DNA of 32,000 nucleotides from positions 510,001 through 542,000 of the forward strand of contig NC_009033.1 of NCBI RefSeq assembly GCF_000015945.1, read 5' to 3'. The translations under genes were made by a program, and so were the position numbers. The notes beneath the pieces are model-generated. The model had not been told where the DNA came from. It saw only the letters and a list, made by a program, of their open reading frames with translations, and did no database searches. Position 1 is the first letter of the stretch. Each line of letters starts with the position of its first letter. Source of the DNA: Staphylothermus marinus F1. GTDB lineage: Archaea > Thermoproteota > Thermoprotei_A > Sulfolobales > Desulfurococcaceae. Below, piece after piece: positions 1 to 32,000 of this stretch.

Positions 1-34
1 ATTAGGGTGTTATCCATATAATCTCACCTCTTAA

Positions 35-1081
35 CTAATCATTTATATTTGTGAATAGCCAGCTTAGATCGGGGGGATTGATTCTTTTAATTCCTTCATC
101 TATTAGTCCATGAACAATTAATGGTAATGCTATTGTAGCGTCTACATAGACTGTTCTTCTCTTAGCGTTGGATTTAACTTTGCCCCAGCTAATTGCTTCT
201 TCTAGTGTTGCTCCAGATAATCCTCCCCATTGAGGAGCATCAGTAGTGATCTGAATTATGTATTCGAATCCCTTATTATAGTCTCCTATTCCTTCTTGTT
301 CGGCTAGAAGCATCTGCATAACAGTTACGAGATTAGCATAATCTTTTGGAACTCCTCCACCAATATATATTGCTGATAATTTATTGGATCGTTGTCCAAT
401 TTCTACAATTTGCTCGAAATCCTTAACCATATCTAAAACTATACTGTGACCTCTACGCTTAGCTAATATAGAAGCTATACCGTATCCACTATCAACTATT
501 GCTGGAGAAAACACTGGAACACCAGATCTATAAGCTGCTGATACTATACAGTCTATTCCTTTCTCATCAAGATATTTTCCAAACAAGTATAAGAACTCCA
601 TTGTAGAATATGTTTTGTTGTTATCAAGTGTTTCAATGAATTCTCTTATAAGATCCTCCATTTCCCTATACTTGAGTTCATCAGCATATACATCATAGAA
701 CCTATCAATTTTAAGCTTGAACAATACTGAGTCATCAACCATCGGTGAGCCTTTATAGTAGTAGTTCCCCATAGCTTCATATATGTCTTCAGAAATATTT
801 GCCCCAGTAGAAATAACTACATCCACTATTCTCTCCTCAACAAGCCACTTAATAAGTTTCCACATACCAGCTGTACTCATTGATCCAGCAAGTCCTAAGA
901 ATATCGTATTATTGTTTTTCCTAATCATATTCTTCAATATCCTATAAGCTTCTCCAAGAGCTCTCCCCTGATAAGCAGTATCAGCCATTGCTTCCAATAA
1001 TTCAGCTACACTCTTCTTTGAAGGCTCAATAGTCCTCAACTTCTCGCTTAGGTATATATCTCTACTATGACCTATAACCAT
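35..1081 (-). CDS. dys: deoxyhypusine synthase
   Basis: 348-aa ORF with full-length family resemblance. Recognised segments include YQGRALGEAYRIL, GLAGSMSTAG, VISTGANISEDIYEAMG and TTDAPQWGGLSGATLEEAISWGK. Confidence 0.9.
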   Translation of the reverse strand: MVIGHSRDIYLSEKLRTIEPSKKSVAELLEAMADTAYQGRALGEAYRILKNMIRKNNNTIFLGLAGSMSTAGMWKLIKWLVEERIVDVVISTGANISEDIYEAMGNYYYKGSPMVDDSVLFKLKIDRFYDVYADELKYREMEDLIREFIETLDNNKTYSTMEFLYLFGKYLDEKGIDCIVSAAYRSGVPVFSPAIVDSGYGIASILAKRRGHSIVLDMVKDFEQIVEIGQRSNKLSAIYIGGGVPKDYANLVTVMQMLLAEQEGIGDYNKGFEYIIQITTDAPQWGGLSGATLEEAISWGKVKSNAKRRTVYVDATIALPLIVHGLIDEGIKRINPPDLSWLFTNIND

Positions 1082-1407
1082 TCATTTTCCACCAACAAAA
1101 AAGTAAAACTTAACAAGTTATAAACAAGTGTAAATTCTCATAAAATTACAGATAGATAAGAAAACTATTAGCTTGTTCTATTATATAAACCAATCTAAGC
1201 AAAGAATTAAACTGAAGAATTAATTGATCTTAATAAATACTTTCCTTAACACAGGAACTAAACCCCAACCTGTAAGAGGAAGTTTATGAAAACTCGTAAT
1301 CAGATAAATCGGATAAATATGAAATTAATTACAGGTATGAACAGATAAAATCATGGAGGGATTCTAGAAAAAAGCTAGGATAAATATTTTATGGGAGAGT
1401 ACTAAAC

Positions 1408-1473
1408 TTACTCTTCTTTAGGTTTCTCTTCTTCCTTCTTTCCTTTCTTCTTGGATTTCCTTGCCTTGGCCAT
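1408..1473 (-). CDS. candidate micro-ORF (21 aa, MAKARKSKKKGKKEEEKPKEE); an overlapping alternative 27-aa ORF lies at 1418-1501 in another frame
   Basis: The ATG at 1473-1471 is preceded by GGGGAGGATCC, a near-perfect anti-SD complement, with 2-nt spacing. A TATA-like CTTATATTAT (1521-1530, minus sense) lies about 27 nt upstream of a second ATG at 1501. The coding tract is purine-rich. No homology was recognised. Confidence 0.25.
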   Translation of the reverse strand: MAKARKSKKKGKKEEEKPKEE

Positions 1474-1694
1474 ATGGATCCTCCCCTTTGACGGGGTTCA
1501 TGAGTTATCTTAGATATCTAATAATATAAGGATGAGTAAATCTATAGGAGTTTATTGTTGATGCAGATAGTTCATTAAATGTAGTATCATATAAGCCTAC
1601 TACAGTGTTAACATATTTTATCTCGGTTTACATATTTTAAAGTGTAATAGAGGTTTATTTATGGAAAATTTATAGGGAAAAGGGCTGTCAAAAA

Positions 1695-2432
1695 TTGAAT
1701 AATTCAGCACCAATAGATGAAGAAATTGAGAAGAATCCTAAGAGGAGGTTGCTAGAGCTTTTAAGGATTCTAGCTTCATTTTATTCTTTTAGAAAGCTTG
1801 AAGAAAAACTCGGTATACCAATGCAGACTTTGTGGAAATACTATATGTTAAAAACTATACCTGAAAAACAAACAGCAATAAAGATACTGCAGAAGATTAA
1901 GGATGCAGGAATACTTGATGAAATAGTTAGGGAGATTAGTTATGAAATAACTGATCCTATCTCCATCCTCAGCAATAGAGGCATACTTGAATTAGCAGCT
2001 TATAAAGCATCAGAAATTGCTAGGCAGAATAATATAACAGATATAATTTCTCTACCAGATTCTTACTCTGCTACAATAGCTTTCCTAGCATCACTATATA
2101 CTAGAAACAATGTTTGCCTCGCAGACCCATCATATATTGAATCCGACAGTATATGTATGGTTTTAAAAGAAGCATATAGAGCTAGACCACTATGTATAAG
2201 TAGAAGATGTCTTTCCAGGAAAAACAAGGTCTTGCTCATAGAATCAATATATGTTCCAGGCTCAATCCAAGCAATACATACATTTCTGCAAAAGAATAGA
2301 GCACATTTAACATGTGCATATATAGTATACGGTGATCCAGTAGAAATAAAAGAAGACATAAAACAAATAGCCGAGAAACCACACGTAGAGGTATTAATAA
2401 CAAAAAAACACATTCCTAGCAAAACAAAATAA
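1695..2432 (+). CDS. putative transcriptional regulator: N-terminal HTH plus C-terminal phosphoribosyltransferase-like domain with a degenerate PRPP loop
   Basis: 245-aa ORF with a TTG start. The N-terminus (RKLEEKLGIPMQTLWKYY) looks like an HTH. The C-terminal KVLLIESIYVPGSIQAI resembles the type I PRTase PRPP-binding loop (hydrophobic run, two acidic residues, xTG) but has E-S in place of the acidic pair. A TATA-like AAATTTATA lies about 25 nt upstream. Confidence 0.45.
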   Translation: MNNSAPIDEEIEKNPKRRLLELLRILASFYSFRKLEEKLGIPMQTLWKYYMLKTIPEKQTAIKILQKIKDAGILDEIVREISYEITDPISILSNRGILELAAYKASEIARQNNITDIISLPDSYSATIAFLASLYTRNNVCLADPSYIESDSICMVLKEAYRARPLCISRRCLSRKNKVLLIESIYVPGSIQAIHTFLQKNRAHLTCAYIVYGDPVEIKEDIKQIAEKPHVEVLITKKHIPSKTK

Positions 2433-2465
2433 GCCAATATAATGCCGTGTAGATTTATAAAATAG

Positions 2466-2528
2466 AGCATCAGCCCTCACACGGTTCTTCATCGCATAGG
2501 CTCAACACCGAAGTCGCTCATCATCTAA
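2466..2528 (-). ncRNA. C/D box sRNA (2'-O-methylation guide)
   Basis: The minus-sense sequence reads UUAG-AUGAUGA(C, 2524-2518)-GCGACUUCGGUG(12 nt)-UUGA(D', 2505-2502)-GCCUAU-GCGAUGA(C')-15 nt-CUGA(D, 2473-2470). An alternative C' is AUGAAGA with an exact 12-nt spacer. A TATA-like ATATTTAATT (2551-2560, minus sense) is centred about 27 nt upstream of the 5' end. Confidence 0.8.
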
Positions 2529-2638
2529 TAATATTTGGTCTCCCAGAAACAATTAAATATGCTATTAATGCCTTAAATCCTCAACATAAACAACTAGCTG
2601 TAATGACGTAACGATAAGTTTTTCATAATTTTTGATTA

Positions 2639-2693
2639 AATTCGGGAATAACTATGATCTAATGATCCCCTCATAGACTGTTATTTCCGAATT
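2639..2693. repeat. imperfect inverted repeat / 55-nt hairpin
   Basis: AATTCGGGAATAAC (2639-2652) pairs with GTTATTTCCGAATT (2680-2693) over 14 bp with one G-T. An inner stem TATGA/TCATA (2653-57/2671-75) follows, with a 13-nt loop TCTAATGATCCCC and a 4-nt 3' bulge GACT. Confidence 0.6.
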
Positions 2694-3084
2694 GAACCTT
2701 TCATAGAGTTTATACTTGTATTTAGTGTTGAGCCCGCTGAGCTATCTATTGTTCTTGATTAGTGGGAGGATCCGGAATGCTTATTATGAAGCATTAGGGG
2801 AGGTTTATATGCTTATTATTGGGAAGATGAAGTTTTGTTTTCTTGGTTCTTGACCGTGTTTATGGGAACCAGGGGGTTTCCAAGAATTTATCCCCGATCA
2901 TTTCTTAAATAGCCCCCTTTCCAGGAAGTGTTTTGGTTTTTATAATTGATGAAACCGGGGAGTTCTAGGGGTTTGGTTTACGAAGCAATAATATCATGTT
3001 TTGCTGTGTTTTTGGAAACAATTATTTTTGTTTATGTGGATTATGTTAGGGATAAATTCATGGCTTGGTATTGGTGAGATAGTA

Positions 3085-4032
3085 ATGGTTGTGGAGAGTA
3101 TTGTTTTTGGACCTATTCCTTCTAGGAGGCTTGGATTGAGTTTGGGTGTTAATAATGTTTATAATAAGTATTGTAGTTATAGCTGTGTGTATTGCCAGGC
3201 TGGACGGACGACTAGGCTAATTATTGATAGAAGAAGTTACTATGACCCCCATAAGCTTGTTGAGGTTGTTGTTAGAGGGGTTGAGGAGAAGAAGCCTGAT
3301 GTAGTATCTTTTGTTCCAAATGGCGAACCTACTCTTGATAAAAATCTTGGATTAGAGGCTAAGTTGATTAAGGAGAGGATAAATGTTCCATTAGCAATAT
3401 TTACAAATGCCTCCCTAATATATAGGGAGGATGTTGTTGAGGACTTATTATTATTTGATATCGTCTCTGTAAAAATAGATACTGTAAACGAGAAAACTTG
3501 GAGAAAACTTAACAGACCCCACCCTAAATTATCGCTTGAAAGAATTCTCGAAGGAATAATTGATTTCTCAAAGAGATACCGTGGAAAATTATTGACTGAA
3601 ACAATGCTTGTCAAAAACATAAATATTAGTATTGAAGAATACGAGGGGATAGCGGATTATCTCTCAAATATAAGATTTGATAAAGCATATATTCAAGCAC
3701 CCATAAGGCCTCCAGCAGAAAAATTCGTTACTATTCCCGATAAGGATGATTTCTTGATCGCATACAATATTTTCACTGAGAAACTAGGAGAGAATAGAGT
3801 AGAAATACTGAATTATCCCGAGCAACCATTATTTAAATTCTCGGAAAACCTTGTAGAAGAAGTTTTAAAAACAATAAATGTTCACCCAATAAGACTCGAC
3901 TATTTAAAATACATAGCTGATAAGAAAGATGTAGACTACGAAGAAATACTAGATAAACTATTAAAGACAGGGAAAACAATGATAGTAGAATATAATGGGA
4001 AAAAATTCATTGTTCCCCGTAGAATAATATAA
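3085..4032 (+). CDS. radical SAM protein, function unknown
   Basis: The CxxxCxxC motif is CSYSCVYCQAG. The N-terminus MVVESIVFGPIPSRRLGLSLGVN is typical of a conserved archaeal/bacterial rSAM family. I prefer ATG 3085 (GGTGAG SD 7 nt upstream) to the track's TTG 3001, whose extra 28 aa are F/L/W/C-rich. I saw no auxiliary Cys cluster. Confidence 0.8.
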   Translation: MVVESIVFGPIPSRRLGLSLGVNNVYNKYCSYSCVYCQAGRTTRLIIDRRSYYDPHKLVEVVVRGVEEKKPDVVSFVPNGEPTLDKNLGLEAKLIKERINVPLAIFTNASLIYREDVVEDLLLFDIVSVKIDTVNEKTWRKLNRPHPKLSLERILEGIIDFSKRYRGKLLTETMLVKNINISIEEYEGIADYLSNIRFDKAYIQAPIRPPAEKFVTIPDKDDFLIAYNIFTEKLGENRVEILNYPEQPLFKFSENLVEEVLKTINVHPIRLDYLKYIADKKDVDYEEILDKLLKTGKTMIVEYNGKKFIVPRRII

Positions 4033-4098
4033 TATAAAGGCTTATCTCTAAATAGTTATTCTTGGAAAACAATATTTTTCTCGTAGAGGTGATATCCT

Positions 4099-4647
4099 AT
4101 GAAGCCCGCACTCATAGTTATTGATATGCTTGAAGAATTCGTTCATGGAAGACTTAAGAGTCCTGATGCTGAAAAAATTGTTCCAAACATTAGGAAACTA
4201 ATAGATACTGCGAGAAACAATAATATCCCAGTAATATATGTTGCTGATAGACACTTCCCAGTAGACCACGAACTCAAACTATGGGGTGAACACGCATTAA
4301 TAGGTAGTGATGAATCAAAAATAATAAGAGAACTTGAACCAACAAGTAAGGACTACGTATTATATAAGAGAAGCTATAGTGGCTTCAGAGACACAGGACT
4401 AGACATGTTATTGAGAGACCTAGGAATAGACACAGTATTCTTAACAGGAATACATACACATATATGTGTCTTACACACAGCATGGGATGCATTCTATTAT
4501 GGATACAATATATACGTTGTAAAAGACGCTGTAGCAGCCTTCAGCCGAGAAGACCACGAATATGCTTTAAAATATATGGAGAAAAACTATGGCGCTAAAA
4601 TAGTGGATACAAGTGAAGCTATAAAGCTTCTTGGGAGTAAGGCTTGA
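4099..4647 (+). CDS. isochorismatase-family cysteine hydrolase (nicotinamidase-like)
   Basis: 182 aa. ALIVIDMLEEF supplies the Asp, YKRSYSGF the Lys and GIHTHICVLHTA the Cys, in the catalytic-triad layout of the family. A GAGGTGAT SD lies upstream. Confidence 0.8.
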   Translation: MKPALIVIDMLEEFVHGRLKSPDAEKIVPNIRKLIDTARNNNIPVIYVADRHFPVDHELKLWGEHALIGSDESKIIRELEPTSKDYVLYKRSYSGFRDTGLDMLLRDLGIDTVFLTGIHTHICVLHTAWDAFYYGYNIYVVKDAVAAFSREDHEYALKYMEKNYGAKIVDTSEAIKLLGSKA

Positions 4648-5237
4648 ATAGTATAGATATGGATCAATTAGTCAGGCTAATCAATGAATTACCTGGAATA
4701 AGTGAACGGGATAAGATCAAGTATTTATCCATTATTCTATTATATTATGAGAACAAATGTGCTGGAAGAGTATTTGTACATAAAACACTGGGATACACTG
4801 AGAGAAAAACTCGTAGTAGTATTAGTAAATTAGTGGATAAAGGTTTTCTTCATAAAACAAATTATAGTGTTTGCATAAGCGAGCAAGTCTCCAAAACATT
4901 GCAAGGACTAGTAATTAATAGGTATATCTTAGGAAAACAAGTTCTTGTCTCAATAAATAGTTTCCCACAAGAGATCCTGGAAAACATAAAGTATAAGATC
5001 CTAAGATTCCGAGACTACATAGTAATTCATACAATGGATCCTTACTCCCTAGAAATCACAGGATATACTATTAGAGATAAAATAAATATTCCAGGATTAC
5101 CTGAAGAACTAGCTATTAAATATAGGAAGCTGATCAAAGATCTTATTGGGAATAATTCATTGTTTATCCTATGGAATCATTATCGAAAATACATTTATGA
5201 CTCAATAGCATTGTTTTCTCTATATAAGGTTCTATGA
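4644..5237 (+). CDS. hypothetical protein with probable winged-helix segment
   Basis: 197-aa ORF. Its TTG start overlaps the upstream stop (GCTTGA); the alternative start is ATG 4659. The segment TLGYTERKTRSSISKLVDKGFL is wHTH-like. No family was recognised. Confidence 0.45.
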   Translation: MNSIDMDQLVRLINELPGISERDKIKYLSIILLYYENKCAGRVFVHKTLGYTERKTRSSISKLVDKGFLHKTNYSVCISEQVSKTLQGLVINRYILGKQVLVSINSFPQEILENIKYKILRFRDYIVIHTMDPYSLEITGYTIRDKINIPGLPEELAIKYRKLIKDLIGNNSLFILWNHYRKYIYDSIALFSLYKVL

Positions 5238-5966
5238 TATTACTTCATATAATGGTATTAAACGAGTTTTGCCATCAACACTTATCTTAGCGATCTTGAC
5301 TCCATAGATTTTTTCTAAGATAGTATAGTGTTTTAATAAGTCATCCTTATCTCCAATAAAGACAGGCGTTCCTCTATCTAGTATTATGAAATATTCACCT
5401 ACATCGGTGCCGAACATGATATCATGTGTTGTTAATAAAATGTTTGAAAACCTTCTCCAATCCCTGATCCATTCTATTAAGCGAGCTTTATAGTTTAGAT
5501 CCATATGGTTATCTGGTTCATCTAATAATAGATACTTCGGCTTCTTAACGAGTCCAAGACCCAGCACAACTCTTTGCAGCTCTCCGGAGCTTAGCTCGCT
5601 GAGTCTTCTATCAAGTAGATTATTTATTTGTAGCATTTTTGAAACCTCCTCCACTATTCTAAGATCCTCGTATGTCTCGAAGAAAGCTTTAGATACTGGG
5701 TACCTAGCTGTTAATAATGCTTCTTTAACGGTTAGGGATAGTATGTCTACAGCTTCTATTTGTGAAACATAAGATATTAGCTTTGAAATAGTTCTGAGAG
5801 GGTATTCACGTAGTTCTTTTCCATCAATATATATTGATCCATCATAACTTGTTATTTTAGCAATTGTTTTTAACAACGTTGTTTTTCCAGCACCATTAGG
5901 TCCCATAATACATGTTACCACGTTGTCTTTTATAGTAATATCTATGTTTTTAAGAGCAGTGATCAC
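5232..5966 (-). CDS. ABC transporter ATP-binding protein (iron-chelate/cobalamin importer type)
   Basis: Walker A GPNGAGKTT, signature LSSGELQRV, Walker B LLLDEP and H-loop TTHD are present. It is the last gene of the SBP-permease-ATPase operon. Confidence 0.9.
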   Translation of the reverse strand: MITALKNIDITIKDNVVTCIMGPNGAGKTTLLKTIAKITSYDGSIYIDGKELREYPLRTISKLISYVSQIEAVDILSLTVKEALLTARYPVSKAFFETYEDLRIVEEVSKMLQINNLLDRRLSELSSGELQRVVLGLGLVKKPKYLLLDEPDNHMDLNYKARLIEWIRDWRRFSNILLTTHDIMFGTDVGEYFIILDRGTPVFIGDKDDLLKHYTILEKIYGVKIAKISVDGKTRLIPLYEVIS

Positions 5967-6001
5967 TCCTCCATATTTTACTGTTACATTTTCAAATCTT
6001 A

Positions 6002-6955
6002 TTATCTTACCCCACCTCTCCTACGAGAAACTATGAGGAAGAGAAAAAATGGTGCGCCAAAAACTGATACTATTGCTCCCGCGGGAACTTCTCCTGTCAC
6101 GGATACTAGGAGTATTCTAGAGATATCATCGGTTATCAATAATAGTATTGAGGCTAGTAGACCTGATAAAAACAATACGTATCGGTTATCACTGCTTTTT
6201 ATCAATAACCTAGCAATATGTGGTGCTACTAATCCTAGAAAACCGATGAGTCCAAAACAGCTAACTATAAGTGAAGAAGATATTCCAGCTATTAGAATAG
6301 TTGCTAAACGATATATTCTAGGATTATATCCTAGTTGATAAGCATATTCATCACCGAGTATAAGAGCATTTAATGGCTTAGCTAGTGGGAAATAACCGGT
6401 TGCAACAAGTATGAGGGAGACAAGTATTATTGGGATATAAGAAGGAGTTGCAACAATGAATGATCCTACAAGTAAGTATAATGCGTATGGGTTAACTGTT
6501 AATATAAAGTATGATAATAGAACAGATAAGCCTGAAAATAATGAGTTGACGCCGAGACCTGCTAATACATAAGATGTTGCTCCTCCCCCAATAGATTCAG
6601 CAATAAGTACTGTGATCGCTAATGCAGTTAATCCTCCAATAATAGCTACTGAAGAATAAACTATCAGCTGAACAGATGCAAATAATAGGTAAGCTAAATA
6701 AACAGTGAAAAGAGCTCCACTACCAATACCTAGAATATAGTGGTCTACAAGCGGGTTTCTTAGACTAGCCTGTAAATATGCTCCAGCAAATCCAAGTACA
6801 AAACCAGCTGTAACAGCTTCGATCACTCTATAAAACCTATATTTTAAAACAAGATCGTTTACTGGATGATCTTCATATATGGAAAAATATATTGTTATAA
6901 ATAATAGGATGAGTAAAAAAGTAGAGATTAAAACAAATTTTGTCCTAGTATACAT
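6002..6955 (-). CDS. FecCD/BtuC-family ABC permease
   Basis: 317-aa polytopic membrane protein. It carries the family-typical GLIGFLGLVAPHIARLL segment. Confidence 0.9.
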   Translation of the reverse strand: MYTRTKFVLISTFLLILLFITIYFSIYEDHPVNDLVLKYRFYRVIEAVTAGFVLGFAGAYLQASLRNPLVDHYILGIGSGALFTVYLAYLLFASVQLIVYSSVAIIGGLTALAITVLIAESIGGGATSYVLAGLGVNSLFSGLSVLLSYFILTVNPYALYLLVGSFIVATPSYIPIILVSLILVATGYFPLAKPLNALILGDEYAYQLGYNPRIYRLATILIAGISSSLIVSCFGLIGFLGLVAPHIARLLIKSSDNRYVLFLSGLLASILLLITDDISRILLVSVTGEVPAGAIVSVFGAPFFLFLIVSRRRGGVR

Positions 6956-6966
6956 GGCTCAATTAA

Positions 6967-8145
6967 TCACCTTGTTTTCCTAAACAATGCGTAACCTATT
7001 AGTAAGCCTATAATGAATGCTGAGACGACCAGTATAGTTATCGTTATATAATCTGTTCCTTTCTCTCCCTCTTTATTCTCTGTAGAAGTTTGTGTAGGAC
7101 TGCTTGGTGAAGATGTAGTTGGTGATTCTATACTGGTTTTGGTCGTAGTGGTAATGGTTGTTGTCGTAGTAGTTGTTGTAGTGGTTGTAGTTGTCGTTGC
7201 GTTGCCTCCAAAATGTTCATCTATAATGTTATAGATCAGTTTTGGTACATTGATTATTAAGGGGCCTGGCCTGCTTAGTGCATCGGTTATTGTTTGATTA
7301 AGCAATACTATGGGGACTCCTAGATCATATAATCCAGCGTTTTTCAGAGATTCATTATCGATCCCAGTGCTTGTAACCAGTATTATGTCTGGATTCCATT
7401 CAGCAATAGTTTCGATATTTACTGCTTTCCAACCAATTGTTTCTGCAGCATTGATTAGTCCTAGCCTGCTTAATAGGTCATCTATGAATGTTGATTTACC
7501 TGCAACCCATATTCCATTATAAATTCCTACGACAACTAATACTTTAATTGCTCCTTTCTCAGCGATTAAGTTATGGTACTTATTGATTTCTGTTTCAAGA
7601 TCATTTATGAATCCTGAAATCTTATCACTTGATACATTGAATATTTGTGCAATAATACCCAAGTCAGAATATATATCCTGTATAGATTTAGCTGAGCCTC
7701 CATTGAGGTATACTACTGTGATATTATATTGTTCTAACACGTTTAGTAAGGGTTTATGCGCTCCTTTGTCAGCAAGCACTATATCCGGGTTCAACGCTAG
7801 TATTTTCTCGATGGAGACTGCACTCCACCAGTATCCTCCGACTGGTGTGATATTGTGGTTTTTAACATATTCTTCGATGTCAAAATATGGATCGGTGTAT
7901 GATATGTTATCGACTCCGACAATGAATTTTTGTAATCCTAGATAGAATAATGCCTCAGTTATGCTTGGAGCTAATGATACTACTTTTTCGGGTGTTTTGT
8001 TTAAAACTACTGTTCTATCTAGAGCATCTGTTACTATAATGCTGGAGATGCTGGGTTTTATTGCTCCAGTATAAGCTGGGTAAAGTAGTATTGCCAGTAA
8101 TAGTAAGTATACGATTAGCTTCTTCATATTGGACACCATGTCCAA
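6967..8145 (-). CDS. ABC substrate-binding protein (BtuF/FhuD-like) with Thr/Ser-rich linker and C-terminal TM anchor
   Basis: It has an N-terminal signal/TM segment. The periplasmic-binding-protein core includes PEKVVSLAPSITEALFYLG and NPDIVLA. A poly-Thr/Ser linker follows, then the hydrophobic C-terminal helix ITILVVSAFIIGLLIGYALF and RKTR. Confidence 0.85.
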   Translation of the reverse strand: MDMVSNMKKLIVYLLLLAILLYPAYTGAIKPSISSIIVTDALDRTVVLNKTPEKVVSLAPSITEALFYLGLQKFIVGVDNISYTDPYFDIEEYVKNHNITPVGGYWWSAVSIEKILALNPDIVLADKGAHKPLLNVLEQYNITVVYLNGGSAKSIQDIYSDLGIIAQIFNVSSDKISGFINDLETEINKYHNLIAEKGAIKVLVVVGIYNGIWVAGKSTFIDDLLSRLGLINAAETIGWKAVNIETIAEWNPDIILVTSTGIDNESLKNAGLYDLGVPIVLLNQTITDALSRPGPLIINVPKLIYNIIDEHFGGNATTTTTTTTTTTTTTITTTTKTSIESPTTSSPSSPTQTSTENKEGEKGTDYITITILVVSAFIIGLLIGYALFRKTR

Positions 8146-8183
8146 TTTATCTCAATAATATAAGTTATCTGGAAATTAAAAGT

Positions 8184-8987
8184 TTATGGATAAGTCTTTG
8201 AAACACTGTATCTTCGATAAATATGTTCGGGCAATCCACAAACATAGTGTAGATTATCAAGCTCGATGGGATGGGGCTTAGCAACGATTATTATAGAGTG
8301 GGGAGGCGGGGGGTAAGTATAGTTTTTCAAATCAGCTAATCGATCAGCAACTATTTTCTCCATAGACGATCCTAGTTGTGCTAAGCCCACTCCTATAATA
8401 TTTTCTAAAACCCCTCTTTCATCCAGATCAATAAGTATATCGACTGCTTCGGGAATAGTCATAGCCTTGTTTTCTTCAATCTTTAAGTCTAGGAGAAGAA
8501 GAGTATGCAGGTTTCTATCTAGATTATCATATATTGTTTCAATAGTAGAATATGGTTTAAAATATTCAGGATAAACCAGAGTCACTGTTTTACCAAATTT
8601 ATAGGCTTGAAGACCTGTTCTTGAAGGAGCTAATGAATAAATAGATAAACCATTAATAACCTTTACCTTTATCCCTCTTCTTAATGCTTCAACCCTTATG
8701 GCGTCGTGAGTAGTAGCTATGAAGGGATCTCCTGGAACAAGAATAGCGATATTTTTCTTAGATGCTTCTTCAACGATAAAATGTATGTTTTTCCCCTCGA
8801 GAAACTCTCTTTTAGCCATCACAAATTCTTTTTCTTCACCCACTAGACTAACTAGTTTGTCAAGCGAGAAATCCGGCACAATATTAGTATATGTATCAAC
8901 ATATATTTTCTCCACATCTCTCAACGCATCAATTGCTTCTAGAGTTAAATGTTTTATTGATAAACCTAAGCCTATGAAGTAGAGCAT
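8184..8987 (-). CDS. dphB: diphthine synthase
   Basis: 267 aa. MLYFIGLGL, LVPGDPFIATTH and GLQAYKFGKTVTLVYP match the archaeal DphB/Dph5 tetrapyrrole-methylase-fold family. Confidence 0.9.
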   Translation of the reverse strand: MLYFIGLGLSIKHLTLEAIDALRDVEKIYVDTYTNIVPDFSLDKLVSLVGEEKEFVMAKREFLEGKNIHFIVEEASKKNIAILVPGDPFIATTHDAIRVEALRRGIKVKVINGLSIYSLAPSRTGLQAYKFGKTVTLVYPEYFKPYSTIETIYDNLDRNLHTLLLLDLKIEENKAMTIPEAVDILIDLDERGVLENIIGVGLAQLGSSMEKIVADRLADLKNYTYPPPPHSIIIVAKPHPIELDNLHYVCGLPEHIYRRYSVSKTYP

Positions 8988-9072
8988 TTTATAATCACTC
9001 TTTAATAATTATGTAGATAAATATATTTAGATCCGAGTTTCATAATTAATCATTAATGCTAGAAAAATTTTC

Positions 9073-10401
9073 TCATGGATAATACTTGTATATTTTGTAG
9101 AGAGTATAGGCTAAGTACCAGTTGTATAGTAGTGTAAATATTGTGGCTGATATACCCATTCCACGATATAAGGCTTCGAAGAAATTGTAGAAGTACACTC
9201 TCATATAATCTATGAATGAGAATACAAATGTTGTTCTATCAATAGATCTCTCTATAGCCCATAATGCGGAATAATATGATAAATCCTCAATTATTAATAC
9301 CGAACCATAAACAACTGCTGCTGCAAATAACGTTACAAAAGGATATAGTATTCCCTCGATCCACGATATAGCAATATATAAAAATCTTGATCCATCGAGC
9401 ATGCTATTCTTGCTGTTAATTATTATTGCTAATAATGGTAAAGCCCATGTTAAATAACCTAAATTATTAACTTTATTGACGATTAACGTCATCAATATAT
9501 ATATCACAAAGTACTTGTAGATGATTGATTCATCAAATCTATCAATCTTTATAATTTTAACAAAATAGAATACCAAAGCAACCACATATATTGGAAGCCA
9601 TGTGACAGTTATCCAAGAAGGCAACCTGGTATAATCATAGTTGTACAGGTATAATGGTATAGCCCATAAACTAAGCTCTTGAGGATACCTTTGAGAATGA
9701 TATATGAGGACTTTATAGATGAAAGCATAAGGATCCACAACAAAGAATGGTAGAATAACTATAGATGCTACAGCTATTCCTGTAACAACATATTTTTTCA
9801 AGTCTGTAAATCGTTTCTCTTTATAGTAGATTATCAAAGGTATTAATGCCAAGAATATCAGTATTTGTTTATAAAGAATAGCTAATGCAAGGTAAACTGC
9901 TACTTTAACAGGGTTTCTACTAGGTTTAGCAAGCTCATATGCAGCTAAGAGTATGAAGAGTGCTGGTAAGAGATCAAATTGATAAACCAATATTACAAGG
10001 TAGGGAACAGCGTTGGCTAACCAATAATAAGCTGTTTTTAAACCATGCTTATTTCTTAAAAAGATAAAGATCAAGTTAAAAGCTATGATTAATGGTAATT
10101 TATCAATCAATCTTATAATCGGAAGAGACGTGGTAATAGATGTTGCTAGGAGATGTGGTAATACAAAAGTTAATACTGCAATAGGCGGGTAAGCAACTTT
10201 TCTAGCATATTTATATACAAATAATATTCCATGATCCCTGACTACATCTGCCCATTCAAGAAAATATCTAACATCATAGTAGTTCCACGAAAAAATTGCT
10301 GTTGACAATAAAAGAATATTTATGAGTAATAGAAGCAACAATCCGTTCTGATAGGTTAATACTTTCCTGATCTTTTCAGCTATTTCGGACACCAAAATCA
10401 A
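9073..10401 (-). CDS. polytopic membrane protein, possibly a GT-C-type glycosyltransferase
   Basis: 442 aa with more than 10 predicted hydrophobic helices and a TTG start. The functional guess rests only on size and topology. Confidence 0.4.
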   Translation of the reverse strand: MILVSEIAEKIRKVLTYQNGLLLLLLINILLLSTAIFSWNYYDVRYFLEWADVVRDHGILFVYKYARKVAYPPIAVLTFVLPHLLATSITTSLPIIRLIDKLPLIIAFNLIFIFLRNKHGLKTAYYWLANAVPYLVILVYQFDLLPALFILLAAYELAKPSRNPVKVAVYLALAILYKQILIFLALIPLIIYYKEKRFTDLKKYVVTGIAVASIVILPFFVVDPYAFIYKVLIYHSQRYPQELSLWAIPLYLYNYDYTRLPSWITVTWLPIYVVALVFYFVKIIKIDRFDESIIYKYFVIYILMTLIVNKVNNLGYLTWALPLLAIIINSKNSMLDGSRFLYIAISWIEGILYPFVTLFAAAVVYGSVLIIEDLSYYSALWAIERSIDRTTFVFSFIDYMRVYFYNFFEALYRGMGISATIFTLLYNWYLAYTLYKIYKYYP

Positions 10402-10420
10402 CTACCCTAAAGTACTTTTA

Positions 10421-10450
10421 TTCTTCAGCATACACGTTACTCATCACATA
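10421..10450 (-). ncRNA. C/D-like motif (C box + 12 nt + CUGA) in the 5' leader of the membrane-protein gene
   Basis: The minus-sense sequence reads GUGAUGA (10447-10441)-GUAACGUGUAUG (12 nt)-CUGA (10428-10425). No convincing second half lies outside the CDS. A TATA-like CATTTATAA (10491-10499, minus sense) would start the transcript near 10468. Confidence 0.3.
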
Positions 10451-10620
10451 TTAATGTGCTAAATTATTCTTCTAATCCTTATTTTTCCGGTTATAAATGA
10501 AAAAGGTTTCCTCGGCTATGGATATGTAGCATGATTATTGTTGTAATATAATCATTAATTTATTTATTGCCTCATTATATTGTATTAGTTTATAAGTAAA
10601 ATTATCATGAAATAACTTAG

Positions 10621-11430
10621 GTGTTATACTTGAATACTAGCAGTGATCATGACAATATTGTTTTTGTCAAATTGGGTGGGAGCTTTATTACATATAAAGA
10701 TAAGCCTTATAGCATAAACTATGTTGCTCTAAAGAAAACTGTTGATATTCTGAGTAGTGTTTATGGAAAAACCAGTATATTGCTTGGAAACGGTGGCGGA
10801 AGCTTCGCTCATTTCGTCGTTGAAAAATATAAGATGTATGATAAGAAGATTTTACTAGTTAATTGTCATAGAGTTACTCGATTATTAAATTCTATAATAG
10901 TTGACTACTTATTAGATCATGGATTGCTTGTTTCAACCATGCAGACTTCAGCAATAATATATGGAGGTGTAAAAGGTTTTGAATCATTTATTAAACCGTT
11001 AAAGTATTTGTTACGTAATAATATTATTCCAAGCATTTATGGTGAGTGTATTATTGACGAGAATGAAGTTGTTAGGATAATGTCGACTGAAGAGGTTTTC
11101 TCCATTCTTGCTAAATATATAAATGTTTCTAGAATAGTCTTGTTAACTGATGTTGAAGGAGTATATACTTGTGATCCTAAAAAATGTGATGATGCAGAAT
11201 TAATACCTAGAATAGACAAGAGTAATATAGATACTGTTCTTTCAAGACTTAATGAGACAATGTATATGGATGAAACGGGAAGTATTTATGGAAAGGTAAA
11301 ATATATGGCTGATCTCTCAGAAAATTTAGAGATACCGGTATTTATTGTATCGGGATTTGATGTCGAGAATGCTGTAAATGCTATATTGTATGGTAAAGTA
11401 TCGAGGGGTACAGTGATAGATATGAGCTAA
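10621..11430 (+). CDS. isopentenyl phosphate kinase (amino-acid-kinase fold)
   Basis: VFVKLGGSFITYKDKPYSI and LGNGGGSFAHFVV match the IPK signature (KLGGS...K, GxGGGSFGH). The start is uncertain: GTG 10621 or TTG 10630. Confidence 0.8.
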   Translation: MLYLNTSSDHDNIVFVKLGGSFITYKDKPYSINYVALKKTVDILSSVYGKTSILLGNGGGSFAHFVVEKYKMYDKKILLVNCHRVTRLLNSIIVDYLLDHGLLVSTMQTSAIIYGGVKGFESFIKPLKYLLRNNIIPSIYGECIIDENEVVRIMSTEEVFSILAKYINVSRIVLLTDVEGVYTCDPKKCDDAELIPRIDKSNIDTVLSRLNETMYMDETGSIYGKVKYMADLSENLEIPVFIVSGFDVENAVNAILYGKVSRGTVIDMS

Positions 11431-11877
11431 TTATACTAGGTAAACAATTAGTTTATTATCGGTTTCCTCAAAATATGTTTCTCTCTTCCTAGACAATGCT
11501 ATTCCTACCTCATCACTAGTGATAATAACGTATTCATACAAGGTGTATCCAGGAGTGATTATTGTATAGTATATATCATATTTTGTTGTAGTATATACTA
11601 TTTGATAATCCCCTATTAGAACAGGTTTCTTTGCAGGTGTTATCTGTGGTGGAGTTGCGTATGGATTAATTTTTTCCTTTAAATATACGTAGATGTATTT
11701 TCTTTTATTATCTTCTCCAATCCTATACCCCCTATAGTTATCAATGATAATCGTCCTAGGTCTTAGTTCCAAGGAGAAATTAGACGAATAAATAATTAAT
11801 GTGTCTTCGTGTAGCTCCGTATATAACGAGCCATTTCCCCATTTGATCCTTAGCTTCAAATATTTGTTCACCAACAT
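11431..11877 (-). CDS. hypothetical protein
   Basis: 148-aa ORF with normal K/E/I/Y-rich composition. It is convergent with and abuts the IPK stop. No family was recognised. Confidence 0.45.
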   Translation of the reverse strand: MLVNKYLKLRIKWGNGSLYTELHEDTLIIYSSNFSLELRPRTIIIDNYRGYRIGEDNKRKYIYVYLKEKINPYATPPQITPAKKPVLIGDYQIVYTTTKYDIYYTIITPGYTLYEYVIITSDEVGIALSRKRETYFEETDNKLIVYLV

Positions 11878-11957
11878 ATTATTTATAACAATAAGGTTTT
11901 AATAGCCAATTAGGATTTAAAGGATTTAACTAGTTGAGAATATAGAGGCTGATAGCG

Positions 11958-12191
11958 ATGCCTAAGACACCAAGTATAATACTTAGAGAGGAGCTGGCTA
12001 AGAGACAGCTAGAACTACTAGATATTTATCATGGAAAAGAAAAAGACATTATAAGAGTGAAGGATAAGATGACTGGAAAAGTATTTTTATATGAAACTAA
12101 GACTTTTGTACGTGATATGGATAAGGATAGAATTATTGAGTTAGCTAATAGTATACAAGAGAAATTAAAAGAGCTTGTTTCTAAGAAATAA
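11958..12191 (+). CDS. hypothetical small protein
   Basis: 77-aa ORF with an ATG start and AGAGG about 10 nt upstream. Its composition is coding-like, unlike the antisense ORF at 12029-12211. Confidence 0.45.
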   Translation: MPKTPSIILREELAKRQLELLDIYHGKEKDIIRVKDKMTGKVFLYETKTFVRDMDKDRIIELANSIQEKLKELVSKK

Positions 12192-12194
12192 TCT

Positions 12195-13451
12195 TCACCT
12201 ATTAGATCCAAGTATTCTCACACAGTATCCAAACCTACATTTCACATATTCTGAAAATAATGCTTTACTAATATGGTCTCCTTCAAGAAGCATTTTTAGA
12301 AAATATTTTTCCCTAATAATTTTTCTAAGAACAACATTGTTTTCTTCAGCCATCTTTTTCAATTCATCCATCCTTATCTGAGGAGGCTCTAATCCTGGGA
12401 CCACTATATTATGATATATCATTTTCCAACATATGCGTCCATGTGTATAAATATTAGCCATACAAGCTTCTGGGAAGGCTATTAATCCTATTTTTCTAGC
12501 ATATCTGATTATTTCTTCTTTGAGGTCTCTAGTACTTATTGGAACCTGCTCCCTACCACGTGGTTTTCTAGGGAGCCTACGAATTATTTCTCCTATATCT
12601 AGCCCTGCTTTTCTCAATCTATCTAGGATCCTGTTTGTAACCCTTAATGATCCCACAACGACTCCTACTGCTCCACTATCCCTAGCTTTCTCCAAGATCT
12701 CCACATATTCTTCCTCTATAATTCCTGGTATGATTGGTCTAAGGAATAATATCGGTTTTAATCCCGTGCTTCTAAGATTTTTTATTGTCTCAAATCTTTT
12801 CTCGGGAGGTGGAGCTAGTGGTTCTAGTTTATCCTTGTATTTAATAGTTATTATTGTTATTAGTGGAGATATGCCCGGGTCTAATTGTTTTAATCTATAT
12901 GCATCTCTTCTGGTTAGATACATTTTTGTTGAGAATTGTATTGGGTTTTTCAGATAGGTTGCAATAGCTTCTATGTACTCGAAGGTTTTTTCACGAGTTA
13001 CTCCGAGGAATGGTTCGGTTACTGATCCTATTGCTATTAGTGTCCCATATTCTCCTGGTACAAAGTATGGGTTATACAGTAATGCATATACTAGTTGTAA
13101 ACCTGTTAATGGATATGGTTTAACTATCCAATTAAACCCCATGTCTTCTATATAGCAATAAGTGCATCTAAGACTGCATCCTATGCCTGTATGTATAGTC
13201 ATTCCACATGGTCTAGGTTTTCTCCTAGCATGGTGATCTCTTATAGCTTCATGTATTTCTTTAGATGTAAGCTTTGAAGCAATGGTTTTTCTCAATTGAT
13301 TTTTTAGTTGAAGTATGTTTACCAATTCCGCTCCCGGAAAAATATTATCTTTAAACCATATTATTCTATACTTAGCATAGATGGGTGCTAACATGGCTGA
13401 TAGGAACGTATTATTTTTATCTAGAGAATGTAGTTTTATAGATGATTTCAT
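12195..13451 (-). CDS. radical SAM protein (SplB/COG1533-like)
   Basis: The CxxxCxxC motif is GIGCSLRCTYCY, and the TIM-barrel-like body is conserved-looking. The start is ambiguous (ATG 13451 or ATG 13394) because it overlaps the divergent gene. Confidence 0.75.
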   Translation of the reverse strand: MKSSIKLHSLDKNNTFLSAMLAPIYAKYRIIWFKDNIFPGAELVNILQLKNQLRKTIASKLTSKEIHEAIRDHHARRKPRPCGMTIHTGIGCSLRCTYCYIEDMGFNWIVKPYPLTGLQLVYALLYNPYFVPGEYGTLIAIGSVTEPFLGVTREKTFEYIEAIATYLKNPIQFSTKMYLTRRDAYRLKQLDPGISPLITIITIKYKDKLEPLAPPPEKRFETIKNLRSTGLKPILFLRPIIPGIIEEEYVEILEKARDSGAVGVVVGSLRVTNRILDRLRKAGLDIGEIIRRLPRKPRGREQVPISTRDLKEEIIRYARKIGLIAFPEACMANIYTHGRICWKMIYHNIVVPGLEPPQIRMDELKKMAEENNVVLRKIIREKYFLKMLLEGDHISKALFSEYVKCRFGYCVRILGSNR

Positions 13452-14406
13452 CTATGATAAGCTTGTAAAGGAGAATTTTAACGTCGAATTCGTTGATCTC
13501 ACAAGTATTTATGAACACATTAAGGGCGTTGAACTAGTTAAGCGTTTTAAAATATTTTTTAAACTATTTCTAGAAATAGTTAAGCGAGCCGATAATCATG
13601 GTTTCATTATATGTTCTCCGGTTGATTCTTGGTTTCTGTCCCTAGTTTTCAGCCTAGTCATTTCTACGCCGAGGAAAGCAGTAATTATAATACCTCCGAG
13701 TCCGAAGCATATATTTGGTTTTATAAGGTTGTTTAAACTATATTTGTTCAGATTTTCCCTTTTCCTACTAAGATTATTTGGAGTAAATACTTTATTGGTA
13801 TTCACTACACCCTACGAGAAAGAATATCTGGAGACTATTGTTAGGAGCCGTAATTATGTATATATACCGCTGATAGAGCCTCGCGTATCTAAGGTTAGAG
13901 AACTTATTTATAGTGATAAACCATTGATGATTATTTCCTATGATGACTGGATAAATAATCAAGTATTCTATAATGCTTTAGAAATATTTAGAGAACTTGG
14001 CTTACAGGCTAGATACATTATAATTAGTTCTAAACCAATTGTTCATGAATGTAGGGGAAACTATAATGTTATATGTATATATAGCGACGATGTCTCCGAG
14101 ATCATAAAACGTTCTACAATAGTTATTGTAAAGAATGCTAGTCCAGAATCAAATAGAATACTTGTAGAAGCAATAATGAATGGTAGACCAGTTATTTCCT
14201 CGAAGGAAATAGGTATGGCTCACATATATAGTGATACTGAGCTCATAGTATTTCTCAATAAATGGACCTTGGAGGCATTTACGGATACAGTACTAAGAAT
14301 TCTGAATAGAATAGATTACTTCAAGAAAGCAAGTTTGAAGAATATACCCACACCTCTGAAAAGTGATTATGGCATATATGTCCTAATAGACTTTCTAAAG
14401 AATTAA
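13393..14406 (+). CDS. glycosyltransferase-like protein (GT-B/GT4-like C-terminal half)
   Basis: The C-terminal ESNRILVEAIMNGRPVISS resembles the Glycos_transf_1 E-x7-E / PVI region. The N-terminus MADRNVLFLS is GT4-like. The track's start is ATG 13381. Confidence 0.5.
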   Translation: MADRNVLFLSRECSFIDDFIYDKLVKENFNVEFVDLTSIYEHIKGVELVKRFKIFFKLFLEIVKRADNHGFIICSPVDSWFLSLVFSLVISTPRKAVIIIPPSPKHIFGFIRLFKLYLFRFSLFLLRLFGVNTLLVFTTPYEKEYLETIVRSRNYVYIPLIEPRVSKVRELIYSDKPLMIISYDDWINNQVFYNALEIFRELGLQARYIIISSKPIVHECRGNYNVICIYSDDVSEIIKRSTIVIVKNASPESNRILVEAIMNGRPVISSKEIGMAHIYSDTELIVFLNKWTLEAFTDTVLRILNRIDYFKKASLKNIPTPLKSDYGIYVLIDFLKN

Positions 14407-14407
14407 T

Positions 14408-14497
14408 GGCTCGGAGAAAAAGTGTTCAGTCATCGTCCGATCCTAGCCTGGCCACCTAGGATCGGCTCAATGCTCTTCCGGCGCGCTCCTCACAGCC
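14408..14497 (-). ncRNA. atypical 90-nt C/D box sRNA with a 10-bp GC-rich hairpin between D' and C'
   Basis: The 5' half, minus-sense, reads GGC-U-GUGAGGA(C, 14493-14487)-16 nt-UUGA(D', 14470-14467)-G. The hairpin is CCGAUCCUAG-GUGGCCAGG-CUAGGAUCGG (14465-14437). The 3' half reads A-CGAUGA(C', 14435-14430)-15 nt-CCGA(D, 14414-14411)-GCC. The terminal GGC/GCC stem, 3-nt bulge and tandem GA give K-turn geometry. C-box position 5 (G) and D-box position 2 (C) change together to a G-C pair. The TATA ATTATATAGT (14521-14530, minus sense) is centred about 27 nt upstream of the 5' end. The locus is a local GC island in AT-rich spacer. Confidence 0.6.
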
Positions 14498-14637
14498 AAT
14501 AATACACTTAATAATTAACCACTATATAATCTGTTTCTAAAATTAAATTGTGAGATAGAGAAATGTATCTGTGGCTGGAGCAATAGCTAAATGATCCACT
14601 ATGTTACACCTATTTTTATTACTAGAAGATTTTATTG

Positions 14638-15348
14638 TTAGTTTTTCATTGTTTTTAATGAGCTGTTTATTTGATCTAATATGAGGTTTATTTTGTTTAT
14701 TATTCTTCTTATGTTTTCTCGGAGAACAAGTAGTTGTGCTTCTAAGCGTAGGTATTGATAGTTCTTATGTTTATAGCTTAGTACTCCTTTTTTCTGTAGT
14801 CTCCTTATTTTTCTTGCTACATCATTTATTGTAGTGTTATGTTTATCTGCTAGTTCCTTTATTGTTTTAGTTGTAGCAATTTCTTCTAGGAAATCATATT
14901 CTTCAGGACTTAGTTTTTTCTCTGTCAATAATATGTCTAGTAGTTCTTGTATAATATTGTTTATTGATGCTTTTACAAGTGTCTCTAGTTCTTCTGCTTC
15001 TACCAAGTAATAGTCTTTGAGTTGGTAAACCTTGATTCCAAGCTTATCTGCTAAAGCTGCTGCTGAATCATCTGCGAATCCCTTAGCTACTATGAGGGGC
15101 TTATACCCTACTAGCTGTGCGTTAACATAGGCTTGTCTTATACCGTTTACATCTATTGTTCCAGCCTTGATTTCTACAGCGTATTTCTCGCCTTTTTCAT
15201 CCTCAACTATAGCATCGATCTCTGATACTTCTACACCTTCTATTTTTACCTTGACGTGTTTATCTATAATCTTAAATCCTTGTTGCTCTAGGAACTGGAG
15301 CGCTATTTCTTCGCTACTTCTCCATTTACGTTTAGCTGATAAACTCAA
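14638..15348 (-). CDS. PD-(D/E)xK nuclease-fold protein with C-terminal HTH
   Basis: The N-terminal EIDAIVEDEKGEKYAVEIKAG fits the D...E-x-K restriction-endonuclease-like motif. The C-terminal TIKELADKHNTTINDVARKIRRLQKKG is HTH-like. The TTG start directly follows the cysS stop (AAA TAA TTG), suggesting coupling. Confidence 0.55.
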   Translation of the reverse strand: MSLSAKRKWRSSEEIALQFLEQQGFKIIDKHVKVKIEGVEVSEIDAIVEDEKGEKYAVEIKAGTIDVNGIRQAYVNAQLVGYKPLIVAKGFADDSAAALADKLGIKVYQLKDYYLVEAEELETLVKASINNIIQELLDILLTEKKLSPEEYDFLEEIATTKTIKELADKHNTTINDVARKIRRLQKKGVLSYKHKNYQYLRLEAQLLVLRENIRRIINKINLILDQINSSLKTMKN

Positions 15349-16791
15349 TTATTTTCTCCTCATCCACGTTGTTTCCTTTCCTCGATCCATAAGTATTATT
15401 CCATGTTTTCCTAGCTCACTTCTTATACGGTCAGCTAGATCATATAGTTTTCTTTCACGAAGCTCCCTTCTAATATCTACAACTATATTGATCACATTAT
15501 CTAGGAGGGTTTCTAGTTCTTCAGGTGTTTCAACCAAATATTTATCTAGAACTCCCAGTACTGTATTGAACTCCCTTAATAATTTGTAGGCGGTTAATAC
15601 TAACATGTATTTAGGATTATATTGTATCTCCTTAAACACTAGAGTCATAAACTCGCTTATCACAGCTAGTGCTTGCGGTGTGTTGAAATCATTCGATAAA
15701 GCTTCGTGAAATCTTGATCTAATCTCTAATAGTTTCTCGAGAATCTTTAAGTCTTCATCATTCATCCTATGGAGACTTACTGCTTCTCTACTCAGCTTCT
15801 TAATAGTATTAGTGACTGATACAAGTCTCTCATAGTATTTCTGTGCCTGTCTTATTGATTCCTCAGTAAACACTAGTGGTCTCCTATAATGACTTGTTAA
15901 ATACCATAATCTCAGTGTTTCAGGACCCCACTCCTTGAATGCTTCCCTTAATGGTATAATGTTTCCCAAGCTCTTACTCATCTTCTCACTACCCATCATA
16001 ACCATTCCAGTGTGAACCCAGTACTTCACCCAAGGCTTCACACCAAATGCTGCTTCACTTTGTGCTCTCTCATTCTCATGGTGTGGAAATATGAGATCAG
16101 TTCCTCCACCATGAATATCGAATTGTCTGCCTAAATACCTAGAACTCATAACGCTACATTCAATATGCCATCCCGGCCTCCCCTTACCCCATGGAGCATC
16201 CCAATGTGGTTCTCCGGGCTTCCATGCTTTCCATAATGCGAAATCGTATGGTTTCTTTTTCTCACTAATAAATTCCTTTTCCTGGCTCCACAACTCCTTA
16301 TTGGTTCTCCCAGATAATTCTCCATATTCAGGATACTTATCTACTTCAAAATAGACACTCCCGCTTGGAGCAACATATGCGTATCCTTTATCTATTAGTA
16401 TTTGGATGAACTCAATGATTTCTTTAATGTGCTCTGTTACTCGGGGATGAAGATCTACCTTCACATTTAGTTTCCCGAGGCTTTCAAGATAATCTCTCGT
16501 ATATGTTTCAGCTATTTCTCTCCAGTCACGTTTTTCTTGATGCGCTCTATTAATGATCTTGTCATCTATATCAGTAATATTCATCACATGAAGAACATGG
16601 TATCCTCTAAGAGCAAGGTATCTCTTCAACGCATCATATACAACATATACTCTTCCATGACCTATATGGTTATAATCATATACTGTTGGTCCACAAACAT
16701 ACATTTTAACAAATCCGGGAGATACCGGTTTAAATTCCTCGATCTTCCTGGTAAGCGTATTATATATTTTGATCCCATACAATAGAAGCAC
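15349..16791 (-). CDS. cysS: cysteine--tRNA ligase
   Basis: 480 aa. The HIGH-type motif is NHIGHGR and KMSKS is present (EKMSKSLGN). WHIECS is also present. The start is GTG. Confidence 0.95.
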
Positions 16792-16878
16792 CCAAAAACA
16801 CTCTTATTACCCTATTGATAATTTTATGAAGCCGTAACTCCTTTTTAATGCTTAGGTATTCTCTAAGACGTTCTCGCT

Positions 16879-16911
16879 AGAAAATGGAAAACAAAAATGT
16901 TTATTTCCATT
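16879..16911 (-). terminator. hairpin plus T-tracts downstream of the nucleoside phosphorylase gene
   Basis: In minus sense, AAUGGAAA and UUUCCAUU (16911-16904 / 16890-16883) form an 8-bp stem that overlaps the stop codon. It is followed by UUUU, and a UUUUUGUUUU tract lies within it. Oligo-T is the known archaeal termination signal. Confidence 0.35.
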
Positions 16912-17635
16912 AAAGGCTTCTATATGCTTCCAGAACAGCTTTTGCTGCTATATTTATTTTTTCTTTGAGCTCTTCGCTTGTAGCGAATTCTTCTTTTTCC
17001 GATAATAAATTATCGCTTATTACTAGTACAGCAGCTGTTCTCCAATTACGCATCCATCCAAGTGCGAAAAGTATTGCTGCCTCCATCTCGACAGCTATAA
17101 CTCCTCTACTATTCCATTTCTTGGCAAATCCTGGGTCTTCAGCGTAGAAGGCATCACTGCTAAATACTGGTCCAGCATAGAATCTAGTACCTGTTTCCCC
17201 CAGCTTCTCCATGATCTTAGTAGTTAATACTGGGTCTGGAGAAGTCGGTGCGCATGCTTCAGGCATGTATTGTCCTAGACCGCATCCGCCTCTCGTATAT
17301 GCTGCTCCAGTAGCTACTACTATATCTCCTATCTCTAAATCCTCTCTCATACCCCCTGCTGTTCCAAGCCTCGTAATTTTTCTGGCTCCAAGCATTCCTA
17401 GTTCTTCGAATACTATGGCTGCTGAGGGACAGCCCATTCCATGTGTTGCAATAGTCACCCGGATATCCTTGTAGTTACCGGTTATAACAAGTAATCCTCG
17501 ATGCTCATTAACAACTTTGTAATCATCTAATAATTCTGCAAGAATCTTTACCCTCCCAGGATCACCTACTGCTATAACGTTTTCAGCTATTTCTCCAGGT
17601 TTAGCTTTTATGTGGGGAAGAGTTTTCTCACTCAT
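16910..17635 (-). CDS. PNP/UDP-family nucleoside phosphorylase (DeoD-like; could act on purine nucleosides, MTA or uridine)
   Basis: 241 aa. VGDPGRV, THGMGCPSAAIVFEEL, RLGTAGG and VEMEAAILF are typical of the hexameric PNP_UDP_1 family. Confidence 0.85.
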   Translation of the reverse strand: MSEKTLPHIKAKPGEIAENVIAVGDPGRVKILAELLDDYKVVNEHRGLLVITGNYKDIRVTIATHGMGCPSAAIVFEELGMLGARKITRLGTAGGMREDLEIGDIVVATGAAYTRGGCGLGQYMPEACAPTSPDPVLTTKIMEKLGETGTRFYAGPVFSSDAFYAEDPGFAKKWNSRGVIAVEMEAAILFALGWMRNWRTAAVLVISDNLLSEKEEFATSEELKEKINIAAKAVLEAYRSL

Positions 17636-18270
17636 TTCTTACGCCTACTTCTTCTTTTCCTTGTTTTCCTTGATTTTTTAGTTGTCTTACTTGTTTTTGT
17701 AGATTTCTTAGCTGGTGTTTTCGATGTATGTTTTCTTTTTCTACGCTTCTTTTTCTTAGTCTTCTTTTCTCTACTAGATTTTCTCTGAGGAATATGTAGT
17801 TCGTCGGATAGAACTATTCTAGGCCCGTCAATTGTTTTCAGAATTATCAAGTCATAATCTATGTTCTTATTTATAATACTCCCTTCGTACACCCATGTAT
17901 TTGGTTCAGGCTTAATTTTATGAATAATCTCCACATGATCATCGACTTTCTTTCCGAACTCGACCGATAAGAGCAGAGAAGGTTTAGGAGATAATACCGT
18001 CTCTACTCCCTCAACCATTCCTTCTCCAACAATAGTTCTTAGCCCGGGAGCTTCCACCTCGGAGAAAACATATGCATTATCTTGGAGATTCATTATAACC
18101 ATATTATTAGCCATAGCCATCATTCTATCAAGTATGTTTTTCGAGCTTCTAATACGGTGTTTCTCCCAAGACTTCTCCTCTTCATTGAAAACAATTATCT
18201 CTACTTTATCATCCCCAATCCTAACTGGCCTTAGAATCTTTGTTTTCACTAGAACATCCATGAAGATCAA
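17632..18270 (-). CDS. hypothetical protein with 50-aa K/R/S/T-rich C-terminal tail
   Basis: 212-aa ORF. The likely start is ATG 18261 rather than TTG 18270. Its stop overlaps the downstream phosphorylase start (ATGA), which suggests an operon. The N-terminal ~160 aa are globular and unrecognised. Confidence 0.55.
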   Translation of the reverse strand: MIFMDVLVKTKILRPVRIGDDKVEIIVFNEEEKSWEKHRIRSSKNILDRMMAMANNMVIMNLQDNAYVFSEVEAPGLRTIVGEGMVEGVETVLSPKPSLLLSVEFGKKVDDHVEIIHKIKPEPNTWVYEGSIINKNIDYDLIILKTIDGPRIVLSDELHIPQRKSSREKKTKKKKRRKRKHTSKTPAKKSTKTSKTTKKSRKTRKRRSRRKK

Positions 18271-18413
18271 CCATTTTCATGTTAGGATACAGTTTAATTG
18301 TTTATGAGTATTACCTCTAAAACTTAACGGTTATAATCAAAGATCCTATGAAACAAGCATTCATAATTTATTTTCGAGATACTTATTTATGAATTCTAAT
18401 TGTAAAATAATTT

Positions 18414-18920
18414 ATGGGTGTGACTATGAACTCGAATATTAAAATTCATGTTCTCAATATTCCGGTTCCTGAGGGTACAAACATAATCATCGGTAGAAGT
18501 CATTTTATTAAGACAGTAGAGGATATATATGAAGCTCTCGTAACAAGTGTTCCCGGAATAAAGTTTGGTTTAGCATTTATTGAGGCAAGCGGTAAGAGAT
18601 TGATTAGGTGGGAAGCTAATGATGAGGATTTAAAGAAACATGCTATTGATGCCGCTTTAAAGATTGGTGCCGGCCACGTATTTGTATTGTATATTAAGAA
18701 TGCTTGGCCAATAAATATATTGAATACGTTGAAACATGTCCAAGAAGTTGTCAATATATATGTAGCTACAGCTAATCCTGTCCAGGTAATTGTTGCGGAG
18801 ACTGATCAGGGAAGAGCTGTTATTGGAGTAGTGGATGGATACACTCCTCTAGGAGTAGAGGGAGACGATGATCGTAGGGAGAGACATGAATTCTTAAGAA
18901 AGATTGGTTATAAAAAATAA
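18414..18920 (+). CDS. PF04008-type 'adenosine-specific kinase' family protein
   Basis: 168 aa. [45 protein letters not shown] and FLRKIGYK match my recollection of this family's consensus. Confidence 0.7.
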
Positions 18921-18939
18921 ATAGTATACGGATGGAATT

Positions 18940-19299
18940 TTATTTTTCTCTACTTTTTAATTTATTGATACATTTCATGAATTCTTCCTTCGCTAACCTA
19001 ATAGTAGTTACTGTATCGTTTGGACTCAGTATTTCTAATAAGTATCCCTTACTCTCATTTCTCTCCTTTATCAACGAGTAGATATACTTGTTGCTAAACT
19101 TCACTACAACTATATAGCATTCCGCTTCTTCGCTTTCATCTTCATAGAGATTCTCGTATCTGTATTTACTACGGATATAATCTAATAATCGCCAGCTATC
19201 TCTTCCCTTGATGGGTTCGCCTATAAATAACTGGTTCGCCTTTTCGGGGCCGAGAAATCTTAGGAGGTCAAGAATAACGTTGTTTTCCAAAACAATCAC
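18940..19299 (-). CDS. hypothetical protein
   Basis: 119-aa ORF lying 22 nt downstream of the TRAM gene on the same strand. No family was recognised. Confidence 0.45.
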   Translation of the reverse strand: MIVLENNVILDLLRFLGPEKANQLFIGEPIKGRDSWRLLDYIRSKYRYENLYEDESEEAECYIVVVKFSNKYIYSLIKERNESKGYLLEILSPNDTVTTIRLAKEEFMKCINKLKSREK

Positions 19300-19321
19300 A
19301 CATTAAACATTAAATGCTCCA

Positions 19322-19654
19322 TTAATATTCTGTATCAGCCTCGCTGAGCGTTTCAACTATTTGTGCATATACTGTGTCGCCAACTACTTTTATTGCTTTA
19401 ACCTTAACTCTTGATCCTAGACTCGCGTTGTATACTATGATCCTTTTACCTCTATAATTAGCTATTCCCCTTCCCTTCTCATCGACATCATTTATAGAAA
19501 CAGTAAATGTTTCACCTACCCTAACTGATTCCTCTTTTGGCGTTTGTATCCTAGGATAGACGCTGAAGCGTTGAACCTCGCTTGTATATGGATTCCATTT
19601 ATGTTTTCTTGCTTTATGCCTAGCCACGAACTCATCCCTTTCTATACAGCACAT
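19322..19654 (-). CDS. TRAM-domain protein (RNA-binding OB-like)
   Basis: The C-terminal VRVGETFTVSINDVDEKGRGIANYRGKRIIVYNASLGSRVKVKAIKV fits the TRAM pattern. Confidence 0.7.
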   Translation of the reverse strand: MCCIERDEFVARHKARKHKWNPYTSEVQRFSVYPRIQTPKEESVRVGETFTVSINDVDEKGRGIANYRGKRIIVYNASLGSRVKVKAIKVVGDTVYAQIVETLSEADTEY

Positions 19655-19759
19655 TCTACTAATTAATAGGTTACAGTTATTATAACATGTGAATGCCTTA
19701 TAATATTTTCCCTATATAGAAATTAATTAGATTAAAGACTAATCGGGAGAGGATAAGAT

Positions 19760-20392
19760 ATGGTGCGGTATCCTGATTTTCTCAGACATATAGTTAATAC
19801 AAAACTATCTGAATTAACCCGTAAATATAGAGAACTTACCGGGCACATAGATGAGATAAGAAAGGAGATCTCCAAGGCTGAGTCAAAGTATGGATTCAGC
19901 AGTTTTGGGGGGAATCCTGAGAATCTTGCAAATTATCTTTTAAGCGACGATTTCAACTTGATAATCAGCAGTTTTAAAGCAGCTAATTCTCTAAAAGCTC
20001 TCGAGGAGATCCTGGTTGAAGCTAAGAAGGCATATAGTGAGCTTCCAAATGTGGTTAAAGCAATAGATATGGTTCTAGAAAAATTAAGGGCAAGCGAAAA
20101 AGGAGCAACAATGGTATCTCATGCTAGTCTAAAAGATCTCGCTTCGAAAATTGGAAATATTCTTAAAGAATTGCGAATTAAAGCCGAGGTCAAGATTAGA
20201 GATAACGACATAGTTCTAAGCATACCCGATAAGGGATCAATCGTGATTAAACCATATGAGGCAAGCTTAGAAACTATAATTAGCATAACCATTAAGACCA
20301 AGCCTGAAAAATTAGAAGAATTGCTCAAAAAAGCATCTGAAATACTGAATCTTGAAGAATCGATCGGGGTGGCTGAGAATAAAGAAAAATAA
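19760..20392 (+). CDS. hypothetical, predicted largely alpha-helical/coiled-coil protein
   Basis: 210-aa ORF with a GGGAGAGGAT SD upstream of the ATG. No family was recognised. Confidence 0.45.
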   Translation: MVRYPDFLRHIVNTKLSELTRKYRELTGHIDEIRKEISKAESKYGFSSFGGNPENLANYLLSDDFNLIISSFKAANSLKALEEILVEAKKAYSELPNVVKAIDMVLEKLRASEKGATMVSHASLKDLASKIGNILKELRIKAEVKIRDNDIVLSIPDKGSIVIKPYEASLETIISITIKTKPEKLEELLKKASEILNLEESIGVAENKEK

Positions 20393-21056
20393 CTATTTTG
20401 GATTAGTAGTTTTTGATTGCGACGGTGTATTAACTAATCATCATAGTAGTTGGGCTTTACTACATGAGTATTTTGGCAGTAAAGATAATAGATACTTCGC
20501 AGAACTATATAGGAGAGATTTGATAAGCTATCTAGACTGGATGAAAATAGATATAGCATTAATGATCCATAGCTACGGTAAACCTATACATAGAAGAGAA
20601 GTTGTAGAAGCACTTAGCCGAATAAAAATAGTGCCGCAAGCTAAGCAAGTCTTTCAAAAACTCAAAAATATGGGTTTTACAATTGGTGTTGTTAGTAGTG
20701 GTGTAGATATTCTTGTTAAACGAGCATGTAAAGAGCTGGGCAGTGATTTCTGTTTATATAATGAATTATTATTCGTAGATGATGAACTAATACCTGGTGG
20801 AAAACCAAACGTTCCACTAAAAGAAAAACCTAGAATAATTAAGCAATTAGCAGAACAATATGGTTTAACAATGGATCTTGTGACATATATTGGTGATAGT
20901 GTATGGGATATTCCAGTCTTCAAAGAAGTTGGATTATCAATTGCTATCGAACCATGCGGTAATGCTTGTAGTGAAGCTGATTATTCTGTTAAAAACCTAC
21001 TAGATACATTGAAGATTATCGAGAATTACTATAAGAAAAAATCTTCTAACCTTTAA
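20352..21056 (+). CDS. HAD-superfamily phosphatase (PSP-like)
   Basis: Motif I is VVFDCDGVLT, motif II is VVSSG, and Lys plus GDSVWD form motifs III/IV. The only canonical start is TTG 20352, which overlaps the upstream gene by 41 nt. Confidence 0.75.
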   Translation: MKNRSGWLRIKKNNYFGLVVFDCDGVLTNHHSSWALLHEYFGSKDNRYFAELYRRDLISYLDWMKIDIALMIHSYGKPIHRREVVEALSRIKIVPQAKQVFQKLKNMGFTIGVVSSGVDILVKRACKELGSDFCLYNELLFVDDELIPGGKPNVPLKEKPRIIKQLAEQYGLTMDLVTYIGDSVWDIPVFKEVGLSIAIEPCGNACSEADYSVKNLLDTLKIIENYYKKKSSNL

Positions 21057-22308
21057 CTCTGAACCTGTACCCGATCCTCTCTAGTTCTACTAGAGCAAGT
21101 TCTACATCTTCGGATGTTTTAGCTTCAAATACTATTTCGAGTTTTGCTTTTGATGGTAGAAGCCTTGGATCCCATCTATCATGCCTTATATCAATAATGT
21201 TAAGATTATGCTTGGCTAATACACTTATCACTTTACCTAGCTCTCCAGGTTTATCCCATAATTCACCAATAATTGATAATAGTCTTTTATCTTTGGCTAG
21301 TTCATGCATTATTATTCTCGAGAGAAGAGCTGGATCAATGTTTCCACCGCTAATAACTGCAACGACAGGCCCCCGTATAGGTGAGTATCGATGAGATAAT
21401 AGAGCCGCTATTGGGAGTGCTCCTGCTCCCTCAGCCACTATTTTAGCTCTTTCAAGCAAGAAATTTATCGCATAAGATATGTCTTCTTCATCAACAACCA
21501 CTATGTCATCAACTAGTTCCCTAACAATTCTACTGGTTAGATCACCTGGTTTCTTAACCATTACTCCATCAGCAATACTCGGCTTAGGCCTATATCCCTC
21601 AATTCTGCCCTGAATTAGGTGAAGCATTGCCGACGCATTAGCTGGTTGTACGCCTATAATCTTAGTATTAGGGCTTCTCTTCTTCACTGCCACCGCTATA
21701 CCTGATATTAATCCACCGCCTCCAATTGGAACTAATACTACTACAGGCTTCTTTAGCTCATCTATTATTTCATGACCAATTGTTGCTTGACCAGCTATAA
21801 TATAGGGATCATCGTATGGATGAATAAATACGTAGCCTTTCTCCCTACTTATCTCTATAGCTTTCTCATATGCTTCATCATATATTTCGCCGTGTAAAAC
21901 TACTTCTGCACCATAACTCTTAGTAGCATTAATTTTTGTAGAAGAAGCTGTTTTAGGCATAACAATAATTGCCGGTATACCAAATACTTTAGCAGCATAA
22001 GCTACTCCTTGTGCATGGTTCCCGCTACTCGCAGCAACTACTCCGGGAAGTTTTTCCCCTCTGCTCTCATATTCCTTGATCAACATATATATTTTGAAAG
22101 TTGCACCTCTAACCTTGAAGCTTCCTGTTTTCTGCATGTTCTCAAGTTTTAGATATGTATCACAACCTACAATATTGGATATAGTATAATTGTATACTAG
22201 AGGCGTTTTATGTATGAATTCCTGTATGACTTCACTGGCTTCTAAGCTTAACTTATAAATATTTTCTATATCTGAGGAGAAGGATTCTCCAGGTGTAATA
22301 ATCATCAC
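21046..22308 (-). CDS. threonine ammonia-lyase (threonine dehydratase) with C-terminal ACT-like domain
   Basis: The PLP-Lys motif is GSFKVRGA. SSGNHAQG and the Gly loop GGGGLISG are present. A C-terminal regulatory domain of about 80 aa follows. Confidence 0.9.
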   Translation of the reverse strand: MMIITPGESFSSDIENIYKLSLEASEVIQEFIHKTPLVYNYTISNIVGCDTYLKLENMQKTGSFKVRGATFKIYMLIKEYESRGEKLPGVVAASSGNHAQGVAYAAKVFGIPAIIVMPKTASSTKINATKSYGAEVVLHGEIYDEAYEKAIEISREKGYVFIHPYDDPYIIAGQATIGHEIIDELKKPVVVLVPIGGGGLISGIAVAVKKRSPNTKIIGVQPANASAMLHLIQGRIEGYRPKPSIADGVMVKKPGDLTSRIVRELVDDIVVVDEEDISYAINFLLERAKIVAEGAGALPIAALLSHRYSPIRGPVVAVISGGNIDPALLSRIIMHELAKDKRLLSIIGELWDKPGELGKVISVLAKHNLNIIDIRHDRWDPRLLPSKAKLEIVFEAKTSEDVELALVELERIGYRFRVKG

Positions 22309-22349
22309 CCAATCAGTTAATTTACATATCTTATAAGAATAAAAACATA

Positions 22350-22703
22350 GTGATAATACGTGGTGTTAGAGCATTGGATCAAGACGAGTTTTTAACATTG
22401 AGAGAGAAAATAATGAATTTACTAATAAAAACAGATAAACCATTAACTGTTAATGAGATCATAGCGTATCTAGGATTATCACCTAGAGATCATAGGTTAG
22501 TATATGATGCTCTGGAACATATTGCTAAAACTATTAGGAGGAGAACTGATAGTAAAATGGAACTCGTAATGGTTCCTCCTAGGTGTTTAAAGTGTGGATA
22601 TGTGTTTAAGGATTTGAAAAAACCTCGTAAACCTAGTAGGTGTCCTAGATGTAAGAGTGAGAGAATCTCTCCTCCAGCTTTTATTATTATTGAGAAGAAA
22701 TGA
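22350..22703 (+). CDS. HTH domain fused to C-terminal zinc ribbon (COG3357-like regulator)
   Basis: PLTVNEIIAYLGLS is wHTH-like. The Cys pairs are CLKCGYVF...CPRCKSERI. The GTG start is uncertain. Confidence 0.65.
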   Translation: MIIRGVRALDQDEFLTLREKIMNLLIKTDKPLTVNEIIAYLGLSPRDHRLVYDALEHIAKTIRRRTDSKMELVMVPPRCLKCGYVFKDLKKPRKPSRCPRCKSERISPPAFIIIEKK

Positions 22704-23019
22704 TCTCTGTGAGTTTCTCCGCTAATTTCTCAGTATCTATATCTCTAACAAGGATCTTCTTAGATCTTGTTCTAGCACCATATATTATATCTATCTTGCT
22801 ATGTGGTAATCCAACTTTTTTAGATAAAAACCTTATTAGCGCAGCATTCGCCCGCCCCTTCTCAGGTATTTCTGTAGTATAAAAGACAAGTTCGTCTCCT
22901 TCAAGTACTAATGCGTCTCTGTCAGAGTTAGGCTTAACATATATTGGTATAATAACTCCATCTTTAGATTCTTGAAGAATCTTTAGTATTTTGTTTATAA
23001 CTTCATTATTTTCACTCAT
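22687..23019 (-). CDS. DUF167/YggU (UPF0235) family protein
   Basis: YVKPNSDRD and PEKGRANAALIRFLSKKVG...YGARTRSK match the family. Confidence 0.8.
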   Translation of the reverse strand: MSENNEVINKILKILQESKDGVIIPIYVKPNSDRDALVLEGDELVFYTTEIPEKGRANAALIRFLSKKVGLPHSKIDIIYGARTRSKKILVRDIDTEKLAEKLTEIISSQ

Positions 23020-23093
23020 ATATATGTCCCCTCTACATATTTTGTTCTAGGAAAATATTATTCAGGAGGTACTATATTATTATATATTACTTA

Positions 23094-23168
23094 GCCGGAG
23101 ATGATGTGGTTCTATGGCGGGACTGAATAGTTTAGATGTGTTGAAACCGGGCGCTGCATGGATCCGGC
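23094..23168 (+). ncRNA. candidate C/D-like sRNA antisense to the 3' end of the radical SAM gene
   Basis: A 6-bp terminal stem GCCGGA/UCCGGC (23094-99/23163-68) is followed by a 3-nt bulge. The order is then AUGAUGU (23101-07), 15 nt, CUGA (23123-26), AUAGUU, UAGAUGU (23133-39), 19 nt, UGGA (23159-62). The locus is a GC island. The D box is non-canonical, the spacers are long, and the TATA spacing is imperfect. Confidence 0.35.
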
Positions 23169-24467
23169 TCTTATCCTTGGCATAATTATTCCTCTCCTTC
23201 TCAACATATCTATTTTTAAAGCAAGCTTTTCTTGATGAACCCACTGACCATATGCTTTTCCAGCTCCTATTAGTTTCATTAATTCCTTCTTAACCCAGCT
23301 AGGCACTTTTCCAGGAGGCATCCATGCATATGGTGAGCCCGGTAATGGTAGGAATACGTGTAAATGTATTCTTGCACCTATAGATACTAGTTTCTTTATT
23401 GAACGAAGAGTCTCATATAAGTCTTCACGTGTTTCACCAGGTAATCCAATTATATAGTCTACATTAGGTATGAAACCATATTTTACTGCGTTCTCAACAG
23501 CACTATATACGTCTTCGATGCTGTGTTTTCTACCAATAAGTCTTAACAATCTATTACTTCCCGTTTGAGCTCCGAGAATAATATTTTTGTTAGCTACATA
23601 TTTTCTAAGAATCCTCGCAGCATCCCTGGTCAGGTGTTCTGGTCTGACCTCGCTGGGAAATGATCCATAAAATATTCTAGCGTTTTTCTTCTCTACATAT
23701 TTCTTATAAAGCCTAAATAGTAGCTCTTCTATTAAATCCAATCTAGGCTTTCTACTAATAGTTTTTAATCCATATGCAAGAGAATCTGGAGAAATAAACC
23801 TGATATCTCTAACATTTTTTCTAATCATGTAACCAGTATATTCTACAATGTTATCTATACTTCTATGCCTCATATAGAATCCATGCATATAGCTTACCTG
23901 GCAATATTTGCATCCATAAGGACAGCCACGGCTTATCTCGATAGGATTAAACAATAATCTCCAATAAGGAAACGGAGGATAATCATCTAGTTTAATAGGT
24001 TCTTGTTTCCCAGTATAAATGGGTTTATCGTCAACTATAGTAAACAATCCCTTCACATTTAATAAGTCATCATCATTAACAAATGCATAAATAAAATCCT
24101 GAATAGTCTTCTCGCTCTCACCAATAAATGCATAGTCGAAACCAAGGCTTTTTATCGTTCCAATAGGATCTCCTGAAGGGTGAGGACCTCCAGCTATAGA
24201 TATGCATTTTCCTTTATGTTTATTTAGTTTAATGACAAAGTCTAGGTAGGAATCATCAGCTAACATTGTTGTTTGTATACTTAATCCAATTATGCATTTC
24301 CTATATTTTTCAGAAATATTCTTAACGAACTCGAGGAAACCACTAGTTTTCTCAATCAAGTAAACATCTGCAATGTTTAAGGAATCTATTACAGCTGTTA
24401 AAGCATGTATACTATACTTAGCCCGTTGATCATAATATATTATTACTGCAGTATCTCTAACCATCAA
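23112..24467 (-). CDS. radical SAM enzyme with N-terminal B12-binding-like domain
   Basis: 451 aa. The N-terminal ~150 aa look like a Rossmann/B12-binding module. The CxxxCxxC motif is SRGCPYGCKYCQ. Confidence 0.85.
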   Translation of the reverse strand: MMVRDTAVIIYYDQRAKYSIHALTAVIDSLNIADVYLIEKTSGFLEFVKNISEKYRKCIIGLSIQTTMLADDSYLDFVIKLNKHKGKCISIAGGPHPSGDPIGTIKSLGFDYAFIGESEKTIQDFIYAFVNDDDLLNVKGLFTIVDDKPIYTGKQEPIKLDDYPPFPYWRLLFNPIEISRGCPYGCKYCQVSYMHGFYMRHRSIDNIVEYTGYMIRKNVRDIRFISPDSLAYGLKTISRKPRLDLIEELLFRLYKKYVEKKNARIFYGSFPSEVRPEHLTRDAARILRKYVANKNIILGAQTGSNRLLRLIGRKHSIEDVYSAVENAVKYGFIPNVDYIIGLPGETREDLYETLRSIKKLVSIGARIHLHVFLPLPGSPYAWMPPGKVPSWVKKELMKLIGAGKAYGQWVHQEKLALKIDMLRRRGIIMPRIRAGSMQRPVSTHLNYSVPP

Positions 24468-24596
24468 AGATCAACCCTTACAATGCTTTAAACCATATAG
24501 TCAAACCAAAAAAGTTATCCGACTCTAATCCCTTATATAACCCAGTGGTTAAAGGTCTATAAGATGAGGATATAAAACATATAGGGTGACGAATAC

Positions 24597-24893
24597 ATGA
24601 GCAATATAAATCTAACACCACATGAAATCAAGTATTTTTCTAGAAAGGTAAGATTAAAAATACTGCATGAAGACGATGACGTAGTATTAATGACTGCTCC
24701 AAACGAGGACCAATTAATAGAGATCATAAAAGAGCTTATCAGCGAAAAACCCATGAATCTAAGAGAAATACATACGATACTCTCAGGAATTGCAAGCGAA
24801 GACAAAATAAGGCGAGCACTATTAACACTTGTAGAAAACGGATTAGCCGTTATGGATGATGATGGAAGATACTCTATTGTTCCAGAATTCTAG
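24597..24893 (+). CDS. small winged-helix-like protein
   Basis: 98 aa. A GGGTGA SD lies 7 nt upstream of the ATG. The C-terminal half (MNLREIHTILSGIASEDKIRRALLTLVENGLAV) is wHTH-like. Confidence 0.5.
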   Translation: MSNINLTPHEIKYFSRKVRLKILHEDDDVVLMTAPNEDQLIEIIKELISEKPMNLREIHTILSGIASEDKIRRALLTLVENGLAVMDDDGRYSIVPEF

Positions 24894-24916
24894 AACTAAT
24901 TTTTCTAATAAAATAA

Positions 24917-25600
24917 TTATTTCTTGAACTCTACTTCCCTTATTATTTGCCATAAATAATATGTTACATCGTATAGGTTTGACCCAACATATTCAGCGCC
25001 TAGTCTACGTAGACACTCCTTTCTTTTCTCGCTAAAAGCTATGCCGATAAACTTTATTCCCGTTCTCTGAGAACTCAGTAGATCCTGTCTATAATCTCCT
25101 ATATAGACAACTTCGTCTCTATCTAATCCATAACTACTGAGAGCATAGCTTATTAGCCATGTCTTATCGAATAATTCTTCTTCAACGCCTCCTAGGATAA
25201 GAGTATCAAACATTGTATAAACTTTATCAATATACTCATTTAATCCGAAACGCTTGAGCTCTTCCCATATACTTGATTCGTGACATTCTCTACCAGAAAC
25301 AATTATTGTTTTTAAACCAAGTGCTTTAACCCAGTATAGAAAATAATAAGCTCCCTCCATAGGATAACCATATCTAGTCCTATATACTTGTCTAAAATAT
25401 CTCCAAAAACTGAACCGGTCAACATCCGGTGGAATATAGGCTTGTAGAGAATAATTTATCAATAAATGGAAAAACTCGTTAAAACCCAGGGTTTTACCAA
25501 CAAATTTCTTTAAAGCTTCATTATATGCATCATAGAAATCAATCAAATTATTCATCAAGGTTAAATCATAATCCAATAATACAGCTTTAATTCTTGCCAA
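24917..25600 (-). CDS. HAD-superfamily hydrolase
   Basis: Motif I is VLLDYDLTL, motif II is IVSGR and motif IV is YIGDYRQD. The start is TTG with an AAGGUG SD. Confidence 0.75.
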   Translation of the reverse strand: MARIKAVLLDYDLTLMNNLIDFYDAYNEALKKFVGKTLGFNEFFHLLINYSLQAYIPPDVDRFSFWRYFRQVYRTRYGYPMEGAYYFLYWVKALGLKTIIVSGRECHESSIWEELKRFGLNEYIDKVYTMFDTLILGGVEEELFDKTWLISYALSSYGLDRDEVVYIGDYRQDLLSSQRTGIKFIGIAFSEKRKECLRRLGAEYVGSNLYDVTYYLWQIIREVEFKK

Positions 25601-25617
25601 TTCTTCTACACCTTAGC

Positions 25618-25680
25618 AATCAGTATTCGGGAGAAACCACATCGACCGCCGTCTCGGTAATCGGCAAATTCATCATCTAT
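25618..25680 (-). ncRNA. C/D box sRNA in the 5' leader region of the HAD gene
   Basis: The minus-sense sequence reads AUAG-AUGAUGA(C, 25676-25670)-AUUUGCCGAUUA(12 nt)-CCGA(D', 25657-25654)-GACGGCGG-UCGAUGU(C')-15 nt-CUGA(D, 25623-25620). An alternative C' is AUGUGGU with a 12-nt spacer. The TATA CAATATATT (25701-25709, minus sense) is centred about 27 nt upstream. The D box lies 20 nt upstream of TTG 25600. Confidence 0.75.
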
Positions 25681-25769
25681 TCTAAATTCTAGCATCCTAG
25701 AATATATTGTTTCTATAAAATATTATTTATATACCTATAACTTTAAGCATGTGTGGGGCATGATACAGC

Positions 25770-26183
25770 ATGAAAAACATTATTTACAAAATAGATAAGC
25801 CGGGGAAAATAGTTATTAATAAAGTCTCTTATAATGAAAACACAGTCCTAGTAACTATTACACCTTCAAAGTATAGAGTAATATGTAACGGAATTGATTT
25901 CCAAGAATTCGTATGGGGCGGGGAAAGAATATCATTATGGATAGTGAATGGAGAGCAAATTAGATGTTATATTGATAAATATGTGCTACAACCCATTATA
26001 GAGAATGTTTATTATGTTTCAAAGGAAGACACATATTCTATTCCAGATATTTTATTAGACAAACTTAGTCATGTTAAGGAAATTATAGAAAAACTAAGAA
26101 AGAATACAAGATTTGAAAAATTCTTTATTATGCTAGGTAATAAAGACCTTATACAGGATAACTTTATATATGTAAAAATCTAG
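25770..26183 (+). CDS. hypothetical protein
   Basis: 137-aa ORF ending 16 nt upstream of tatD on the same strand. No family was recognised. Confidence 0.45.
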   Translation: MKNIIYKIDKPGKIVINKVSYNENTVLVTITPSKYRVICNGIDFQEFVWGGERISLWIVNGEQIRCYIDKYVLQPIIENVYYVSKEDTYSIPDILLDKLSHVKEIIEKLRKNTRFEKFFIMLGNKDLIQDNFIYVKI

Positions 26184-26199
26184 CCTGGGAGGGTTTTTA

Positions 26200-26931
26200 A
26201 TGATTAAATACATTGATATGCATTGCCATTGTCACGAATACAGTGTAGAAGAACTATCTAGTTTTATCGAGAAGAACATTTTACTAGTATGTGTATCCGA
26301 TGATCCAGCGTCTAGTATGAAAACCCTTGAAATAAGAAAGAAACTCGAGATTACGCCGTGTGTAGGTATTCATCCATGGGAAGCACACAAGTATAATATA
26401 AAACACGCAAAAAATATCGCGGATCTAGCGATTAAAAATAATGTTAAGTGTCTGGGAGAAGTTGGGTTAGATAAGAGATTCGTGCCTAAAACATATGATC
26501 ACCAGTTCAGTATATTTGAGATTTTCTTGGAAGCAGCTAAAGAATATGATCTAGTCTTAAATCTACATACAGCTGGTGCTTGGAGAGAAGTATATGAGTT
26601 ACTGGTTAAGAATGATATAAATAGAGCATATTTTCACTGGTATACTGGTCCACTGAATTTGTTAGAAGAAATTACTGGTTCGGGCTACTATGTAGGAATA
26701 AATGCAGCATGGAAAATACAGGAAAAGCATAGAAAAGTAATCAAGCATGCCCCCCTTGAAAACATGTTGACTGAAACAGATGCTCCATACAAGTATAAAA
26801 GTTTAGAGCTACGCCCCGACTATGTAGTTGAAACAATAGAATATATTGCAAAAGTTAAGAACATGCCGGTTGAATATGTTTTATTTAAGATTAATGAGAA
26901 TTATGAAAAACTATTTAAGTCTCCATTGTAG
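26200..26931 (+). CDS. tatD: TatD-family metal-dependent hydrolase
   Basis: IDMHCHCHE, GEVGLDK, LNLHT, FHWYTG and TETDAPY give the amidohydrolase-fold metal-ligand pattern of TatD. Confidence 0.85.
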   Translation: MIKYIDMHCHCHEYSVEELSSFIEKNILLVCVSDDPASSMKTLEIRKKLEITPCVGIHPWEAHKYNIKHAKNIADLAIKNNVKCLGEVGLDKRFVPKTYDHQFSIFEIFLEAAKEYDLVLNLHTAGAWREVYELLVKNDINRAYFHWYTGPLNLLEEITGSGYYVGINAAWKIQEKHRKVIKHAPLENMLTETDAPYKYKSLELRPDYVVETIEYIAKVKNMPVEYVLFKINENYEKLFKSPL

Positions 26932-27259
26932 CTTTTGAAATATTCATTGTTGCCGGAATTAATTCTTCATTGCTGAATATAACTACGATGATTTTTGAAC
27001 CCCTACTAAATACTGTAATCTCATAATTGTTCATTTTAACAGTAATATTTCTAGGTTTTTCATAACCAATTTCTTTAACTATAACGTTGATCATTCTAAA
27101 CATATCATATCCTAATCTGATGGCTTCACGTAATGTATCAAAGCTCATATTGATAGGTGCACTATAATCAATGACTCTCCCCTGATCATCAATAACTGCT
27201 ACTGCAAATCCCGTTGACATTCTACATGCTCTCCTCGCAGATTTTTGTTCTTCGAACAA
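26915..27259 (-). CDS. Roadblock/LC7 (MglB-like) domain protein
   Basis: 114 aa. GFAVAVIDDQGRVIDYS ... EKPRNITVKMNNYEITVFSRGSKIIVVIF follows the Robl pattern of a beta-hairpin with Gly, then a helix, then 'i.ie.e.g.i.i...g..lvv'. Confidence 0.5.
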   Translation of the reverse strand: MFEEQKSARRACRMSTGFAVAVIDDQGRVIDYSAPINMSFDTLREAIRLGYDMFRMINVIVKEIGYEKPRNITVKMNNYEITVFSRGSKIIVVIFSNEELIPATMNISKATMET

Positions 27260-27419
27260 TAAATTAGCGAAGTAAAATTATAAAAGAGAAAAATACAAGT
27301 ATTTATCCATAATATACTCCAGTATATAGAGCTCCTATATTATTTATTATACCAAAAATATATATAACAACCTAAATCTATATAGAAATAATGAAAATAC
27401 ATATAGTAGGGTGGTAGGT

Positions 27420-27770
27420 ATGGAGATAGTATTTGAACAACCATATTTCATTGACGAAGATGTAGTGAAGCAGAGATTCATAGTTAGGAGTAGGAATATT
27501 TTATGGAAGGGAAATGTAGAAGCTGCTCGTATAGATAATCTAGGATTTGACAAGATCAAGAAGCTTATTTCAAATAGTCTTCTAGATGCTAATAGGGGAT
27601 ACACGTATAAAATGGTCGGCAGAATTAATAGCAGATATATGTATGAGGTTCGTTTAGTTAAGAATAATAATTTGAAATATGATAATGTTTCAAGTGTACA
27701 GATAAAAATTTATGAGACTAATGGAAAAACATTTATGAATATGGATATTGTACCACATGATTATGTTTAG
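27420..27770 (+). CDS. hypothetical protein
   Basis: ATG 27420 has GGGTGG 6 nt upstream; the track's start is GTG 27411. The composition is coding-like, and the opposite-strand ORF 27347-27604 is S/L/F junk. Confidence 0.45.
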   Translation: MEIVFEQPYFIDEDVVKQRFIVRSRNILWKGNVEAARIDNLGFDKIKKLISNSLLDANRGYTYKMVGRINSRYMYEVRLVKNNNLKYDNVSSVQIKIYETNGKTFMNMDIVPHDYV

Positions 27771-27793
27771 ATAGTAAAAATAACTGGTTATAA

Positions 27794-28432
27794 TTAAAGT
27801 TTCTCTATGTATTCTATAAGTTCCTTTAAAGCTAGAAGTTTCTCCTTTATAGTGTTTATTATTTTGGTTTTCTCATCTATCTCTGCTTTGAGCTTTTCAT
27901 TTTCTGTTTTCAGCTTATTTATTTCTTCTTCGAGCTTCTTTAGTTTTTCTTCGTATTCTTTCTTTACATTGTTTAGTAGTTTTAGTTCTTCCTCTAGCTT
28001 CTGTACTCTCTCCACCATTTCCGTGGGTACTTTAATGAATGGAACTACTATTTTTAGTTCTCCCTTCTTGAGTTTCTCATATGTTTGTAAGACTAGTCTG
28101 CCAGCTTTTGTCTTGCCGGAAAGATAAGCACGAATCATTGTTTCGCTTCTGCCTACTTCATCCGCGATCTTACTTATAGGGTAACCTGCTTTTTGTCTAG
28201 CTAGAGCTGCCGCTGCAACCGCTAAGCTATCCACCCACGTTGCTCTCTCTATAGGATCCCTTATTAGTTCTAATACTTCAGGACTATATAGTGTCGCTAT
28301 AATTAATGCCATTTCTAGTTGTTGTATTTCTCTCTTACCTTGTGGAGCTAAAGGAACTCTAGATAGATCGATTGTTATTTCTTCGCTAAGGGGCTCAAGA
28401 GTCTTCTTCTCTTCTGCCACCATTTTATTCAC
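27794..28432 (-). CDS. HTH protein with long C-terminal coiled coil
   Basis: AGYPISKIADEVGRSETMIRAYLSG is HTH-like. The C-terminal ~75 aa form a heptad-like E/K/L-rich coiled coil. Confidence 0.5.
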   Translation of the reverse strand: MNKMVAEEKKTLEPLSEEITIDLSRVPLAPQGKREIQQLEMALIIATLYSPEVLELIRDPIERATWVDSLAVAAAALARQKAGYPISKIADEVGRSETMIRAYLSGKTKAGRLVLQTYEKLKKGELKIVVPFIKVPTEMVERVQKLEEELKLLNNVKKEYEEKLKKLEEEINKLKTENEKLKAEIDEKTKIINTIKEKLLALKELIEYIEKL

Positions 28433-28624
28433 CTTTCAATAACTTGTTTTATTCTAAAATAATATATATTATATGTGAAATATTAATTTATAGTTAACAA
28501 CTATGTTACAATTAACCAAATAATCTGTATAATATTATACATTATACACTTTTTGTTTTTCTTGAAAAACTTACCCTATTTTTTATTTAGGTTTCAAACC
28601 ATATGATTTTTCAGGCGATAAAGC

Positions 28625-29035
28625 TTGCCGCGGTGCCCATATTATTTGAACGGATTATGTTATAGTCCTAAAACTATTGAGAAATATGGTAGTCCAAGCA
28701 GTGAGCCTGTAAATCTTGGTTATTGTTTATCTGATAATTATAATGAATGCTCATATTATACTATTAAAAGCAGTGAAGAACTCTACAAGTATATGGGTAT
28801 TGAAGAATCTACCAATATTTATTTACCTATACATATTATTCCCTGCAACTATAATAGTGAGTGCCCATTCTTCGAGGTAAAGCAGATCGAGGAAAACGTG
28901 TGTGTGTCGAGGTGTACTTATTTAGATAAATACATAACTCGATCATCTGTTGAGAAATGTATTAAATACTGGGATAAATGTCCATTCTATAAAATGGCTT
29001 CTGAACAAGTGGCTCATAGTTTATCGAAGCATTAA
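28625..29035 (+). CDS. Cys-rich repeat protein (10 Cys; C-x5-7-C-[PS]-[YF]-[YF] modules)
   Basis: 136-aa ORF. TTG is the only start, because a stop lies 2 codons upstream. The Cys motifs are CPYY, CYSP, C-x7-CSYY, C-x5-CPFF, CVSRC and C-x6-CPFY. No family was recognised. Confidence 0.45.
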   Translation: MPRCPYYLNGLCYSPKTIEKYGSPSSEPVNLGYCLSDNYNECSYYTIKSSEELYKYMGIEESTNIYLPIHIIPCNYNSECPFFEVKQIEENVCVSRCTYLDKYITRSSVEKCIKYWDKCPFYKMASEQVAHSLSKH

Positions 29036-29340
29036 AGTACATTATTTTCTATTGGGACATGGGATTTATCAATTAAGCCCAGATATTTAGCGTCTCCTGC
29101 AATCATGAATATGTTAAGTAGTGTTTCTACGCTTGGTAATTTATCTATAATAATAGGATCGAGGTCTTCTACTATGAGAATAGGCTTATCATCTTCAATA
29201 TTATTTTCTACTCTTAAATCTATTAGTAATTCATAGTCTTCACTATTAGAGTTTATATGGTCAACTACGTATTCAATTATTTCTCTAACTATTTTCGAGT
29301 AATCATCATCTCCTAAAAGTAAAGTAGCTCTAATGATCAT
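29032..29340 (-). CDS. small acidic hypothetical protein
   Basis: 102-aa, D/E-rich ORF. It lies downstream of 29395-30012 on the same strand. Its stop overlaps the convergent Cys-rich gene's stop by 4 nt. Confidence 0.4.
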   Translation of the reverse strand: MIIRATLLLGDDDYSKIVREIIEYVVDHINSNSEDYELLIDLRVENNIEDDKPILIVEDLDPIIIDKLPSVETLLNIFMIAGDAKYLGLIDKSHVPIENNVL

Positions 29341-29394
29341 TTCATAGACCCCATTATTTTATTGTTCTAGTTTATTTTTAAAGGATTACATTGA

Positions 29395-30012
29395 TCAACG
29401 AATGCATTGGCTAACGCTCTTTATGAGGAGATTTATGTTTTCATAAATAGATTGAACAGATACTCCTTCTTTATCAACACATAAAGTAACGTTGTATCTT
29501 GCACCGATTCTCTTCATATTCATGGCTACTAATCTTCCGAATCCCCTACCAAAAACTATTGGTGACAACTCCATGTAGAGTTTCCTAGCTAGTTTTAGAT
29601 CATTAGCTAATTCTGCATCAATTGCTATATTATATTTTCCAAGTTTAGATATAAATACTACTGTTTCACCGAATCTTGGATTTGCAATTATTCTTTTCAA
29701 TAATTTATCGATCGGAGGATCACTATTAATTAAAATAATAAATGTTTGATCAAAAATCTTAAGAATTAATTGTATAGGTTGCTTCTTCAACTCATAAAAA
29801 TATATCCTGACATAACATAGTTCTCCTTGGCAATGCTGAGTCAACATCTTAAAAACTGTTGCGAAACTAACTACTCTTCTTAACAATAATATGTAAAGCC
29901 AGTCTGAAGTAGTTTTATCCATTATTTTATCAAAATCTATTTTTTCCCGTAGATTTTCTAAAACAAATATTTCGGTTCCACTGGTATTTACATATAATAT
30001 TCCGCTACTCAT
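29395..30012 (-). CDS. hypothetical protein, possibly a tandem Roadblock/longin-like fold
   Basis: 205 aa. The two halves (GILYVNTSGTEIFVLE...IQLILKIFDQTFIILINSD and ETVVFISKLGKYNIAID...NVTLCVDKEGVSVQ) each resemble the Robl strand/helix pattern. The match is weak and by eye only. Confidence 0.35.
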   Translation of the reverse strand: MSSGILYVNTSGTEIFVLENLREKIDFDKIMDKTTSDWLYILLLRRVVSFATVFKMLTQHCQGELCYVRIYFYELKKQPIQLILKIFDQTFIILINSDPPIDKLLKRIIANPRFGETVVFISKLGKYNIAIDAELANDLKLARKLYMELSPIVFGRGFGRLVAMNMKRIGARYNVTLCVDKEGVSVQSIYENINLLIKSVSQCIR

Positions 30013-30202
30013 TTAAACCGCCTTAAACAAAATAATATTTTACTGTGGAAAATAAAAATCTATATCAGTTCATATTTTCTCCCCTAAATACCTGAATTAT
30101 ATTGTTAAAGTTAAATATGTAAAAGAAATATATTATGGATTTATATATTTTGTTTGCATTTAGAAACTTATACATATTATTAATTAGTTGTATTTTTGAA
30201 AC

Positions 30203-30892
30203 TCATTCATGATTCTTTGAAACTATATGCTTGTAGAGCCTTATTATAGATCTATATGAAACTACTCCATCCCTAACTATGAGGGGTTTTTCCGATGTGA
30301 GATCTATTACTGTAGAAGGTTCCCCTATAGGGGCTGTGCCTGAATCTATATATAGATCAATATTGTTGCCCAACTGTTTAATTGCTTCCTCAATATTCTT
30401 AGCTGGTTTTAACCCGCTTATATTTGCGCTAGTACCTGTAATGAATCCACCGTTGAGTTCGGCTAGTTTTCGAGGCAGAGGTGATGCTGGTACTCTAAAC
30501 CCGATTTTTTCTGTACCTAAATGTATTTCTTCAGAGAATATACTGTCTATAGGCTTCAATATAACTGTAACAGGTCCCGGCCAGATTACTTCGAGAAACC
30601 GCTGTAAATTATGGTTTATATTTGTAATAGAAAAAACAGCTTTAGGACTGGAAGCTAAAAGCGGAATTGGTTTTCCCTTTCTTTTCTTTACAACATATAT
30701 TCTTGAAACACACTCATCTCTAAAAGGATCAGCAAATATTCCATATAATGTATCGGTTACCCCGACAACTAAACCACAACTTTTCAGGATCCTATATGCT
30801 TCCTGAATAATGTTTATAGATGGATTTATGAAGTTTGCTCTCAAAATGTTCAAAATACCCCTTCCCCCGACAGGGGCAAATATATAAAGCAT
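30203..30892 (-). CDS. YrdC/Sua5-family protein (threonylcarbamoyl-AMP synthase-like)
   Basis: VTDTLYGIFADPF, KKRKGKPIPLL, WPGPVTVIL and TGTSANISG are present. At 229 aa it has the YrdC domain only. Confidence 0.85.
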   Translation of the reverse strand: MLYIFAPVGGRGILNILRANFINPSINIIQEAYRILKSCGLVVGVTDTLYGIFADPFRDECVSRIYVVKKRKGKPIPLLASSPKAVFSITNINHNLQRFLEVIWPGPVTVILKPIDSIFSEEIHLGTEKIGFRVPASPLPRKLAELNGGFITGTSANISGLKPAKNIEEAIKQLGNNIDLYIDSGTAPIGEPSTVIDLTSEKPLIVRDGVVSYRSIIRLYKHIVSKNHE

Positions 30893-30920
30893 TATTCATG
30901 TTTAACACTCTAGGATACTC

Positions 30921-30930
30921 TATATAAAAA
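30921..30930. promoter_or_regulatory. shared TATA element for divergent (near-)leaderless transcripts
   Basis: TATATAAAAA reads as TATA-like on both strands. Its centre (about 30925) is 33 nt from ATG 30892 (minus) and 33 nt from ATG 30958 (plus). That is consistent with TSSs about 27 nt from the centre and leaders of about 6-7 nt. Confidence 0.5.
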
Positions 30931-30957
30931 TTATCTAGTAAAGGAGCGTGTTGAGGG

Positions 30958-32000
30958 ATGGGTTTTTAGCTATAGTGAGGAAAAAATTAAGTCATTGTAT
31001 GTTGATAGAAGACAGCTCCGAGAAATAATTAAGGAACTTAAGAAATGGAGTGCTCCAGCTACTGTTCTCCTAAGTCTATATATTCCTCCCGGTAGGCCGG
31101 TTAGTGATGTATTAAATATGCTTCGACAAGAACTCTCAATTACTGATAACATAAAATTAAAGAAGACTAGATCAGCTGTTCAGAGAGCATTGAAAGCCGC
31201 TATTGAGAGATTAAGTAAGATACCGAAGATCCCTGATAATGGATTAGCATTATTTTGTGGCGAAGACATGGATACAGGAGACTTTATATGCTTAATGTTT
31301 GTTCCCCCAGAGAAAGTACCTGTTTATTTCTATAGGACAGATAAACATTTCCATACAGAATTCCTAGAAGAAATGGTTGTTGAAAGCAATCTAGTAGGCC
31401 TTATAATTATTGAAAGAGACGCTGCTACTTTGGGGTTATTGAAAGGGAGCAGGCTAGAAGTGTTAGAGGAGATAGAGGATTATATACCTGGAAAACATCA
31501 TAGAGGAGGACAGAGTCAGCGAAGATTTGATAGAATAATAGAGCAAATGGTTCATGACTTCTATAAACGTGTAGGAGAACATGCTAAGGAAAAGTTCTTA
31601 CCTCTACTTGAACAGGGCAAATTAAAAGCTATACTTATTGGTGGACCAGCATATAGTAAATATGATTTCGTTGAGGGAGACTATCTAGATTACAGATTGA
31701 GACAACTTGTTCTACCAAGACTTATAGATGTAAGTTATCAAGGAGAAGTGGGTTTAAGAGAAATGGTTATGAAAGCCTCTGATCTGTTAAAGGAACAAGA
31801 ATACGTGGATGCGTTAAAAGCTGTGGAAGAATTTAAGCTCAATCTAGCAAAAGATGATGGAATGATAATATATGGTGAAGAAGATGTTAAGAGAGCGCTT
31901 GAAATGGGCGCTATTAAAACATTAATTATAGATGAAGATAGACCAGATGCTCATCAATGGGCTGAGCTAGCAAAGAAATATGGTGCTAAACCAGTATTTC
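30958..32000 (+). CDS. prf1: peptide chain release factor aRF1 (3' partial); the N-terminus needs either a +1 shift at 30964-30970 or TTG 30995 initiation
   Basis: The frame phased on 30968 encodes ...[48 protein letters not shown] and more, and runs off the window end. This frame has no ATG or GTG upstream of the conserved body. Confidence 0.9.

What the first reader, a model, noticed from the sequence alone, without database searches (positions are those of the whole stretch)
30921..30997. Release factor aRF1 appears to need a +1 frameshift at U-UUU-UAG-C three codons after a leaderless-position ATG (RF2-like autoregulation candidate)
What I see: the aRF1 frame (phased on 30968, with LLSLYIPPG and GGQSQRRF downstream) is open back to TAG 30911-13. 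It contains no ATG or GTG before the conserved body. The only canonical in-frame start is TTG 30995, whose nearest SD-like GTGAGG (30975-80) is 14 nt away. That start would also remove the hydrophilic N-terminal segment SYSEEKIKS, which precedes the first conserved helix. One nucleotide out of frame, ATG 30958 reads ATG GGT TTT TAG (stop at 30967-69), followed by C. The run T63-T67 lets tRNA-Phe on UUU (30964-66) re-pair perfectly on UUU (30965-67). The next codon, AGC (30968-70), then continues directly as [30 protein letters not shown]... The strong TATA (30921-30930) is 33 nt from this ATG and, symmetrically, 33 nt from the divergent ATG 30892. So ATG 30958 should be the first start codon on a near-leaderless mRNA. 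GAGGG (30953-57) lies 6 nt upstream of the slippery codon. Established knowledge: bacterial prfB (RF2) is autoregulated by a +1 shift at CUU UGA C, where poor termination by its own product favours shifting. A stop followed by C is a weak context there, and an upstream SD-like element stimulates the shift. My inference: aRF1 reads UAG, so the same logic would make aRF1 synthesis inversely dependent on aRF1 activity. I am not aware of this having been described for archaeal aRF1. The alternatives are a T5-versus-T4 homopolymer error (T4 gives a plain in-frame ATG) and genuine TTG initiation.
Basis: partly seen in the sequence, partly recalled or inferred. Interest (0 to 1): 0.8.

Follow-up and report, generated by a model that had tools for sequence, protein, structure and literature searches.

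The report
Archaeal release factor needs +1 frameshift
In this archaeon and about 100 relatives, the gene for the protein that reads stop codons begins with a three-codon mini-frame ending in a UAG stop. The ribosome must slip one base forward there to make the protein, as in the self-regulating bacterial RF2 gene; I found no report of this for archaeal cells.

Summary
ATG(30958) GGT TTT TAG C sits one base out of frame with the aRF1 body (phase 30968). The aRF1 frame has no ATG or GTG, only TTG 30995.

It is not a sequencing error: two independent assemblies carry the same T5 run. The arrangement [ATG/GTG]-(2-3 codons)-NTT-TAG-N, with aRF1 in the +1 frame, recurs in 101 loci (84 distinct sequences). 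These include Staphylothermus, Thermogladius, Desulfurococcus, Thermosphaera, Ignisphaera and Zestosphaera, and some are complete isolate genomes.

- The stop is always TAG.
- The slip codon is TTT, CTT, ATT or GTT, never TTC.
- Twenty-one orthologues have no canonical start anywhere in the aRF1 frame.
- In 35, the aRF1 frame opens no more than 2 codons before the junction.
- Codon periodicity shows translation in the aRF1 frame from the AGY codon overlapping TAG.
- A stretch complementary to the anti-Shine-Dalgarno sequence keeps a fixed distance from the slip codon.

Best explanation: an obligatory programmed +1 ribosomal frameshift at a "shifty stop". Feedback by aRF1 is likely by analogy with RF2 but is untested. 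The nearest precedents are bacterial prfB and Mimivirus R726 (CUU UAG C). Reviews held here report no such case in archaeal cells, and databases annotate these genes with inconsistent N-termini.

Side finding: a Zestosphaera-like clade has GGW instead of the universal GGQ.

The parts
30921..30930 (+). A/T-rich TATA-like box (tatataaaaa) in the 65-nt spacer between the divergent Sua5/TsaC-like gene and aRF1. It is a presumed promoter element and would place the TSS only a few nt before the ATG.
   Evidence: Read in the sequence. Related loci show only a weak A/T enrichment at -38 to -28 from the start codon. Its function is inferred and was not tested.
30943..30951 (+). Upstream stretch complementary to the anti-SD sequence (GGAGCGTGT). 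It corresponds to the family consensus GGTG 7-9 nt before the ATG and is a possible ribosome-binding site for ORF0.
   Evidence: G at -19 relative to the TAG in 93% of sequences; in the 74 sequences with two sense codons after the start, this is the second peak of anti-SD complementarity, at -19 to -13 relative to the slip codon.
30953..30957 (+). SD-like GAGGG ending 6 nt before the slip codon. It is a candidate frameshift stimulator.
   Evidence: GAGG is conserved (G 93% and 83%); the complementarity peak sits at -12 to -6 from the slip codon in both site classes, whether the start codon is at -6 or at -9. The element is therefore tied to the slip site rather than to the start.
30958..30969 (+). 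ORF0: ATG GGT TTT TAG (M-G-F-stop), the 0 frame in which translation starts.
   Evidence: An ATG or GTG in frame with the TAG is present in all 84 distinct PRF-type sequences. Codon 2 encodes Ser (40, from AGY and TCY codons), Gly (32), Val (1) or Pro (1), which indicates a protein-level constraint.
30964..30967 (+). Slippery U_UUU. Peptidyl-tRNA-Phe on UUU (30964-66) can re-pair on UUU (30965-67).
   Evidence: The slip codon is TTT in 57, ATT in 18, CTT in 7 and GTT in 2 of the 84 distinct sequences. It is never TTC, although TTC makes up 61% of Phe codons in the gene bodies.
30967..30970 (+). In-frame stop UAG followed by C: the 'shifty stop' where termination by aRF1 would compete with the +1 slip.
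   Evidence: The stop is TAG in 84 of 84 distinct sequences. The next base is C in 64, T in 18, A in 1 and G in 1. The entry codon is AGC in 78% of cases against 48% AGC among AGY codons in the bodies (binomial p = 4.5e-8, not corrected for phylogeny).
30968..32000 (+). aRF1 body in the +1 frame ([17 protein letters not shown]...LSLYIPPG...GGQSQRR...). It runs off the end of the window.
   Evidence: translation. TIGR03676 aRF-1, 418 bits against a cut-off of 235. Aeropyrum pernix aRF1 (3AGK), E = 2.8e-140; codon periodicity begins at the AGC codon 30968-70.
30995..30997 (+). TTG, the only canonical in-frame start. Gene callers use it (P0001 starts MYVDRR...). Rejected as the true start.
   Evidence: The equivalent codon is CTA, CTC, CTT and the like in many orthologues. 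Twenty-one distinct orthologues have no in-frame start at all.

Best explanation
aRF1 synthesis here requires a programmed +1 ribosomal frameshift at a 'shifty stop'.

Proposed steps:
1. Translation starts at AUG 30958 and reads GGU and UUU.
2. With peptidyl-tRNA-Phe in the P site and UAG (30967-69) in the A site, one of two things happens. Either aRF1 terminates and releases the tripeptide MGF, or the tRNA slips from UUU (30964-66) to UUU (30965-67).
3. After a slip, AGC (30968-70) is decoded and full-length aRF1 is made, beginning MGF-SYSEEK...

An SD-like GAGGG 6 nt upstream probably stimulates the shift.

The stop that must be bypassed is read by the product of the gene itself. Synthesis should therefore fall when aRF1 activity is high and rise when it is low, as in bacterial prfB.

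What is shown by comparative sequence analysis: the obligatory frame change, its exact position, and translation of both flanks. What is inferred: the ribosomal (rather than transcriptional) mechanism, the stimulator role of the SD-like element, and the feedback.
For: - The site is real. Identical T5 runs occur in two independent assemblies.
- It is conserved. There are 101 PRF-type loci (84 distinct sequences) from genomes and metagenomes, sharing 56-89% protein identity with the window. All have a start codon in frame with a TAG and aRF1 in the +1 frame.
- There is no alternative start. Twenty-one distinct sequences lack any in-frame ATG, GTG or TTG before LSLYIPP. In 35 the aRF1 frame opens no more than 2 codons before the junction, for example ATGAGTTTTTAGC, where TGA overlaps the ATG.
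- Both flanks are translated. Three-base periodicity starts at the AGY entry codon, and Ser is encoded by AGT, AGC or TCT. Codon 2 of ORF0 is Ser from both the AGY and TCY families, or Gly.
- The site is under nucleotide-level selection. The slip codon is always NTT and never TTC, although TTC is the commoner Phe codon. The stop is always TAG. There is a C bias after the stop.
- Anti-SD complementarity sits at a fixed distance from the slip codon in both site classes.
- Lineages without the site (Pyrodictium, Acidilobaceae, Ignicoccus) have an in-frame ATG, GTG or TTG at the equivalent position, 30-35 codons before LSLYIPP. The A. pernix aRF1 structure has an N-terminus of similar length.
- The mechanism has precedents: CUU UGA C in prfB, and CUU UAG C in Mimivirus R726 (PMC3521657). 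Desulfurococcus has exactly CTT TAG C.
Against: - There are no protein, Ribo-seq or reporter data, so the shift and its efficiency are inferred.
- The feedback is untested.
- TAG is not a rare stop codon here (36% of flanking genes), and TAG-C is not avoided at genuine stops. A 'weak stop context' is therefore not supported by usage.
- The SD-like spacing is 6 nt, against 3 nt in E. coli prfB.
- ATT and GTT slip codons re-pair on UUU at only 2 of 3 positions.
- At least one sub-lineage (L140 and L141) has an in-frame GTG start instead, so the frameshift is dispensable.
- No conserved RNA structure was found. None is needed for this class of site.
- The 16S 3' tail used came from my own knowledge, not from these genomes.
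Confidence: 0.85

Rival explanations
1. The frameshift is real but is not a sensor. An ancestral 1-nt insertion (for example NTT AGC becoming NTT T AGC) created a slip-prone site, and it is bypassed at a roughly constant, sufficient efficiency. It has simply been inherited, with no aRF1-dependent feedback.
For: - A single T insertion would create the TAG and the frame change in one step. This fits in-frame relatives such as Pyrodictium, which reads ATG GTT AGC.
- The site can be lost without replacement (L140 and L141).
- The gene tree shows in-frame clades nested among PRF-type clades.
- TAG-C is not avoided at genuine stops.
Against: - The stop codon itself, the NTT slip codon, the C bias after the stop and the SD-like element at fixed spacing are all held under selection across very divergent lineages.
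- Any stop in the A site is by definition a substrate of aRF1, so some dependence on aRF1 activity is hard to avoid.
Confidence: 0.2
2. aRF1 starts at an internal in-frame codon (TTG 30995 in this window). ATG-GGT-TTT-TAG would then be an unrelated or merely regulatory mini-uORF.
For: TTG 30995 exists. It would leave the first helix of the N domain intact (alignment), and gene callers choose it (P0001).
Against: - The equivalent codon is not a start in most orthologues.
- Twenty-one distinct sequences have no in-frame start at all before LSLYIPP, and 36 have none at least 15 codons before it.
- Gene callers give scattered and sometimes domain-truncating N-termini, such as MLSLYIPPG.
- The SYSEE... 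codons upstream of the TTG show coding periodicity and synonymous Ser codon switches.
Confidence: 0.04
3. A sequencing or assembly error in the T5 homopolymer. The true sequence would have T4 and an ordinary ATG start.
For: Homopolymers are error-prone. One metagenomic contig (L074) does seem to carry one extra T relative to its CTT TAG C neighbours.
Against: - Identical T5 runs occur in independent assemblies from two sequencing runs.
- The same frame break occurs in 100 other loci, including complete genomes.
- Many sites have only a T3 run (ATT TAG, CTT TAG, GTT TAG).
Confidence: 0.01
4. Transcriptional slippage. RNA polymerase drops one U in the U run, giving an in-frame mRNA, and the ribosome never shifts.
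For: The window and most Desulfurococcaceae have a T5-T6 run.
Against: - Known slippage sites need longer runs, about 7-9 (established knowledge; reviewed in PMC5009743).
- Twenty-seven distinct homologous sites (ATT, CTT and GTT types) and the GGC/AGC TTT TAG sites have only 3-4 Ts.
- Slippage would not explain the invariant in-frame TAG.
Confidence: 0.03

Closest known systems
Bacterial prfB (RF2) autoregulatory +1 programmed frameshift (CUU UGA C with an upstream SD-like stimulator)
   Same: - A release-factor gene split into a short 0-frame ORF and a +1-frame body.
- The shift occurs on an XUU codon that re-pairs on UUU.
- An in-frame stop that the encoded factor itself reads sits in the A site.
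- C often follows the stop.
- A stretch complementary to the anti-SD sequence lies upstream at a fixed distance.
- No downstream RNA structure is involved.
- The site is widely conserved, with sporadic loss.
   Different: - aRF1 is not homologous to RF2.
- The stop is UAG, not UGA.
- The slip codon is mostly UUU, with AUU, CUU and GUU variants.
- The site is at codon 4-5, giving a tripeptide ORF0, not at codon 26.
- The SD-like spacing is 6 nt, not 3.
- aRF1 reads all three stops, so the circuit would sense total termination capacity rather than one of two factors.
- The feedback has not been demonstrated here.
Mimivirus R726 / Megavirus mg280 eRF1-type release factor (PMC3521657)
   Same: A release factor of the eRF1/aRF1 family whose gene needs a +1 frameshift at CUU UAG C (Mimivirus) or CUU UAA C (Megavirus). 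Desulfurococcus aRF1 has exactly CTT TAG C.
   Different: - The viral genes also need a UGA readthrough upstream of the frameshift site.
- They are viral genes translated by eukaryotic ribosomes.
- That paper states that such autoregulatory recoding is absent from the archaeal and eukaryotic cellular homologues.
Shifty-stop +1 frameshifting in Euplotes (AAA UAA/UAG) and in antizyme (UCC UGA)
   Same: A +1 shift of the P-site tRNA with a stop codon in the A site. In antizyme the frameshift acts as a sensor in a feedback loop.
   Different: These are eukaryotic systems with different slip codons. Euplotes sites are genome-wide and not regulatory. Antizyme senses polyamines, not termination capacity.
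Saccharolobus solfataricus fucA1 -1 frameshift (PMC1616953, PMC8211752)
   Same: Programmed ribosomal frameshifting in a crenarchaeal cellular gene.
   Different: - It shifts in the -1 direction on A_AAA_AAT.
- It occurs in a non-essential glycosidase.
- It is confined to two strains.
- According to the 2021 review, it was the only frameshift reported in archaeal cells.

Membership tests
RF2-type autoregulatory +1 frameshift (functional class) | Short 0-frame ORF with a start codon, ending in an in-frame stop, with the release-factor body in the +1 frame | tested here: met
   Window. All 84 distinct orthologous sequences.
RF2-type autoregulatory +1 frameshift (functional class) | The P-site codon before the stop can re-pair in the +1 frame (XUU U) | tested here: met
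   The slip codon is TTT in 57, CTT in 7, ATT in 18 and GTT in 2 sequences, always followed by T, and is never TTC. Re-pairing is perfect for UUU, includes a G-U pair for CUU, and covers 2 of 3 positions for AUU and GUU (from anticodon rules).
RF2-type autoregulatory +1 frameshift (functional class) | The stop at the shift site is one recognised by the encoded factor | tested here: met
   The stop is TAG in 84 of 84 sequences. TAG ends 36% of flanking genes, so it is a genuine stop here. It is established knowledge that aRF1 reads all three stops.
RF2-type autoregulatory +1 frameshift (functional class) | An upstream SD-like stimulator at a short, fixed distance from the slip codon | tested here: inconclusive
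   Conserved anti-SD complementarity peaks at -12 to -6 from the slip codon in both site classes. The spacing is 6 nt rather than 3. The 16S tail was taken from knowledge, not from these genomes, and a stimulatory effect was not tested.
RF2-type autoregulatory +1 frameshift (functional class) | Frameshift efficiency varies inversely with release-factor activity | not testable with these tools
   This needs a reporter or in-vitro translation with titrated aRF1.
Bacterial prfB gene family (homology) | The protein is a bacterial class-I RF2 homologue | tested here: not met
   The protein is aRF1/eRF1 (TIGR03676, 418 bits; PDB 3AGK, E = 2.8e-140). This is a functional analogue of prfB, not a member of that family.
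aRF1/eRF1 family | Matches the aRF-1 equivalog model above its cut-off and carries the GGQ motif | tested here: met
   418.3 bits against a cut-off of 234.7. GGQSQRR is present in the window.
Mimivirus-type release-factor recoding | +1 frameshift at CUU UAG/UAA C plus an upstream UGA readthrough | tested here: not met
   The frameshift motif is shared (CTT TAG C in 7 distinct sequences). There is no second in-frame stop: the body is open from the entry codon onward.
Transcriptional slippage site | A long homopolymer (about 7 or more) at the frame change | tested here: not met
   The window has T5. Twenty-seven distinct homologous sites have T3.
Sequencing artefact or pseudogene | A frame break that is not reproducible or not conserved, or a decaying ORF | tested here: not met
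   The break is identical in independent assemblies and conserved in 101 loci. The bodies are intact at 341-375 codons with all motifs present.

The most novel reading that the evidence does not exclude
A large clade of hyperthermophilic Crenarchaeota (Desulfurococcaceae, Ignisphaera, Zestosphaera and relatives) makes its class-I release factor only by slipping +1 at a UAG that the factor itself reads. This would be a third, independent invention of termination-sensing autoregulation, after bacterial RF2 and the mimivirus factor. It would also be the first conserved +1 programmed frameshift in an archaeal cellular gene. It would sit at codon 4 of the mRNA, with an SD-like stimulator acting on an archaeal ribosome.
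Probability: 0.6. Interest if true: 0.85.

Novelty: new variant of a known kind. Interest (0 to 1): 0.8.

Why it matters
- Reviews held here state that release-factor autoregulation by recoding is absent from archaeal and eukaryotic cellular homologues (PMC3521657). They also state that only one frameshift, a -1 event, is known in archaeal cells (PMC8211752). This site would overturn both statements.
- It would be a clear case of convergent evolution. The same shifty-stop logic, XUU-stop-C with an SD-like element, would have arisen in a non-homologous release factor.
- It offers a natural, compact and easily mutated handle (about 25 nt) for studying termination efficiency, SD/anti-SD interactions during elongation, and +1 slippage on archaeal ribosomes at high temperature.
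- It has a practical consequence. aRF1 genes of more than 100 genomes and MAGs, including RefSeq Desulfurococcus and Thermogladius, are annotated with wrong and mutually inconsistent N-termini. Annotation pipelines would need an archaeal equivalent of the prfB frameshift rule.

Tried and rejected
- **Chance.** The 12-mer ATGNNNTTTTAG is expected 0.85 times in the window, so the motif alone proves nothing. I relied on position and conservation instead.
- **Conserved RNA structure around the site.** RNAalifold on 26 orthologues predicts no pairs. The fold of the window sequence is no better than shuffles (z = -0.18).
- **Rfam and tRNA scans of the window.** Neither found anything, so no 16S 3' end was available to define the anti-SD sequence directly.
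- **TATA position across loci.** There is only a weak A/T enrichment at -38 to -28, so the leaderless or short-leader question stays open.
- **Weak-stop argument from stop usage.** TAG and TAG-C are not avoided at genuine gene ends.
- **Apparent in-frame 'revertants' among protein hits.** P0137 (L139) turned out to be an ordinary GTG ATT GGT ATT TAG C site with a fortuitous in-frame TTG. P0123 and P0124 (L140, L141) are truly in frame.
- **Literature.** Eight searches and four papers read found no description of an aRF1 frameshift or of a GGW aRF1. The library lacks most subscription-journal papers, so prior description cannot be excluded.
- **Distribution beyond this clade.** I could not test Sulfolobaceae, Thermoproteales or other phyla.
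Full report
**1. The observation**

The window reads gttgaGGGATGGGTTTTTAGCTATAGTGAGGAA at 30949-30981. The codons are ATG 30958, GGT, TTT 30964-66 and TAG 30967-69, followed by C 30970. The 0 frame translates to MGF*.

The aRF1 frame (phase 30968) is open from the TAG at 30911-13. It reads [60 protein letters not shown]...GGQSQRRF. It has no ATG or GTG, and TTG 30995 is its only canonical start.

The protein is a bona fide aRF1:
- TIGR03676 scores 418 bits against a cut-off of 235.
- The Aeropyrum pernix aRF1 structure 3AGK matches at E = 2.8e-140, and that chain has 8 residues ahead of the position matching Ser12 of the predicted MGF-SYSEEK... product.

The 12-mer by itself is not beyond chance: 1 found against 0.85 expected.

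**2. Not an error**

The protein cluster 99% identical to the window (P0001) is encoded on contigs assembled independently from SRR5453780 and ERR15087768. Both contigs carry the same gggtttttagc and the same flanks.

**3. Conservation**

A scan of one genome per GTDB species returned 54 loci. Anchoring each locus on the tblastn match, 43 of the 53 evaluable loci show the same layout at the same place. Examples:
- ATG GGT TTT TAG C and ATG AGT TTT TAG C
- ATG GGC TTT TAG C (Thermogladius, complete genomes L016 and L018)
- ATG AGT CTT TAG C (Desulfurococcus; also D. mucosus GCA_001006085.1)
- ATG AGC GTT TAG C
- GTG GGT TTT TAG C (Thermosphaera)
- ATG TCT ATT TAG T (Ignisphaera)
- GTG-NNN-NNN-ATT-TAG-C (Zestosphaera and allied MAGs)

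A metagenome scan added 80 more loci. Pooled, there are 101 frameshift-type loci and 84 distinct 123-nt regions:

| Feature | Counts among 84 distinct regions |
|---|---|
| Stop codon | TAG 84 |
| Slip codon | TTT 57, ATT 18, CTT 7, GTT 2 |
| Start codon | ATG 67, GTG 17 |
| Sense codons after the start | two in 74, three in 10 |
| Base after the stop | C 64, T 18, A 1, G 1 |

Thirty-one loci were not classed as frameshift-type. One of them, L074, is a probable CTT-type site carrying one extra T. The remaining in-frame loci include Ignicoccus, Acidilobaceae, Pyrodictiaceae and a few others. The ten from the genome scan have an ordinary in-frame ATG, GTG or TTG 30-35 codons before the LSLYIPP anchor. 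The frameshift entry point lies 34 codons before that anchor. Pyrodictium, for example, reads ATG GTT AGC GAA CAA GAA (MVSEQE).

**4. Why an internal start cannot explain it**

- Twenty-one distinct sequences have no ATG, GTG or TTG anywhere in the aRF1 frame between the upstream stop and LSLYIPP.
- Thirty-six have none at least 15 codons before LSLYIPP.
- In 35 the aRF1 frame opens no more than 2 codons before the entry codon. With ATGAGTTTTTAGC, for example, the +1 frame contains a TGA overlapping the ATG. The frame change is then confined to the AGT-TTT codons.
- Gene callers give scattered N-termini: [49 protein letters not shown] and MDKQRL. Others produce upstream read-ins such as [16 protein letters not shown]. 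This is the usual symptom of an unrecognised frameshift.

**5. Both flanks are translated**

In 30 distinct Desulfurococcaceae-type sequences, entropy is near zero at first and second codon positions and high at third positions. This pattern starts exactly with the AGY codon that overlaps the TAG. Ser is encoded by AGT, AGC or TCT, and Glu by GAA or GAG.

Upstream of the stop, codon 2 of ORF0 encodes Ser 40 times (35 AGY, 5 TCY), Gly 32 times, and Val and Pro once each. These are all small residues, and two codon families are used for Ser. This points to a protein-level constraint, as expected if ORF0 supplies the mature N-terminus (M-G/S-F | S-Y-S-E-E).

**6. Nucleotide-level selection at the site**

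- The slip codon is never TTC, although TTC makes up 61% of Phe codons in the gene bodies (689 against 442).
- T-T-T-A-G is invariant.
- AGC is used at the entry codon in 78% of cases, against 48% AGC among AGY codons in the bodies (binomial p = 4.5e-8, uncorrected for phylogeny).

**7. The SD-like element**

I computed duplex energies against a crenarchaeal 16S 3' tail (GAUCACCUCC, taken from my own knowledge). They peak at -12 to -6 relative to the slip codon in both site classes, whether the start codon is at -6 or at -9. In the second class the GTG start lies inside the element. The element therefore tracks the slip site, not the start.

The first class has a second peak at -19 to -13 (consensus GGTG). 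This is suitably placed to act as a ribosome-binding site for the ATG.

No conserved RNA structure was found.

**8. Mechanism**

The simplest reading is a P-site +1 slip of peptidyl-tRNA from XUU to UUU while UAG waits in the A site, in competition with termination by aRF1. This is the prfB mechanism (CUU UGA C with an SD-like stimulator) applied to a non-homologous factor.

Transcriptional slippage is unlikely, because 27 distinct homologous sites have only three Ts.

Because aRF1 is the factor that reads UAG, negative feedback follows logically, but it is not shown. A single T insertion into an ancestral NTT AGC would create the TAG and the frame change in one step. That would also explain why the stop is always TAG: the Ser AGY codon is conserved in in-frame relatives.

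**9. Distribution**

A rough neighbour-joining tree of aRF1 places frameshift-type genes in several groups:
- Desulfurococcaceae (TTT, CTT, GTT)
- Ignisphaera (ATT)
- a clade with GTG plus three codons and ATT
- several isolated lineages

The in-frame Pyrodictiaceae and another in-frame group are nested among them. This suggests either an old origin with later losses, or several independent gains. One clear loss is seen in L140 and L141, which read GTG CAC GGA TTT AGC in frame. Sulfolobaceae, Thermoproteales and other phyla were not sampled.

**10. Literature**

- Jeudy et al. 2012 (PMC3521657) showed that the Mimivirus and Megavirus eRF1-type factors need a UGA readthrough plus a +1 shift at CUU UAG C or CUU UAA C. 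They stated that such autoregulation is absent from archaeal and eukaryotic homologues.
- The 2021 review of archaeal recoding lists only the fucA1 -1 frameshift in cells and never mentions aRF1.
- The 2016 Atkins review and the GeneTack survey mention no aRF1 case.
- RefSeq proteins of Desulfurococcus and Thermogladius start downstream of the junction.

Within the limits of this library, the site appears undescribed.

**11. Verdict**

The frameshift requirement is about as well established as comparative sequence analysis allows. The autoregulatory function and the stimulator role are well-motivated inferences that await experiment. This is a new variant of a known kind of system, and it is of high interest to the recoding and archaeal translation fields.

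Noticed in passing
L044 (Zestosphaera tikiterensis NZ3), L049, L051, L053, L054; proteins P0121-P0148, P0150-P0152, P0158, P0186, P0191, P0194, P0195, P0198, P0202: In a Zestosphaera-like clade, the universally conserved GGQ peptidyl-tRNA hydrolysis motif of aRF1 is GGW. The codon is TGG and the flanking codons vary synonymously; the context is PGKHS[KR]GGWSQRR. GGW occurs in 38 of 224 retrieved protein clusters, from NCBI, JGI, ENA and Logan sources. These genes also carry the frameshift site. No paper mentioning this was found. I could not test whether these genomes also hold a GGQ copy.
   Followed up: partly
L044, about 2940-2975 (Zestosphaera): Two shifty stops lie in tandem in the same 0 frame: ATG TTT TAG G followed directly by GTG GGT CAT ATT TAG C. 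A +1 slip at either one enters the aRF1 frame, giving MF|RWVIFSEY... or MGHI|SEY...
   Followed up: no
L140 and L141, 395-415 (proteins P0123-P0125): Inside the GGW clade, one sub-lineage has an in-frame GTG start (GTG CAC GGA TTT AGC) and no 0-frame start codon. The frameshift requirement appears to have been lost through a 1-nt change, while the string ATTTAGC is retained.
   Followed up: partly
L074 (metagenome contig Ga0065719_106579): ATG GGT CTTTT AGC has one T more than its closest relatives (ATG AGT/GGT CTT TAG C). This puts the ATG in the -1 frame relative to aRF1. It is probably a homopolymer error in that contig, but it could be a genuine variant.
   Followed up: no
L130 and L133: In-frame relatives read GGG GTT TAG TTG GAA GAA. 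A GTT TAG lies in the aRF1 frame immediately before a TTG start. This may be a remnant or a variant of the shifty-stop arrangement.
   Followed up: no
window 30203-30892 (-) and 30893-30957: The divergent neighbour is an L-threonylcarbamoyladenylate synthase (Sua5/TsaC; TIGR00057, 145 bits), which acts in tRNA t6A37 synthesis. Only 65 nt separate its ATG from the aRF1 ORF0 ATG, with a single A/T box roughly midway. This suggests a shared or bidirectional promoter. The synteny is not conserved in Desulfurococcus mucosus.
   Followed up: partly
Database proteins P0001-P0025, including RefSeq Desulfurococcus amylolyticus, D. mucosus and Thermogladius sp. 4427co: Annotated aRF1 N-termini in this clade are mutually inconsistent. 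Some are truncated at various internal codons, sometimes removing the first helix (for example MLSLYIPPG). Others are extended upstream in the aRF1 frame. None carries the predicted trans-frame N-terminus.
   Followed up: yes
P0178: A single protein cluster has GGK (GGKSQRR) at the GGQ position. It is a singleton and may be an error.
   Followed up: no
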